Shown here: piece after piece, positions 1 to 64,000 of the stretch
Numbering within the stretch: position 1 is the first letter of the stretch
Layout of the letters: every line of letters begins with the position of its first letter
Assembly: GCA_965218095.1 (NCBI GenBank)
Contig: OZ244587.1
Location: forward strand, 2,240,001 to 2,304,000
Direction: 5' to 3'
Source of the DNA: Candidatus Poribacteria bacterium
Lineage (GTDB): Bacteria > Poribacteria > WGA-4E > PCPOR2b
DNA: 64,000 nt
Program-made: the position numbers and the translations under genes
Notes under the pieces: model-generated
Databases searched by the model: none
Seen by the model: only the letters and a program-made list of their open reading frames with translations
Told to the model about the DNA's origin: nothing

Positions 1-1
1 C

Positions 2-1039
2 GACATTTCTCAGATTGCCGGTGTGAAGCAGTATCAATTGGCGAGCGGAAATGAAAAGGGAGTTGATGGGGTTGATTTTCGGACGGGTTCCGGGTTAAAT
101 TTTACTGTCTTGCCGGGCCGTGGATTGGACATCTCTTATGCGGAATACAACGGCATCCCGCTGTGCTGGCGGTCGAGCACCGGCGATGTCGCTCCAGCTT
201 ATTATGAGCCAGAGGGAGAGGGATGGCTGCGTGGATTCTTTGGTGGGCTACTGACTACCTGTGGCATGACATACCTCGGATCGCCGGACGAAGATCAGGG
301 TGAGCAGCTTGGACTGCACGGGCGTGTCTCTTACATCCCCGCCCAAAACCTATGGATTGATAACCGCTGGGAAGGCGATCGATACACGATGTGGGCCCAA
401 GGTAAGGTGACGGAGACAACGGTTTTTGGCGAAAACCTCTGTCGAACACGTCGCATCTGGACAGAACTTGGCGCGACGAAGCTCCATATCGAAGATATTG
501 TTGAAAATCTCGGCTATCAGGATACGCCTCACATGTACCTCTTCCATATCAATCCCGGATTCCCAATTGTCGCTGAAGGCTCCGAATTACTTGTCCCATC
601 GACGCAAGTTATCCCGATGGATGAACACTCGGCGGAGAAGTTGAGTGCTCACGCGCGATGTGAACCACCGACCGTCGATTTTCGTGAAGAGGTGTATTAC
701 CACGAGATGGAAGTTGATGAGGACAACCATATCTATGTTGCCCTCGTCAATCGGTCGTTTAACAATGGACAGGGACTTGGCTTGTACGTGAGATACCATA
801 AAACGCAACTACCCAAATTCGTTCAATGGAAGATAAACAGCGAAGGGCTTTATGTCATTGGCTTGGAACCGGCAAACTGTTGGGTTGATGGGCGATCAAA
901 GGAGAGAGAACGAGGGACACTGGAGTTTATCGAACCGGGTGGACGCAGGCATTATGAAGTTGAAATCGGCGTTCTGACTTCTAACGCAGAGATTGAAAGG
1001 CTAGCAGAAAAGATTGCGGCGACGAAGACGAACAACTGA
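2..1039 (+). CDS. Aldose 1-epimerase-like protein (DUF4432), 5'-partial
   Basis: Motifs GRGLDI, GGLLTTCG, GLHGR and GLEPAN. The frame is open to the window edge (DISQIAGVK), so the true start lies upstream. Confidence 0.85.
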   Translation, partial: DISQIAGVKQYQLASGNEKGVDGVDFRTGSGLNFTVLPGRGLDISYAEYNGIPLCWRSSTGDVAPAYYEPEGEGWLRGFFGGLLTTCGMTYLGSPDEDQGEQLGLHGRVSYIPAQNLWIDNRWEGDRYTMWAQGKVTETTVFGENLCRTRRIWTELGATKLHIEDIVENLGYQDTPHMYLFHINPGFPIVAEGSELLVPSTQVIPMDEHSAEKLSAHARCEPPTVDFREEVYYHEMEVDEDNHIYVALVNRSFNNGQGLGLYVRYHKTQLPKFVQWKINSEGLYVIGLEPANCWVDGRSKERERGTLEFIEPGGRRHYEVEIGVLTSNAEIERLAEKIAATKTNN

Positions 1040-1204
1040 CTTAGCGTTAAAACCCGATCCGAATTACGCATCCCACCTTTGCGCCCGAGGCGGTATATGT
1101 AAAAATCTTGCGCAAGCAATCATTTTTAAGGCTATCCGGGTATCCCCATTCAACGTTCTGACCGAGAAATCGTCGAAGTTGTCAAAGGAGGCACAGTTGC
1201 ACGA

Positions 1205-1490
1205 TTATGCATTACGTTCTACGCTTTGCGATTCACACTTTAGTTTTACTAGAAACCACTTCTGAAGTAGGATGTGAGTCCCTTGAAACAGCGTCTTTGC
1301 TAGCACATTGAAACTTGACTTACAATCGTGACAATTCCAACGCCCCACCAGCTTATTTTCTGCCTTACGCGCAACCTTGAGGCTGCCACAATGTGGGCAA
1401 TGCGGTTCATTGCCCCATCGGACTTTTTCAAGGGGTTCTATACAAGATTTATGGCCTGGAAAAAGAAAGCACCTGATGATTTCAGTTATG
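1205..1490 (-). pseudogene. IS1595-family transposase N-terminal remnant (zinc ribbon)
   Basis: RWGNEPHCPHCGS..RWNCHDCKSSFNVLAKTLFQGTHILLQKWF. Truncated, with no DDE domain. Confidence 0.8.
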
Positions 1491-1529
1491 ATTGACCAAT
1501 TGTTATCCCCTACGAAATGAGGAATCCTT

Positions 1530-3737
1530 ATGCCAGATATCCGCAAATCACCAGAATATCAACGGTGGAGACAAGAGGTCAAACAGCGCGATGAAAACGC
1601 CTGTCGTGTATGTGGAGTGCAGCGTAATATCCACGTACATCACATCAAACCTTTCAAAAAATACCCTGAATTTGCCACCGAACTGGACAACGGCATCACA
1701 CTCTGCGGAAACTGCCACACTCTTTTTAGAGGTGAAGAAGAAAGCACCAATCTTCAAACGATTATAGAAGCGGTTACCGGTCAACATGATATGCGAACCG
1801 CTGACCAGTTAAATCGGCTCAACGGTAAATTTTGCGCCTATCTGGAACCCCTGTTAAAATCAGGGGATCGATCCAGAAGGAATAACGCGGTTTATCATCT
1901 GTTTGTCCAACTCCAAATTTATCCCGATTCACTTGACCAATTTCTTCCCCTTATTCAACATCTTCTAGATAGTGAAAACGGGTCCGATGAGGGGCTTGCC
2001 AAACAGATAGCAGTCGAATTTCTTAAAGGCAGCTCAAGCGGGGCGGCGTTACAGATGCTTAGCGAATACGAAAGACGGATTGAAGCCGAAAGACAAAGAC
2101 GGGAAGCGGAACTGGAAGAACTAAAGCAATTGCGACTGCTCGCCGAGCAAGGCGATGCCAATGCACAGAATAACCTTGGCGTGAGATATGCGAATGGCAG
2201 GGGTGTTGAGCAGGACGATGGGGAGGCGGTCAAATGGTATCGCAAAGCCGCCAAACAGGGCGATGCCAATGCACAGAATAACCTTGGCTTGAGATATGCG
2301 AATGGCAGGGGTGTTGAGCAGGACGATGAGGAGGCGGTTAAGTGGTATCGCAAAGCCGTCCAACAGGGCAATGCCTATGCACAGAATAACCTTGGCTGGA
2401 TGTATGAAAAAGGCAGGGGCGTTGTTCAAGACGATGAGGAGGCGGTCAAATGGTATCGCAAAGCCGTCCAACAGGGCAATGCCTATGCACAGAATAACCT
2501 TGGCTGGATGTATGAAAAAGGCAGGGGCGTTGTTCAAGACGATGAGGAGGCGGTCAAGTGGTATCGCAAAGCTGCCCAACAGGGTAATGCCAAAGCACAG
2601 AATAACCTTGGCGTGAGGTATGAAAAAGGCAGGGGTGTTGAGCAGGACTATGAGGAGGCGGTTAAGTGGTATCGCAAAGCCGCCGAACAGGGTAATGCCA
2701 CAGCACAGTATAACCTTGGCTGGATGTATGAACATGGCAGGGGTGTTGTTCAGGACGATGGGGAGGCGGTCAAATGGTATCGAAAAGCCGCCAAACAGGG
2801 CGATGCCACAGCACAGAATAACCTTGGCTGGATGTATGAACATGGCAGGGGTGTTGTTCAAGACGATGGGGAGGCGGTCAAATGGTATCGAAAAGCCGCC
2901 AAACAGGGCGATGCCTATGCACAGAATAACCTTGGCTTGAGATATGCGAATGGCAGGGGTGTTGAGCAGGACGATGAGGAGGCGGTTAAGTGGTATCGCA
3001 AAGCCGTCCAACAGGGCAATGCCTATGCACAGAATAACCTTGGCTGGATGTATGAAAAAGGCAGGGGCGTTGTTCAAGACGATGAGGAGGCGGTCAAATG
3101 GTTTCGCAAAGCCGTCCAACAGGGTAATGCCACAGCACAGAATAACCTTGGCTGGATGTATGAAAAAGGCAGGGGCGTTGTTCAAGACGATGAGGAGGCG
3201 GTCAAGTGGTATCGCAAAGCTGCCCAACAGGGTAATGCCAAAGCACAGAATAACCTTGGCGTGAGGTATGAAAAAGGCAGGGGTGTTGAGCAGGACTATG
3301 AGGAGGCGGTTAAGTGGTATCGCAAAGCCGCCGAACAGGGTAATGCCACAGCACAGTATAACCTTGGCTGGATGTATGAACATGGCAGGGGTGTTGTTCA
3401 GGACGATGGGGAGGCAGTCAAATGGTTTCGCAATGCTACCGAACAAGGCGATGCCAATGCCCAGACCTACCTTGGCTGGATGTATGAACATGGCAGGGGT
3501 GTTGAGCAGGACTATGAGGAGGCGGTCAAATGGTATCGCAAAGCCGCCAAACAGGGCTATGCCCTAGCCCAGGAGAACCTTGGCGAGATGTATGACAATG
3601 GCAGGGGTGTTGATTGGGACGATGAGGCGACGGTCAAATGGTTTCGCGAAGCCGCTGAGCAAGGAAATGCCAAAGCCCAGTTCCTCCTTGGCGAGATGTA
3701 TGACAATGGCAGGGGCGGTGTTCAGGTTGAAGGTTAA
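1530..3737 (+). CDS. HNH endonuclease fused to 14 full plus 1 partial Sel1-like repeats
   Basis: N-terminal RDENACRVCG..HVHHIKP..NGITLCGNCH; 36-aa AQNNLGxxYxxGRGVxQDxxEAVKWYRKA repeats; SD gagga before the ATG. Confidence 0.9.
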   Translation: MPDIRKSPEYQRWRQEVKQRDENACRVCGVQRNIHVHHIKPFKKYPEFATELDNGITLCGNCHTLFRGEEESTNLQTIIEAVTGQHDMRTADQLNRLNGKFCAYLEPLLKSGDRSRRNNAVYHLFVQLQIYPDSLDQFLPLIQHLLDSENGSDEGLAKQIAVEFLKGSSSGAALQMLSEYERRIEAERQRREAELEELKQLRLLAEQGDANAQNNLGVRYANGRGVEQDDGEAVKWYRKAAKQGDANAQNNLGLRYANGRGVEQDDEEAVKWYRKAVQQGNAYAQNNLGWMYEKGRGVVQDDEEAVKWYRKAVQQGNAYAQNNLGWMYEKGRGVVQDDEEAVKWYRKAAQQGNAKAQNNLGVRYEKGRGVEQDYEEAVKWYRKAAEQGNATAQYNLGWMYEHGRGVVQDDGEAVKWYRKAAKQGDATAQNNLGWMYEHGRGVVQDDGEAVKWYRKAAKQGDAYAQNNLGLRYANGRGVEQDDEEAVKWYRKAVQQGNAYAQNNLGWMYEKGRGVVQDDEEAVKWFRKAVQQGNATAQNNLGWMYEKGRGVVQDDEEAVKWYRKAAQQGNAKAQNNLGVRYEKGRGVEQDYEEAVKWYRKAAEQGNATAQYNLGWMYEHGRGVVQDDGEAVKWFRNATEQGDANAQTYLGWMYEHGRGVEQDYEEAVKWYRKAAKQGYALAQENLGEMYDNGRGVDWDDEATVKWFREAAEQGNAKAQFLLGEMYDNGRGGVQVEG
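2141..3715 (+). repeat. 108-bp tandem Sel1-coding repeats with a 648-bp higher-order duplication
   Basis: Units 2-6 recur almost identically as units 8-12. Shadow ORFs 2296/2944 and 2620/3268 are offset by 648 bp. Confidence 0.9.
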
Positions 3738-4238
3738 GACTACCAAATCAGCGGCATCCCTAGAACTCTTGAAGGCGCACAAGACCTGTGGGGCGCGACA
3801 AGTACCACTTCCAAAAATGGGCGGTTGAAGAAGTCGAGGGGTTTGTAACTAGCCGACGAACCGCTGATGGTGGTATTTATGGACGACTTTATTTCTCAAT
3901 TCCTGATGAACGCGATTTGCAAAGCATGATATTGGAGGTCAAGGGCGGAAAGAAAGCCAGCATCAACGCCCTACGTGCTTTGCGGGGGGCCTTGACAGTG
4001 ATGACGCGCTTATGGCGGGTCTGATTGTCATGAACCCGCTCAGTGCTATCCAATCCCGCAACTTTCACGCATTCATGGCACAAGCGGGAGACTTAGAGGT
4101 AAACGGGTGCCTTACCCACGGATGCAAATGCTCTCTGTCTCTGAGATTTTAGAAGGCAAACGCTTTGTCACCCCGTCTGTAAGAGCCCAGCATTCAAGCG
4201 ATCAACAGTTAATCCCATTTAATCACAAAAGTCCCTAA
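3720..4238 (+). pseudogene. C-terminal remnant of a DNA methyltransferase/Mrr-like PD-(D/E)XK endonuclease fusion
   Basis: Pieced across a stop and about 3 frameshifts: VEG*DYQISGIPRTLEGAQDLW/RDKYHFQKWAVE..DGGIYGRLYF..EVKGGK/..YPRMQMLSVSEILEGKRFVTP. Confidence 0.7.
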
Positions 4239-4294
4239 CGACTCATTCTGTTTAGTTTTATACACCATCAACTCTTACGAAGGAGAAAATCATT

Positions 4295-6178
4295 ATGAAA
4301 AAGTACTGTTTTTGGACCACCGTAACCCTAATCTTGCTGACCTGCATCATAGTGTCGAATTGCAGCGGCAAAGAAATGGCAGCGACTCCCGATGTCGCTC
4401 CCGATAGCGTTTTGAATGTCATCCCCCAAGACACCGTTGGGGTGATTTACATCCCGAGCTTACTCGGACTCAATGACGAAATTAACGCACTCCTCGCAGA
4501 AATGATTCCTTCAGACCCACCGCAAGAACTGCCCGCTAAGATGTTGGCAGACACTTTTGGTGCGGGTTTTGAGACGCTGGCGGAATTGGAGGAACTGGGC
4601 TTGGATCTGCAGAAAAACTTCGCGGTGTTTCTCTCCGGTGTGAATCCACCCGTGCCTTCTGCCGCTGTTCACGTTAAAGATGTAGAAAGCGTCAAACAGT
4701 TAATCGAAATGGAATCGGAAGGCAGTAGTTCGGTCACCCATAACGGCGTGACATATTACACCACAGGGGAGGGCGGTGCGTTCGTTCTGATGGATGATGT
4801 GATGGTCTATTCAGGTTCAGTGGAGGTCTGCGAAAAAGCCATTGATACCCAGAAGAAGGAGATGCCATCGATTGTCGCCAATACCGATTTCCAATCGCTC
4901 AGGCTCGATACGACATCTGGCCTAAATGATCTGGTTGCTTACTTTGCAATGGATGCCATTGTGGAAGCCTTCCGCCCCATGCTGACTGAGAAATCGGAAA
5001 CATTAAAGGCAGAAATGGAAGAATTAAAGGCAGAAATGGAAGAAATGGAGGCAAGTGCAGAAATGGACCCACAACTCGATGTCGGTTTAGGGTATGTCGG
5101 GAATCTGGTTGACAGCGGTATATGGCTGCTGGAGCAGTCAAAAACCTTGGGCCTTACCGTTCAACTCAACGGCAGCGACTTACAAATTTCTCCATTCCTC
5201 AAATTTAAGCGGGATAGCGAGATTCAACCGTATATTCGCCAGTCACCAATGGAGCTGACACACCTCAAATACCTGCCGCAAAATGCGTTCCTCAATGGCG
5301 AGATGCAATTTCAGAAGGAGATGTTGGTCGATCTCACACACAAAATGATGCAGTTGTTTATCCCTTCGGATCCGAACGCGGATACAGAGGAGATCGAAAA
5401 AGCATCCGAGGCACTTACTGAAGCGACGACAAATTTCTACGGAGGCTTGGGAGATGAGGCCGCTTTTTCCGTCAATTTCAGCGAGAGCCTGATGCCTGAT
5501 ATATTATACGTCTACGATGTGACGGACGAAAAGCAGGTTAAGGCGTACATGGAGAAAGATTTCATCCTATATTTGGGAACCTCAATGGCACTGATCGAAG
5601 CACTGGGAGTGGGTCAGGCATACGCTGGCATGTACGCAGATGCGTCAGCAGGTTCCCCTGAGATATACAATGGTGTGGAGATTAAAAATTTCATTCTGCC
5701 AAATATCGCCGCCCTTTTTGCTCAACTTCCGCCCGAAATGGAAGGCGTCGCTCCAGAACAGTGGAATATCTACTATGCCATCAACGGCGGCAAACTGCTC
5801 TACGGAATAGCGGGTAATGCCCAGCCGATTAAAGACACCCTAGATCGAATGGCGGGTACGGGGGCAGGCTTTGATCAAGGGGAAGGCTACACCAAACTGA
5901 TCGGTGCGTTGACCGTGAAAAACAACATGTTCTTGGCAATTTCACCTATCACAGCGGTCAAAAGTCTCGTACAGATGTTTGCTCAAGCGGATCCGAACGT
6001 CGGCGTGGTCCAGATGCTTTTGATGGACATTCCCGAAACCTACAGCATCGGTATTGCTAGCCAAAATCGGGATGGCGGCGTTGAAGGGAAGCTATTTATC
6101 TCAATCGGCGACTTCAAGGAAATCATCAATAAGGTCGTCGGTATGCAGGGAATGGAGGGAATGGAGAGAATGCAGTGA
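4295..6178 (+). CDS. Exported or lipoprotein hypothetical protein (DUF3352-like)
   Basis: 627-aa ORF with SD aaggag and a signal peptide containing Cys. The family assignment is tentative. Confidence 0.7.
   Translation: MKKYCFWTTVTLILLTCIIVSNCSGKEMAATPDVAPDSVLNVIPQDTVGVIYIPSLLGLNDEINALLAEMIPSDPPQELPAKMLADTFGAGFETLAELEELGLDLQKNFAVFLSGVNPPVPSAAVHVKDVESVKQLIEMESEGSSSVTHNGVTYYTTGEGGAFVLMDDVMVYSGSVEVCEKAIDTQKKEMPSIVANTDFQSLRLDTTSGLNDLVAYFAMDAIVEAFRPMLTEKSETLKAEMEELKAEMEEMEASAEMDPQLDVGLGYVGNLVDSGIWLLEQSKTLGLTVQLNGSDLQISPFLKFKRDSEIQPYIRQSPMELTHLKYLPQNAFLNGEMQFQKEMLVDLTHKMMQLFIPSDPNADTEEIEKASEALTEATTNFYGGLGDEAAFSVNFSESLMPDILYVYDVTDEKQVKAYMEKDFILYLGTSMALIEALGVGQAYAGMYADASAGSPEIYNGVEIKNFILPNIAALFAQLPPEMEGVAPEQWNIYYAINGGKLLYGIAGNAQPIKDTLDRMAGTGAGFDQGEGYTKLIGALTVKNNMFLAISPITAVKSLVQMFAQADPNVGVVQMLLMDIPETYSIGIASQNRDGGVEGKLFISIGDFKEIINKVVGMQGMEGMERMQ
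5002..5043 (+). repeat. 21-bp in-frame tandem duplication (LKAEMEE x2)
   Basis: attaaaggcagaaatggaaga occurs twice in tandem. Confidence 0.9.
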
Positions 6179-6282
6179 TTCGATTGTGGCTTTATGGTGG
6201 GCGGCGTGCAAGATTTATTTCGCCAGGAAAGGCGAGGTGATAAATGTTGCACGCCTCATTCTGATATGAGATTAAGAAGAAA

Positions 6283-6648
6283 CTAATTTAGCGCCTCTGC
6301 GCTGAAACCAGCTTGCTTAACGGCATCGGTCAATTGGGCGGTGGTGGTTTTACCTTTTTCCAACTTGACGATTGCTTTACCATCTGAGAGAGAAACATCG
6401 GCGCTGATTACGCCGGGGACTTTAGTGAGTGCAGACTGCACATTTGCTTGGCAAGCCCCTCACGTCATTCCAGTAACAGCCAACGCGATCTCTTCGACAT
6501 CCGCTGCTGGCGCTTCAGCAGCAGCGGCAGGCTTTTCGGCCGCTTCTTGCGCTGTCTCGGCGGTCTTTTCCATCTTTTTCTCAGAAGCACAGCCAACAAC
6601 GAGAATTAGCGCCATGCAACAGATTAGCGAGAACTTCAGCATACACAT
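6283..6648 (-). CDS. Selenocysteine-containing heavy-metal-associated (HMA; MerP/CopZ-like) lipoprotein, 121 aa, UxxC
   Basis: Reading through the TGA at 6460-6462 gives LAVTGMT-U-GACQANVQSALTKVPGVISADVSLSDGKAIVKLEKGKTTTAQLTDAVKQAGFSAEALN*, a complete HMA fold. Also has a lipobox (LVVG-C), SD aggagg and a consensus promoter. Confidence 0.88.
6429..6441 (-). promoter_or_regulatory. Candidate bacterial SECIS apical hairpin
   Basis: mRNA GUGCA-GUC-UGCAC starts 18 nt after the UGA and resembles the E. coli fdhF SECIS tip UGCAGGUCUGCA. Confidence 0.6.
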
Positions 6649-6690
6649 CTGGTAGACACCTCCTTTTCAGGAAAAATAAAACTGCCTTCT

Positions 6691-6726
6691 ATTATATGTG
6701 ACAGTACAGGTTTTGTCAAATATAAT
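6691..6726. promoter_or_regulatory. Overlapping divergent sigma70 promoters
   Basis: Minus strand TTGACA(6719-6714)-17-TATAAT(6696-6691); plus strand GTGACA(6698-6703)-17-TATAAT(6721-6726). Confidence 0.75.
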
Positions 6727-6799
6727 CTGTAGCAGTGGTAGATTTGTGGTCGCAAGAAAAGTTGATGGAAGTACCGTAAGGAATCAACACCCCAGCCTA

Positions 6800-9244
6800 A
6801 TGATGAAGCGATTTTACTGGATCTTCGCCTTACTCACTGTATTGAGCGTCACGATCTTCAGTGTGAACTCCCAGAGAAATTCCGAGGAAACAATTCCCGC
6901 CCGAGCTCATCAAAACACCCACCCACTTGCCCGAGATGTTCGCGTGATTCCTCCGTCTGCTACAGAGTCAATACCCACAACGCATAAATCCAGAGACTGG
7001 CAGTCCATTATCAAATCCGTCGGCATTGAGTCGGATTCAGAGAAATGTGTCAACTGTCACTTTGAAGGACAACCCCCAACACAGGCGCATCCGGAAAATC
7101 ATCTGAACCTCCATGAACCGGAGACATTCGGCTGTGTCCTTTGTCACGGCGGCAATCCACGGGCAACCGAGAAGCAGGCTGCGCATTCCACCACAGAAAC
7201 GTTGCCGTTCCTGAGCGGACGCCAAATTGAAGCGAGTTGTGGAAAGTGCCATACTGAGCCTGCGGTGCCGGGCGCCCATTCGCTCTCCGGCGGACGATTT
7301 GTGTTGAACAGATATGGCTGTGTGACCTGTCACAACCTGCCGGTAGAAATTCCCATCGCACGGTATGCGCCTCACCTAGACACAATTGGCAATAAAGTCA
7401 CCAGAGAATGGCTGGGGCAGTGGCTTGAAGACCCGACGGTTTATCTTCCAGAATCGAAGATGCCTGAAATCGAGATGACGGAGCGTGAGCGTGAAGCCAT
7501 CATCGAATTTCTCCTGACCTTGCGGGCTGATACGCTCTTCCGACCAATCCCCGGGGAAGGCAATCCCGAAAAAGGGGAAAAGATCTTCGTAGACTTTGAA
7601 TGCCAATCTTGTCATGTGGTACGCGGGGTGGGTGATAAAATCGGTCCTGCGCTTGATCAGGTCGGGACAAAGGTAAACCGCCTATGGCTCATGAACTATC
7701 TCCGCAAACCGGCAGCGTTTCATCCGAATACAAAGATGCCGGATTACGAGTTCCTGAACCAGGAGATCCTGGATGTCACCGAATATTTGCTGCGTAATTT
7801 TTCCGATGGGGCGACCGTTTTAGAAAGATTTCCGGATGATTCCCCCAATCCCACCCAAGCCCATGAGGGGTTTAAGCTCTACATCAGCAAGGGCTGCGCA
7901 CAGTGTCATGGAATCACGAAATACATGCGGGTGAATATCACCGATCAGTTGAAGCAGTGGGATATTGGCGGAGCCGTCGATCGGGTTCAAACGCATCGAG
8001 GAAAGCGAATCGAGGTCCCAGAAATCGACATGCCAGAATCGGACGCCGCATTGATGGAGATCGCTCTTTTAGCGATGCGACAAAATGACATCTATAAAGA
8101 TCTGGTGTACGATTTGGAAGAGGGAACGCTGGGACATACGGAGGGATTTTTAGAGGCATTCTGGCAGTTTCCTGTACCGCTTCAGGGAGAATTACCGGGC
8201 TATTACAATGAAACGAGCTCAAAACTCACCCCAGACTCGTGTGGAAGTTGCCATACCAAACAGTGGGAAGATTGGAAGACAACCCGCCATGCGGTTGCAA
8301 TGGGACCCGGAGTTTGGGGACAGTTAATCGGGCAGAGTCCGGGGTTCGTTGAAAACTGTTCTCAATGCCACGCGCCATTATCTGAACAACACGAATACTT
8401 GCCAACATCAGATGGCGACTACGCCGAAAATCAGCAGTATGACGCACAACTCCAAGCCCATGGGCTTACCTGTGCCGCCTGTCATGTTCGAGGCCATCAA
8501 CGCTTTGGACCTCCTTTCTCAGAAACCGCTGCTGCGGCAAATGTTTTTAGCGAAGGGCATCATGGGGGCGCAGTCGTGAGTCGAGCGTATGAAGATTCAG
8601 CTTTCTGTAAGCCGTGTCATCAATTTGAGGAAGGTGGGTTTAGTCTAAACGGGAAACTCTTGGAAAACACGTACAACGAATGGCTCGAAAGCCCCCATGC
8701 CAGGGATGGGAAAACATGTCAATCGTGTCATATGCCGGACCGCAGGCATCGGTGGCGAGGCATTCATGATCCGGAAACAGTGCGAAAGGCTCTAAAACTG
8801 AACGTCGAGATGAAGAATCAGCAGGAGAACATCGAAGCTGAAATTCGGCTGACAAACGTGGGGGCGGGGCATTACCTGCCGACCTACGTAACACCAGCGA
8901 TTTTTATCACAGTGCGGATGCTGAATTCCGCTGGAAACCCGGCGCCTGATACGGAGCAGGTGCGCGTAATTCAACGGCGAGTTCCCTTGACGCTGGACCG
9001 GGAAGTCTTTGACACCCGCATCCCCGCCGGAGGAACCTGGGCCTATACTTATCGAGCGTCTCGTCCCAAACAGGTAGACATCCTTGAAATCCGCCTTGAT
9101 GTGCATCCGGATCATTTTTACAATGGATTCTTCAAAGAATATCACGTAAACGATTGGAATGCGCAACAGCACATCGACAAAGCCTTTGAGATTACTGAAA
9201 ACAGCCCGTACCTGCTGTTGACCAAACAGATTGCTTTGGAATAA
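6800..9244 (+). CDS. Multiheme cytochrome c (11 CxxCH motifs)
   Basis: CVNCH, CVLCH, CGKCH, CVTCH, CQSCH, CAQCH, CGSCH, CSQCH, CAACH, CKPCH, CQSCH. Signal peptide from MMKRFYW; c554-like module with a C-terminal NVGAGHYLPT. Confidence 0.92.
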   Translation: MMKRFYWIFALLTVLSVTIFSVNSQRNSEETIPARAHQNTHPLARDVRVIPPSATESIPTTHKSRDWQSIIKSVGIESDSEKCVNCHFEGQPPTQAHPENHLNLHEPETFGCVLCHGGNPRATEKQAAHSTTETLPFLSGRQIEASCGKCHTEPAVPGAHSLSGGRFVLNRYGCVTCHNLPVEIPIARYAPHLDTIGNKVTREWLGQWLEDPTVYLPESKMPEIEMTEREREAIIEFLLTLRADTLFRPIPGEGNPEKGEKIFVDFECQSCHVVRGVGDKIGPALDQVGTKVNRLWLMNYLRKPAAFHPNTKMPDYEFLNQEILDVTEYLLRNFSDGATVLERFPDDSPNPTQAHEGFKLYISKGCAQCHGITKYMRVNITDQLKQWDIGGAVDRVQTHRGKRIEVPEIDMPESDAALMEIALLAMRQNDIYKDLVYDLEEGTLGHTEGFLEAFWQFPVPLQGELPGYYNETSSKLTPDSCGSCHTKQWEDWKTTRHAVAMGPGVWGQLIGQSPGFVENCSQCHAPLSEQHEYLPTSDGDYAENQQYDAQLQAHGLTCAACHVRGHQRFGPPFSETAAAANVFSEGHHGGAVVSRAYEDSAFCKPCHQFEEGGFSLNGKLLENTYNEWLESPHARDGKTCQSCHMPDRRHRWRGIHDPETVRKALKLNVEMKNQQENIEAEIRLTNVGAGHYLPTYVTPAIFITVRMLNSAGNPAPDTEQVRVIQRRVPLTLDREVFDTRIPAGGTWAYTYRASRPKQVDILEIRLDVHPDHFYNGFFKEYHVNDWNAQQHIDKAFEITENSPYLLLTKQIALE

Positions 9245-9353
9245 AGACAGAAAACAAACAAGAAGATCAAGGAGGAGTAAGTGGAAGGAATGAAAAGAGG
9301 GAATTTTACGTTTCACGCCTTACATTTCACGCCTTACAGAGGAGGTAAGCTAG

Positions 9354-11000
9354 ATGATGCCTCGGCTTCTCATCCATCGGATAGCTTCCATCGCCCTTTG
9401 CCTGTGGCTGATCGCTGTTTGCTGGCAGCCCCCTGCCGTTCAAGCCCAAGATTCGTCTGAATTCACCGAGGCTGTTGAACGCTATCGCACTCGCATCCGT
9501 AAAGAACCGGAGAATCTTGAACTGCATCGGCAGATGATTGAACATGCCCGGCAAACCAATCGGTTAGCGGTCCCGCTGTACATCTACACGATCTCCTATG
9601 AGAAACAGCCCACGAACACAACTGTCCTCTATGTTTTGGGGTACAGCTATCTGATAGATGCTTCTGAAACCGCCCTGATGGAAGCTGAAAGACTTTTTCA
9701 AGCAGCAATCGCGGAGCACTCCCAGTTCGCTGAAGCTTATGTCGCTTTGGGCAGATGCTACATAGCGCAGGGGAAAACTGAGGCAGGGTTCGAGGCGTTT
9801 CAAAAAAGTCTCCAAATCAACCCCAACTTTTGGGAGGCCAACCTTGAACTTGGAAATTACTATCGTGATCAGAAGGACTATCGGTCAGCAATCGAGCATT
9901 ACATGCAGAGCCTTGCCCCACGTCCAAAAGCAGCCACCACGCACTTTAATCTCGGTACGGTGTACCGCATTATGGGCAAACTTGAGGCGGCGCGTCAAGC
10001 CTTTGCGCAGGCGAGCAAACATGATAAAAAATATGCCGATGCCTACTATCAGTTGGGGCAGATCTACGCTTTGCAGGGCAAACCGGACGATGCGCTAAAG
10101 CAGTATCGCAAGGGACAGAGGCTTGATCCAAACAACGCAAATGTTCGATACCAACTCGCGCATATCTTCCTGGACCAAAACGACGAGCGTCACGCCATCC
10201 TATCCGTGCGGAGTGCATTGGCAATAGACGCGAAATATGTGGAATATGTGGAAAGATTGGAAGATGTGAGCATATCCCGTGCTGCGGAGATAATCGCGCA
10301 AATCCTCCAGGAACACCCGGATAACGCAGACCTCCAACACTTCGCTGGTGAATTAATTCTGAAGATTGACCTTCCGGAAGGAACCCGACAATGCCTTGAG
10401 CGTTCGAAAGCCCTTGATCCGAACCTGGTGGATGCCCATTACGCGCGTGGGATTGCTTACGACCAAATGGGAGAGATGGAAAAAGCAATGGCTGAATTCC
10501 AGAAAGCGGCTGAACTCAATCCGAACGATCCAAGACCTCACCTTTATCTCGGGAAAAGATATGCGAATGGCGGACAACCCCGGAAGGCGATTTCCGCTTT
10601 TGCGAAAGCCATCGAAGCCGATCCGGAGAATGTCGAGGCGCTTAAAGACTACGCCTTCTTGTGCCTCGCCTACGATGAGAAAGGCGGATGGAAGCGGGCG
10701 AAACGCGCACTTGAGACGGCAATTCAAATTCGCCCCGGCGATCCGGAAATCTTGATGAATTACGGACACACGCTCTTAATGAGCCAGGAAAATCACGAGG
10801 CGATTATCTACTATTTGCGCGCAATTGAACTCAAACCCGATTGGGTATTGAGCCACTATAACTTGGCAATTGCTTATGAAACAATTGGGAAAAAAAAACT
10901 CGCCTTAGCGGAATACCAAAAGGTGATGCAACTCGATTTGGAGGGGAGTTACGGCGAAAAGGCGTCGGAACGCATCCGGGTTTTGGAGGAGGAGAAGTGA
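9354..11000 (+). CDS. Exported tetratricopeptide repeat protein
   Basis: Signal peptide, many TPR consensus units and SD ggaggt. Confidence 0.9.
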   Translation: MMPRLLIHRIASIALCLWLIAVCWQPPAVQAQDSSEFTEAVERYRTRIRKEPENLELHRQMIEHARQTNRLAVPLYIYTISYEKQPTNTTVLYVLGYSYLIDASETALMEAERLFQAAIAEHSQFAEAYVALGRCYIAQGKTEAGFEAFQKSLQINPNFWEANLELGNYYRDQKDYRSAIEHYMQSLAPRPKAATTHFNLGTVYRIMGKLEAARQAFAQASKHDKKYADAYYQLGQIYALQGKPDDALKQYRKGQRLDPNNANVRYQLAHIFLDQNDERHAILSVRSALAIDAKYVEYVERLEDVSISRAAEIIAQILQEHPDNADLQHFAGELILKIDLPEGTRQCLERSKALDPNLVDAHYARGIAYDQMGEMEKAMAEFQKAAELNPNDPRPHLYLGKRYANGGQPRKAISAFAKAIEADPENVEALKDYAFLCLAYDEKGGWKRAKRALETAIQIRPGDPEILMNYGHTLLMSQENHEAIIYYLRAIELKPDWVLSHYNLAIAYETIGKKKLALAEYQKVMQLDLEGSYGEKASERIRVLEEEK

Positions 11001-11174
11001 CGTGATTTCTAATGTCCGTTTTGGAAGGCGGATGCAACACACTGATCAATCTCTGCGTGGTTTAAGACCCCTTAGAATCTGGCAAATTGAGTCCCCTAAT
11101 TAATTCAAAGGAGGGTCGTAATTCCCGGCAATCACATTGTAGGGTGGACGCCGGGATAGTACGCTATCCCTGAT

Positions 11175-11798
11175 TTATCGTGACGATTTCAGTTGACAGT
11201 CAAATTTCCAATCCGTTGTATTCACACGCTGAGATCTGCCGGATTGATCCGGAAATAGAAGATACCCATTTTGGCAAGCATACTCATGCAGCTGCCTGGT
11301 AATCTCGACATCTCTGCGACAGTATTCCGCAACCAGATCGACCCTGCCCGCTTTCCACCACCGCACAGACTGCAAGCCATCCGCTGATTTGGATTCTCGG
11401 AATGTTGCCTTTGCAAGCGCGTCAAGACTGACGCGAAAACCCAGTGTACGGCGGATGCGCTCTAGCATATCGAAAGTCGGCGCCTGCCACAAGTTGACCG
11501 ATGTATACGGCGCAAGGACAATGTAATCAAAAGCCTTGAGATTGAATCCGACGATGAGATCTGCTTTTGCGAGTTGATCTATTAGTGCGTCAACATCGGC
11601 TTCAAGGTAGGTGGTGTATTGCTGATCGGTCGTGCTGTATGTCACAGCGACCGCGAGCTTCAACCGATCGATGTTTGACCAACCCCCGACTTCTTGGGCT
11701 GTCTTCTGCGTCTCCAAATCGAAGTAGATTATGTTTGGTTTTCTATCATTGGCGTTCATATTGATGACCGGCAATTGAGAATTCCTAAATTGCATCAC
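11175..11798 (-). CDS. RNase H-like (RNase_H_2/YprB-type) DEDD exonuclease
   Basis: YFDLETQK, VGFN..FD, SLDALAKAT, YCRRDVEIT. The start may be a few codons downstream. Confidence 0.85.
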   Translation of the reverse strand: MMQFRNSQLPVINMNANDRKPNIIYFDLETQKTAQEVGGWSNIDRLKLAVAVTYSTTDQQYTTYLEADVDALIDQLAKADLIVGFNLKAFDYIVLAPYTSVNLWQAPTFDMLERIRRTLGFRVSLDALAKATFRESKSADGLQSVRWWKAGRVDLVAEYCRRDVEITRQLHEYACQNGYLLFPDQSGRSQRVNTTDWKFDCQLKSSR

Positions 11799-11937
11799 TC
11801 ACCCTTGACAAGGTTTACCTCTCGTGATAGGATAAATAGCGAGTCAGTGAATGAAGAAATGGGTTCATGGGTAAATGCCTAAACGAGTTCATTTACCTAT
11901 CGTTTCACGTTTTACGCATTACTTCTGGAGGCCGATA

Positions 11938-13080
11938 ATGAAAATCGTTATTGCCCCTGATTCGTTTAAAGGAAGCCTGACCGCGCTGCAAGCGGCGGAA
12001 GCAATGGAAATTGGGTTACGCCATGTGTTCCCTGATGCCGACATCGAAAAAGTACCGATGGCAGATGGCGGTGAAGGCACGCTGCAATCCCTCGTTGACG
12101 CAACGAACGGAGAAATCTTGACTGAGCGGGTGCTTGATCCGCTCGGCAGTACGATTGATGCCCGGTATGGTGTCCTCGGCGACAGTGTTACAGCGGCGAT
12201 CGAAATAGCGGCAGCTTCCGGCTTAACGCTCGTTCCCTCCGATAAACGCAACCCGCTCGTCACGACAACCTGCGGCACAGGACAGCTCATCCAGGCTGCC
12301 TTAGAACACGGCTGCCGAAAGCTAATCATCGGAATCGGGGGCAGCGCGACAAACGATGGCGGCGCCGGAATGGCACAAGCGCTTGGCGCAAAGTTGCTGA
12401 CAGCGGATAGCGCGCAGATAAAACCGGGAGGGGGCTATTTGAATGAACTCAGTTCAATTGACCTTTCTGCATTAGATCCGCGCATCGCCGAAACTGAGAT
12501 AGTTGTTGCCTGTGATGTCAACAATCCACTGACGGGTGAACATGGCGCTTCCCACGTCTACGGACCTCAGAAGGGGGCAACTCCGGAAATGGTCAAGGTG
12601 TTGGACGCGAACTTGGTACATTTTGATAAGATCTTGCAGCGCGATCTTCGTAAATCTGTCGGCGACATCCCCGGTGCGGGGGCAGCCGGTGGGTTAGGTG
12701 CAGGTTTACTCGCTTTCCTTGATGCGGAGTTAAAATCAGGTGTTGAGATTGTCATCGAAACGATTCAACTCGCCAAGTGGCTTGCGGATGCAGATCTCGT
12801 CATCACCGGCGAAGGACAGATTAACTTCCAAACGGTTTTCGGCAAAACACCGGTTGGCGTCGCGAGAGCGGCGAAAACGCACGATATTCCTGTGATTGCA
12901 ATCGCCGGCAGCGTTGCTGATGGTTCTGATGGTGTTTACGATGCCGGAATTGATGCGATGATCGATATTGTGCCTGAACCGATGTCCTTAGAAATTGCAA
13001 TCGAAAACGCAGCTGTACTCATCGCTACTGCTGCCGAGCGTGCTGCGCGTTTGGTCGCAACTGGAATGAAAATGAAGTAA
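11938..13080 (+). CDS. glxK: Glycerate kinase
   Basis: MKIVIAPDSFKGSL, PMADGGEGT, GIGGSATNDGG, GAGAAGGLG. Confidence 0.95.
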   Translation: MKIVIAPDSFKGSLTALQAAEAMEIGLRHVFPDADIEKVPMADGGEGTLQSLVDATNGEILTERVLDPLGSTIDARYGVLGDSVTAAIEIAAASGLTLVPSDKRNPLVTTTCGTGQLIQAALEHGCRKLIIGIGGSATNDGGAGMAQALGAKLLTADSAQIKPGGGYLNELSSIDLSALDPRIAETEIVVACDVNNPLTGEHGASHVYGPQKGATPEMVKVLDANLVHFDKILQRDLRKSVGDIPGAGAAGGLGAGLLAFLDAELKSGVEIVIETIQLAKWLADADLVITGEGQINFQTVFGKTPVGVARAAKTHDIPVIAIAGSVADGSDGVYDAGIDAMIDIVPEPMSLEIAIENAAVLIATAAERAARLVATGMKMK

Positions 13081-13413
13081 AACGTAATGTGTAAAATGTA
13101 TTTTATACATCCTCGTGGTTCATGTCAATTTTTTTCACTGACCTGGAAGTAACCCATGCCAGGGCTGGAGCAAGCCGAGCCTCTATAAATAAATATGACG
13201 AAAGATTTGTGTTGATTAAGCAACAAAAGATTTCATGGACGAACTTGTTGAGATCTGCGCCGGTTGGTTCCCCTCTCCATTTCGGTGCTTGCATCCCGAT
13301 TTATCGGGGAGAGGGGCTGGAGGAGAGGTCAAGAAGCCAGCCACAATGGGCTCGAATTGAGAAAATCGTATCACTTACCATAGATTCTACAAAAGACATC
13401 CCCGTGCAAAAAT

Positions 13414-14364
13414 ATGACCAAATTGAAATTCGCCATCAGTGCGATTGGACTGCTAATCCTGCACACCGGAGGTACGTTTGCTGCATTTAATGACACCGGT
13501 GTAGGCGCGAGGCCGCTCGGAATGGGCGGGGCGTTCGTTGCTCTGGCTGACGATGGCGACGCGGCAAGTTACAACGCCGCGGGAATCGGCTATATTGACG
13601 CGGCCCGGATCAGTTTAACGACTGCGCAGCGGTTTAAAGGACTCATCAATTATAATTATATCGGCGGCGTATTGCCGCTTGAATCCGCTGGTTCGTTGGG
13701 CGCAAGCATCGGGATTCTCACTGAAGATTCGGAGATTTATAAAGAACAGACAATCACAGTATCTTACGGGAGAACCGTTTCGCCCAACCTTGCATTTGGA
13801 ATTAATTTCAAATTCCTCGGCGCCAACTTCGATGAACATAATGAATCCGTTCGGACCAACCCGTACTTTGCTGGCGCCTCCGCCGCTGCGATTTCGTTCG
13901 ATCTGGGTGTAATGGCGAAGCCGGTGACAGGTCTAACATTGGGGCTTTCGGCGGAAAACCTCCTCCCTGCCGACGTCAGTATCTCCGAGTCAAGCGAAGA
14001 TGATGTCCCTGCAAATATTCGCGTCGGCCTGGCGTACAGTCTCGCTTCGATTGCTGAGAGCACGCAACAGGAATCCTTACGTGAAGTACTCAAATCTGGT
14101 TTGGGACTCATTGAAGTTGCCTTTCGAGATGGAGATCGGCAGATTCACGCCGGGGCGGAAGTGTGGTTAAACAGGTCAATTGGCCTCCGGGGAGGCTATT
14201 CGCTAAAAAGCAGCGTGAATAGTGCTACCAGTATCGCTCTTGGTGGAAGCGCCAGGATTCCAATCGCCGCACTCAGCCTGCAACTGGATTACGCATTTCA
14301 GATTCTCACGGGGGATTTAGAGGACAACACAACCCAACGCTTGTCGTTGAACCTCATATTTTAG
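13414..14364 (+). CDS. PorV/PorQ (UPF0164)-type outer-membrane beta-barrel
   Basis: GVGARPLGMGGAFVALADD..YNAAG motif, signal peptide and a terminal Phe. Confidence 0.85.
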   Translation: MTKLKFAISAIGLLILHTGGTFAAFNDTGVGARPLGMGGAFVALADDGDAASYNAAGIGYIDAARISLTTAQRFKGLINYNYIGGVLPLESAGSLGASIGILTEDSEIYKEQTITVSYGRTVSPNLAFGINFKFLGANFDEHNESVRTNPYFAGASAAAISFDLGVMAKPVTGLTLGLSAENLLPADVSISESSEDDVPANIRVGLAYSLASIAESTQQESLREVLKSGLGLIEVAFRDGDRQIHAGAEVWLNRSIGLRGGYSLKSSVNSATSIALGGSARIPIAALSLQLDYAFQILTGDLEDNTTQRLSLNLIF

Positions 14365-14373
14365 GGAAAGTGA

Positions 14374-15822
14374 ATGAAAAAGAGACAACGCTATCTCATC
14401 GTTGGGCTAATTCCGTTTTTTGCCCTGCTTTCCGGGATTGATGGTGACGCTGCTGTCACATCAACAGGCGAAATCAACGTCAAAGATGACGATCAAGGTC
14501 TTCTTCACGCAGACTCGACCGTGACGTTGATTGTTACACTCCTGATTGATCGGTCGCTTGCCAGACCTGTTGAGGAAGACATTAGGACAATCGAAATCCT
14601 ACTGCCAAATGGATTCGTTGTCGAGCAATCAAATTTTGGAACTTTTTCTCGTGATAGTCGGCAAGTTGGCGCGATGGCGGAAATCCCGGGAACCTCTCGG
14701 AATCGTCTGCGGGTTCGTTTAGACGAGGCAATCACGGATTTTGAGAACACAGTCAATGAAATTATCTTCGATACTATCTTCGATACCAGGACGCCCGATA
14801 CCATTGCCGAAGAGGTCACCTTTAGAGTGCGCCTCAGAAACTGGGAGGATCAACCAATTGGTGAGTTTATCAAACCGGGCAATGTGGATGGAATATCGAA
14901 TAATGACGACTTTACCCTGCAAGTCATCCCAAATGTTCCGCCCGAGCCCGTCGAGGGGTTTACTGTTGAGCGAGATCCGAATGGCGAAAACGACGCCATC
15001 CTCACATGGCAAAAGTCAGATGACCCGGATGTGAGCGGATATCTAATTTATCGTGATGCGGAGGAAGCAATTGACGTCAAAGTTGATAGTGGCTCAACCC
15101 GAGAAACCGAGCTCTTTATCGACGTGAATGTCACACCGGGGAACCATACCTATGCAATCGAGGCGTACAAGGGTACAAAAAGTCTGAAATCGAGCCGTTC
15201 AGAAGTCATTCCTTTTGATATTCCCAAGGACATCACATCACCTGACCCTCCCGAGAGATTGATCGTCGGCGCCTCCAGCGACGGGGTTAAAGTAACATGG
15301 GATCGTAGTTCCACTCGTGATGTCGAAAAATATAAACTCTTCTTCGGAACATTGGGGGAACCATTGACCCCTTTGAAAGACATCGACGGAAATGAGGTGG
15401 AGATTTCTGTCGAATCCAATGGGGCAGGATATCTTGATGCGAGGAGGCTTGGAGTTGGAGTTTTCATCTATGCCGTCGAAGCTATCGATGAAGCTAGTAA
15501 CAGATCGAAACGGATTACCCAAACCCTGCGAATCCTCGACAAACCGTTCCCTAATCCGTTCACTCCACTTTCAGATAACCCCGATTTCAACCGTGTTGTG
15601 TTTCCTGCCCGCGCTATTGAAGGCGTTGAAGGCGAGTTTATTGTCCTGATTTTTGACATTAACGGCGTACTTGTCAGGGAATTAAAAGCCGATCCGGACG
15701 TGCGTGAACTGGAATGGGACGGCAAAGATGAAAATGGCGATCTCGTCGAAAGCGGGGTGTACGTTTATCAGATCCAAATGGGCGAAAGTTTCGATACAGG
15801 CACGGTGATTGTTGCAAAATAG
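14374..15822 (+). CDS. Secreted protein with two FN3 domains and a C-terminal FlgD-Ig/T9SS-like sorting domain
   Basis: LTWQKSDDPDVSGYLIYR, PFPNPFTP, WDGKDENGDLVESGVYVYQI. Confidence 0.85.
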   Translation: MKKRQRYLIVGLIPFFALLSGIDGDAAVTSTGEINVKDDDQGLLHADSTVTLIVTLLIDRSLARPVEEDIRTIEILLPNGFVVEQSNFGTFSRDSRQVGAMAEIPGTSRNRLRVRLDEAITDFENTVNEIIFDTIFDTRTPDTIAEEVTFRVRLRNWEDQPIGEFIKPGNVDGISNNDDFTLQVIPNVPPEPVEGFTVERDPNGENDAILTWQKSDDPDVSGYLIYRDAEEAIDVKVDSGSTRETELFIDVNVTPGNHTYAIEAYKGTKSLKSSRSEVIPFDIPKDITSPDPPERLIVGASSDGVKVTWDRSSTRDVEKYKLFFGTLGEPLTPLKDIDGNEVEISVESNGAGYLDARRLGVGVFIYAVEAIDEASNRSKRITQTLRILDKPFPNPFTPLSDNPDFNRVVFPARAIEGVEGEFIVLIFDINGVLVRELKADPDVRELEWDGKDENGDLVESGVYVYQIQMGESFDTGTVIVAK

Positions 15823-15881
15823 TGAAACGTAAAATGTAAGAAGCACATATTCCCTTACGCAATATGCAGGAGGCGATCCAA

Positions 15882-17657
15882 ATGAACCTCAAAACAACAC
15901 TTATTATTCTTGCTGTGTTTGTCTTACTCGCGGGGACATATTTTCTTTTCTGGCAACCAGCCCCCGATGCAGAAAAGTTGAAGGCAGACCAGCAGAAGAT
16001 TCGCGAGGTTTACGCGCTCGATAAAGAGGGCATCCGGCAGATTCGCTTGTCATTCAATGACGAATCCTATCAACCCCTGACATTGGCGAAAAGCACGGAC
16101 GGTATGTGGCAGTTGACACATCCGCTTGCCGCCGATGCTGACCAATCCAGAATCGACGAAATGCTGCGATACCTGCTGGAAAAGAAGGTCAAGCAGACTC
16201 TTGAAGCGACAGATCTGGCACAATACGGACTCCAACCGCCCAATATCCAAATTGAGTTGTGGATGGAGGGAAAAAGTCCAGCAAAAACCTTCCTGATCGG
16301 CAATAAAACCGTCAACTATTCCGTCTACACGAAGGAGAAGTCTGAGCCACATATCTTTCTCATCGAATCGAGTGCGCTTGATGATTTCACCAAATCCCCT
16401 TCAGATCTGCGTGCCCGAAACGTCTTTAAATTTTCACCGGATGCGGCTGCAGAGATCTCAATCCAAGTTTCCAGTCAGGCAGACGTTCACTGCCGCAAGC
16501 AGGATGAGGGTCAATGGGAGATGATTGAGCCGGTGAGGGCGAAAGCGGATGCTGGGGAAATCGAGGGCATTCTGTCTGCGCTCAATGCACTGAAGGTCAC
16601 TGTCTTTGAAGCAGATGGACAGATCGAGTTCGCCGGGTATGGGCTTGATAAACCGAGAGTTTTTGTAAGCCTCCAACTCATGGATAACAGCATGCAGGAA
16701 TTGGTGATAGGCAGCGAAACTGGCACAACCGGACGGGTTTACGTCAAACGTCCAAAGATCCCTTCAGTCTACTCCGTCAATAAAGAAATTTATGCGCAAT
16801 TGAATAAAACCGTTTTTGATCTCCGCGATAAACATGTCATCGAGTTTCAGCGGACACAAGCGCGTCGGTTCGAGCTCCGTCAAGGGGATAGCAAAATTGT
16901 CTGTGAGAAAAACACGGATGGCGAATGGGAGCTCAAGGCGCCCGTTGCGCTGAAAGCAGATGGAACCGCAGTCGATGATCTCCTGTTTGGCGTGGATGCG
17001 TTAAAGGCGGTTGAGTTCGTCGATGATCATCCCGAGAGCCTTCAGCCTTACGGCTTAGATGCGCCTTCGATCCAGGTTTCGTTCATCGCCCCCAATGCCG
17101 AGCCCGCCATCCTGCTTGTTGGAGAACTGAAAGGCGATAATGTCTATGTAAAATCCCAAAACGCTGAACCTGTCTTTTTGGTCAAGCAAGATCTCCTCGA
17201 CCTCGTTGGGATGGGAGTCGCAGGACTACGGGATAAACAGATTCTTGATTTCAACAGCGATGCAGCCGCTAAAATTGTTTTGAAGCATGGAGATGTCGAT
17301 CTGACTTGTCAAAAACAGGGGACGAATTGGCGACTCACACATCCTGTGCAAGAGGATGCGAAAAACGGAGCGGTCAACAGTATCATCTATCAGATTAACA
17401 AACTGATAGTCGAAAAGTTCTTAGCGAGGTCGCCCAACATAGCGACGACGGGGCTTGGTGCGCCGGCGATTCAGCTCACCGTCACGTTGAAAGATCGGGC
17501 AGAGCACACGTTACAAATCGGCAAGCTCGCTGACGACGAACATCACTATGGCCGCTTGCGTAGTTCACCGGATACGGTTTTCCTCATCAAGGTAGAAGTT
17601 GCTGAAAAACTCAAGAAGACAGTGGAGGATCTGCGGGAAACGGTAGACGGGGCGTGA
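15882..17657 (+). CDS. DUF4340 domain protein (three repeats)
   Basis: N-terminal TM anchor; repeated W..P...AD, YGLxxP and DLRDK motifs; SD aggagg. Confidence 0.88.
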   Translation: MNLKTTLIILAVFVLLAGTYFLFWQPAPDAEKLKADQQKIREVYALDKEGIRQIRLSFNDESYQPLTLAKSTDGMWQLTHPLAADADQSRIDEMLRYLLEKKVKQTLEATDLAQYGLQPPNIQIELWMEGKSPAKTFLIGNKTVNYSVYTKEKSEPHIFLIESSALDDFTKSPSDLRARNVFKFSPDAAAEISIQVSSQADVHCRKQDEGQWEMIEPVRAKADAGEIEGILSALNALKVTVFEADGQIEFAGYGLDKPRVFVSLQLMDNSMQELVIGSETGTTGRVYVKRPKIPSVYSVNKEIYAQLNKTVFDLRDKHVIEFQRTQARRFELRQGDSKIVCEKNTDGEWELKAPVALKADGTAVDDLLFGVDALKAVEFVDDHPESLQPYGLDAPSIQVSFIAPNAEPAILLVGELKGDNVYVKSQNAEPVFLVKQDLLDLVGMGVAGLRDKQILDFNSDAAAKIVLKHGDVDLTCQKQGTNWRLTHPVQEDAKNGAVNSIIYQINKLIVEKFLARSPNIATTGLGAPAIQLTVTLKDRAEHTLQIGKLADDEHHYGRLRSSPDTVFLIKVEVAEKLKKTVEDLRETVDGA

Positions 17658-17785
17658 ATTGATTTCGGATTGCGGTCCTGGCTTCACCGAGGATTTCACT
17701 TCGTGGAAATTGCGGATTGTTTATCGGTATGATGCAGGCGTCGAATCCTTCCAGAACCCTTTGCGGAACTGCATAAGTCTTAAAT

Positions 17786-17826
17786 AAAAAGGGGTAGAGA
17801 TGGCGACTAACCATCCCTACCCCTTT
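17786..17826. terminator. Likely bidirectional intrinsic terminator
   Basis: aaaaaggggtagagatgg..ccatccctaccccttt hairpin between convergent genes. Confidence 0.7.
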
Positions 17827-17881
17827 GTTATATGTTGGAAGATAAGGAGAAAAGGAATTGAAAGGGAAGAAAAGCTATGTA

Positions 17882-17964
<83 letters not shown>

Positions 17965-17985
17965 GTCTTACCCATCAACGGTAAA

Positions 17986-18015
17986 ATTATACCAAGCGAT
18001 AAATGGAGTTGTCAA
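17986..18015 (-). promoter_or_regulatory. sigma70 promoter of tRNA-Leu
   Basis: TTGACA-18-TATAAT with an extended TG. Confidence 0.7.
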
Positions 18016-18204
18016 GAATATATTGTAGCATGGCACTGCCCACAAGATGTACCGTGCCGATCTGGCGGACGACGCCCTATACCGCCTGCTCGGAGGCAGA
18101 GAGACACAGACGCTGACCCGTAGAGACTCCTAGCGAACCTCAAACTTTTTCTCCCTTTATTTTCGGTCGGCAAGCTCGCCTTCATAGATGTGAACACAAT
18201 GCGG

Positions 18205-19187
18205 CTACTCGTCAAAGGAAAGTTCGGCGGGCGGATTCAGATTCAAGATTTCGATGACCCGACGGATTGGAATGCCGTGCCTGATGTTGTCGTCACGACC
18301 GACAATGGTGCATGACTTGAGCAGCGAGTTGATGATCGATTCTTCGGTCGCTTCAATCACAGCGCGGAAGAATTGAGTAAGCGCGCCTTCGTCATGAAAC
18401 GTCCGACGCTCAACTTCTGCTCCTCGCGCAGAGGCGTCAATGTGGTTCGTCGAAAACGCAATGACGAAATCGCCGCTGCTGTGCGCCGCAATCGCTCCGG
18501 TTCAGGCAAGTCCAAACGCGGCGCGTTTTGAAATACGGGTGAGTTGTCGATGGGAGAGGGGAGCATCCGCCCCAACGATAATCATACCATTTTAACCACA
18601 CGCGAAGCTGTCCCAATCCCCCCTTTCCAGCCAAAACCGCTCATGCCCACGCTGGCGCCAACCGCGCCTTCCTCGACATTTGTGTGACTGGCAATCTTTA
18701 GCGCCTCGAATATATGCTCCCGCCGAACATGCCGTCCCAAAATATCGTTAAGAAAGCTGTCATTGCATTCGCCGACAATGGGGTTAAACGAGTAGACGTT
18801 TGGGTTTTGCGCCGAGACATAGACCACAAGGGCGTCGGCAGCGATCCAGGCGTTGAGGGTGTTCGTCAGGAGGATGGGGGTCTCAATATTACCCAATTCA
18901 AGTAGTTGCGCCAAACCAATCGATTTGCCGAAGGCGTTGATGATATGCGCTGTTGCTGTGACTTTTTCACGAAAGATATTGCTGCCGTGCGGTAAGATGG
19001 CTGTAACGCCCGTGCGAATTGGCCCTTTACCGGATTCGAGTTTTCCTTCACCTGAAATGAGCGTGACGTGGCCCACTTTGACGCCAGGGACATCGGTCAT
19101 CGCGTTGCGTTTGCCGGTCGGCAGATGACCGATTTGAATACCGATTTCGCGGGCGCGAGGTCGATTGGGTTTAACAGATGTTTGCAT
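18205..19187 (-). pseudogene. DmpA/P1 (S58) aminopeptidase pseudogene
   Basis: N-half TDVPGVKVGH..GWKGGIGTASR, then an internal deletion plus frameshift near 18585, then IIVGADAPLSHRQL..GLA*TG..SGDFVIAFST with a TGA at 18502-18504. Confidence 0.88.
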
Positions 19188-20350
19188 CAGGGAGATCTTC
19201 CTTTTACGCAAGGGTTCTTATGTTGCGCCATGTCCGCGATGTACCGTTCCCTGCCGTATACCTCCTTCTTGTATAGCCAACGTGACCTGACGGGATACAT
19301 CGCAAGGCTTCGGTCCTGTAGAGGCAACTTAACGGGGGAATGGTTTTGGCGATGCGACTCCCGTAACGCGATGCATATCTCCAGCGACTTGCGCAGGTCG
19401 TCCCCGCTGCACCTGGGCACCACGCCCGTTTCCAACGAGTCAACGACCCACTGCACGGTGGCTATCAGGCGTTTGCCGGAGGTCAGCCAGCCTTCCTCAT
19501 CACGGTATCTTTCATCGACGTCGGGAAACAGACCTTCGACCTCCTTGTAATCAGCCATGAACCGTCCCGTGGTGCCTGCTTTCACTTTCCACAGGTGGAA
19601 GGCCAGCCAGTCGGCAGCGAATTTCCCGCGGCTCCCCGCCACCTCGATTCCTCCTTTGGTGGTGTTGTTGTGGCTGAAGCACTCGATGCCGTTTTTGAAC
19701 CGGATGTAGCCGCCAATCCGTTTGAACCCTACGTCACCTTCCACCTCACTGAAGGCGTCTCCCTCCACATCGCTGAACGGGTTTCCCGACACCCAGCCAA
19801 CGACCCAGTCCGGGTCAGCATCTCGCGCAAACATGCGTACCACACTCATGGAGTGGCAGCCTCCCTGGCCGTTCCCATCGTACAGGTCTATGCTTTGAAC
19901 CTCCCCAATTTCGCCAGCCTCAATCAGCTTTCGTGCGTCCTGAAGCTGCGGCATATTCCGGTAAGTATGTCCTCCGAAGAAGTAGATTCCCCGAGAGCGA
20001 CACACTTCAACCATCCGGTCGGCATCCTCCAGGCTGGCGCAAAGCGGCTTCTCACAGAAGATGGCTTTGACCTCTGCTCGCGCTGAGGCAACGACAGCAT
20101 CAGGATTTACGCTGACCGGGAGGATAGGCGCGGCGATATCGATTCGCTCTTTTCCGAGCATCTCCTCGTAGCTGCTGTAGCCCGGCACATTGAACCGCTT
20201 GCAGAACAATTCCAGATTTTCGGGGTCCGTATCGGCTCCAGCCACAACCTTACAGAAAGGGTTGAGGTTGTAAGCGCGTGCATGGTGTGTTCCCTGCCTT
20301 CCGCAGCCGATAACGCCTACCCGGTATTTCGCCTTTGTGGATTCGGCCAT
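19187..20350 (-). CDS. Gfo/Idh/MocA family oxidoreductase
   Basis: GVIGCGRQG Rossmann motif and CEKP. Confidence 0.92.
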   Translation of the reverse strand: MAESTKAKYRVGVIGCGRQGTHHARAYNLNPFCKVVAGADTDPENLELFCKRFNVPGYSSYEEMLGKERIDIAAPILPVSVNPDAVVASARAEVKAIFCEKPLCASLEDADRMVEVCRSRGIYFFGGHTYRNMPQLQDARKLIEAGEIGEVQSIDLYDGNGQGGCHSMSVVRMFARDADPDWVVGWVSGNPFSDVEGDAFSEVEGDVGFKRIGGYIRFKNGIECFSHNNTTKGGIEVAGSRGKFAADWLAFHLWKVKAGTTGRFMADYKEVEGLFPDVDERYRDEEGWLTSGKRLIATVQWVVDSLETGVVPRCSGDDLRKSLEICIALRESHRQNHSPVKLPLQDRSLAMYPVRSRWLYKKEVYGRERYIADMAQHKNPCVKGRSP

Positions 20351-20414
20351 ATTTGTTTCTCCTCAAGAATTCCTGTTTGTGAACAGCCTGTCGAGGCAGT
20401 TACCCGGTTGAAAA

Positions 20415-21629
20415 TTACTTAAAACTCATTAGGGATCGCAAAGCCGTACCGATAAACCCTAACTGTTCCTCGCGCAGCAGCCCATAGTTGTAGAATGTCG
20501 CTCCTGCTGCGCCTGCGTCTGCGACAGCCTTCAACTGTTCTGCCAGGGCGCCGGATTCAGTCAATCTGCCACCCCCAATCGGAATAAACACTTCGCCTCC
20601 CGGAGCGATTCGGCGGATAAGGTCTTTCACCTGTTCAGATGCCTTCTCGCCGGTTTCCGTGAGGGTGAAGCTCAGTCGATCTATACTTTTATTGATGACC
20701 GGATTCAAATCATTTCTCCGAGCAGTGGTCGCATCCGCCAGGTTCGCTTGAACCTTGGCTCCACCCTGGTGGATGACCTCGGCGACCTTGAGCCAAAGCG
20801 CCGTTGTGTGCCTCCGGCTGATCTCCAGGTACTGTTTTAGTTGGCCGCTAAAGGCTTCGGCTATCCACACCTCAGTGACTGGTGCCTCGTCTTCCTCGGT
20901 GGGCAATCGAGCAAGTCGAGGTCGCAGCCAGTCAACCACCTGCTGTTGAAAGCGTTCCCCATCCATCCCGCCCGCGTTGGCATTCGCTGCGGAAACGGGA
21001 TTAAAGCAGAGACTCAAGAGAAACTGACAACGTGGCGAGAGCCCCGCACGTCGTTTTGAAGGAGCGCAAAACCCACGCCGCATCAGTGATTCAACCCATA
21101 CCGTAGCTGGTTTATACCGCTCGATAACTTCAGTCGTCAAAGCCAGAAAATATTCTTGTACATCGGGCGGCACTGTACTGAGTTCCCCAACATAAGGATT
21201 TCCGAAGGCATCGTGTTTCGCGAATTCAGGATACTGTTCCGATAGGTAATCCTGAAATGTATACACCATCCATGCGGAAAACGTTAACCCACGCTTTTCA
21301 ATTGCCTCAACGATCCGATCAAAATACGCAGCGTCTGTCACCTCCTTGCTGACGTGGGGCCGTATGCGGGTATTCGCGTACCGGGAAAGATCGGGCGAGA
21401 AATAGATTGCTCCATTTTCCCCGAAGTAAATGGGGCGCCTGGGGTTGTGAGGCAAAAAGTAAGTTGAACGATGATAGCACGGTGTCAACAAGAGCTCCGG
21501 ACAACCTGTCAAATCGATGATTCGACTCAGCGCAGAATCCAGTCCTTCATCCATCAAATCCCACGGATAGGTATATAATGCACCGACAAATGGTTGATTC
21601 GGCATTTCAGGAACCTCCGCTTTTTTCAC
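20415..21629 (-). CDS. Hypothetical glycoside-hydrolase-like TIM-barrel protein
   Basis: YPWDL..YH..FLPHNP N-terminus and FYNYGLL C-terminus; overlaps its neighbour as in an operon. Confidence 0.65.
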   Translation of the reverse strand: MKKAEVPEMPNQPFVGALYTYPWDLMDEGLDSALSRIIDLTGCPELLLTPCYHRSTYFLPHNPRRPIYFGENGAIYFSPDLSRYANTRIRPHVSKEVTDAAYFDRIVEAIEKRGLTFSAWMVYTFQDYLSEQYPEFAKHDAFGNPYVGELSTVPPDVQEYFLALTTEVIERYKPATVWVESLMRRGFCAPSKRRAGLSPRCQFLLSLCFNPVSAANANAGGMDGERFQQQVVDWLRPRLARLPTEEDEAPVTEVWIAEAFSGQLKQYLEISRRHTTALWLKVAEVIHQGGAKVQANLADATTARRNDLNPVINKSIDRLSFTLTETGEKASEQVKDLIRRIAPGGEVFIPIGGGRLTESGALAEQLKAVADAGAAGATFYNYGLLREEQLGFIGTALRSLMSFK

Positions 21630-23254
21630 GCGTTATAGTTGACGTAGATTTCCACATGCTGAACCACGAGCGGAACCTTGAGCCGAGGGTTGCGCTCCAC
21701 CAAACACACCTGAATCTCATGTGGCCCCCAATCCCCCCCGATAAGATTGGGATTCAGAGCAACCTGCTCTGGCGAAAGTTCCCACACGAGCCAACTATTC
21801 TCGGACACGTCAGAGGGGTCGTTGGGGTCCTCGGCGGCGGCGTTGTAGGCGACTGGAGGACCGAGATCCTGCCCATCTAGCCCCACCACTACCTTGTCCG
21901 CGGGCGAAAAATGCGCGAATTCAATCTGCAGCACCACGCTTTCTAATCTGCCCCCTTTTGCCTCCTCGACGACGTTATCGTGGACGGGAACGTGGAACGT
22001 GGGACCATCTCCGCTGAGCGTACGGTAGAGCGTCACGGGCGTCTCGCCATAGATGCGGTCATCTCGCTCTGCATCGCCCCGCAAGCCTCCCTTTGATGCG
22101 ATGCTACGATGGACAGCGGCATAGATCTTGTTCCTTCCTTCCAGCGTCTTGGGCGCACCAATCGTGGTCAAGAGGGCGCGCCGCGTCTTATCATTCGCAT
22201 GCCAGTTAAAGACATAGATGCCGTCGGCACCGCGATCAAAATAACCCTTGGCGACAGCGCGAAACCATGCCTCCCGCCACGCGGAGACGGAAACCAGACG
22301 TTGTGCCTGCTGCCTCCCATCGCTGTCAAAACCGCCATACAACTTTATCCCGGTAGCCTTGAGCACCTCCGCAAACGCCTCCACCTCAATTCCGGGATCG
22401 GTGCCGGAGTTCCCCGCAGGAATGACGATATCACAAAGCCCCTCCTTCGCCCATGTCTCAACATCGTATCCAATTCGCCGACATGCCTCCATCGTCGTGC
22501 CGATTCGCACTGCTACATAGAAGGGTCTGCCGCGCGCTTGAGCGATTTCGTCTGTCATCTGTCGCACGGCACGCTGCAGGTCGGTGAGCACATAACGGAG
22601 TCGGTAAGCGTCATTTTCGGGGAGGTGGAAGGCGTGTCGCTGCCAGTCCAATTCCACCCCATCCCAGTCAGCCAATCTGCAAGCTTCGGTGATGTGCTGT
22701 AGTCGGTGCGCTCTGACTTCGGGAACTGCCATATTCCACGAGGTAGTGCACCAACCAGGGGCTTCATCCCCAAGGCACCATTCGGGGTGGGCTTTGCGCA
22801 TCTGCATCAGACCACCTCTGACCACCTTCGTCATTTCTTCAAGGTTCTGGATGTCCCAGAAGTGCTGATCGTTCATCCTGATGGAGGTGAAGACATCAAT
22901 CTCCATGTCATGCCCGCGCTGCACCATTGCCGCATAAGGGTTCTCGCCGCGCTCAAACATAGCGCGAATGTTCTCGGCATGCCGCATACCGTTCACCGAG
23001 TCGTACACCCGATTGACCGAGTCACCCACCACCTCCATCGTTTCTGAGGGCCATTCTGCTTCGTGGACGCCGATGCACCAAAAAAGCGCCCCTACTTGTG
23101 TGTCCTTTATCGGAGCGTAGACCTTTTCCAGAAACTGTTCCTCCGACTGCGGGTATTCCGAGTAGCCGAGTGGTGCGCCGTCCCAGTTGTAGATAATCTT
23201 GTAGGGGGGAGGCGACGCCCTTTTGACGTAAGATTTAATGGGATACTCTTTCAT
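21626..23254 (-). CDS. GHL10-like glycoside hydrolase-like protein
   Basis: IIYNWDG, SIRMND.H, DGVELDW, GADGIYVFN. Confidence 0.75.
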   Translation of the reverse strand: MKEYPIKSYVKRASPPPYKIIYNWDGAPLGYSEYPQSEEQFLEKVYAPIKDTQVGALFWCIGVHEAEWPSETMEVVGDSVNRVYDSVNGMRHAENIRAMFERGENPYAAMVQRGHDMEIDVFTSIRMNDQHFWDIQNLEEMTKVVRGGLMQMRKAHPEWCLGDEAPGWCTTSWNMAVPEVRAHRLQHITEACRLADWDGVELDWQRHAFHLPENDAYRLRYVLTDLQRAVRQMTDEIAQARGRPFYVAVRIGTTMEACRRIGYDVETWAKEGLCDIVIPAGNSGTDPGIEVEAFAEVLKATGIKLYGGFDSDGRQQAQRLVSVSAWREAWFRAVAKGYFDRGADGIYVFNWHANDKTRRALLTTIGAPKTLEGRNKIYAAVHRSIASKGGLRGDAERDDRIYGETPVTLYRTLSGDGPTFHVPVHDNVVEEAKGGRLESVVLQIEFAHFSPADKVVVGLDGQDLGPPVAYNAAAEDPNDPSDVSENSWLVWELSPEQVALNPNLIGGDWGPHEIQVCLVERNPRLKVPLVVQHVEIYVNYNA

Positions 23255-23302
23255 TTGGATCGTCTCCTAATTTTTACGGTGTAGTTGAATTATAATCCAA
23301 AA

Positions 23303-23550
23303 TTACTCTTTTGCGCCATCCAAGCCTATCTCAGCAATAGAATTGGCATGAATCAGTTCTCACAACAATTGGTCTAACTCCTCAATAGATTCAATGGCTT
23401 GTACCTACCCATTGATAGTTTGGGGAAGTGTGCTAAATTTTCATTCAACAGGGATAGCAAGACTTCACGCCATGATCTCAATGCCTCTTCAGTGCATCCC
23501 TGTTCAATCCCCTTTCATTCCCAAGACGTGATGAATTCTATGACTGTCAT
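23303..23550 (-). pseudogene. Orphan Rpn C-terminal (RpnS/DUF4351-like) remnant
   Basis: EFITSWE*KGIEQG..LLSLLNE/..IEELDQLL*ELIHANSIAEIGLDGAKE*, which aligns with the C-terminus of 41004-41249. Confidence 0.7.
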
Positions 23551-23673
23551 CTCCTCTCGTTAAATCAGGAGAAATTGGAAAAGGGAAAGTGATTGGTAAA
23601 ATACAAGCCCAAACACATAAGGAATGCATCAGAATACTTTCCACTTTCCATTTCCCACTTTTGGTGACAAGCG

Positions 23674-25245
23674 CTACCCTCCCGACGGTGCAATGCGTTC
23701 CACCTCAAGCCCCTCCGGGCGCACAAAGTCCTTGTAGCGCGTCTTTATCTCGACGCCGTTCACACTCCGGGTAAAACCCGCCGTCTTCGTAAACCGCTTG
23801 GATTCGATCTCCAGCGTGTTCTCGCCTCGTCTGAGGTCGTCCAGTTCCAGCTTGTATCGGAACCAGTGGGCAGACATCCCTAGCGGCGCCTGGATGTGCA
23901 TCGAACCAGCGAGTTTTACCTGGATGGTCAGAGCACGCTCGTCGGTGATTTCGGCGTTCTCCCAGGGCAGAACCCTACCATTGAAGCGGAACTCAATGTC
24001 GTCTTCAATGCAGAAAAAGGAAAACCGGATCGTGAGCATCGGTTTCCGCATCTCTCCATCTTTCTTCGCGCTTTCAATGTCATCGGCAACCCAGATGTTG
24101 AGAGTAGCGGTCTCTCCCTCCTCAAGAGCCAATGGCAACTGGCGCTCTGGGGTAGTTGTTGGTTTACCTTCTTCTCCTTCTCGCGGCTGGAGTATATAAC
24201 ACTTGTCACACCTGGCGTGGACTTCGGGATACGCCACTTCGCGCAAAATCTGGTACTCTCTGTCGCTGAAGGGCCAGGGTAGGTATCCGTGATACATGCC
24301 GGACCATCCATCCCAATGAAGCGTCTGCCCCAACGCATGGTACATTTCAATACTCGGCAGGCCGACCCGTTCATCGTACACGCGCCTCGGAGGACGGTAG
24401 TAAGCCGCGCCTCCGGCCGCGTTTGCTGCATCCGGCAACCATCGTGGCTTTGGTCCTATTTCGGTAAGTACATACTCGTCCTGTCCGACGACATAATCGA
24501 TGCTTCGCTCCTTGAGCCACGTCTCCACATCAAGTCCAATTGCCAGATTATACTCTTTGTTGAGACCGACACGCGCCATGATGGGAATTTCCTTTCCTTG
24601 CTGCTTCCCAATCTCGTTTGCCATCTGCCGGATCTCGGCGATGAAACGGTTCATCAACGGCGTGTTTTTTTCTATCTCAGCGCTTTTGAAGTAGAAACGA
24701 TCGAACATAAAGTCCAGTTCGAGTCCATCAGCCTCGTAGTCCTCCAACATCTCCCGGAGCACGGCGAGTTTGTCCTGTTGCACCAGCTCATGGGCGAAGT
24801 CGTAGCACCACTCCGCGCGACCTTCCTCGCCGATGCAAACCTCTGCACCGTGCTCCCACTTCAGCAGTCCGCAGCGCTCGCCCCCAGGTGGCGTACTGGC
24901 CTGCAGCTTCAGGGAAGGAAATACAGTAAGCCCCATTTCCCACCCCCGCTTAATGACTTCGCGCACCTGATCGGTGCCCAGCTTCTGGGCTTCTTCCACC
25001 ATGCGCATGATGCGCCAGTCGATGTAGTTATCCCAAACTTCCTTCATTTGCCCGACAACACGTCCGACCTTGCTATTGTGGAAATAGACGTCAGCGTATC
25101 CTAAACCCAGCACCAGGAGATCCACGCCGGTGCCGAGTACTTCATCGACGGGCCATTGGAGCATGTGGATAGAAGCAGGTGGTTCTATCCGTTTTGCATT
25201 GAAGTGATGGGCGTCGTTGTAATAGATCAGTCTTGGTTTCTTCAT
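23674..25245 (-). CDS. GHL10-like glycoside hydrolase-like protein (paralog)
   Basis: LIYYNDAHH, DGLELDF, GLDVETW and a C-terminal beta-sandwich. Confidence 0.75.
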   Translation of the reverse strand: MKKPRLIYYNDAHHFNAKRIEPPASIHMLQWPVDEVLGTGVDLLVLGLGYADVYFHNSKVGRVVGQMKEVWDNYIDWRIMRMVEEAQKLGTDQVREVIKRGWEMGLTVFPSLKLQASTPPGGERCGLLKWEHGAEVCIGEEGRAEWCYDFAHELVQQDKLAVLREMLEDYEADGLELDFMFDRFYFKSAEIEKNTPLMNRFIAEIRQMANEIGKQQGKEIPIMARVGLNKEYNLAIGLDVETWLKERSIDYVVGQDEYVLTEIGPKPRWLPDAANAAGGAAYYRPPRRVYDERVGLPSIEMYHALGQTLHWDGWSGMYHGYLPWPFSDREYQILREVAYPEVHARCDKCYILQPREGEEGKPTTTPERQLPLALEEGETATLNIWVADDIESAKKDGEMRKPMLTIRFSFFCIEDDIEFRFNGRVLPWENAEITDERALTIQVKLAGSMHIQAPLGMSAHWFRYKLELDDLRRGENTLEIESKRFTKTAGFTRSVNGVEIKTRYKDFVRPEGLEVERIAPSGG

Positions 25246-25309
25246 AGCAGTTATTCCTCTCGGTAAAATTGAATTGGTATTGTTAAGTACCTGTTAAGTT
25301 TTGGTAGCT

Positions 25310-25342
25310 TAGACCGACAGGTTTCCAAAACCTGTCGGTCTA
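25310..25342. repeat. REP-like palindrome
   Basis: tagaccgacaggttt-cca-aaacctgtcggtcta. Related copies lie at 32164-32196 and 54647-54677. Confidence 0.8.
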
Positions 25343-25480
25343 GCGGTGGAGAATTTGTGTCCATGTACTTAGTTGACAGGAATTCTTGACTGCCAGAATC
25401 CCTTTCTGCATCTCCCTCCCTTCGAAATTTCAGGAGCGGACAGCAGACATTTTTCTCCTGCGAATCATGGAAGCAAAAAA

Positions 25481-26473
25481 TTAGCTTCGTCCCGCCCGTA
25501 CCTGCTTGATGAACCGCATGGCATTCCCCGAGAAGTGATCCTCGATTTCCTCCCGGGTCAACCCCAGCATATCTGCCACCTGCCGTTCCTGGCGTAACTG
25601 CTCGTAGATCACAAACGTCGGTGTCGGATCACAGTGAAGAAGCTCCGGAAACCCCCCGAAAAAATCCCAGGCTTGACCGTAGGTGATATACTTGCCACGC
25701 CCACACCCAGCAGCGATGTTATCCGACCCAAACATCACACGTTTGCGCTCTTCGTGTCTCATTAGCAGATAGTGCGAGTAGATGTCGTTCACCGCTGAAG
25801 TGTCGTACCAGATATTCGGCATCTCCTTGAGGGTGTGAATTGCTTCCTCCAGCGTGAACGCATTGAAGCCCCGGGCACAGTGGGCAAGCACCCACTGGGC
25901 TTTGGGGTACTGCTTGGTATAGTGATGGAGGTCTTTCAGGTTTTCAGGATCAGCCGGCCCAGTTCTTTTGGAGAGGTGCATCGTGATCGCTAGCCCTATG
26001 TCGTGCGCCACCTCAATGAAAGACTCCGGCAAGAAATCGCAGATGCGTGCATTGGCGGGATCTGGAGCGAAAGTCCGATAGGGCTTTAATCCAAAGAAGT
26101 CGTGCTTTTTGACTTGTGCGGCGACATAGTCAGGCGTCATATCCGGCGTGACCATCATGTTGACTTCCGATTGGGGATCTGCCGCCATCTGAGCTGCCAT
26201 CCAATCGTTGTGTCCCTCTGCATCCATGCCCGGAATCGGAGTTCCCAGAACGAGATAGTGCATCTCGCGACCCGGGTATAACTTTGCCGCCCACGCCAGG
26301 TGATCCTGGTAATCAATCTCCCAACGTATCGCGGTAGGAGGATCTGTCAGTGTTCCCTTATGCGCCTCTGACCAGATGTGGGTATGCATGTCGTAGATCA
26401 CTGCGGGTACGAAATCCTCCAGTTCCTTTTCCCAGATCTCACGGTCGAAATCTCTGTAATCAATAGTTCCCAT
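25481..26473 (-). CDS. Amidohydrolase family protein (Amidohydro_2)
   Basis: DMHTH, LAHCAR, WYDTSA, FGSD. Confidence 0.88.
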   Translation of the reverse strand: MGTIDYRDFDREIWEKELEDFVPAVIYDMHTHIWSEAHKGTLTDPPTAIRWEIDYQDHLAWAAKLYPGREMHYLVLGTPIPGMDAEGHNDWMAAQMAADPQSEVNMMVTPDMTPDYVAAQVKKHDFFGLKPYRTFAPDPANARICDFLPESFIEVAHDIGLAITMHLSKRTGPADPENLKDLHHYTKQYPKAQWVLAHCARGFNAFTLEEAIHTLKEMPNIWYDTSAVNDIYSHYLLMRHEERKRVMFGSDNIAAGCGRGKYITYGQAWDFFGGFPELLHCDPTPTFVIYEQLRQERQVADMLGLTREEIEDHFSGNAMRFIKQVRAGRS

Positions 26474-26487
26474 AGGTTTCACCTCTG

Positions 26488-26765
26488 TCAATCGTGATCT
26501 GCCTTAAGCGCGGCGATTGGTTCATCTTCACTATCGAAATGCCCAAGCGTGCTGATTAATCGGCTCCTGATAATGAGGTTCTTGATGTTATCGCCAACGT
26601 TGATGACAGCAAGCTGTCCGCCTCTGCGTGTAATCAATGTGTGTGCTGCCATTAAGGTGCCGAGCCCCGAACTGCCCATTATTGAGACCTCAGCAAAATC
26701 AACTAAAAGTTGGGGGATTCCAGAAACATTAGCAACATTGGTAAGTTGCTCATCTAGATTTTCTC
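26488..26765 (-). pseudogene. STAS anti-sigma antagonist remnant lacking its N-terminus
   Basis: Aligns to 62736-63080 from LDEQL onward. DSSGLG has decayed to GSSGLG. Confidence 0.75.
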
Positions 26766-27102
26766 CTATCTTGACTTGTCCCCATTTTTGAGTTCTCCCC
26801 ATGTCAAAGGCCATTTTCCCGCCGGAGAAACAAACTGTCCAGTGTCAGGTCCCCAAATCGCGGCTTCTGCATCTCTAGCGGGATGATTTGTCAGGTTGCG
26901 GAGATTTCCTCCGTCTTTATCCATGAACTCATGTACGAAACGTAGGTGTTAAAAAAGATGCTATTTTCAGTTCCGCTTGCCGGCTTTGAGACCCAGGCTA
27001 CCCAAGCTGGTTGGGTGAATTATCGCAGGCTGCAAGCACAGCGAGGTACACCCCCATTGTTAGCAGGGAGATTATCAGGAAGCAGACAAATTTCTTACGC
27101 AT
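26766..27102 (-). pseudogene. Collapsed secreted TolB/PD40-type protein remnant with C-terminal VSPAGKWPLTWGELK motif
   Basis: SD aaggag, signal peptide MRKKFVCFLIISLL, in-frame stops, a MDKDGGNLRNLTNHPARD fragment and the terminal motif. Confidence 0.65.
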
Positions 27103-27209
27103 TTTGTTAATCTCCTTTTTTTGGCAATGTTAAGAAGGGAAATGTCCACTCCTCAAACTTCGGGTATTACTACAAGTAGCATGGTTCATTTTTCCCCAAT
27201 TTAACCTCC

Positions 27210-28148
27210 TCAAGGTCTAAAAGGTTCTCCCGTCCGGTGCAGTTCTTTGGTGATGGCAAGTTGACAGGTCACATAAGAACCATCCCGTTGGTATCCACGG
27301 CGATTCAAGGTGCCGGCGGCATACCCTGGTCGGGCGTCACCAATGGTCCCAACAATAAGGTTGGCGTGCTCAGCTGTGGTATCGTAGCGGTCGGCGAGCA
27401 GCCCTACCATGTTAGCCCAGGCGATTTTCAGCGCCTCTTCCCACGTAGCTCCCTTGCCAGAGGTGAGGATTTCATCGGGGGCCTCTACCACCCTAGTGGT
27501 CTCTACCACTGGATTGCCGGTCGGAAAGCCGGGCGAACGGTTCACCTTCAGGGTGATAGCAGAGTCGATTTCAACCCCGGTACCGGTCAACTCTCCGTCC
27601 CCCATCCGGGCGTGGACATCACCTAACGAAAGGTATCCTCCAGGTTTTTGGGCGTGGATGTGCAGGGTGCTGCCGGGTTGGACGGAATTGAAGTCCATAT
27701 TGCCGCCCAGGTCCAGGGCGCCGGCATGCGGGGCTACCGGTTCCAACTGAACGACCCCAATCATTGGTCTTATCGGCACGACAAAGTCCGGGGGAAAATA
27801 GATTAGCCCGTCGCGCACAGGAGCGATCAAGCGCACACTACCCCAGAAAGGCCCCCCGTTACGGTAAAAGCCGTAGGTCCCCACCTCGATGTCAATAATT
27901 TCTATCGCAACCCAATCGCCGGGCTCGATACCTTCGATCAGCAATGGACCTCCGGGACGGGACCCGCGTGGCGTCGTGATGTCCAAGGGTATACCCGGCT
28001 TGAGCTCACCGGTCAGGCTGATGTCCTGGTCGTGCCCGCCTACGGTTTCAATAACGACGGTCTCACCCAGTTTTAGCGTGCCTCTGACTTTGCCACGTTC
28101 CAGATCGTCTAGTCCAGTATAGCAGGGGGTTCGAGTGAAGCGTCGCAT
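27210..28148 (-). CDS. Acetamidase/formamidase family protein
   Basis: GP..IEG.EPGD, GGNMD, GDVHARMGDGE. Confidence 0.9.
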   Translation of the reverse strand: MRRFTRTPCYTGLDDLERGKVRGTLKLGETVVIETVGGHDQDISLTGELKPGIPLDITTPRGSRPGGPLLIEGIEPGDWVAIEIIDIEVGTYGFYRNGGPFWGSVRLIAPVRDGLIYFPPDFVVPIRPMIGVVQLEPVAPHAGALDLGGNMDFNSVQPGSTLHIHAQKPGGYLSLGDVHARMGDGELTGTGVEIDSAITLKVNRSPGFPTGNPVVETTRVVEAPDEILTSGKGATWEEALKIAWANMVGLLADRYDTTAEHANLIVGTIGDARPGYAAGTLNRRGYQRDGSYVTCQLAITKELHRTGEPFRP

Positions 28149-28214
28149 AGCCTTTTACCTCCTTTATGGCTTGTTATACTGATTTTGGATTGAAACTTAA
28201 TTTTGTCCGTTTAC

Positions 28215-29006
28215 TTATTTCCGCGTTTCTATGGTCAAATCGTCACTCGCTATCGTAGGGCACCAGAACTTTTCAATGTAACCAATGATGAGTCGCGTTC
28301 CTTCCTCGTGACTCACGTACGGTGGTTTGAACGGATTGTACATCGCGTCCGTGAGATCCCTCATCAACACCACATTGAACTGCTGTCGAACCATAGCCTT
28401 GATAGCAAAAGGTCTACGCAGGATGCACATATTGGTGTGGACCCCCATGTAGATTAAATTCTTGATGCCTTTTTGCACGAGGATGTTATAGACCTCTTGA
28501 CCGCTGTCGCTGATGGCATCTCCATCTTTGATCTCGATCGCCGGATGCTGACGATCCCATGCTTTGAATGTGTTTTCTTCACCCGTGTCTGAACCGCCAT
28601 CTGACGCATCAACCGGCTGGGGTGGATCTGGATGCTCAATAGGTTCGGGCATCTCGGCATGTGGTACATTGAGTACCCAAGATCTCGCCGGGTGTCCTTC
28701 GTAAAAATCCATTGTACCTGACGGCGCATGAATAATCTGTATTCCTTGATGTCTGGCAGCGTTGATCACGATATTCATTCGGGGGGCCATGAGATTAACA
28801 CGCTCTGTCGCTCCCCAGGACCAGTGCTTGTTCCACATATCTACGACAATGACTGCTGTTTCTGATGGGCGCCAGACGACTTCCTCTTCAACAACCCGCC
28901 ATCCGTTGCGTCCGGTTGTTTTGGGTGCCTGCCGAAGGGGCGTCAACCATAATTCTTCAACACCAGTGGACTCGTTTGAACCGATAAGTGGAATGGCGAA
29001 TATCAT
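28215..29006 (-). CDS. Isochorismatase-like cysteine hydrolase
   Basis: VIVVDMW, IIHAPS, MGVHTNMCIL, RDLTD. Confidence 0.85.
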   Translation of the reverse strand: MIFAIPLIGSNESTGVEELWLTPLRQAPKTTGRNGWRVVEEEVVWRPSETAVIVVDMWNKHWSWGATERVNLMAPRMNIVINAARHQGIQIIHAPSGTMDFYEGHPARSWVLNVPHAEMPEPIEHPDPPQPVDASDGGSDTGEENTFKAWDRQHPAIEIKDGDAISDSGQEVYNILVQKGIKNLIYMGVHTNMCILRRPFAIKAMVRQQFNVVLMRDLTDAMYNPFKPPYVSHEEGTRLIIGYIEKFWCPTIASDDLTIETRK

Positions 29007-29090
29007 TGTATTTCTCCTTGTTTTGGGGATGATTCAACTTCAAGACGGTTTAACTTATCGGGCAAAATGACGTTTTCTTTCGTGATTTTA

Positions 29091-30245
29091 TTAGAAGAGT
29101 TCATACTTCAGCAACCGACACTCAATCGGGCCATTATACAGCGTAAACCGCCTGGCAGTGCGTAGACCGATAAATTTCGCCAGTTTCAGATTGCCGGTGA
29201 AGAGGTAAGCCGTATAACCGGTGCATCGCTGTTTAAGCACATTGCCAAAACCTTTGTACAGAGATTTGAGTTCCTCCAATTTCCCTGTCCGTTCACCGTA
29301 GGGCAGATTGCAAACGACCATCCCTCTATTTCCACGCGGACTCAGATTCAGCGCGTCGCCTCTCGCAAAACGGATGTGTTTTCCCATCCCCGCCATTTTG
29401 GCATTCTGTGATGCAATTTCAATTGCCTGCCTTGAAATGTCGTATCCAAGCAGCCGCCCCGGGATTTTTTCACGAATCCCATCCAGCGCTTCATCAACCA
29501 GACGTTGCCACACCGTTCGATCAAATCCAGGCCACCGCTGAAATCCGAAGCCAGTCCGTCCGGAAGTTGTGCTGCAGCATCTTAAGAGTCCGGGTGCGTA
29601 ATTTATCGCTTTCAGCGCCGCTTCAATCAAGATTGTCCCTGAACCGCACATCGGATCAATAAACATCCCCTCATTATCCCACCCACCCAACTCTACAATG
29701 GCCGCGGCTAAGGTTTCTCGGAGAGGGGTGTCCGTTGCCTGACAACGGTATCCCCGCAAATGTAATCGATCGCCAGAAGCGTCAAGACTAAGCACGCACC
29801 AATCTTTCACGGTGTGAGCGTTAATCCGGAGATCGGGATTCCGTAGGTCTACGTTTGGGCGGCTTCCTGTCTTATCTCGAAACTGATCGACAATCGCATC
29901 TTTGATCTTCAGCGCGGCGTAATGGGCGTGAGAAATCTGCGAATCGCGGCAGGTGCAATCAACGGCGAGTGTCTGCCCAAGCGTCATCCAATCGCTCCAG
30001 CGAATTTGGCGGACGTTTTCATATAGAGATTGTGGCGTGGGAGAGGGAAATTCCGCAATCGGCATCAAAACACGATTCGCGGTTCGCAGCCAGAGATTCG
30101 CTCGATAAAGGGTTTCCATCGCTCCTTCAAAATGGACGCCGGCGGTGGTGAGCTGAATGTTCTGTGCATGAATTGCCGCCAACTCTTTTGCGACAAGGGG
30201 TTCAGTACCTTTGGCGGTTGTTGCAAAGAAGCGAGCGTTGGGCAT
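29091..30245 (-). CDS. rlmL: THUMP-domain rRNA guanine methyltransferase (RlmL-like)
   Basis: ANLWLRTANRV, LHLRGYR, PLRETLAAA, DPMCGSGT, NLPYGER. Confidence 0.88.
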   Translation of the reverse strand: MPNARFFATTAKGTEPLVAKELAAIHAQNIQLTTAGVHFEGAMETLYRANLWLRTANRVLMPIAEFPSPTPQSLYENVRQIRWSDWMTLGQTLAVDCTCRDSQISHAHYAALKIKDAIVDQFRDKTGSRPNVDLRNPDLRINAHTVKDWCVLSLDASGDRLHLRGYRCQATDTPLRETLAAAIVELGGWDNEGMFIDPMCGSGTILIEAALKAINYAPGLLRCCSTTSGRTGFGFQRWPGFDRTVWQRLVDEALDGIREKIPGRLLGYDISRQAIEIASQNAKMAGMGKHIRFARGDALNLSPRGNRGMVVCNLPYGERTGKLEELKSLYKGFGNVLKQRCTGYTAYLFTGNLKLAKFIGLRTARRFTLYNGPIECRLLKYELF

Positions 30246-30287
30246 TTTCGACTACCATCATGAATAACGGCCGATGATTACTCAATG

Positions 30288-30551
30288 GGGATGGTGTATT
30301 ATCACTAAACCTTTGACAAATCTGCGCCGTGACTTTCTCGTGCTATGAAAAGGAAAAAATGAAACTCCGATAGATCGCAGCAGAGCCTGGTCTCGCATAG
30401 CGGACTTCGATTCTCGGACTTCGGAACGGAGCTGCGATGCGTGAAACATGAAGCCTCTGACGCAATACACAGTACGCAATACGTTCTCGGCTGATGAAAA
30501 CAGTGCCGCCGGATTTTCTTTGAGTGATAGTATAGGAAAATGAACCATCCC
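30288..30551. mobile_element. MITE-like non-coding element
   Basis: Terminal IR gggatggt/accatccc, flanked on both sides by caatg (putative TSD). Carries the ~68-bp dispersed repeat. Confidence 0.6.
30367..30434. repeat. ~68-bp dispersed repeat, copy A
   Basis: ccgatagatcgcagcagagcctgg..cggaacggagctg, near-identical to 31931-31999. Confidence 0.85.
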
Positions 30552-30566
30552 CAATGCAAATTGGTA

Positions 30567-32021
30567 TCAATCTTCTCGCAGGTGTTGGACCAGATCGTTC
30601 CGTGTCACCGGTTGGTCAAGGTACATCAAATAGATATGGAAAAGATCGCTGCGATCGGAAACAAACACTAGCTTTGTCCCATCTGGCGAAAAAGCAGGTT
30701 GTATAGAGGCCCCGATCCCGTTGGTAATGCGTCGCTCATTTGACCCATCTGCGTCCATCATGTAGATTTCGATGTCGCCATCTCGGGCGGATACAAACGC
30801 GATTGTTTTCCCGTCGGGCGAAACCACGGGGCTGTGGCAGTCATAGGGATTGGGATTCAGATGTCGTTTATCGCTTCCATCAATGTTAATGGTAAAGATC
30901 TGACGCACCTCATTTCTGCGGCTTGCGGGCTCTTTCGACCACGACGACACGAACGCAATCCGTTTCCCATCAGGGAAGAAAGCCGGGCTACCGTCATCCA
31001 CTTCGTTGTGGGTGATGCGTTTGGGTTCAATTGTACTTAGATCTATGTTTTCCAGGTCGATGTCGCTCAGATCGAGCATGTACAACTCCAAATTTCCTGC
31101 GCTGTTGGCTTCATAAACGACGCGCTGCCGATCTGGTGATACACGCGGCGCACGCACACCAAACCCGACAGGCAAGAGCTCCTGCGTCACTTTGCTATAA
31201 ATATGGGTCGCATAAAAGCCTGTGTAGATCGGTGTGGATCCGCTGCTCTGGAGGATGAGTTGGGGTTCACGGGAAGTTCTCGGTTCACGACTATAAATCA
31301 GATAAAGCGGATCGATGAGAAATGACGGGGTGCCTTCATTAAAGTCTGCCGTGAACGTTACCCGTCGGCGAATCCGTCCGTTCAGATCCATCAGATAGAT
31401 CTCACCATTATCCAGTCGAAACGACGAAAAGGCAATCTGCGAACCATCAGGCGAGAAGACGGGTGAATAGTTATCTTTCTTCCCTTTCGTGAGTTGTACG
31501 ACCTTATACGCATCGCTGACCAGCCCAGCGATCTCCTGCAACATCGCATTGTCTGATGTGGATCGAATAATCACCCGCAGTTCATTGAATCCCTCTTTCC
31601 AATTGCCCAGCTTCAGATAGATTTTCGCCAGATTGAGCCGCGCCATCGCCCGGTCTTCGGGTTGAGCGGCATAAAGATTAATCGCTTTTTTCAACTGGTT
31701 AATTGCTTCATCGTAGCTCCCCAATGCCTCATAAGCCTGCCCAAGCATAACCCGCGCTCTGGGATTTCGCTCATCTGTCGCAATGAGCTCCTCTAGCAGG
31801 TTGATCGCTTCGGGATGCATGCCTGAACGGATCAGTTCTTCGCTGTGCTGGAGGGATTTGTCTTTTTCACTGCAACCGATGGCGAACACGACTAGTGTGA
31901 ACAGCAGAGTAAGACGTGGGATGTGAAGCCCCGATAGATCGGGGCAGAGCCTGGGCTCGCGTAGCGGACTCCGATTCTCGGACTCTCGGAACGGAGCTGT
32001 GAAATGTGAAACGTCATACAT
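30567..32021 (-). CDS. Lipoprotein with TPR repeats and a TolB-like PD40 beta-propeller
   Basis: Lipobox FAIG-C, TPR units and repeated P.FSPDG..IAF.S motifs. The start codon is uncertain. Confidence 0.85.
   Translation of the reverse strand: MYDVSHFTAPFRESENRSPLREPRLCPDLSGLHIPRLTLLFTLVVFAIGCSEKDKSLQHSEELIRSGMHPEAINLLEELIATDERNPRARVMLGQAYEALGSYDEAINQLKKAINLYAAQPEDRAMARLNLAKIYLKLGNWKEGFNELRVIIRSTSDNAMLQEIAGLVSDAYKVVQLTKGKKDNYSPVFSPDGSQIAFSSFRLDNGEIYLMDLNGRIRRRVTFTADFNEGTPSFLIDPLYLIYSREPRTSREPQLILQSSGSTPIYTGFYATHIYSKVTQELLPVGFGVRAPRVSPDRQRVVYEANSAGNLELYMLDLSDIDLENIDLSTIEPKRITHNEVDDGSPAFFPDGKRIAFVSSWSKEPASRRNEVRQIFTINIDGSDKRHLNPNPYDCHSPVVSPDGKTIAFVSARDGDIEIYMMDADGSNERRITNGIGASIQPAFSPDGTKLVFVSDRSDLFHIYLMYLDQPVTRNDLVQHLRED
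31931..31999. repeat. ~69-bp dispersed repeat, copy B
   Basis: Direct copy of 30367-30434 within the 5' region of the TPR/PD40 ORF. Confidence 0.85.
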
Positions 32022-32126
32022 GGTGTGTGCGTAAAACGTAAAACCTAAAATCCCACCCCCTCTATTCTTCCATTCTTCCATTCTTTCCTCCCTCCAGATT
32101 CCTTTTTTTGATCCCAAAGATTAATA

Positions 32127-32227
32127 GGTCCGCTTTTTAAATTCGTATAGGGTTTAACAACCCAGGCCTGACAGGTTTCAAAAACCTTTCAGGCCTACCG
32201 ACCCTATACGAAGTTAAGAAATGAACC
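32127..32227. mobile_element. MITE-like element enclosing a REP palindrome
   Basis: Imperfect 26-bp IRs ggtccgctttttaaattcgtataggg / ccctatacgaagttaagaaatgaacc around aggcctgacaggttt..aaacctttcaggcct. Confidence 0.65.
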
Positions 32228-32285
32228 AAAACTGGTTCGTTGATTCTCTTACATCTCATCCGGCGGCAGCGGGATGAGCGCGGAT

Positions 32286-33344
32286 TCAGTGGCATTCAAA
32301 CGAGTCTTCGTTTTCATTTGTGCCGACAAGGTTCGAACCTCTTCCAATATAGATCTTGTTTCCTCTCCTGCCTGATGCCATCCGTAGACGAAATTCCTTG
32401 GGGTGAATGATAGTCGGCAGCAGTTCAGCGGACGAAATGCCGTTCCCCTTGGCGAAATTACAACGCAGAATCAAACCGCACCGGGTGCGTGTGCTCTTCT
32501 GATCAAAAATGAAATTTCCCAGACTGTGGCAGATTAGCTTACCCTGATAGCGTTCCACGCCCTGAACCACATGGGGATGGTGGCCAACCACAAGATCTGT
32601 CCCCGCGTCGATTGCTAGATACGCCGTTTTCCGATCTTCCTCCGTCGGATGGTCTGCATATTCCCATCCCCAATGAAAGGACACGATAACGACATCTGCC
32701 CACGCCTTTGCATTCTTGATGTCCTGCGTTATGTTCTCACGCTGAATGACGGCAACACCAAGCTTTTCCGTTGTCGCTTCCACTGTCAGATAGAAATCCC
32801 ACAGGTGCGCCAGGATGGAGCTCTTCACACCGTTGCAGATAAAATTTGCACTTCTTCGCGCCGCCGCGTCATTCATTCCCGCCCCGATATAGGCAATCCC
32901 ATGATGCGCGAGGAAGTCCATTGTGTCAAAGAGCGCATTAGAGCCATAGTCCAGCGCGTGGTTGTTCGATAATGAAACCACATCAACCCCTGCATACATC
33001 AGCCTATAAACAGATTTCGGGTCAGCCCGAAAGTGGATTTCTTTATTTTTCACTGGTTCGCCGAGTGTCGAAATCTGCGCTTCCAGGTTTGCGAATGTCA
33101 CATCTACACGCCGCAGGATTTCCACTGTGGGCTCAAATGGAAAGGTTGAGCCATGCTTACAAATCTGCGTCCCAACACCTCGGCTCAACATGATATCACC
33201 GACGGCGACAAAGGTAAATTCCTGTGCTTGGGTATACGCATGCCAAAACCAAAGGGACAGTACTAGAGTTAAACAAGTAAGAAATTTTCTCAAGGGCTGC
33301 ATCGAGAGATAACACAAATGAATCGGTTGATTTTCAGATGACAC
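32286..33344 (-). CDS. CapA (PGA_cap) metallophosphatase family protein with a frameshifted C-terminus
   Basis: VGDIMLSR, ANLE, NNHALDYG, HWGWEY, GHHPHV, SLGNFIF. A 4-bp duplication lies at 32367-32374. Confidence 0.85.
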   Translation of the reverse strand: MSSENQPIHLCYLSMQPLRKFLTCLTLVLSLWFWHAYTQAQEFTFVAVGDIMLSRGVGTQICKHGSTFPFEPTVEILRRVDVTFANLEAQISTLGEPVKNKEIHFRADPKSVYRLMYAGVDVVSLSNNHALDYGSNALFDTMDFLAHHGIAYIGAGMNDAAARRSANFICNGVKSSILAHLWDFYLTVEATTEKLGVAVIQRENITQDIKNAKAWADVVIVSFHWGWEYADHPTEEDRKTAYLAIDAGTDLVVGHHPHVVQGVERYQGKLICHSLGNFIFDQKSTRTRCGLILRCNFAKGNGISSAELLPTIIHPKEFRLRMASGRRGNKIYIGRGSNLVGTNENEDSFECH

Positions 33345-33569
33345 GACCTATAAGTATCTCATAACTCACCGCTTGCGTCAAGTGCAAAAAAGTTCACTTT
33401 ACACGATGTGCGGATTCGTGCTAAAATGGCAGGTAAAATTCTTCCCACCATCTTTTACGCCATGCTTCAGGAATGCGATGGAAGCCTTCAAGCATCTTAT
33501 TTTTCCCTTGAGGATCTGTGCCCATATCAGAACAGCCAGCAGCCCACAGGCGGAAGTCAACCCTGGCAG

Positions 33570-34370
33570 TCATCGCTGAATCTCCGCATCTTTCATTTCG
33601 CCGGCGTTGACTCCCAGGCCCCTCCGATACGCCTCCAATGATATCAGGTCAGAAGGCGCAACGTTGCCCAGGTTGACCTCCGGGCCATATCGGTCAATGA
33701 GATGGCGACGGATGTGATGGATGTCATGCGGGCTCACACCGGCGATCCACGGACCGGGTAACTCGAACATGACTTTCTCCAGTCCGACCATTTCCACAAC
33801 CTCCTTGACCGACCGCGATGTCTGAACATCATCGCTAACCAACTCAGCAGCCTCCAGAAGTATAATCTCCGCGCCGGCGTCGAGACATGCCCGTGCATCG
33901 TCGACGAAAGGAATCACGCTGTCAAGCCCTTCCTTCTTGCCGACCTCGCCCAAGACGTGTAAACCGTGCACTTCAGTCGCTTGACGAATCATCCGCTGCT
34001 TCCACTCAAGCGAAACTGAGCCCAGGTTATCCGACACCTCAACCCAACGATAGCCTGCCCGGGCGGCGGCAGGGAAGTAGAGATCCGATTTTCCATGCAC
34101 CTCTGCGTATTCCAAGAACATGCCACCGGCGAATGGCTCAATCTGATGTTCCTGATATGTTCTCAATTTCGTCTCCAGCAGGTCATTTGACAGCAGCCGG
34201 GAGATGCCGACAGCGATCTTTGCGAAGTCGAAGTAAGCCGCAGCGGTTGCGATCAGGTCGTCCTGTTCATGCAGCCCAATGCCCCAATCAATCACCATCG
34301 TCAGTCCACAATCTCTCGGCTTCGACAGCCGGTCTAACCCGTCGATCCCTTCAAAGAAATGCGCGTTCAT
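33570..34370 (-). CDS. comA: Phosphosulfolactate synthase
   Basis: KPRDCGLTMVID.G, EVSD, EVGKK, NLGNV, LEAYRRGL. Confidence 0.88.
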   Translation of the reverse strand: MNAHFFEGIDGLDRLSKPRDCGLTMVIDWGIGLHEQDDLIATAAAYFDFAKIAVGISRLLSNDLLETKLRTYQEHQIEPFAGGMFLEYAEVHGKSDLYFPAAARAGYRWVEVSDNLGSVSLEWKQRMIRQATEVHGLHVLGEVGKKEGLDSVIPFVDDARACLDAGAEIILLEAAELVSDDVQTSRSVKEVVEMVGLEKVMFELPGPWIAGVSPHDIHHIRRHLIDRYGPEVNLGNVAPSDLISLEAYRRGLGVNAGEMKDAEIQR

Positions 34371-34531
34371 CTAATCTGCACCTCCACGAATCCTTATTAA
34401 AAATTGACGATTGAATACTGAATTTTAATTCAACTGGTGTCCAGATTATTCTCAGAAATAAATGTTGAAGTTAGCTACCGCTTCCAAAATGTCATTGTAC
34501 CAATCTTTCGTTGTGTCGTCAACGCTAAATT

Positions 34532-34650
34532 TTAAGTAATTTTCAAAAAGAAAGTAATGTTTTGTAGTGAGGCGATTCATCGCCGTCCCAAACGTGCAAT
34601 AAATTGTGCTACTACAAACGGAATGTATAGTTTAATCCTGAAAATTACTT
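34532..34650. mobile_element. MITE-like element whose right end was the IS target
   Basis: ttaagtaattttca ... tgaaaattactt|IS|aa gives a perfect 14-bp IR once the IS is removed. Has an internal tgtagt..actaca REP-like core. Confidence 0.6.
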
Positions 34651-35759
34651 GAGGGGTGTGCATAGTAGTTCATTGGAAAACAGCCGCCATATGAGAGATA
34701 TTGCGAGCAGGTAACTTCCATATGGCATTGGCAATCATAGCCACTTGCACTGATAACACCCCGATAGCTAAACAACAGCGTACATTGAAAAACCCCTTGA
34801 CCGGTAACTGCTTCTGTTGAGGAGTGGTGCCTATCACTTTAGCAATCAAGTCAAACAACGGTTCAACCGAACTGCGACGTTTGCTTAAACAGAGACGCTG
34901 CTTGGGTTGGTTGATAAATCGATGATACGCCTTGGCAAACCGTCCCTTTGTCCATCTAAGTGCCGGGGTAATCAAAGCGACTTGTGCCTTCGCCCAACGA
35001 CGGATACGGTCTGCTTGGGTATAGGCATCATCGGCAGTGAGTGTCTGCGGTGAAAGTTGTGTCAGAATCTCAGACGCTTTAGCATCTATCGCCCAACTTT
35101 CGGAGACCGACGCACGGTGCACAGTTATCAGTGTTGGGAACGCACCTTGTGTGCAGATAATGTGAAGTCCGTAGCCATAGACCCAGCCATGATAACCACT
35201 CTTGCTCCACGTGGCATCGGTGTCGAGGTTGCGTAGATGTTTAGGTGCTTTTCCTGCTTTGCGGTCAGTTTGATGCCAGACGGGTCCTCGTGCCTTAAAT
35301 AAACTTTTGTCGGCTACCAGATGAGCCAAGTTGAATTGTTGGGACAAGTCAGTGGCATACTGACCGATAAACAATACAAATGCCTCTATCACTTCATATA
35401 ATGCCTTATAGCGACGTGCAATCGTGGTTCGATGAGGGGGCTGTTGCCACCCCAGCATTTGTAACACTTCTGGGTGATTGATTAGCCACCGCCATTGCGT
35501 TTTGAAGCCATAGATGCCGTGAAACTGCATCAACATGAAGAAAATGATAAACGAGGTGGTTGAATATGTCAATGGTTTTGCGTGTGTGACACCTGGTTTG
35601 TCAATACGGTGTTGCATAAACTGCTCAAAGAGTTGCATAATAAGAGTGACATAATCAGCCAACATTGGTCTTTGTACCATATTGGGGCTCCTTTTGCTAT
35701 GATAACAATAGGAAACCCTTTTGGCTTGATTATGTCAACTATATTTATGCACACCCCTC
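34651..35759 (-). mobile_element. Complete 1109-bp insertion sequence (IS982-like DDE)
   Basis: 14-bp perfect TIR gaggggtgtgcata and 8-bp TSD aattactt (34643-34650 and 35760-35767). Confidence 0.92.
34670..35680 (-). CDS. DDE transposase
   Basis: LVADKS, GWVYGYGLH, TADDAY, RRSSVEPLF. Confidence 0.9.
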   Translation of the reverse strand: MVQRPMLADYVTLIMQLFEQFMQHRIDKPGVTHAKPLTYSTTSFIIFFMLMQFHGIYGFKTQWRWLINHPEVLQMLGWQQPPHRTTIARRYKALYEVIEAFVLFIGQYATDLSQQFNLAHLVADKSLFKARGPVWHQTDRKAGKAPKHLRNLDTDATWSKSGYHGWVYGYGLHIICTQGAFPTLITVHRASVSESWAIDAKASEILTQLSPQTLTADDAYTQADRIRRWAKAQVALITPALRWTKGRFAKAYHRFINQPKQRLCLSKRRSSVEPLFDLIAKVIGTTPQQKQLPVKGFFNVRCCLAIGVLSVQVAMIANAIWKLPARNISHMAAVFQ

Positions 35760-35878
35760 AATTACTTAACCCAATGCTCTTCACAAGAGTGCACTTTTTT
35801 GCTATAATCTTAGCAGTAGAATCGGAATCAAGGACGTGAAATAGGTCATGGAACACACCGCTTAGAAAGGAAATTAAC

Positions 35879-37240
35879 ATGATGGATAAACAGTTTCTCC
35901 TCAATGACGAACAGATGCGGCAGTTTATTGTCAATGGTTATATTACCCTCAAGACCGATCTCCCCACAAGTCGTCACGCAGAGATCTTCCAGCAGACCGA
36001 AACCGTATTTGAAAAGGAGGGCAATCCGGGGAATAACCTGGTGCCGCGAATTCCCGCGATTCAAGAAATCCTCGACCATCTGATTGTCGATGGTGCGCTG
36101 ACTAGCCTTGTGGGGCCGAATTACTACACGCATCCGCACCGTCACTGCCATTACAACCCCCCGGGAAGTAGTGGGCAGAATATGCACAAAGACAGTTGGA
36201 CGCGACGACGCCATCACACCCGTTGGGTGATGGCTTTGTACTATCCGCAGGATACCCCTGAAATTTTGGGGCCGACGGGGATTCTCCCGGGGAGCCAGTG
36301 TTGCAATAGCCACCCTGATAATGGTAAAGCGGAGGTTCCACTCTGTGGAGAAGCAGGAACAGTTGCCATTGTCCATTATGATCTGTGGCATCGGGCAATG
36401 CCAAATCGCAGCGATAAGAAGCGGTATATGATGAAATTCCTCTTTACCCGCATGGAGGAGCCACAGTATCCTTCTTGGAATAGCGATCAGGCGGAGTGGC
36501 AATCTGCCGGTAATGATGAACGTCAGACGATGTGGGAACATCTTTGGGATTGGCATTATGGAAAAAAGAACGGAGGGAACTCTTCGCACAAGGGCTCTGC
36601 GCCTGAGCACATCGAAGCCCTACGAAGCGAATCTGAGTCGGCGTGCCTCAATGCCGCTTATGCGTTAGGTGCGATTGGTGCATCGGCCGTGCCAGCATTA
36701 ATAGACACGCTGCAAGTGGAGTCGGAGTCGGTGCGCCGCAATGCAAGTTATGCGTTGAGCACGATTGGTGAGCCGGCTGTACCAGCGTTGATAGCAGCAT
36801 CAAGCGACAAAAATGGGTGGGTACGCGCAAGTGCGGTTGATACATTGGGGGATATTGGACTCTCCGCTCAACAAGCCATATCTGTGCTAATTAAAGGATT
36901 ACAGGACGAGTCGGAGGAGGTCCGTCGGAATGCGGCTGAAGCATTAGGGATAGTTGGGCAATCGTCTTCTACTGGTGTTCCTGCATTGGTAAGGGCATTG
37001 CACGATGCAGACGAGTGGGTTCGTCGAAATGCGTCGCTTGCATTGGCTCGGATGGGGTCATACGCAAAGGACGCCGTTCCCGTATTGAAAGCAGCATTGA
37101 GAGATGAAAATCAGTATGTTCGCGCCAATGTTGCTCATACGCTTCATCAAATCGGAACACCTGAAACGAAAGAGGTTCTGCTCCGCTTCCTCATGACGTC
37201 ACGGTGGTGCCCATTGACCACACCGGAAAGTACTTATTAG
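35879..37240 (+). CDS. PhyH-family Fe(II)/2OG dioxygenase fused to HEAT/PBS-lyase repeats
   Basis: HKD..LWHR facial triad and repeated VRRNAA.ALG units. Confidence 0.9.
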   Translation: MMDKQFLLNDEQMRQFIVNGYITLKTDLPTSRHAEIFQQTETVFEKEGNPGNNLVPRIPAIQEILDHLIVDGALTSLVGPNYYTHPHRHCHYNPPGSSGQNMHKDSWTRRRHHTRWVMALYYPQDTPEILGPTGILPGSQCCNSHPDNGKAEVPLCGEAGTVAIVHYDLWHRAMPNRSDKKRYMMKFLFTRMEEPQYPSWNSDQAEWQSAGNDERQTMWEHLWDWHYGKKNGGNSSHKGSAPEHIEALRSESESACLNAAYALGAIGASAVPALIDTLQVESESVRRNASYALSTIGEPAVPALIAASSDKNGWVRASAVDTLGDIGLSAQQAISVLIKGLQDESEEVRRNAAEALGIVGQSSSTGVPALVRALHDADEWVRRNASLALARMGSYAKDAVPVLKAALRDENQYVRANVAHTLHQIGTPETKEVLLRFLMTSRWCPLTTPESTY

Positions 37241-37410
37241 CAAACGGAGGGGATGAAGAATGGGTAAATGAGGAATGTCTTCCCCAGTTTATTTACAATA
37301 TTCCCGAAAGTACCTGATCGCTAGGCTTCTTAATGTCTCTACTTCAGCCTAGTAATCATCAATACACACGATAATTAGTTCACTCATTTTCATCCCTATC
37401 AGGAATAGCC

Positions 37411-38700
37411 CTACCCTGCACCGGTATAATAATCCTTTGTTCCCTTCGACGCAACAGCTTCCCCAATGCGGTTGAGGGCATGGACATAAGCAGCGGTTCG
37501 CATCGAGCTCGACTTTTCCTCCGCAATTGCCCAGATCCTTTCGGTCTCTTCAAGTATCCGCTCTTTTAATCGGGCATTTACCTCATCTAATTTCCAATAA
37601 AGCCCCATACGATTTTGCACCCATTCAAAGTAGCTCACCGTGACGCCACCGGCATTGGTCAAGATATCGGGAACGACGAGAGTTCCTTTCCGTTCAAGGA
37701 TTTCATCGGCAGCCGCAGCAGTGGGCCCGTTCGCCACTTCAAAAATCAATTTCGCTTTCACGTCATCCGCATTCGCAGCCGTAATCTGATTTTCTAGCGC
37801 CGCTGGAATCAGCATATCGACATCCAGGGTCAAAAGCTCTTCATTACTAATGACATCGTGTTCGACAATGTTGCAAACGGTTCCTTCACAGTAGACCGCT
37901 TTGAGGTGTCGAGTGGACTCTTTGAAGTGCTTGATACTGGGGATATCCAATCCGTTTTTGGCATAGATTGCGCCTTTGGAATCACTGACGGCAACGATTT
38001 TATAGCCGCCGTTGAATAATAACTCCGCCAGGATTGACCCCGCATTTCCAAATCCCTGAATGGCAACCGTTGTTGATTCCGGAGAACGGTTGACCTTCGG
38101 CATCAAAGCGCCGATGACAGAGAAAGCGCCCATAGCGGTTGCCGTATCTCGCCCTGAACTCCCACCCATGGTTAAGGGTTTTCCTGTGATGACCGCCGGA
38201 CTGATCTGTCGTTTAATGATGCTGTATTCATCCATCATCCAGCCCATAATCATCGGATTGGTATAAACGTCCGGGGCTGGAATATCAACATCGGGCCCGA
38301 TGAAATCGGCAACCGCATCAATATATCCACGACTGAGCCGTTCCAATTCAAATTTCGAGAGGGATTTTGGATCAACGGTAACGCCTCCCTTAGCGCCACC
38401 GAAGGGCAGGTTTAACGCCGCACACTTAAAGGTCATCCAGAAAGCCAACGATTGAACTTCATCAATGGAAACATTGGGGTGGTAGCGGATGCCGCCTTTC
38501 GTAGGTCCCCGCGTATCATCGTAGCGAACACGATAGCCGGGGAAGATTCTTAAATTCCCGTTGTCCATCCGAACCGGGATGGAAAACTTCAAACTCAATT
38601 TCGGTAATTTCAGCCGTTCGATGGCATCCTCCGAAATCTTCGCGTGATTGAGCGCGCTTTGAAGTCGTTGACTTGCATCAGCAAACAATGATTCTGACAT
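37411..38700 (-). CDS. gdhA: Glutamate dehydrogenase
   Basis: GPTKGGIRYHP, PFGGAKGG, DIPAPDV, IQGFGNAG, NAGGVTVSYFEW. Confidence 0.95.
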   Translation of the reverse strand: MSESLFADASQRLQSALNHAKISEDAIERLKLPKLSLKFSIPVRMDNGNLRIFPGYRVRYDDTRGPTKGGIRYHPNVSIDEVQSLAFWMTFKCAALNLPFGGAKGGVTVDPKSLSKFELERLSRGYIDAVADFIGPDVDIPAPDVYTNPMIMGWMMDEYSIIKRQISPAVITGKPLTMGGSSGRDTATAMGAFSVIGALMPKVNRSPESTTVAIQGFGNAGSILAELLFNGGYKIVAVSDSKGAIYAKNGLDIPSIKHFKESTRHLKAVYCEGTVCNIVEHDVISNEELLTLDVDMLIPAALENQITAANADDVKAKLIFEVANGPTAAAADEILERKGTLVVPDILTNAGGVTVSYFEWVQNRMGLYWKLDEVNARLKERILEETERIWAIAEEKSSSMRTAAYVHALNRIGEAVASKGTKDYYTGAG

Positions 38701-38711
38701 TAGTTTTTTCC

Positions 38712-39089
38712 CTATCTACTTCCGCCTTGAGCCAGCGCAAACTCGCCAATATGGTAGCTATGGCAATGCAGACAGTTGGATTTCGCTTTTTTAGCGTTGT
38801 GGCACTTGGCGTAAGCGCGTTTCGCTATTGGCTCATAATTACTTATTGGCTCATCATTACTGACGAACACAGCCGGATCGGGCTTCTCGTAAATTGCTTT
38901 GAGCGCATGGTTATCGAAATCCGTGTCAGGGAAATGACAAGTTAATGCCTCAGGACCACGGTTCGTGAGATTATACACGAGACGCTTGACTCCCCAAACA
39001 ATACGTTCAACGGCCATAAGTTCGTCATCATCGGCGTCCGACAAGTCGAACGCATCCAGATCCAAAAATACCTCACAGGTCTTCAGCAA
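38712..39089 (-). pseudogene. Probable C-terminal remnant of a c3/c7-type multiheme cytochrome
   Basis: Ends YAKCH..SNCLHCHSYH. No signal peptide or clear RBS. Confidence 0.5.
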
Positions 39090-39095
39090 AATTAG

Positions 39096-39665
39096 TCAGG
39101 CTGTCCACCGAGTCACTTCACTCAGGGACTTTCGTTTCGGTGACGGGACCTCGGCAGGGTAGCCGACGTAGAGAAATCCGACGATATATTCCTTTTTCGG
39201 GTCGATCCGAAGTCGGCGATACGTTGCTTCTTCATGCGTGAGGGTGCCTGTGCTCCACTGCATCCCAACGCCTTCCTCCCATGCGGCGAGTTGGATATTC
39301 AGCATCGCACAGCAGGTCGCCGCGTAATCCTCCCGACGGCGTTGTTCATCCCCTTCTTGCACGCAGGATACGGCGACAATCGTCGGCTTGCCCATCAACT
39401 TCTTGAACCCTGCTGCACCGATCTTCTCTCGGTTTTCTTGATCGACATGAGCGGCGGCTTTCTCCATCTGGATTTCTTGATACCGTTTGGCGAGTTCTAA
39501 TTTTGTCTGCTCACCAACCACAGTGAACCGCCACGGTTCGGTGAGGTGATGATTGGGTGCCCAGATACCAAAGCTAAGAACCCTTTCGATGACATCTTTA
39601 GCAACGAAGTCGGGTTTGAACTGGAAAATTGTGCGACGGAATTGAATTGCCTCTGTAACTGTCAC
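39096..39665 (-). CDS. Nitroreductase (YdjA-like)
   Basis: RRTI, WAPNHHLTEPWRF, NIQLAAW..GVG..WST, VGYP; SD aggagg with a GTG start. Confidence 0.92.
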   Translation of the reverse strand: MTVTEAIQFRRTIFQFKPDFVAKDVIERVLSFGIWAPNHHLTEPWRFTVVGEQTKLELAKRYQEIQMEKAAAHVDQENREKIGAAGFKKLMGKPTIVAVSCVQEGDEQRRREDYAATCCAMLNIQLAAWEEGVGMQWSTGTLTHEEATYRRLRIDPKKEYIVGFLYVGYPAEVPSPKRKSLSEVTRWTA

Positions 39666-40021
39666 AATAAACCTCCTGTGGGATTAAAATTTATATTTTC
39701 TTAATACGATGATTTGTAATATTGCTTCTGAAGCTGTACCATTGTTGAATCTCTCAAGGCCTGATTTTGTCCGGGGGATGCAACCCCTTGCAAACCTGTA
39801 GGTAAGCAAAAGACAAATATCATTTTACCAGAATTCAGATAAAAATCAAGCCAAAAATAACTTGACTGTTAAATGAGCAAAAGGAATACAAAGGTTCAAA
39901 GCTAAGTGTCCTTGCGTCTTTGTATCCTGCATCTCTCTTCACGTCATGAACGCCTCTTTGGCACTGTGCAGATTTTCTACTATGAGAAGATCTCGTTTGA
40001 TTGCACACTATCTATTGACCC

Positions 40022-40843
40022 TCAATCTCCCCAGCGATCCAGCCCCAACAACTTTCGCCCCAACGGGGTCAATTCTGCGGTCTGACCGCTTTCATGTTCC
40101 TTCTCTTTTCGCTCGCCGCCAAATCCTGCCATACGATTCCGCCATCCATTGATCCGCCGGTTACGTCCTTCTTCGTTGTCTTCTCCCGATGGCGACATGG
40201 TGATGTATTGTGCCACCCGCGGACGATCTGCCGTGTTCGAGCCAGCACCGTGGGGTAGGGCGCTGTTCCAGATGATCAGGTCGCCAGCCTTTCCCACGAC
40301 AGGTTGGGGACCGAGACTTTCCAGATCTTGCTTCCGCGGGTCAGCACCCGATGGCAGGCTCCGAATCCATGCCTCAATCTGCCAGTGGAATCCCGGCACA
40401 CAGGTGAATGCGCCCTGGTTCGCTGCTGTGTCAGTCAGATACAGCACGCCCTGCACATGAAAGCGAATCGGCAGATCTATCGACATATCCCAATGCAGAC
40501 TTGCGCTGTTGCGTTCCCATTTCGGAGGGCGATTGGGCGGACTCATGCTGGCGCGGTCGAAGCTGCCCCAAAGTTCCTCTGTGCTCCAGATCTCGGAAAA
40601 GGCCTGGTGAACACGGGGATATTGGCGATTATCCCACAATGCTTGATGTTGATAGATCTCCACCATAATGCTGCGCCTTGGCGGATCAGGATACCAACTC
40701 CTTGGGTTGTCCGCATCCATTCCGAGAAACTCCCAGACAGCCTGCTGAGCCGCTTTCACATTTTCTGGGGGAACAGCGTTGTGAATGACGACATAACCAC
40801 TTTCTTCCCAAAAAGCTAGATCTTCTGCACTTAAAACCGGCAT
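40022..40843 (-). CDS. PhyH-family dioxygenase
   Basis: LHWD, QGVLYLTD, GDLIIWNSALPHG. Confidence 0.9.
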   Translation of the reverse strand: MPVLSAEDLAFWEESGYVVIHNAVPPENVKAAQQAVWEFLGMDADNPRSWYPDPPRRSIMVEIYQHQALWDNRQYPRVHQAFSEIWSTEELWGSFDRASMSPPNRPPKWERNSASLHWDMSIDLPIRFHVQGVLYLTDTAANQGAFTCVPGFHWQIEAWIRSLPSGADPRKQDLESLGPQPVVGKAGDLIIWNSALPHGAGSNTADRPRVAQYITMSPSGEDNEEGRNRRINGWRNRMAGFGGERKEKEHESGQTAELTPLGRKLLGLDRWGD

Positions 40844-41003
40844 GTTTTTCTCCTTAACAGTAATCAATTCTTCCTTGGTTAATAATCCGCCTCCGTGAAA
40901 CATGCTGCCAAGGCTTCATTAGACATAAGTCCATATAGGGTGAAAATAAACGAATCTTTTTTCGCTAACGACGCAAATATCGAGCAGATCGCAACCGCCT
41001 TCT

Positions 41004-41249
41004 TCAGCGGCTGCGGTTCTGTCCGCCGTCAAGCCCCATCTCTTCAAGACCGTTTGCTGTTAAGAGACGAATGCCCAGTTGATCTAGTTCTTCCTCTCTG
41101 GTCACTCTGTGAATTTGCTCGGTTACGGATTGAGGAGGCTGTCCAAATTTTTCGACAAGTAGCCGAATCAGGAAGGACTGTTTCTCTTGTTGGAGTCCTT
41201 GCTGGAGTCCCTCCTCAATCCAATCGGTGATAAAACCGGACTGACGCAT
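41004..41249 (-). CDS. Putative intragenic RpnS antitoxin (81 aa)
   Basis: Internal SD AGGAGG (41263-41258) lies 8 nt before the in-frame ATG of MRQSGFITDWIEEGLQQG. Confidence 0.65.
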   Translation of the reverse strand: MRQSGFITDWIEEGLQQGLQQEKQSFLIRLLVEKFGQPPQSVTEQIHRVTREEELDQLGIRLLTANGLEEMGLDGGQNRSR

Positions 41250-41885
41250 CTGTTCCACCTCCTCTCTGAAGAATTCCCATAACCAATCGAGATCAAAATA
41301 ACGGGACGCGATCATCACCACCGTCGCCAATGAATCTGCCCGTTTCTGTGGGGCAGTTTCTTGCAAAATCAGTTCCTTCTCTTGATGCAGCACTGCTTCA
41401 GTCTTCTCCCGTTCCAACATAATCAAGAGTGGGGCAAACTCCCTTAGCTCTCCAGAACGAATGCGGTCCTCATAATCCCACAGTTTTAAGATCGGATAGG
41501 TGAACCGGTGGATGACCTATTCTCCGATTTGAACGACATATTCGCCAGGAGGGTCTGACTCCCGCCACTCCAGATACAACACGATAGTAATTGTCGGCTT
41601 CTTATGCTGATCTGTCAGTTCTGCCGAGAAGGTAAACACATCACGGGGGTAATCAGTCCTGTGTCGGAATTGGAATTCAAAGTGAAGCAGATACTCTTCA
41701 TCTCCGACCCGAAGTCGATGGAGAAAGTCGGTGCGGCGATCTGGCAGGGTGATCTCGACGTTTTCAAGGATCCCAACTAGTTGGAAATTGGAATCGGGAA
41801 AAGCGAGTTTCAGAAACGACTCTGCGTAATGCCGTCCCAGAATCTTCAGAACGCGGTCGAAAAGATTGATATTCCTTGATGCCAC
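41004..41885 (-). pseudogene. Rpn/YhgA-like PD-(D/E)XK nuclease with an in-frame TAG at 41517-41519
   Basis: RRTDFL..LLHFEFQ core and EEGLQQGLQQ repeat. The two ORFs share a frame and the sequence between them is open. Confidence 0.85.
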
Positions 41886-41913
41886 TATAGGATACTCCTG
41901 TCGTAGTGCAGGT

Positions 41914-43773
41914 TTATTTCCGTCTTACTATCTCTGGATACGTCTCCAACGCCTGAAACCACTGTTTGAGATTTGAAACCCGTTGTGCAAATTCGACAGA
42001 GGCTTTGAGGGGACGACCCCGTGTGTCCACCACCAGACCCACTACACCCCCTGTGACCTCTGCTTCGATCGCCCCTCCACGCCCGCCGCCCATATCGAAA
42101 CGGCGATCAGGTTGGAGGCTCACTCTGGCTTTTTCACCGATGCCGAGTGGAAGTAAGCGCAATTCGCCAAACGGCACGTCTTCGGATAGCGTCCCTTTAC
42201 CGGGAATTCTTGCTGTGATCTCCACGCACGGTTCACCAGGCTTGCTGGTGCCGACGGGGGCGATGCAGGCACCCAAATGGATGAGGCAGTCGCGTTCAAA
42301 GACCTGCGTTGCTGCCGCTTCGTTGACCTGTGCAAGGACGCCGAGTTGGGGCATCATAAAGATACTATCAATGGCGAGGTGGGTAATCCCTTCCGGCTGA
42401 AAGGCGTCGATCATCATCAACATTGACTGTTGCCGACGTGGGGCGTGGGAAAGCACACCGCCGCTCCCGACAATCAGATCCAACGATAGCATGTCCACAA
42501 GCGTCCCGCCGGTCTCAGATTGGGAGAAGGCTTCGGAGATGGTGCGCTGCTGCTGCACGCCGCGCAATTCGACTGCAAGCTGTTTGTGCTGATCGAATGC
42601 CAACCGCAAGGCTTCGCGCGCGATGGCTTGCTCGATCATCAGTTCTTCAAGGGTCTGCGGAATCGTCGTCGGGCGAATCATCTTGTTCTTGATCCGATTC
42701 CCAAGGTCGCTGATATTTATGTTAAACGGCACCCAGCGTAAGATATTTTCCGTCCCCGCCTCCGCGAGGACGTTGGAGATGCTGTAACTCATCCCCAGAT
42801 TGGCGCTCACCGTGCGGTTAAAGATCGCCTCATTTTCCTGATTTCTGAAGACCGAGAACACATCAGTCGTTGCGCCCCCGATGTCCACACCGACCACCTG
42901 GATATTTTGCTGCGCTGCGATCGTTTGCATAATCGCTCCGACGGCACCGGGAGTTGGCATAATCGGCGCATCTGTCCAGGAAATCAGTTTTTTGTAGCCG
43001 GGGGCGTGCGCCATGACATGCTCAAGGAATTGCTCTTGGATCTTCAGACGGGTCGGCATCAGATTTTCGCGTTCTAGTACGGGACGTAGATTATCTACAA
43101 TTTCCAACGCCATTTTATCGCCAAGCTGCTCGCCGACAACCTCGTTGGCATCCTTGTTTCCTGCGTAGATCACCGGCAATTCGTAGCTCACGCCTAAACG
43201 GGGTTTTGGATTTGCCGCGGCAATGACTTCTGCTAATTCCGCGACATGAGAGGTTGTCCCACCATCAACGCCGCCTGAGAGAAGAAGCATATCCGGACGT
43301 AGATGGCGGATGCGCTCGATCTTCTCATGGGACAACCGCTTATCGTTGGAAGCAATCACGTCCATGACAATCGCACCCGCGCCAAGCGCCGCCCGTTCTG
43401 CGCTCTCGGCAGTAAGATTGCGCACCACACCCGCGACCACCATCTGCAACCCACCGCCTGCGCTGCTGGTCGAGATATACGCATCAACGCCTTCATCACC
43501 CCCGATGGAATCAGGACTCGAAGCAGCACGCTGCGGTTTGATGATCTGTCTGTCCTTCAAGAACTTGCGTCCAGCGAGCTCTTCGACCTCCGTGATTGCG
43601 TTGATTACCCCGGTGGTGACATCCTCAACCGGTGCCTCAACAGTCGTTGGCGCCTCGCCGCGAACGACGAGATGGTATTCATCGCCACGCTTCTCAATCA
43701 AAATCGCTTTCGTCGTGGTGCTGCCACAATCTGTTGCAAGGATTGAGCGCATCTCCTGTGGCTGGTTTGGCAT
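41914..43773 (-). CDS. GlmL/MutL (glutamate mutase L)-like ASKHA ATPase
   Basis: ATDCGSTTTK, TSSAGGGL, LLSGGVDGG, MPTPGAV, VDIGGATTDVFS. Confidence 0.88.
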   Translation of the reverse strand: MPNQPQEMRSILATDCGSTTTKAILIEKRGDEYHLVVRGEAPTTVEAPVEDVTTGVINAITEVEELAGRKFLKDRQIIKPQRAASSPDSIGGDEGVDAYISTSSAGGGLQMVVAGVVRNLTAESAERAALGAGAIVMDVIASNDKRLSHEKIERIRHLRPDMLLLSGGVDGGTTSHVAELAEVIAAANPKPRLGVSYELPVIYAGNKDANEVVGEQLGDKMALEIVDNLRPVLERENLMPTRLKIQEQFLEHVMAHAPGYKKLISWTDAPIMPTPGAVGAIMQTIAAQQNIQVVGVDIGGATTDVFSVFRNQENEAIFNRTVSANLGMSYSISNVLAEAGTENILRWVPFNINISDLGNRIKNKMIRPTTIPQTLEELMIEQAIAREALRLAFDQHKQLAVELRGVQQQRTISEAFSQSETGGTLVDMLSLDLIVGSGGVLSHAPRRQQSMLMMIDAFQPEGITHLAIDSIFMMPQLGVLAQVNEAAATQVFERDCLIHLGACIAPVGTSKPGEPCVEITARIPGKGTLSEDVPFGELRLLPLGIGEKARVSLQPDRRFDMGGGRGGAIEAEVTGGVVGLVVDTRGRPLKASVEFAQRVSNLKQWFQALETYPEIVRRK

Positions 43774-43774
43774 A

Positions 43775-44077
43775 CTACCCTTTCTCCTCTCCATCTAGTT
43801 TTTCAATCAGTTGGGTGAGCAACTCAACGTTTGCATCCTTTTCGATAATCAAAGCAAATTTCTGGTATTCAGCGGTGTTAAAAATCGATTGCACAAATGG
43901 ATTAAGCGCAATAAGTATTTGACTGCCGAGAAAGTTGAGCGGTTTACAGATCTCAAGGAATAAAATCACCGGCACGGTCAACCGTCGCTTCACAATCTGT
44001 CTCGCAACCTTCGTAAGGAGCGTCTCCTGCTCATCCAGGGAAATTTCATCAAGGGTCAGTGGTATATATTTGATCAT
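43775..44077 (-). CDS. Conserved small hypothetical protein
   Basis: 100-aa ORF abutting the GlmL-like gene; KVARQIVKRRLTVPVILFLE..KPLNFLGSQ. Confidence 0.75.
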   Translation of the reverse strand: MIKYIPLTLDEISLDEQETLLTKVARQIVKRRLTVPVILFLEICKPLNFLGSQILIALNPFVQSIFNTAEYQKFALIIEKDANVELLTQLIEKLDGEEKG

Positions 44078-44115
44078 TTTGTCAGTAAAATAGGGAACAG
44101 AGATCCCAGGAATTT

Positions 44116-45087
44116 TCAGCCCTGAACAAGCTCCAAGACCATTTTTTCTAAATCCGACTCGCCATTTATAATCTGGTTGACGATTTCACAAACACGCAAC
44201 CGGACACCTGATTGGCTTGCTAATGCGGTCACAGCGTCGGACGATGCCACTCCTTCGGCGACGCTTGTCCGTTTTTCCAAAACCTGCTCCAGCGTTTCCC
44301 TCTGTCCCAGCGCATAGCCCAAAGACATATTGCGTGAGCTCCGGCTGCCGCAGGTCAGAATCAGGTCGCCAACGCCGCACGGCTCCATCACCGTTTCCGG
44401 TTTGCCGCCTTTGGCGACGCACAACTGTCTAATCTCCACCAGACCTTCGGCAATCAACGCGGCCTTCGCACTTTCTCCTAGCCCTTTGCCTTCGACGATA
44501 CCGCAGGCGATAGCAATCACGTTTTTCACGGCGCCGCCGATCTGGGCACCTATCACATCACCGGAATGGTGGATGCTGAATCTCGGATGCTCTACCGCGC
44601 GAGCAAGCTGTTTACCAGGCACCACATTGTTATAGGCGATCGTCACCGAAGCCGGAAGCCCCTTTGCCACTTCAGCCGCAAAGGTGGGTCCGCTGAGTAT
44701 AGCCAGCGGATTGGGAAGTGTTTCCTCCACCACCTCGCTCATCAGTTTCAAACTTTGTTGTTCTATCCCTTTACTACAAATAACCAGAGGAAGAGAGGCA
44801 TCCAGCCCGTCTGAATACAGTCGCTCGCAGGTGGCGCGCAGGTACTGGGCAGGCACCACCAAAAACAGTACGTCCTGCTGTAGCATCGTGCCCAAATCAT
44901 TGGTGGCATGAACCCCGAAGGGAAGTTCAATGCCGGAAAGGAACATCGTGTTTTCGTGCTGTGCATTGATAGACGCTACGACCTCTGGTTCCCGCGCCCA
45001 TAAGGTGACCTCACGGCCAGCACGATATGCTGTAACAGCCAATGCCGTCCCCCACGCCCCGGCGCCCACTATCCCGACTTTCTTCAT
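44116..45087 (-). CDS. gpsA: NAD(P)H-dependent glycerol-3-phosphate dehydrogenase
   Basis: GAGAWGTALA, SKGIE, SGPTFA, GGAVKNV, GDLILTC..SRN. Confidence 0.95.
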   Translation of the reverse strand: MKKVGIVGAGAWGTALAVTAYRAGREVTLWAREPEVVASINAQHENTMFLSGIELPFGVHATNDLGTMLQQDVLFLVVPAQYLRATCERLYSDGLDASLPLVICSKGIEQQSLKLMSEVVEETLPNPLAILSGPTFAAEVAKGLPASVTIAYNNVVPGKQLARAVEHPRFSIHHSGDVIGAQIGGAVKNVIAIACGIVEGKGLGESAKAALIAEGLVEIRQLCVAKGGKPETVMEPCGVGDLILTCGSRSSRNMSLGYALGQRETLEQVLEKRTSVAEGVASSDAVTALASQSGVRLRVCEIVNQIINGESDLEKMVLELVQG

Positions 45088-45361
45088 ATCTGCCTCTACG
45101 TTCTTTTCGCCATAGGAGATGTGATTAAAATGATAAACATGGTAGGGATCCAATGATGCCTATTCGATCCTCGCAAGGAATACCTCCTGCTCGTTTTGGG
45201 GGATTTCATTTTGCCAGAAGCCAGGCGAATCGGGTGGTAATCTTTCAAGCAGATTCGGAATTTAAACTGAAAAACAAAAAGGGGAAAGGGGGAAAGCGAG
45301 ATAAGTTAAACCATCTCTGATTTCCCGAAAGGAGAGTTTGCAAATGCAACTTGATAGACTA

Positions 45362-45462
45362 GGGCGTGTTGACAAACTAAAGATGGCGCGGCAGAATCCC
45401 GATTCATCGGGACTCTGCCAGACCTTTCTGTTTCTATGATTTCCGCGGTTTGTCAGCAAAGT
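45362..45462. mobile_element. MITE-like element with an internal hairpin
   Basis: gttgacaaac/gtttgtcagc ends around ggcagaatcccgat-tc-atcgggactctgcc. Confidence 0.5.
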
Positions 45463-45507
45463 AGAGAGGAAATTAGAAAATCTTAGCATGGTAAACTTCG
45501 ACTGGCA

Positions 45508-48039
45508 TCAGCCCAAAGCCGTCAGCATATCGCGCTGGTGTGCCAAGCGGTGCTCCCGCTCCTCGGCGAAGCGTTTAATCCCAGCAAAAATCGACTCGGC
45601 ATCGAGATGCGCCTCCGCGATCACGTCCGACTCAGTACCACCGGTGAGCCACTGATCGTCCCAGTCTGCGGTCAGCGAATATGCGTCCGTCAGCGGCCCA
45701 ACGTCTCTGACCGGCCAGACGCGTCGTGTTCCCGTGGTCACCACCATCATGTCATATTGTGCCCCTGAGGGCAACACCGACTGGCGGTAGGCATCGGATT
45801 GCTGGTCGAACAGTTCTTGACTTACGGTTGCAATGATTTTCACGTTTACTCCCTCGTCCTCCAGTTGTGGTATGACCTCGACCAGATTGACGGTGGAGTT
45901 AGACCCCTGGACGATCACGTATCCGTGTTTGGGTTTGTCCGGATCAAAGTCGCGAATGACGTACAGCCCTTTGGCCGCTGCGTTGAGGTCGCTGTCGGCA
46001 AACATGGTGCGGTCCGCCACCGGAAAATCGGGACGGGCCACTTCGATAATAATGACGCCGACGCGGGGATTGCGGGCTGCGATCTCGGCTGCGGCAAAAT
46101 AGCCCGGAGCGACGTCGTTGTAATCCCAGAAACTGACATGAATTGCCTGACCGCGCGGAAAGAGTTTCCATACCTGGGGCGCAAAAATGCCGAAGTGCGT
46201 GCGGGCATCGGCGGCGGTCTCTGGCCCCGAATGCCCGGCCAGAATATTCAGGACACCCATGCGGAAACGACTGTCCTGGCTCTGCTGACTCCACACCCGG
46301 GCGGGCAGGTACATCAGTGGGGTAAAGGCTCCATAAGTGCCGCTCAAGGCCCAAACCCCGGCGAACTTCTCCGGGTCGAGCGCGGCGCTCTGGCCCACAA
46401 GCCCGATGGCGGTTGATGCGTTCCCCGCTTCCTCAATGGGGGCTTTGAACCGGGTACCGACCGGATTGTCATCCGGACTGTAATGGCCCCACAGGGTGCC
46501 GTGTTCAACGTTAATGGACTCGGAGAGATCGGCTGCAAGGGTGATAAACCGATTGTCGGTTACATAATTCATCCACTTGATAATTTCCGAAATGGCCCGG
46601 CGGGTTCCAGCGACTTCTCCCGCCTTTTTAAATAGGATGATGTCTACTTCCTTTTCCTCGCCAGACACCGGATTCTTCACGGTAAGTGTCTGCGGTTCAA
46701 CCGGGAGATTTTTCACCCGGATGCGGTCATCCAGAAAGGGATCGCGCGTGGTATCAATCCGCAGCGGGAGATCGGCCTGAACCGAATTACCAATTTCTAC
46801 GAGGCGATCAGCCAGCCAGTCTCCCAGTCCATTCTGGTCGAGCAGCGACATCACCACATCGATGTTGGTCTTGAACTGAATCAGACGCTCGCGCTCATCG
46901 GTGACCGGTCCCTGACGAATACCCTCGAATTCCACCCCATAACGCTTCTCAAAGGTCTCGGCAAGGGCGACAAAATACTCCTCATTCATTTTCAACGCGT
47001 ACGGGTGGCTCGAGTAACTGACCAACTGGTCGCCGTATCCCGGAATTTTCCCATCCACCACTCCGGGCCAGTATCCCTTTACCGTCCTGCCGATCACCAC
47101 CATCGGTCGGCGGTCCTCGGGCTCCCAGTCCTCCATGGTTTTGAGGACGGCAAGAATCTGATCATAATCATTGCCGTTTTCAAGGGCGAACACATTCCAG
47201 CCGTAAGAAGTCCACTGGTCTTCGAGCTGGTAGCGCTCATGTTTGGCATCGATCACCCCGCCCACCAGCGTGTCATCAATCCCCGCGTTATTATAGGACA
47301 GCAGGATACGCAGGCGCTTGCCTACCTGCGTTGCGAGGGCCTGGGTTTTTAACTCCTGCGCATGCCCCTCGGTCATGGCAAATTCGCCTTCGAGGGCGAG
47401 GACTTTGAGGGAATCGGGGGCACCCAGAAAGTTCCAGAACGCCGCTTTGCCGGCAGCAGTCGCGATACCAATGCCCGAAGGACCGCCGTTGACATCGTTG
47501 GTCACATCGGTTGTTTCGGCATGACCCGCCAGCGACCGGATGCCGCGCAATTTTGCCTGCGCAAAGAGCGGATGGTCTTCCAAGCCATGCTCTTTCAACA
47601 GAGTTTTCAGGGCGCCTGCGCCGCGTCGAAAACCTAACGCATCGATCGGCAACACGGCAACTTCCGGGGCAACGTGGTAACGCAGAACACCTGTAGCTGT
47701 ATGCTTGCGTGCCATAGCTTCGCCCATGATCATCCACAGGGCATACGCAGTGGGAATGTTATGCCCACCGGCGAGCATGAATTTGTCGCAGAACGGATGC
47801 TTGGGCTGGCGGTAGTCGTAGCGCAGGCCTCCCAGTTCCGGTCCGGCTAAATGGATCGCGACATTGTAAGGCGTGTAGGCCAACGGCCCGCCAAAATGCC
47901 CTGTCTGAGCATAATTTCCGAGCAGCACCAACGTCATACAGGTCATGGAACCGATATCCTCAAGGCGCTCCCGGTCGTATTCCGCCGTCAGTGGCTTAAC
48001 AGGTGACAGTAAAGTGTTCGTAAAAGTGTTCGTGCTCAT
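45508..48039 (-). CDS. Divergent transketolase-like TPP enzyme
   Basis: TGHFGG, GGH, LAGH, ADLSES, GTYGAF, GHSGPETAADARTH; SD aggagg. Confidence 0.85.
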   Translation of the reverse strand: MSTNTFTNTLLSPVKPLTAEYDRERLEDIGSMTCMTLVLLGNYAQTGHFGGPLAYTPYNVAIHLAGPELGGLRYDYRQPKHPFCDKFMLAGGHNIPTAYALWMIMGEAMARKHTATGVLRYHVAPEVAVLPIDALGFRRGAGALKTLLKEHGLEDHPLFAQAKLRGIRSLAGHAETTDVTNDVNGGPSGIGIATAAGKAAFWNFLGAPDSLKVLALEGEFAMTEGHAQELKTQALATQVGKRLRILLSYNNAGIDDTLVGGVIDAKHERYQLEDQWTSYGWNVFALENGNDYDQILAVLKTMEDWEPEDRRPMVVIGRTVKGYWPGVVDGKIPGYGDQLVSYSSHPYALKMNEEYFVALAETFEKRYGVEFEGIRQGPVTDERERLIQFKTNIDVVMSLLDQNGLGDWLADRLVEIGNSVQADLPLRIDTTRDPFLDDRIRVKNLPVEPQTLTVKNPVSGEEKEVDIILFKKAGEVAGTRRAISEIIKWMNYVTDNRFITLAADLSESINVEHGTLWGHYSPDDNPVGTRFKAPIEEAGNASTAIGLVGQSAALDPEKFAGVWALSGTYGAFTPLMYLPARVWSQQSQDSRFRMGVLNILAGHSGPETAADARTHFGIFAPQVWKLFPRGQAIHVSFWDYNDVAPGYFAAAEIAARNPRVGVIIIEVARPDFPVADRTMFADSDLNAAAKGLYVIRDFDPDKPKHGYVIVQGSNSTVNLVEVIPQLEDEGVNVKIIATVSQELFDQQSDAYRQSVLPSGAQYDMMVVTTGTRRVWPVRDVGPLTDAYSLTADWDDQWLTGGTESDVIAEAHLDAESIFAGIKRFAEEREHRLAHQRDMLTALG

Positions 48040-48416
48040 AGCCAACGAAATCCCTCCTGAGTTTGTTAGGGGCCTGGACACATGTTTCTGGACATGAATG
48101 CTGCGTTGTCTTCCAGGGTCGAACGTGTATAGGGGGCTGCCGGGGGCTGCCCATACTACAATCCCGACTGCCAGGGGTAATCCAAAAAATTCTGTCTGAA
48201 CGATTTCTAACTTCACTTACGAATTTGGTTAGAACATTATAACACAATTGCTCAAAAAAAGGGATCGAAAAAAACAGAAAATTTGGCGTTTTGTGGCCAT
48301 GGGGAATTTCTAGATTTTACGCTTGACTCAGTTTATAGGTCGTGGTATAGTAATTTCGTTTTTTTATTGTATCGGGTTTTAGAAATTTGTTCAATAGGAT
48401 CATCCGGGAAAATTCG

Positions 48417-48528
48417 GGGTGGTTCATTTTTGGGCTGAGTTCGGTTGACACTTTCCAAACACCAAATAATCGGAGCACAAGCTAATAGCTTGTGCTCCTG
48501 AAATCGTCAACAAGATCTTGAACCATCC
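48417..48528. mobile_element. MITE-like element enclosing a REP palindrome
   Basis: Ends gggtggttca/tgaaccatcc; inner ggagcacaagct-aat-agcttgtgctcc at 48472-48498. Confidence 0.6.
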
Positions 48529-48550
48529 TGACAACTGAACTTTTTTCGTT

Positions 48551-48949
48551 ATGCCAACTCAATTGACATGCCACACATCACATACCGAGTCCATCCCGCA
48601 GGTAACCGCCCGTGAGCTTAACGATCTATTTGCTGCTGCATGGACGAACCACAAAGAGAGTCAATTTCGTTCGATTCTTGAGCACAGCCTTGCATATATC
48701 GGAGCGTACGATGGGGGTCGACTTGTCGGATTTGTGAACGTAGCGTGGGACGGTGGCATACATGGTTTTCTTCTCGATACAACTGTTCACACCGACTATC
48801 AAGGACACGGTATTGGCAGTCAACTGGTCGAACGAGCTGCCGAAGTAACTGCGCAAAATGGTGTGGAGTGGCTCCATGTCGACTACGAGCCACAACTTGA
48901 AGACTTTTATCAGGCGTGTGGGTTCACGGAGACGAGGGCAGGGTTCTGA
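48551..48949 (+). CDS. GNAT acetyltransferase
   Basis: VHTDYQGHGIGSQLV motif A and FYQACGF. Confidence 0.9.
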   Translation: MPTQLTCHTSHTESIPQVTARELNDLFAAAWTNHKESQFRSILEHSLAYIGAYDGGRLVGFVNVAWDGGIHGFLLDTTVHTDYQGHGIGSQLVERAAEVTAQNGVEWLHVDYEPQLEDFYQACGFTETRAGF

Positions 48950-48997
48950 ATTTGTGCGGATAGTTGGCATCATCACAAGTTATGAAGGAGAAGACCA

Positions 48998-50149
48998 ATG
49001 TCCATTATTGCTGAACCGGATGTGAAGACCGATCGCCTCGGTGGCGTGGATGTGCCATCTGCCGAAGTGCTCAAGAAGATGCATGAGAGTCAGTACATTC
49101 TCCATGCTCGCGGCGGCAAGTCGAGCGAAGTGCCGGTCGAAAAGGTGCTCCTGCCGCGGGAACCGAACACGAGCCCACAGGCTGTCCACGCTGTCAAAGC
49201 GCCTGACGGGGCCGTCTACGCCAATCTAGCCCACATTATCTGCAAGACCAACGACGCGGGCACGATGTGGACGGCGCATGACAAAGGCCCCGGCAGCGGG
49301 CATTTTGAAGTCCTCAAGGACGGGACCTTCATTGGTTTGGGCACTGAGGGTGAACATCCAAACTTGCAAGTAATCATCAAATCGTCGACCGACGAGGGCC
49401 GCACCTGGCAAAAAATCTCCCAGATTCCGAATCCGCCGGGATGCTGGGGCAGTGGGATATGGATCGCGCACCTGCCGGATGACACGTTACTGGCGGCTAT
49501 TGGACATCCGAACCATGTTTTTGAGCAACAGGGGCCCAAGCTGGTGTACAAATCGGGTACGGGTGACCTGTTCGTGTATCGTTCGACCAATGGCGGGCAG
49601 ACGTGGACCGACCCGGCCCATATGCATGACTGGGCGAGCGAGGGGGGCGTCACGCTGACGGCGTCGGGTAAACTGTTCGCGGCGCACCGCTACCAGCGCC
49701 CCATGATGCCCGGTGATCCGCCCGATCTGGAGCAGCGGACAGGCAGCATTAGTCCAGGTTGGCCCTACAAGCACGTATGTGTCGTCGAGTCGGATGATTG
49801 GGGATGCACATGGAAGAACTTTCGCCAGTTCACATCAGTGTTCGGCCAGACGCGCGGCTATCCTGTAGCACTCAGTGACGGCACCGTGATCGTCATTCAC
49901 GACACGCGCTACGGCCCTGGGCCACCTGGCAGCCGGGCCATGATTAGCCGTGACGAAGGTGAGACTTGGGAAGACGAGGTGTACTACTTGGACTATACAA
50001 CCTTCACGGGAAGCTATAATGCCAGCGTTTTACTGGAGAACGATCTTATTCTTACCGTGGCTGCCTCCAGTCAGGCCGGCAACAATTGGGAAGCCGTGAG
50101 AGACAACACCGACGTTTACGCCATACGGTGGAAGCCGGTGAAGCAATAG
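48998..50149 (+). CDS. Sialidase-like BNR/Asp-box beta-propeller
   Basis: Asp boxes STDEGRTW, STNGGQTW, SDDWGCTW, SRDEGETW. Confidence 0.88.
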   Translation: MSIIAEPDVKTDRLGGVDVPSAEVLKKMHESQYILHARGGKSSEVPVEKVLLPREPNTSPQAVHAVKAPDGAVYANLAHIICKTNDAGTMWTAHDKGPGSGHFEVLKDGTFIGLGTEGEHPNLQVIIKSSTDEGRTWQKISQIPNPPGCWGSGIWIAHLPDDTLLAAIGHPNHVFEQQGPKLVYKSGTGDLFVYRSTNGGQTWTDPAHMHDWASEGGVTLTASGKLFAAHRYQRPMMPGDPPDLEQRTGSISPGWPYKHVCVVESDDWGCTWKNFRQFTSVFGQTRGYPVALSDGTVIVIHDTRYGPGPPGSRAMISRDEGETWEDEVYYLDYTTFTGSYNASVLLENDLILTVAASSQAGNNWEAVRDNTDVYAIRWKPVKQ

Positions 50150-50165
50150 GGAATAGGGAGAACGA

Positions 50166-50981
50166 ATGATGGATTTCTGGGATGCACTGTATGAACTGGG
50201 CGTGCGCGATGATATGCTGACTATCGCAGAGAAGGAACAGTTGGATGGGGACGGTTATTTGCCTCTGGAGGGCGTCTTCACGCGCAAACACGCAGCGCGG
50301 ATGCTCGAAACACACAAGAAGCTGTGGGAGATCGAGGGAACAGGCCAGGAAGGCAAGGCTGACTCAGTCGTGAATGCACAGAACAAGTGCGGGTCCGACG
50401 TGTACGACATCTGCTTTACCCACCCGCGTGTGTTGGCTGCGGTGGCGCATGTGCTGAAAGAAGAATTCCTGTCAATGGGGGTTCATCCTGCCGGGCCGCA
50501 TTGGCCGCCCGGCGATGAGAACCAGGGCCTACACACGGATTGCCGTGGTAAGGTCTCATCCGGGAAATTCTACTGCTGTAATTCGATGTGGCCGCTGATG
50601 GATTTCACTGACGACAACGGCCCGACGCGCGTGATACCTGGGAGCCACCTGTTCGGCGCGATACCGTCAGAAGCGCTTGACGATTGCGTAGCAACACAGC
50701 CCGATGAAGTGAAACTGATTATACCGGTCGGCACGGTAGTGATCTTCAATGCGCACCTCTGGCACAGTGCAACGGCAAACCCGAAACGCATTCCTCGCGC
50801 TAACTTAACCAGTTTCTGGTCCCGGCGCGTATTTGATCCCGATGCCGCGAAAGAGAACGGAATCGAATTAAGGGAAGGTAACCGCTGTTCAAATCATCTG
50901 AGCCAGGACGCATTCGATCGCCTCAGTGAGGCAGCACGATGCCTGTTCGACCCGCCGGATGACGAGGATAGTGTAGAGTAG
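50166..50981 (+). CDS. PhyH-family dioxygenase
   Basis: LHTD, NGPTRVIPGSH, LWHS. Confidence 0.9.
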   Translation: MMDFWDALYELGVRDDMLTIAEKEQLDGDGYLPLEGVFTRKHAARMLETHKKLWEIEGTGQEGKADSVVNAQNKCGSDVYDICFTHPRVLAAVAHVLKEEFLSMGVHPAGPHWPPGDENQGLHTDCRGKVSSGKFYCCNSMWPLMDFTDDNGPTRVIPGSHLFGAIPSEALDDCVATQPDEVKLIIPVGTVVIFNAHLWHSATANPKRIPRANLTSFWSRRVFDPDAAKENGIELREGNRCSNHLSQDAFDRLSEAARCLFDPPDDEDSVE

Positions 50982-51116
50982 CGACGCTACACAGGATTCA
51001 AGCAACCTACTCTGGTGGGATGACGTGTCAGGCGCTATGTGCGACATTTTCTGGAAAGAATCGCTGGAGAGGAGAGCACATCGGCTTTCTTATACCTGAC
51101 CGATGAAGGGGAAATC

Positions 51117-51281
51117 ATGTCTGAGCATCTTGAATACAAATACAAAAGACCGTTTCCGTGGGCGACTTTGATCGTTGGCATTAGTGTCTTAGCAATCTAT
51201 ACATTGGTCGGAACTCTGATCTACCTGATGTTCCGAACAGGTAATCGTCTACTGAGTGGTCTACAAACGTCAATGGCATGA
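51117..51281 (+). CDS. Possible small single-TM protein or remnant
   Basis: SD-like aagggg and a hydrophobic stretch WATLIVGISVLAIYTLVGTLIYLMF. Confidence 0.4.
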   Translation: MSEHLEYKYKRPFPWATLIVGISVLAIYTLVGTLIYLMFRTGNRLLSGLQTSMA

Positions 51282-51376
51282 GATCAGCCCAAGCGGATCG
51301 TACGTCAGCCAACGGAACCTATCTCATATCGGGGCATATAACACCCCAATTTCAAAAAGAATCATTGAGGAGCGCT

Positions 51377-52342
51377 ATGAAACCGAAAGTATGGACGGAA
51401 GTGGAATTACATCCGGAAGCCTTGGCTCGACTACAGATCGAGACCGAAGTCATCACAAACGGTACACCGGATAATCTGGAGGGCGCCGATGCAGCCGTAA
51501 TCGGCCGCAGTCACGTTGACGGCGCGTTTCTCGATTATGCCGGGCCGAACCTGAAGCTGGTCATCCGGCATGGGATCGGCTACAACGCGGTTGATGTGCC
51601 GGCCGCTACCGAGCGGGGAATTCTTGCGGCAAACACACCCGATGGCCCCACGGAAAGCGCGGCTGAACATGCCGTTGCTCTCCTGCTGGCGATCGCCAAG
51701 CGCGTTGCTAAATCCGATTGGGTCTTGCGTACCAACCAACCATGGACGCGCCCCGACTTGCGCGGCACCGAGGTGCTTGGCCAACTGTTGGGCGTCGTCG
51801 GCTACGGACGTATCGGCCGTCGCGTCACCGAAATCTGCATGCTGGGACTGAAAATGCGGGTGATCGTCTATGACCCGTACCTGACCAAAGCGCCGGAAAT
51901 GCCCGAAGGCGTCAAAATGGTGGACAATCTGGATGAGTTGTTATCACAGGCGGACTTTGTCACCCTCCACACGCCCTTATCGCCGGATACTCACCACCTA
52001 ATCGGCGAACGCGAACTCCGACTGATGAAACCTGACTCGTATCTGATCAATGCCAGTCGCGGCCCAGTTGTGGACGAGGTGGCTTTGATTCGTGCCCTTG
52101 AGGATAGGCGCCTGGCCGGCGCCGGCTTGGATGTGTTCGAGATCGAGCCGCCGGAGCCAGACAACCCGTTGCTGCGTATGGCCAACGTGGTTGCCACGCC
52201 CCACGTTGCCAGCAACACGCCCCAAGGGAGTTGGCGCATGTCCCAGAGTGTTGTGGACCAGGTCCTGCAAGTATTGGCCGGTAAACGCCCACCACATCTC
52301 CTTGATTCGACTGCCTGGCCAGGTCGGGTTGGGGCGTCATAA
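51377..52342 (+). CDS. D-2-hydroxyacid dehydrogenase (SerA-like)
   Basis: GVVGYGRIG, LINASRG, AGLDVFE.EP, TPHVA. Confidence 0.93.
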   Translation: MKPKVWTEVELHPEALARLQIETEVITNGTPDNLEGADAAVIGRSHVDGAFLDYAGPNLKLVIRHGIGYNAVDVPAATERGILAANTPDGPTESAAEHAVALLLAIAKRVAKSDWVLRTNQPWTRPDLRGTEVLGQLLGVVGYGRIGRRVTEICMLGLKMRVIVYDPYLTKAPEMPEGVKMVDNLDELLSQADFVTLHTPLSPDTHHLIGERELRLMKPDSYLINASRGPVVDEVALIRALEDRRLAGAGLDVFEIEPPEPDNPLLRMANVVATPHVASNTPQGSWRMSQSVVDQVLQVLAGKRPPHLLDSTAWPGRVGAS

Positions 52343-52359
52343 CAACGTAGCAAGATACA

Positions 52360-52529
52360 TAAAGGACAAGAACTATAATCGACAGAACCTGAGCGAGATT
52401 CAGATGGGCGTTGTGTTGCTGGAAGTTCAAAGCAATCGCTACGAGAATTTGGCACCACTGATGGATCAAGTGAATGCCGTTAGACTAACGGTTGACGATT
52501 CGATTAAACCAACGATTATCCAAGCCTAG
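52360..52529 (+). pseudogene. C-terminal remnant of a DUF5615 PIN-like toxin
   Basis: DKNYNRQNLSEIQMGVVLLEVQSNRYENLAPLM resembles the DUF5615 C-half; no start codon. Confidence 0.5.
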
Positions 52530-52759
52530 GTGTAAAGATGGTAGAGATCCAACCAATTTTCGTGTTGACGAAGAGTCTTAATACCGTATCATACAGTCGA
52601 GATGTACTTTCCATCTGACCTCCATCGTCAAGTTTACATCATATTTTTCCTGTAATGGAAAGTCGCATCCCTCCTTTTGTTGCCTATGCTGAAGTGATTT
52701 TTGTCAGTCAATCAGGTAGGTGCCGCTAGAGAATTCACATCGTCTACTAAGGAGTTGCC

Positions 52760-53533
52760 ATGTACCGTTTATCTGTGTGTGCAGGCACGGTCCTGCAAAA
52801 CATGCCTTTTGAGCAGCGCGTCACAGAAATTGCCCGGGCAGGGTTTCTGGTCGATCTATGGAGTTGGGAAGAGAGCGCCATTGATACCATTGCTGCCGAT
52901 CCCAATATCGAAATCAGTGCTATCCCGGGTTGGATCGGCGGGAGCATGGTTCATCCCGATGGCGTCGAGTCGTATCTGGAGGGGGTTGCGAAGAATCTCG
53001 ACATCGCTCAAAAGCTGAAGTGCCGGAATCTGGGTATCACGACCGGCGCGCTTGACGAAAGAGGTCAGATGGCCCATCCTGTTGCGGAACATCCGGCCAC
53101 CCGGTGGATCACCGCTTACAAGGCGCTTTGCCAGGTGGCAGAGCTAGCCGAAAAGCACAATGTTGTATACCACTTGGAGCAACTGAATACGAAGGTGGAT
53201 CACGCTGGATATCCGTTTCCAAACACGGCGGATGTCGTAAAACTGCTCGATGAGGTGGACAGCCCGCGTATTAAGCTGCTTTGCGATGTCTATCACATCC
53301 AGATCCAGGAGGGCAATGTCATCCAAACGATTCGAGACTATTACGACAGCATCGGCAATATCCACGTGGCTGATGTGCCGGGCCGCCATGAACCGGGCAC
53401 AGGCGAGATTAACTATCGGGAAGTTGTCCGTGTCCTACGAGAACTGAACTACGAGGGCATCATTGGCCTGGAAGCATTCCCCCAAAACGACGATGCCCAG
53501 GCCATGGCCCGCTTTCGGGACACCTTTTCATGA
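52760..53533 (+). CDS. Hydroxypyruvate isomerase family TIM barrel
   Basis: LEQLN..DH.GY, DVYHIQIQEG, HVADVPGRHEPGTGEIN. Confidence 0.9.
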   Translation: MYRLSVCAGTVLQNMPFEQRVTEIARAGFLVDLWSWEESAIDTIAADPNIEISAIPGWIGGSMVHPDGVESYLEGVAKNLDIAQKLKCRNLGITTGALDERGQMAHPVAEHPATRWITAYKALCQVAELAEKHNVVYHLEQLNTKVDHAGYPFPNTADVVKLLDEVDSPRIKLLCDVYHIQIQEGNVIQTIRDYYDSIGNIHVADVPGRHEPGTGEINYREVVRVLRELNYEGIIGLEAFPQNDDAQAMARFRDTFS

Positions 53534-53587
53534 TCCGGTTGTCATCCAGGGATGGGGTATTCCGGTCGACTTTTGAAGGAGGCTTAT

Positions 53588-54583
53588 ATGAAACTTGGTG
53601 TAATCTCGCAGAACCTGATGCAGTTTGAATTTGAGGAAGGGCTCCAATATGCGCAAAATCTGGGGCTAAATGCGGTGGAAGTCGGCGCGCTGGGACTTTG
53701 GGGCCGAGGCTATTGCAACGTTGAAAAACTCGTCGCGGACCCGGGTGAGATACGCCGGTGGCTGGATGCGTTTGCCCGCTACGAGCTTGAGATCAGCGCC
53801 CTCGGTGGCCACGGCGCACCACTGATGCCGGACAAAGCAGTCACCGACAAATACTCGCAGGAGTTTCGACAAACCTGCAAGCTCATGGAAATGGCTGGCC
53901 TCCGGCGCATGACCACCCTTGCCGGCCTACCCGAAGGCGCCGAGGGAGACAAGAGTCCGAACTGGGTGACGTTTGCCGATTTGCCTTTCCTGCACGAAAC
54001 GCTCCAGTGGCAATGGGAGCAGCGCTTGCTGCCCTATTGGCGTGAACATGGGAAGATTGCCGCAGATCACGGCGTCACTTTATGCTTCGAAATGCACGGC
54101 GGTGACTTGATTCACAATCCGGTCACACTCATGCGGTTTCGAGAGGAAATTGGACCGGTCGTCGCCTGTAATCTCGATGTGTCACACTTGTGGTTCCAAG
54201 GCATCGACCCGGTCGAAGCGGTCCGGTTTCTCGGTGACGCCATCCAGCACGTGCACGCCAAGGACACGCATATTCACCCCCACAACCTTTGCCTACGCGG
54301 ATACCACGACTCCTCATCTGCGACGCAGAACGACCAGCGCCCCTGGACGTTCACAATCCCCGGATGGGGGCACGACGCAACGGAATGGCGTGCCTTCGTC
54401 ACGGCGCTGCGCTTGGCAGACTACGACCATGTGCTGTCGATTGAAATGGAGTGTGAATACATCAACGTCGAGGAGGGTCTTGAGAAATCCGTCGAATTCC
54501 TCAAGCCGATTGTGCTTGAGAAACCACCCGGCGCAAAATGGTGGGAGATCGCCGGCATGAGCGACGCTGGCAGTTTGTATTGA
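53588..54583 (+). CDS. Sugar phosphate isomerase/epimerase (AP-endonuclease-2 barrel)
   Basis: FEMH, D.SHL.FQGIDP, HVHAKD, LSIE.E. Confidence 0.9.
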   Translation: MKLGVISQNLMQFEFEEGLQYAQNLGLNAVEVGALGLWGRGYCNVEKLVADPGEIRRWLDAFARYELEISALGGHGAPLMPDKAVTDKYSQEFRQTCKLMEMAGLRRMTTLAGLPEGAEGDKSPNWVTFADLPFLHETLQWQWEQRLLPYWREHGKIAADHGVTLCFEMHGGDLIHNPVTLMRFREEIGPVVACNLDVSHLWFQGIDPVEAVRFLGDAIQHVHAKDTHIHPHNLCLRGYHDSSSATQNDQRPWTFTIPGWGHDATEWRAFVTALRLADYDHVLSIEMECEYINVEEGLEKSVEFLKPIVLEKPPGAKWWEIAGMSDAGSLY

Positions 54584-54625
54584 CCCGGGTTGGATGAAGT
54601 GCAAATAAACACCTGAAAACTTAGT

Positions 54626-54714
54626 GGTTCACCAGTCCGGGTTGATAGACCTGATAGGTTTTTGCAACCTGTCAGATTTGGGGTCACCCCCTGTATGAAT
54701 TTAAGAAATAGACC
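54626..54714. mobile_element. Degenerate copy of the 32127-32227 MITE/REP element
   Basis: agacctgataggttt..aacctgtcagat core followed by ccctgtatgaatttaagaaatagacc. Confidence 0.55.
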
Positions 54715-54757
54715 TCTTAGAAACTATCAAAACTCTAATCTGAAGGAGGACATCTAC

Positions 54758-55471
54758 ATGAATATCGAACTTGAATGGGTATTTCTGGCGTGTTTCCGTC
54801 TGTGGCAGGACGGACGTCCTTATTTGGTGACCGACCCGGGAACGCCGTCGGTCCTGGGCATCGGCCGCGACGAGCCACAATTGGAAGGTGAAGTGGTGAT
54901 CGCCAGTTCGCTGATCGACAAAGGACATTACTTTCCCGGTCTCGTGTACAGCAATCCCCAGGTAATCAACGCCTGGGACGTCGCCCGAGGTCAAGCCGAA
55001 GCGGAGATCAACGGCAAACCGATCGTCGCCGTCGAGGCAGCGGAGGCTCCCGAGCACCCAGAAGGCGCCGATCCCAATGCGTTGTACGCTTTTGAGGCCG
55101 GTGACCTCTGGTTCCTGCACATGGGCGATCTCGGCTACGGCTTAGACGCTGACCAGCTCAAGCCTTTCAGCGGCAAGTGTGACGTCCTGCTGGCCATCAC
55201 AGGTGAAAAGTTAACCCTGAAACTCGATGAACTCGATGCCATGATCGACATTCTCCAACCCAAATGGATCATCCCTATGCACTACAACGTTCCGCCCATC
55301 GATTTCGGGCTAACAACGCTTGACGTTTTTCTCAGGCGCCGTCCCCGCGATCCGGTAGTCATTACCCGGCGACACACGGTGCAGTTTCCACTGCCGCAGG
55401 TGAAAGCCGATCGGCCAACCATTGTCGTGCTGGAACCGTCAGGGTACTCGCCGACGAGTTCCAGCATTTGA
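54758..55471 (+). CDS. MBL-fold (Lactamase_B_3-like) protein with a degenerate metal motif
   Basis: VTDP, LHMGDLG, PKWIIPMHY; HxHxDH is replaced by SSLIDKGH. Confidence 0.75.
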   Translation: MNIELEWVFLACFRLWQDGRPYLVTDPGTPSVLGIGRDEPQLEGEVVIASSLIDKGHYFPGLVYSNPQVINAWDVARGQAEAEINGKPIVAVEAAEAPEHPEGADPNALYAFEAGDLWFLHMGDLGYGLDADQLKPFSGKCDVLLAITGEKLTLKLDELDAMIDILQPKWIIPMHYNVPPIDFGLTTLDVFLRRRPRDPVVITRRHTVQFPLPQVKADRPTIVVLEPSGYSPTSSSI

Positions 55472-55813
55472 ACTGATAGCGAGTAAGACGTTCTATTGCC
55501 CTGTTACCCTGAACCCTTCACTAGCGGAAGGCGGCAAGATGGGCGCTATAGGAGAACACTCGCCCGGACAGGCGGAAATCTGCTATCGACTCAACGTGAA
55601 ATTGCAGCAGAGGATAGACCGACGTATTCGCGATGCCAGGGCGGACGAAAGGATTTTCTTCCTTCCCACTGGTCGAGGCCCTGGCCAATCGCGGCGCCGA
55701 TTTCCAAAAAGGCTTGAGCGAACATACGCGCCAAATCGAGTGGAAGGCATGGGAACATTCCAAAGCCTGAGGTATCGACTTGATGAGCCAACTCAATGAG
55801 GAGGGGTACACCT

Positions 55814-56431
55814 ATGAGGGTTAACACGCAAGAAATCATGGACAAAGGCTACATCATCCTCCAGCAAGTGATTCCGCTAGACATACTGGAGGAGTTGCGC
55901 CGGAGCTTTGAGGAGTTGGTCCACCGGGAGTGGCCGGATGGGCTGTCTGATGGGCACCAACAGCCGCGCATCCATGGTTTCCAGAAACATATCAATGAGG
56001 TCACGGCTAGCACGGTGGAATTCTGTTTGCACGAGAACACACTGGATGTGTGCCGTCAACTATTGCGGGCACAGGAATGCGACGCCGTCGAAGCCGTGTT
56101 TCGCGCTATCATCAACAAGGACGAAGACGGCTTTCGCGAAGGGCTGGCCACACTGCATCCGGGCGCAACCGGACGTTGCGTGTGTTTGATTCATCTGTGC
56201 AAGATCGCCCAGCGCGTGCAGCAGGGCAATGACCGGGAATACAGCCCGCGCTTCAACCCGGAGGAGATCCAGATGCTGTGGAAACGCTTTGCACCTCTTG
56301 ACGAAGCGCTCCAGGCAGACGAAGAACAGTACATACCCGGTTTCCTGGCTCGCAGTCCAAGCCGTTACCGGTTTTACGATTTACCCAAGGATTTTGACAT
56401 TGACCCGTTCGTTGCCAGTTGGGAAAACTGA
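55814..56431 (+). pseudogene. PhyH-like protein with the catalytic core deleted in frame
   Basis: The N-terminal GYIILQQVIP..EFCLHENTLDVCRQLL joins directly to a C-terminal helical part. No HxD..H. Confidence 0.6.
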
Positions 56432-56446
56432 GATAGGGAGAACATT

Positions 56447-57391
56447 ATGAGTCACTACGACGACGTACGCAACCGAATTCACCGTCAGATGGTACCCTTG
56501 CCTATTCTGTATCGCGACGATTATTCGATCGACCATGCCGGGCTGGCCAAATATGTCGCCTGGCACATGGAGAACGACACCAGAAATTTTTGTTTGACGT
56601 TCACCTACAGCCAGCTCGATTTTATCACGCCTCAAGAGATTGTAGACGTGACGCGCACGGTGATGGAGGTCGTGCGCGACGACGCGGTATTCATCCCCTG
56701 CACGGGTGGCGGACCATTGCATGTGGCGATCGAGACGGTGCAGGCATTCGAGAAGATCGGGGCGCCAGCAGCGTTTGTGCATCTGCCGGAACACTGTCTG
56801 CAAAACGCCTTTCAGTGCGGTGAGCTCTACGTGAAATACATCCGCGACGTGGCCAGAGAAACCACAATCCCCCTCCTTGCGGTGGCTCTGGGAATACCCG
56901 GGACGACCCCTCGGCAGACCATGTTGCCCGTGAAGTTCCTCGAAGACCTCTGCGAAGAGGAACAATTCATCGGCATCAAGGACGACATCTACATTCTGGC
57001 CAATCGCCTAGAACTGGTGCAAAAATTATCCGGACGCGTGGGCATCACCGGCGGTGGTATGTTCACCCACTACATCTTCTTCCACCACTGGCCCAACCAA
57101 GGTGAATTCGCCGGGATCTACAATCCCAAACGTGGCCAGCGCATGTTCGAATTGCTCGACGAAAACAACTACCTGGAAGTCCTCAAGATGATAGAGGAGG
57201 ACGGACAGAGCGGCTCCTCACTGCCGGGCATCCACTGGATGGCGAAAAATCAGGTCGTGTTTTACGGGATGGGTTTTGCCGAGACGTATCGCATGCGACC
57301 TCCGATTGCCTCGGCCACCGAAGAACAGGCCAGGGCCATCATTGAATACATGCACCAGGCGCCGACACTTTTTGAGCGTGTCGCCCGATGA
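56447..57391 (+). CDS. DHDPS/NAL family aldolase
   Basis: DDYSIDHAGL and a Schiff-base Lys in FIGIKDD. Confidence 0.8.
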   Translation: MSHYDDVRNRIHRQMVPLPILYRDDYSIDHAGLAKYVAWHMENDTRNFCLTFTYSQLDFITPQEIVDVTRTVMEVVRDDAVFIPCTGGGPLHVAIETVQAFEKIGAPAAFVHLPEHCLQNAFQCGELYVKYIRDVARETTIPLLAVALGIPGTTPRQTMLPVKFLEDLCEEEQFIGIKDDIYILANRLELVQKLSGRVGITGGGMFTHYIFFHHWPNQGEFAGIYNPKRGQRMFELLDENNYLEVLKMIEEDGQSGSSLPGIHWMAKNQVVFYGMGFAETYRMRPPIASATEEQARAIIEYMHQAPTLFERVAR

Positions 57392-57462
57392 ATGGGAACC
57401 AGTAAAATACCAGCACGAGGGGCTCAATAATCTTCAAATCGCTGGAAACCAACAACGCAGCA

Positions 57463-57838
57463 TTATGCTATTGCTTGCCGAATCGCTTCCCGAAACGCTG
57501 CCAGCATGACAGGTTTTTCCACAATGACCGTGACGTCTGATGGTTTCTCATGAAGCGGGGTTGCCGTCACCATGATAATTGGGATATCAGGAAACCTCTG
57601 CTAGATAGTGGCTGACAATTGTTCGCTGTCCATTCCGGGCATGTACCTGTCTGTGACCACCGTATCGAACTTCCCCACTTTGAATGTCTCAAATCCGTCA
57701 CGACCGTTGGTCGTGGTCTCGACCGTATGCTTATCGTGGGTTAAGAATGCCGCCATGAGCGCCTGGACGATGGGGTCGTCATTGACAATCAGAAGATGCA
57801 GTGAATGGAAAAGGTCTTTCTTTCACTTGCTTGCCCAC
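57463..57838 (-). pseudogene. CheY-like response regulator receiver pseudogene
   Basis: LLIVNDDP..VVTDRYMPGMD..TI*QRFPDIPIIMVTA..EKP, with a TAG at 57601-57603 and a frameshift near 57810. Confidence 0.85.
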
Positions 57839-58280
57839 GTCAAATCACCTCCGTCTCTCGAATCTTTCTTGAGGAGCGGTCTCAGGGGGCAGACATGCTA
57901 CATCTATGAGAGGGGCAAGTTTTATACCGGAGATGAACTCAGGCAGGCAAGCCGCCGGAAAGGGCATACACAAAGGGAATAGCACAGAGGTGGCAAGCGA
58001 CCAGTCGGGCGGGACCGTTTGGTTGCATAATGCGCTCTACAAGTCGGTACAGGGACGTAATGGATGCACACACCCGGATTTGAGAAGGGTGAAAGCCGTG
58101 TATCATTTTGTGTCCACTTATCAACCCCGGAGTTACATGTCCAAACGGGCAATTCCAATAACGAGACTGCTCGGAGAACCGTCCATGCAGCACGTATTCA
58201 GGCTACACATGAATCTATCATAGGCTATTGACCGTTTCAAGAAAAACACAAGCTGCTTTGCGACACAAAGCTGCACCAAC

Positions 58281-58316
58281 AAAAAAAGCCCCTTCCATAC
58301 AAAAATGAAAAGGGCT
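58281..58316 (-). terminator. Intrinsic terminator of the tRNA-Lys/Glu operon
   Basis: agcccttttcat..atggaaggggct followed by a U-run. Confidence 0.7.
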
Positions 58317-58324
58317 AACATGAG

Positions 58325-58399
58325 TGTCCCCGACGGGATTTGAACCCGTGTCGCTGGCGTGAAAGGCCAGTGTCCTTGACCAGGCTAGACGACGGGGAC
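58325..58399 (-). tRNA. tRNA-Glu(TTC)
   Basis: GTCCCCG acceptor stem, ctggc-ctTTCac-gccag anticodon arm, GGTTCAAATCC. Confidence 0.95.
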
Positions 58400-58402
58400 A
58401 AG

Positions 58403-58478
58403 TGGTGAGCCGTACAGGAATCGAACCTGTGACCACCTGATTAAAAGTCAGATGCTCTACCTGCTGAGCTAACGGCCC
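58403..58478 (-). tRNA. tRNA-Lys(TTT)
   Basis: GGGCCGTTAGCTCAG.., tctga-ctTTTaa-tcagg anticodon arm; CCA encoded. Confidence 0.95.
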
Positions 58479-58512
58479 TCATGGCTATAAACCTTAACCA
58501 AAAAGAGGGTAA

Positions 58513-58541
58513 ATAATACTGAATTTGTCGGCAAATGTCAA
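58513..58541 (-). promoter_or_regulatory. sigma70 promoter of the tRNA operon
   Basis: TTGACA-17-TATTAT. Confidence 0.7.
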
Positions 58542-58740
58542 CCTGAAAACATTGAAATTTCCCCACGCATAAGAAATCAGGTCGAAATAACTTTCTGAAG
58601 GTTGATGGCGCCGCGTCAATTTTCGGTCAGACTCGTTGACAAACTTTCTGAAGGTTTCTTACCCTGCTCTAGTTTTACTGAAAACACACATCAACAAAAG
58701 ACAAAAATTCCATCAACAAAGTCAGCCCGATCAAAACAGG

Positions 58741-58796
58741 CTATCATCGCAGACTATCATCGCAGACTATCATCGCAGACTATCATCGCAGACTAT
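58741..58796. repeat. 13-bp tandem repeat x4.3 overlapping the purA stop
   Basis: (ctatcatcgcaga)4 followed by ctat. Confidence 0.92.
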
Positions 58797-60053
58797 TGTT
58801 TGCGCCCTCTCTTTTCCAACAGAGACAATCGCAACAGGCACATTGAGAAATTCAGCGATGTAAGCGATATATCGCTTTGCGTTTGTGGGCAGCTCTTCGT
58901 ATCGACGCACATCTGCGGTAGACTGTTTCCAGCCGGGCAGCGTTTGGTATATCGGCTCACACTCCTCAAGCACGCGCAGACTACTTGGAAACGCCGTGAT
59001 GGCTTTACCACGCCGCTGATAGGCAACGCAGATCTGAATCTCATCAAGGCGATCTAAGACATCGAATTTCGTCAAAACGAGACCGGTGAAGCCGTTGATT
59101 TGGGCAGCGTAGCACAGGGCGACAAGGTCAAGCCACCCACAGCGGCGTGCGCGTTGTGTTGTTGCACCGTACTCCTCACCGATGCGACGAATCTCTTCAT
59201 CCAGATCTGGTGGCATTTCTGTTGGGAATGGGCCACCCCCAACGCGGGTCACATAAGCTTTTGAAACACCCAGAACCCAATCTATTGCTTGGGGCCCAAT
59301 ACCAAGCCCTGTACACACGGCTCCAACAGTGGTGTTGGACGAAGTGACGTAAGGATATGTCCCGAAATCAATGTCTAGCATCGTTCCCTGGGCGCCTTCA
59401 AAAAGCATCCGCTTCCCCGCTTTGAGCGCATCATTTAGAAATTCAGGGGTATCGACGGCATACTTTGCGAGTCGCTGAGAATATCCGTAATATTCCTCCA
59501 ATAAGGCGTGTCTATCGATTTCGCCGCCAATTTGATCGAGGACATAATCCTTTGCTGCAAGATTGAAGTCCAGTTTCTTCTGAAAGAGATCGAACTCAAG
59601 CAGATCTGCAACCCGTATCCCCGCATGGCGATTCATCTTATCGGAATACGTCGGACCAATTCCCCGCGAGGTTGTGCCAAGTTTCAACCCACTCCCGAAG
59701 TCGTCCCACGATTCCATGATCTTGTGATAAGGCAAAATTAAGTGCGCACGCGAGCTAATCTTCAGACGGTCTCCAACTTCGACGCCACGCGCCTGCAAAT
59801 CATCGATTTCGTCGAAAAGCGTCTCCAAATTGATGACTACACCGTTGCCAATCACATTCACCGTATGAGGACGGAGCAGGCCAGAAGGGAGCAAATGGAA
59901 GACGAACTTCTCCTCTCCGACAACGATAGTATGGCCCGCGTTATCGCCTCCCTGATACCGTGCAACAATATTAGCTGTCTCAGCAAGGAAATCAGTTGTC
60001 CCTCCCTTGCTTTCATCACCCCACTGGGCGCCCAATATGACCGTATTCGCCAT
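58770..60053 (-). CDS. purA: Adenylosuccinate synthetase
   Basis: GAQWGDESKG, GGDNAGHT, EGAQG.MLDIDFGTYPYVTSS, RRCGWLD. Confidence 0.97.
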   Translation of the reverse strand: MANTVILGAQWGDESKGGTTDFLAETANIVARYQGGDNAGHTIVVGEEKFVFHLLPSGLLRPHTVNVIGNGVVINLETLFDEIDDLQARGVEVGDRLKISSRAHLILPYHKIMESWDDFGSGLKLGTTSRGIGPTYSDKMNRHAGIRVADLLEFDLFQKKLDFNLAAKDYVLDQIGGEIDRHALLEEYYGYSQRLAKYAVDTPEFLNDALKAGKRMLFEGAQGTMLDIDFGTYPYVTSSNTTVGAVCTGLGIGPQAIDWVLGVSKAYVTRVGGGPFPTEMPPDLDEEIRRIGEEYGATTQRARRCGWLDLVALCYAAQINGFTGLVLTKFDVLDRLDEIQICVAYQRRGKAITAFPSSLRVLEECEPIYQTLPGWKQSTADVRRYEELPTNAKRYIAYIAEFLNVPVAIVSVGKERAQTIVCDDSLR

Positions 60054-60100
60054 GGCTCATATCCTCAAATGAAGTCCGATCTTCGATCGAGGTTGGCTCT

Positions 60101-60496
60101 CTAACGCTTGGAAAATTGGTATCGTGCCCGTGCGCCTTTTTGTCCATATTTTTTGCGTTCAACCATACGCGGGTCACGAGTGAGAAACCCTGCTTTTTTA
60201 AGAGCAGGTTTCAAAGATTCATCCGCCTTAACAAGGGCGCGTGAAAGGCCGTGCAAAATTGCTCCAGCTTGCCCTGAAACCCCGCCGCCATGTGCGTTGA
60301 CGATAACATCAAACTCGCTGCCTTTTTTCGTTAACTCGGTGGGTTGTTTTGCGAGCATGATCAGATCTTCCCGACCAAAATACTCTTCAATCGGTTTTTT
60401 GTTGACGACGAATTGACCAGAGCCTCCTGGAATTATTCGGACACGCGCAACGGCATTTTTACGCCGTCCTGTTCCCCAATACTGTTCTATAGTCAT
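60101..60496 (-). CDS. rpsI: 30S ribosomal protein S9
   Basis: [32 protein letters not shown]. Confidence 0.98.
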
Positions 60497-60513
60497 ACTT
60501 TCTCCTTTTGAAA

Positions 60514-60948
60514 TTATATTTCCAAAATTTCCGGTCGCTGCGCCTGGTGAGGGTGGTTTGGACCAACATAGATTTTTAGCTTTTTGATCAGTTTACGACC
60601 CAGGCGATTTTTGGGGAGCATCCCTTTGACTGCATGTCGCAAGATTTCTTCAGGTTTTCTCTGCATCTGCTCTTCAAAAGTCCTCACCTTCCCCCCACCG
60701 GGGTAACCGCTATAACGAAAGTATGTTTTTTGTGTTGCTTTGTTGCCTGTGACGACGACCTTTTCCGCATTAATCACAGCAACGCGATAACCCATATCAG
60801 CATGTGAAGTAAAAGTTGGGTGATGTTTCCCTCGAAGCACCATCGCAATTTGAGTGGCTAAACGTCCGAGGACCTTCCCATTGGCATCCACAACATACCA
60901 TTTGAAGTCCCTATCGGATCCGACAAAAGATGTTTTCATTCTAAGCAT
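60514..60948 (-). CDS. rplM: 50S ribosomal protein L13
   Basis: [30 protein letters not shown]. Confidence 0.97.
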
Positions 60949-61155
60949 GATATAACCCTCAACAACTTCCTGCCACATCGTGGCGGGGGATTTTCGACAA
61001 GTAACTATAATCTCAGGATTGCTCATCCTGCAATGGCAGATGTGCAACAAAGATTGCTATAACGCTGACACCAGGCACAACAGCTTGAAATAGTATCATT
61101 AAGGCAATTACTTTGTCAAGGTTTGATTCCTTACAAATTCAAAAAAGTATTCATT

Positions 61156-62480
61156 TACCCCCAGTTTTTCAAGAGTAGAGATTTGACGGGTTTTGAGCGG
61201 TTAGGGTTGTGAGAATGGTTGTCGTTAAGCATGTTGAAGGGTATCTCCCCGACACAGGGGAAGGGTGAAAAAGGGACTCAGACACCATTCCACCCACGCA
61301 TCAGCAACCACGCGCTTAATCACCGTAATCAGCGAATAAGTCTTTGTCTTTGTGTTGAATGCTTTTGCCCATCGGTGGCCGGATTTTTGATAGATGATAA
61401 ACAGCAACCCATAACTCAGACAAGCCAACAGCCATAACAGATTGATGCGGGATTTCGTCGGTTTGTTGAGAATCAGACTGCCAAAGCCAAAGCCGGTTTT
61501 GATGTCCCGAAATCCGTGTTCAATCTGCATTCTTCGCTTATAGCAGCGGTGGATTTGACTCCCTGTCAAATGACTTGAAATCAGATACATCGGCTCAGCA
61601 AATCGTGCATCTCTCACTACATACAGATTCAGTCGAATCTGTTCCGTTTGGTGATAGAGAATCTGTGGATAGAACCCGGTTGCCTTCAACTGTTCTATCT
61701 TTTTGACAGTTCCCCAAACGGTAATGCGAACATTGCGACAGACGCGCATTATAAACGGAATCTGTTGTGCTTTGAGAAACTTTATCACACATCTACCACG
61801 GGCGAACCCCCGATCAAATATCAACACCGGATCACACGTGGGAGGCAAAGCCGCTTGGGTCTTTTGATAGAGCGTGACACAAAAGCGTTGGATAATCTCA
61901 TTATGGCTTTTATATGTCATACCCTGAATCTCAGCGTCACTATAGATGTGCCAGTAGATTAAGTATACCCCGGCGGCGAAATGGCACGGCGGCGACAATC
62001 GCTTTGAAATTGCCAAGCACTTGCGTTTCATCAACCAAAATCAAACGACGAGTGGTGTTGGGTTGACAGACGCGCCTCAGCACGAAAAACAACCAACAGC
62101 GCATCACCGCACCTATTGGAAAGGGACGTGCCAAGAATCGAAGCAGCCGTTTCTGTTTCGTCTTTTGACTCTTGACTGCTACCGGCAATCGTGAGGCAAT
62201 TTCATTGAGACGAAAGGTCTTAGCCAATGCAATGGCTAAGGTCGTAAGTATCAGGTTTTTTAACGCTGGTTTTTTCAAAACGGGGTTGAAAATCTCGGTG
62301 ATAGTGGTTATCATGGGTATGGGATTCACCCGCTTTTGGGGGGGTGTTTTCATAATACCTCCTTGCTTTAAACAGTCGGTGTTTTAGGTAAGGAGGTATT
62401 TTACCATATCTGACAAGCCTTTCTCACACTTATCGCTCACAAAAACAATGAGCATATACTCTTAGAAAAAACTGAGGGTA
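61156..62480 (-). mobile_element. IS4-like insertion sequence
   Basis: Imperfect TIRs tacccccagtttttc-aagagta / tactcttagaaaaaactgagggta, with TA at both ends. Confidence 0.8.
61225..62353 (-). pseudogene. IS4-family DDE transposase split by a frameshift near 61965
   Basis: LVDET in ORF 61940-62353; FDRGF and YKRRMQIEHGFRDIK in ORF 61225-62034. Confidence 0.85.
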
Positions 62481-62499
62481 GGCGAACAAAAAAGTAGGC

Positions 62500-62528
62500 T
62501 TGACAAAAAGTCGTATATCGTTTAGAAT
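62500..62528 (+). promoter_or_regulatory. sigma70 promoter upstream of the STAS gene
   Basis: TTGACA-17-TAGAAT. Confidence 0.6.
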
Positions 62529-62735
62529 GAAAACACGTAGAAAATAGGGGGCCTGCGTTTTCCAAAACAACCGGCTTGGCGCCGATTGACGAAGAGATCT
62601 CGGTAACAAGACGACAATTTGTGACCTTTTGAGTATAATCCCAATCATTCGTGTGATTTTGTCACTCCGGAACCACCGATTGACATGGTTCACGGAAGCG
62701 TGATAATAACCCTTAACACTTCAGGAGTAAAACTC

Positions 62736-63080
62736 ATGGATATTAACATTGATCGCAAAGACGACGTTATCGTCGTGAAACTTGGTGGAAGAATCATTGG
62801 AACTGCGGGCGGCGACCTCAGACGGGCGATTGACGAGGAACTGGCTAATGTCTCTGGAACGCCCAAATTTCTGTTTGACTTCGCTGATGTGTCGCGCATG
62901 GATAGTTCTGGACTCGGAACGCTGGTGGGATTGCACGTATCCATTACGCGAAAGGACGGACGGATCGGTGTCATCAACGTTGGTACAAGCATCAACAATC
63001 TTCTTGTCATGGGGAGGTTGATCACCATCTTTGAACATTTCGATAGCGAGGATGAAGCTATTGCTGCGTTGACAGAATAG
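62736..63080 (+). CDS. STAS-domain anti-sigma factor antagonist (RsbV/SpoIIAA-like)
   Basis: DFADVSRMDSSGLGTLV; SD aggag. Confidence 0.92.
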   Translation: MDINIDRKDDVIVVKLGGRIIGTAGGDLRRAIDEELANVSGTPKFLFDFADVSRMDSSGLGTLVGLHVSITRKDGRIGVINVGTSINNLLVMGRLITIFEHFDSEDEAIAALTE

Positions 63081-63981
63081 CAAGTCGTACCATTCTTTCT
63101 CTATTGGAAGTGCGGTATGACTTTTTTACAGCAGTCTTCGTCATTTCTGAGGAAATGAAAGGAAACGCATTTCCTAATTTTTGTGTTAGGTTCTGTTGAC
63201 ATTTCAAGGGAGCCATATTAAGAGTGGAGACAAAGCTGAGAAATCCAAAATAACGGACAGCTAGCTTCTCAAACCGAGAGAAGATACGACGATACCATTT
63301 TATCTTGTTGATGAAACATTCAACCCGATGTCTCTCTTTGTATAAGTGTTTGTCATACGTTCTTTGGTCAACACGATGACTTTTTGGCGGTATCACCGCA
63401 ATTGCTCCATTCGCCTCAATAACCGCGATAAAAGCGTCCGAATCGTACCCCTTGTCTCCAATCACATATTCACTGTTATATCCGATTATCAACCCTTCCG
63501 CCTCAGTTATGTCATGTCTCTGACCGGGTGTCAGATGAATTCTTAGGGGATTGCCTAGTCCGTCAACTGTGATGTGAATTTTTGTACTGGAACCGCCCCG
63601 AGAGCAACCTAATGCTTGGTTTTCAGTGCCACCCTTTTTTTTAAGGCGCCAGCTTTTTAAGGCGCCCGCCGCAGACGGGTGAGCGCGGCAGATGGTACTG
63701 TCCACAATAAGCGACTCGATATCGGGGTCAGAGGCGAAGTGGTGGTGCATCTGTGTGAAGATACCTTTGTCGCACCATCGAGCAAACCGCTTGTAGCGGG
63801 TGTTCGATTTGCCATAGGTGTCTGGTAGAAGTCTCCATTGAGCCCCACTACGAGTCACCCACAGAACTGCTTCGACGAAGCGGCGTGTAGCAGCTTCGTC
63901 GCCAACATAGATGGTGGGACAACTAAGAAGAAACCGGTATATCTTATTCCATTGTTCATCAGGTAAGGTTATTGGCGTCAT
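63058..63981 (-). CDS. IS5/IS427 transposase, fused OrfAB with a read-through C-terminus
   Basis: RSGAQWRLLP, VDSTI.RAH, SRGG.STKIH, GDKGYDS, YKERHRVECFINKIK. Confidence 0.85.
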   Translation of the reverse strand: MTPITLPDEQWNKIYRFLLSCPTIYVGDEAATRRFVEAVLWVTRSGAQWRLLPDTYGKSNTRYKRFARWCDKGIFTQMHHHFASDPDIESLIVDSTICRAHPSAAGALKSWRLKKKGGTENQALGCSRGGSSTKIHITVDGLGNPLRIHLTPGQRHDITEAEGLIIGYNSEYVIGDKGYDSDAFIAVIEANGAIAVIPPKSHRVDQRTYDKHLYKERHRVECFINKIKWYRRIFSRFEKLAVRYFGFLSFVSTLNMAPLKCQQNLTQKLGNAFPFISSEMTKTAVKKSYRTSNRERMVRLAILSTQQ

Positions 63982-64000
63982 TCTTCTATTATGCCACAAC
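63189..64000 (-). mobile_element. IS5 family (IS427 group) element, running off the window
   Basis: End sequence ggttctgttgacatt; transposase motifs as listed for the CDS. Confidence 0.85.

Follow-up and report, generated by a model that had tools for sequence, protein, structure and literature searches.

A putative HMA-domain lipoprotein with selenocysteine at its first metal-ligand position is conserved in Candidatus Poribacteria

Results

A selenoprotein gene interrupted by an in-frame TGA

The window analyzed here is a stretch of 64,000 nucleotides from a Candidatus Poribacteria genome (GCA_965218095.1, contig OZ244587.1), and all coordinates are positions within it. On its minus strand, at 6283..6648, lies a locus that is very probably best explained, as a whole, by one selenoprotein gene whose product likely serves in the housekeeping handling of a soft metal outside the cytoplasm. 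The combination of the recoding apparatus, the UGA codon, the hairpin behind it, the protein fold and the export signal identifies the locus, on comparative sequence evidence, as a genuine, conserved selenoprotein gene.

Read conventionally, the frame is a 62-codon ORF (6648..6460, minus strand) terminated by the TGA at 6462..6460, and a second ORF of 52 codons (6441..6283, minus strand) follows in the same frame. With the TGA translated as U, a single gene of 121 codons is obtained, closed by a TAG stop (6285..6283). The preliminary description, made from the sequence without database searches, had placed the end of the 62-aa ORF on the first Cys of an HMA motif and had counted 59 further codons that complete the HMA fold. 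Both statements are borne out: the Pfam profile aligns across the TGA, and beyond it lie 58 sense codons plus the stop. The 121-residue translation starts MCMLKFSLICCMALILVVGC, a signal peptide with a lipobox, continues through a linker into ...EEIALAVTGMT-U-GACQANVQSAL... and has ...FSAEALN as its C-terminal end. Orthologues are colinear with residues 2-121, each with exactly one TGA.

The upstream region carries a sigma-70-type promoter (TTGACA-17 nt-TATAAT, 6691..6719, minus strand) that matches the consensus at 12 of 12 positions, and a Shine-Dalgarno sequence read from the sequence (AGGAGG, 6659..6664, minus strand), 10 nt ahead of the ATG; the predicted transcript start lies near 6684. 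The promoter, the Shine-Dalgarno sequence and the lipobox had been reported beforehand, and all three are present. Of 20 same-family orthologue loci, 19 have a promoter match of at least 11 of 12 no more than 130 nt upstream of the gene, as do 28 of the 40 orthologue and paralogue genes overall; in tandem pairs, the second gene is mostly without such a match. GGAGG-type ribosome-binding sites precede most orthologues.

Export signal and fold of the predicted protein

Residues 1-20 (6589..6648, minus strand) form a predicted lipoprotein signal peptide with the lipobox L-V-V-G-C, the codon of Cys20 being located at 6591..6589. The lipobox follows the pattern [LVI..][..][GAS]-C. By pattern reading, all 40 distinct orthologues and paralogues have a hydrophobic N-terminal stretch that leads into [GAS]-C, the Cys lying between residues 18 and 27, and Cys20 is invariant in alignment A3, which contains 26 orthologues. 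Both features of a bacterial lipoprotein, the lipobox and the processing enzymes, were found: the genome encodes lspA (122 bits against a cut-off of 74) and an lgt-like gene that spans the full profile and scores 91.5 bits, under the cut-off of 118.9. The signal peptide is followed by a linker of about 30 residues (residues 21-50; 6499..6588, minus strand) that is rich in Ala, Glu, Pro and Thr and varies in length and sequence among orthologues.

The remainder of the protein, residues 51-121 (6286..6498, minus strand), is an HMA domain of beta-alpha-beta-beta-alpha-beta topology, supported by Pfam, AlphaFold2 and Foldseek. The Pfam HMA profile (PF00403) matches residues 56-115 over profile positions 2-61 of 62, with 44.7 bits against a cut-off of 24.8 (E 1.8e-11), and its alignment assigns the U to the first Cys position of the metal-binding motif G-M-T-C-x-x-C. 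The second position of the U-x-x-C pair is Cys66, encoded by TGC at 6453..6451 (minus strand). The AlphaFold2 model, built with the 26 orthologues of alignment A3 as input, shows a signal helix at residues 6-18, a linker at residues 19-45 with pLDDT below 50, and a domain at residues 51-120 with pLDDT of about 95. This domain consists of strands 51-59, 80-86, 91-97 and 116-120 and helices 64-75 and 103-112, and residue 63 is located between strand 1 and helix 1; a stub of 62 residues would hold strand 1 only. Foldseek returned HMA proteins only, with MerP of Ralstonia (1osd) as the top match (target TM 0.93, rmsd 1.2 A), and ATPase metal-binding domains and CopZ among the others. Among single-domain chains, a PDB sequence profile search gave MerP (1afi, 70.4 bits; 1osd, 69.0) and CopZ (6ff2, 63). 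The score above the gathering cut-off, the fold, and a ligand pair in loop 1/helix 1 together assign the protein to the HMA domain.

Selenocysteine machinery of the host genome

Candidatus Poribacteria are sponge symbionts. The host genome is a single contig of 6.35 Mb, 93.9% complete with 2.4% contamination, and selA, selB, selD and tRNA-Sec, whose presence the selenoprotein reading demands, were all found above their curated cut-offs. The tRNA-Sec was identified by Rfam (RF01852, 76.6 bits against a cut-off of 47) and by ARAGORN (tRNA-SeC, anticodon UCA), and selB is located directly upstream of it (353.7 bits, cut-off 242). The scores of selA and selD are 605.7 bits (cut-off 268) and 371 bits (cut-off 125), and the frame of selD itself holds one in-frame TGA. 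Enrichment of selA and selB in sponge-symbiont bins is reported in a 2017 paper.

Conservation of the UGA codon

At the order level, a six-frame search returned a match in 61 of 61 genomes, and the best match in each of the 28 same-family genomes contains exactly one in-frame TGA. When 35 distinct genes from four families were aligned, TGA occupied the column of codon 63 (6460..6462, minus strand), the Sec position of G-[MLV]-T-U-x-x-C, in 34. The odd one out, L083 from genome G031, has TGC at this column (GMTCGACVAKVQGAL, against GMTUGACVAKVQDAL in the Sec form of a sister genome) and is otherwise close to that Sec-form orthologue. Tandem paralogues likewise carry TGC or TGT there, and the in-frame UGA is therefore aligned with a Cys of homologues, the hallmark by which a selenoprotein is recognized.

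Across a phylum-wide sample, 120 of 151 genomes gave a match at E <= 1e-14. By family, the matches amounted to 25/25, 10/10, 79/100, 4/4 and 1/1, with 0/10 in four other families. Among the matches listed, the full-length small frames all contain one TGA, except for the TGC orthologue. Long frames of 774-865 aa that match the HMA query in the Poribacteria searched are without TGA.

Differences among 14 same-family genes after the TGA number 843/537/1753 on codon positions 1, 2 and 3. The region past the TGA evolves as coding DNA, and constraint at the protein level continues there.

The locus in public annotation and in sequencing libraries

Public gene calls split the selenoprotein gene into stubs. 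The public protein collection holds a 62-aa stub from the host genome, together with 18 clusters of C-terminal fragments of 43-53 aa from relatives, and these fragments begin at the GTG inside the hairpin. NCBI lists one of them, from a Poribacteria MAG, as 'heavy metal-associated domain-containing protein', and JGI named several 'copper chaperone CopZ'. The gene was thus indeed missed by standard annotation, as had been suspected. Relatives of near-full length in the same collection have W at the Sec site in three cases and C in three; the W is taken to be a TGA that the gene caller translated as Trp.

One DNA run, which may be the source of the assembly, spans 5900-7100 without a difference. 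Contigs from three sponge metatranscriptome libraries of one study cover 6163-6611, 6225-6611 and 6239-6561; they bridge the TGA at 6460-6462 unchanged and extend past the TAG. The possibility of a sequence error at this codon, raised at the outset, is answered by these contigs, since the DNA run and the RNA libraries alike read TGA. RNA libraries can hold DNA, and the contigs are supporting evidence for transcription, short of proof. Their depth is higher over the gene than next door, a measure that cannot rank genes, and none lies over 6612-7100, so that they are not usable for transcript ends.

A hairpin maintained downstream of the UGA

Exactly 18 nt beyond the TGA, at 6429..6441 on the minus strand (+22..+34), lies the hairpin GTGCA-GTC-TGCAC, in the place where it had been described. 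Its conservation was assessed in the 35 aligned genes. Four of its pairs are nearly or fully invariant (GC in 34 and GU in one; UA in 34 and UG in one; GC in 35; CG in 35), and the closing pair is AU in 22, GC in 10, GU in two and unpaired in one, the unpaired case being the TGC orthologue. Covariation of the closing pair tracks amino-acid change, with CAG...NNT giving A-U, CGG...NNC giving G-C and CGG...TCT giving G-U. Neither the covariation score nor the percentage of paired positions was reached by any of 500 shuffles, and when the 3' partners were slid as a control, pairing was 20-54% against the 93.5% observed. RNAalifold, run on the alignment, predicted the same helix.

The stem contains three synonymous sites, namely the third bases of a Val codon, of an Ala codon and of the codon between them. 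Among the 35 genes (34 Sec, one Cys), Val is encoded by GTG in all 35 and Ala by GCA in 34, and the single Ala exception, GCG, still forms a U-G pair. By a rough stop-to-stop estimate from long ORFs, GTG accounts for about 29% of Val codons and GCA for about 24% of Ala codons in the genome.

Sec and Cys forms were compared for hairpin integrity in a set consisting of the lipoprotein family and the cytochrome c-WD40-HMA family, from which two non-HMA regex matches (AVACS...) and L110, L111 and L118, which gave no regex match, were excluded. All five pairs are intact in 52 of 54 distinct Sec-form HMA domains, the other two keeping four, and in none of the 10 Cys-form domains, where six keep four pairs and four keep three; because the rows are related, this contrast represents a few evolutionary events and not 64 independent trials. 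Seven of the 10 Cys forms belong to one genus and one protein family.

Folded alone, the single sequence (71 nt around the site) has a z score of -1.31, and 25 of 200 shuffles fold as well. An Rfam scan of 6200-6750 at E up to 10 returned three matches at chance level and no SECIS family. Because the single-sequence fold is not significant and Rfam gave no match, the case for the hairpin is built on comparison. The core GTGC[AG]G..[TC]GCAC occurs eight times in the genome, and this gene holds the only copy that follows an in-frame TGA within an open frame; a motif shared across the genome was thereby rejected as an explanation.

Published bacterial SECIS models describe a stem-loop shortly past the UGA with a G in the apical loop. 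The present element has such a stem-loop, and its loop is G-N-N, with an invariant G followed by T, G or A. The preliminary description had called the hairpin nearly identical to the SECIS tip of E. coli fdhF, a comparison that stands in part. In E. coli K-12 fdhF (NC_000913.3) the tip is TGCAGGTCTGCAC from offset 18, and in the Poribacteria gene it is TGCAGTCTGCAC from offset 23. The stem letters are identical (UGCA...UGCAC) and both loops are led by G. The Poribacteria loop, however, lacks one G (GUC, where fdhF has GGUC), a bulged U is not evident, and the distance from the UGA is 4-5 nt greater; moreover, the fdhF loop has GU, whereas the base after the loop G is variable in Poribacteria. 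The selD gene of the same genome has its own, different hairpin, which is closer to its UGA by 4-5 nt.

The hairpin also bears on a rival reading, in which the TGA is a true stop, a break or split in the gene, or an assembly error, and a 62-residue lipopeptide or nothing at all is made. The stubs that standard callers give here and in the relatives fit this reading, as does the non-significant fold of the single sequence. It does not, however, account for an in-frame TGA at the ligand column in all 28 same-family genomes and across the order, for protein-level constraint that persists after the TGA, or for a hairpin maintained by synonymous choices and covariation. The TGA is read in four runs (three RNA libraries and the one DNA run that is possibly the assembly source), and a 62-aa product would carry only the first strand of the fold. 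This rival is barely credible and close to refuted. The selenoprotein reading put forward from the sequence has gained from comparison: close relatives keep TGA and not TGY, and the TGA column and the conserved, covarying hairpin recur in them beyond chance.

Genomic neighborhood and related architectures

The gene is flanked by a divergent neighbor encoding an 848-aa multihaem cytochrome c, which is retained at 5 of the 14 loci compared in relatives, and by a convergent neighbor encoding a 627-aa protein without a Pfam family, kept in 10 of 14. Synteny of either neighbor points to no function. The HMA and hairpin module also forms the C-terminal part of a protein about 580 aa long that additionally contains a WD40 propeller and a cytochrome c (PSCyt1) domain. 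Architectures with the HMA-Sec module number at least three, namely two lipoprotein paralogues, tandem copies and the cytochrome c-WD40-HMA protein.

These cytochromes are relevant to the main alternative for the function of the predicted protein. The gene would encode a real selenoprotein, but the U-x-x-C pair would be a redox center forming and resolving a selenenyl-sulfide and not a metal site; its periplasmic substrate, which it would reduce or to which it would relay electrons, could for example be a metal or metalloid oxyanion or a disulfide. The module in the PSCyt1-WD40 protein and the divergent multihaem cytochrome c both hint at electron transfer, and most of the bacterial UxxC selenoproteins in the table of a 2026 review are redox proteins (PMC13188914). 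On the other hand, the fold is that of HMA (ferredoxin-like) and not thioredoxin-like, the nearest solved relatives (MerP, CopZ and ATPase metal-binding domains) are all metal binders, and the cytochrome neighbor is kept in only the minority of loci given above. We consider a redox center unlikely.

Neither neighbor is a metal transporter or regulator, and no mer genes were found among the window ORFs scanned. In the whole genome, MerT (PF02411) gave no match, and the best match to the MerA model reached 400 bits, under the cut-off of 454. These results weigh on the possibility that the protein is MerP proper, the periplasmic Hg(II) binder of a mer system that passes Hg(II) to MerT and MerA. 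MerP provides the best fold match and is among the best single-domain sequence matches in the PDB, and a selenolate has a high affinity for Hg(II), which counts in favor of this identification. MerP of Gram-negative bacteria, however, is soluble, and the Poribacteria protein is predicted to be lipid-anchored; the MerP model TIGR02052 scores 54.4 bits against a cut-off of 92.55; and the gene is core to the order and not sporadic. A 'MerP' row does appear among the selenoproteins tabulated in the GOS survey (PMC2398784), and yet, with the mer search as it stands, a classical MerP is highly unlikely.

Discussion

The locus is most coherently read as a selenoprotein gene with a metal-binding product, and the following sequence of events is proposed. 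SelB, with Sec-tRNA(Sec), would bind the mRNA hairpin (+22..+34) during translation, and UGA63 would be decoded as selenocysteine. The precursor would then be exported in an unfolded state, and Lgt and LspA would carry out its lipid modification at Cys20, giving a mature product of about 10 kDa. The flexible Ala/Glu-rich linker of about 30 residues would tether the protein to the membrane, facing the periplasm, and the ferredoxin-like HMA domain would hold a soft metal ion between the Sec63 selenolate and the Cys66 thiolate.

The preliminary description had proposed a chaperone or scavenger of Hg, Cu or Ag; both that role and the choice of metal are inferences. As to the physiological role, we favor housekeeping handling or buffering of a soft metal outside the cytoplasm, with Cu(I) the likeliest candidate, over classical mercury resistance, because the gene is single-copy, core to the order and chromosomal, has a strong near-consensus promoter, and lies outside mer and cop operons. 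A broader proposal is that the HMA-Sec module represents a lineage-wide, strongly expressed, selenium-based means of capturing soft metals, or passing electrons to them, outside the cytoplasm in the sponge-symbiont Poribacteria. This proposal is tentative and rather unlikely; if true, it would link the selenium supply of the symbiont to the way the sponge holobiont tolerates metals or handles their redox chemistry.

With this gene, Candidatus Poribacteria gain a selenoprotein family that is well supported and extends across the order. Near-identical orthologues with U or C at a metal-ligand position provide a natural comparison of Sec and Cys, in which the recoding hairpin decays in the Cys forms. 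The family may therefore offer a convenient system for asking what selenium gains a metal-binding site outside the cytoplasm.

Comparison with known families

Sec in HMA-type metal motifs is already known from NCBIfam and from selenoproteome surveys. In its tabulated entries, the GOS selenoproteome survey has a 'Mercuric transport protein MerP' selenoprotein with two sequences, given there without a motif (PMC2398784), and the table of the 2026 review includes the NF041115 UxxU metal-binding protein, a cation-transporting ATPase with UxxC, and a MerT-like transporter (PMC13188914). MerT-family selenoproteins are also mentioned in a 2022 preprint. Because Sec in HMA motifs is already catalogued, the Poribacteria gene opens no new category. 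The Poribacteria HMA lipoprotein selenoprotein family itself seems to be undescribed. A literature search found no paper on it, and a search combining selenocysteine, heavy-metal-associated domain and UGA found none; HMA, copper and mercury are not mentioned in the main text of the BSepDB and deep-Sep papers, database papers whose supplements may list such families.

Every named family in an NCBIfam scan scored below its curated cut-off. The best match was NF047957 (CopZ_AFE_1862), with 68.9 bits against a cut-off of 85, and the CopZ-type model NF033795 reached 53.0 bits against 91. CopZ (PDB 6ff2, 1cpz) shares the fold and the motif of the Poribacteria protein. CopZ is cytoplasmic and without a signal peptide, whereas the Poribacteria protein starts with a lipobox signal peptide and has its first motif Cys replaced by Sec. 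The candidate identity of a cytoplasmic CopZ metallochaperone was rejected on the scores under the cut-offs and the lipoprotein signal peptide.

With MerP the protein shares a single extracytoplasmic HMA domain, the motif GMT-C/U-x-x-C and the best fold match (1osd). It differs from MerP in its predicted lipid anchor on a tether and in having no mer operon. A mer-operon MerP was rejected on the TIGR02052 score below the cut-off, the lack of a MerT match, the MerA score under its cut-off, and unrelated neighbors. The MerT/CopZ fusion selenoprotein model NF045683 scored 29.8 bits against a cut-off of 375. The UxxC cation-transporting ATPase tabulated in the 2026 review (PMC13188914) shares the UxxC Sec motif and belongs to a metal-transporting family, but is a large membrane pump.

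NF041115 ('UxxU_metal_bind', metal-binding (seleno)protein) is likewise a small HMA-type protein with Sec in the metal motif, and its profile aligns to residues 50-120 (profile positions 2-72 of 74) with 65.0 bits against a cut-off of 95. Membership in this UxxU family was rejected on the score below the cut-off and on the second motif position, which is a Cys encoded by TGC. The Poribacteria motif is U-x-x-C (U-G-A-C, with one Sec) and not U-x-x-U, and the protein adds to the small HMA domain a predicted lipoprotein signal and the tethering linker.

Further selenoprotein genes in the same genome

The genome that contains the window, a single contig of 6.35 Mb (G000:C1), encodes a second HMA selenoprotein of the lipoprotein type, a paralogue of the main gene's product, located outside the window at about G000:C1:3336210-3336569 on the + strand. 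This paralogue combines the lipobox LFSC with the metal-site motif GIA-U-GGC, and its reading frame is terminated by TGA. Its hairpin, with a 6-bp stem and the loop AGUUA, is related to that of the main gene and lies at an equal distance from the Sec-encoding TGA. The selD gene of this genome (G000:C1:5447425-5448348, - strand) is a selenoprotein gene in its own right, with one in-frame TGA and a strong hairpin starting about 10 nt downstream of it.

Sec and Cys forms among relatives

Tandem duplication of the lipoprotein gene is frequent among the loci of relatives from three other families (L083-L101). Within one genus, the first tandem copy has Sec in the genome of L085 and Cys in the genome of L083, and both genomes have Cys in the second copy. 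Several orthologues from one family use TGA within a single gene both as the Sec codon and as the true stop.

Relatives' genomes also encode a protein of about 580 aa (L102:535-2256 and L103:474-2276, both + strand), in which a cytochrome c domain of the planctomycete type (PSCyt1) and a WD40 propeller are joined to an HMA domain at the C-terminus. Copies from the window's family carry the site GMT-C-GAC, and those from other families of the order carry GMT-U-GxC with an intact hairpin. A search with the main selenoprotein as query found no copy of this protein in the window's own genome at E <= 1e-8.

Genomic neighborhood of the selenoprotein gene

The window also encodes a 735-aa protein in which 14 Sel1 repeats follow an HNH endonuclease motif at the N-terminus (1530-3737, + strand), and a 627-aa protein that belongs to no Pfam family and shares 62-78% identity with its counterparts in relatives (4295-6178, + strand). 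A promoter-like site, GTGACA-17-TATAAT (6698-6726, + strand; 11 of 12 consensus matches), overlaps the selenoprotein promoter on the opposite strand and points toward a multihaem cytochrome c gene. Because of this arrangement, a single overlapping divergent control region may serve both genes. The cytochrome gene (6698-9244, + strand; 848 aa) probably has its real start near 6800, and its product contains FixO/cbb3-like and MtrC/MtrF-like stretches.
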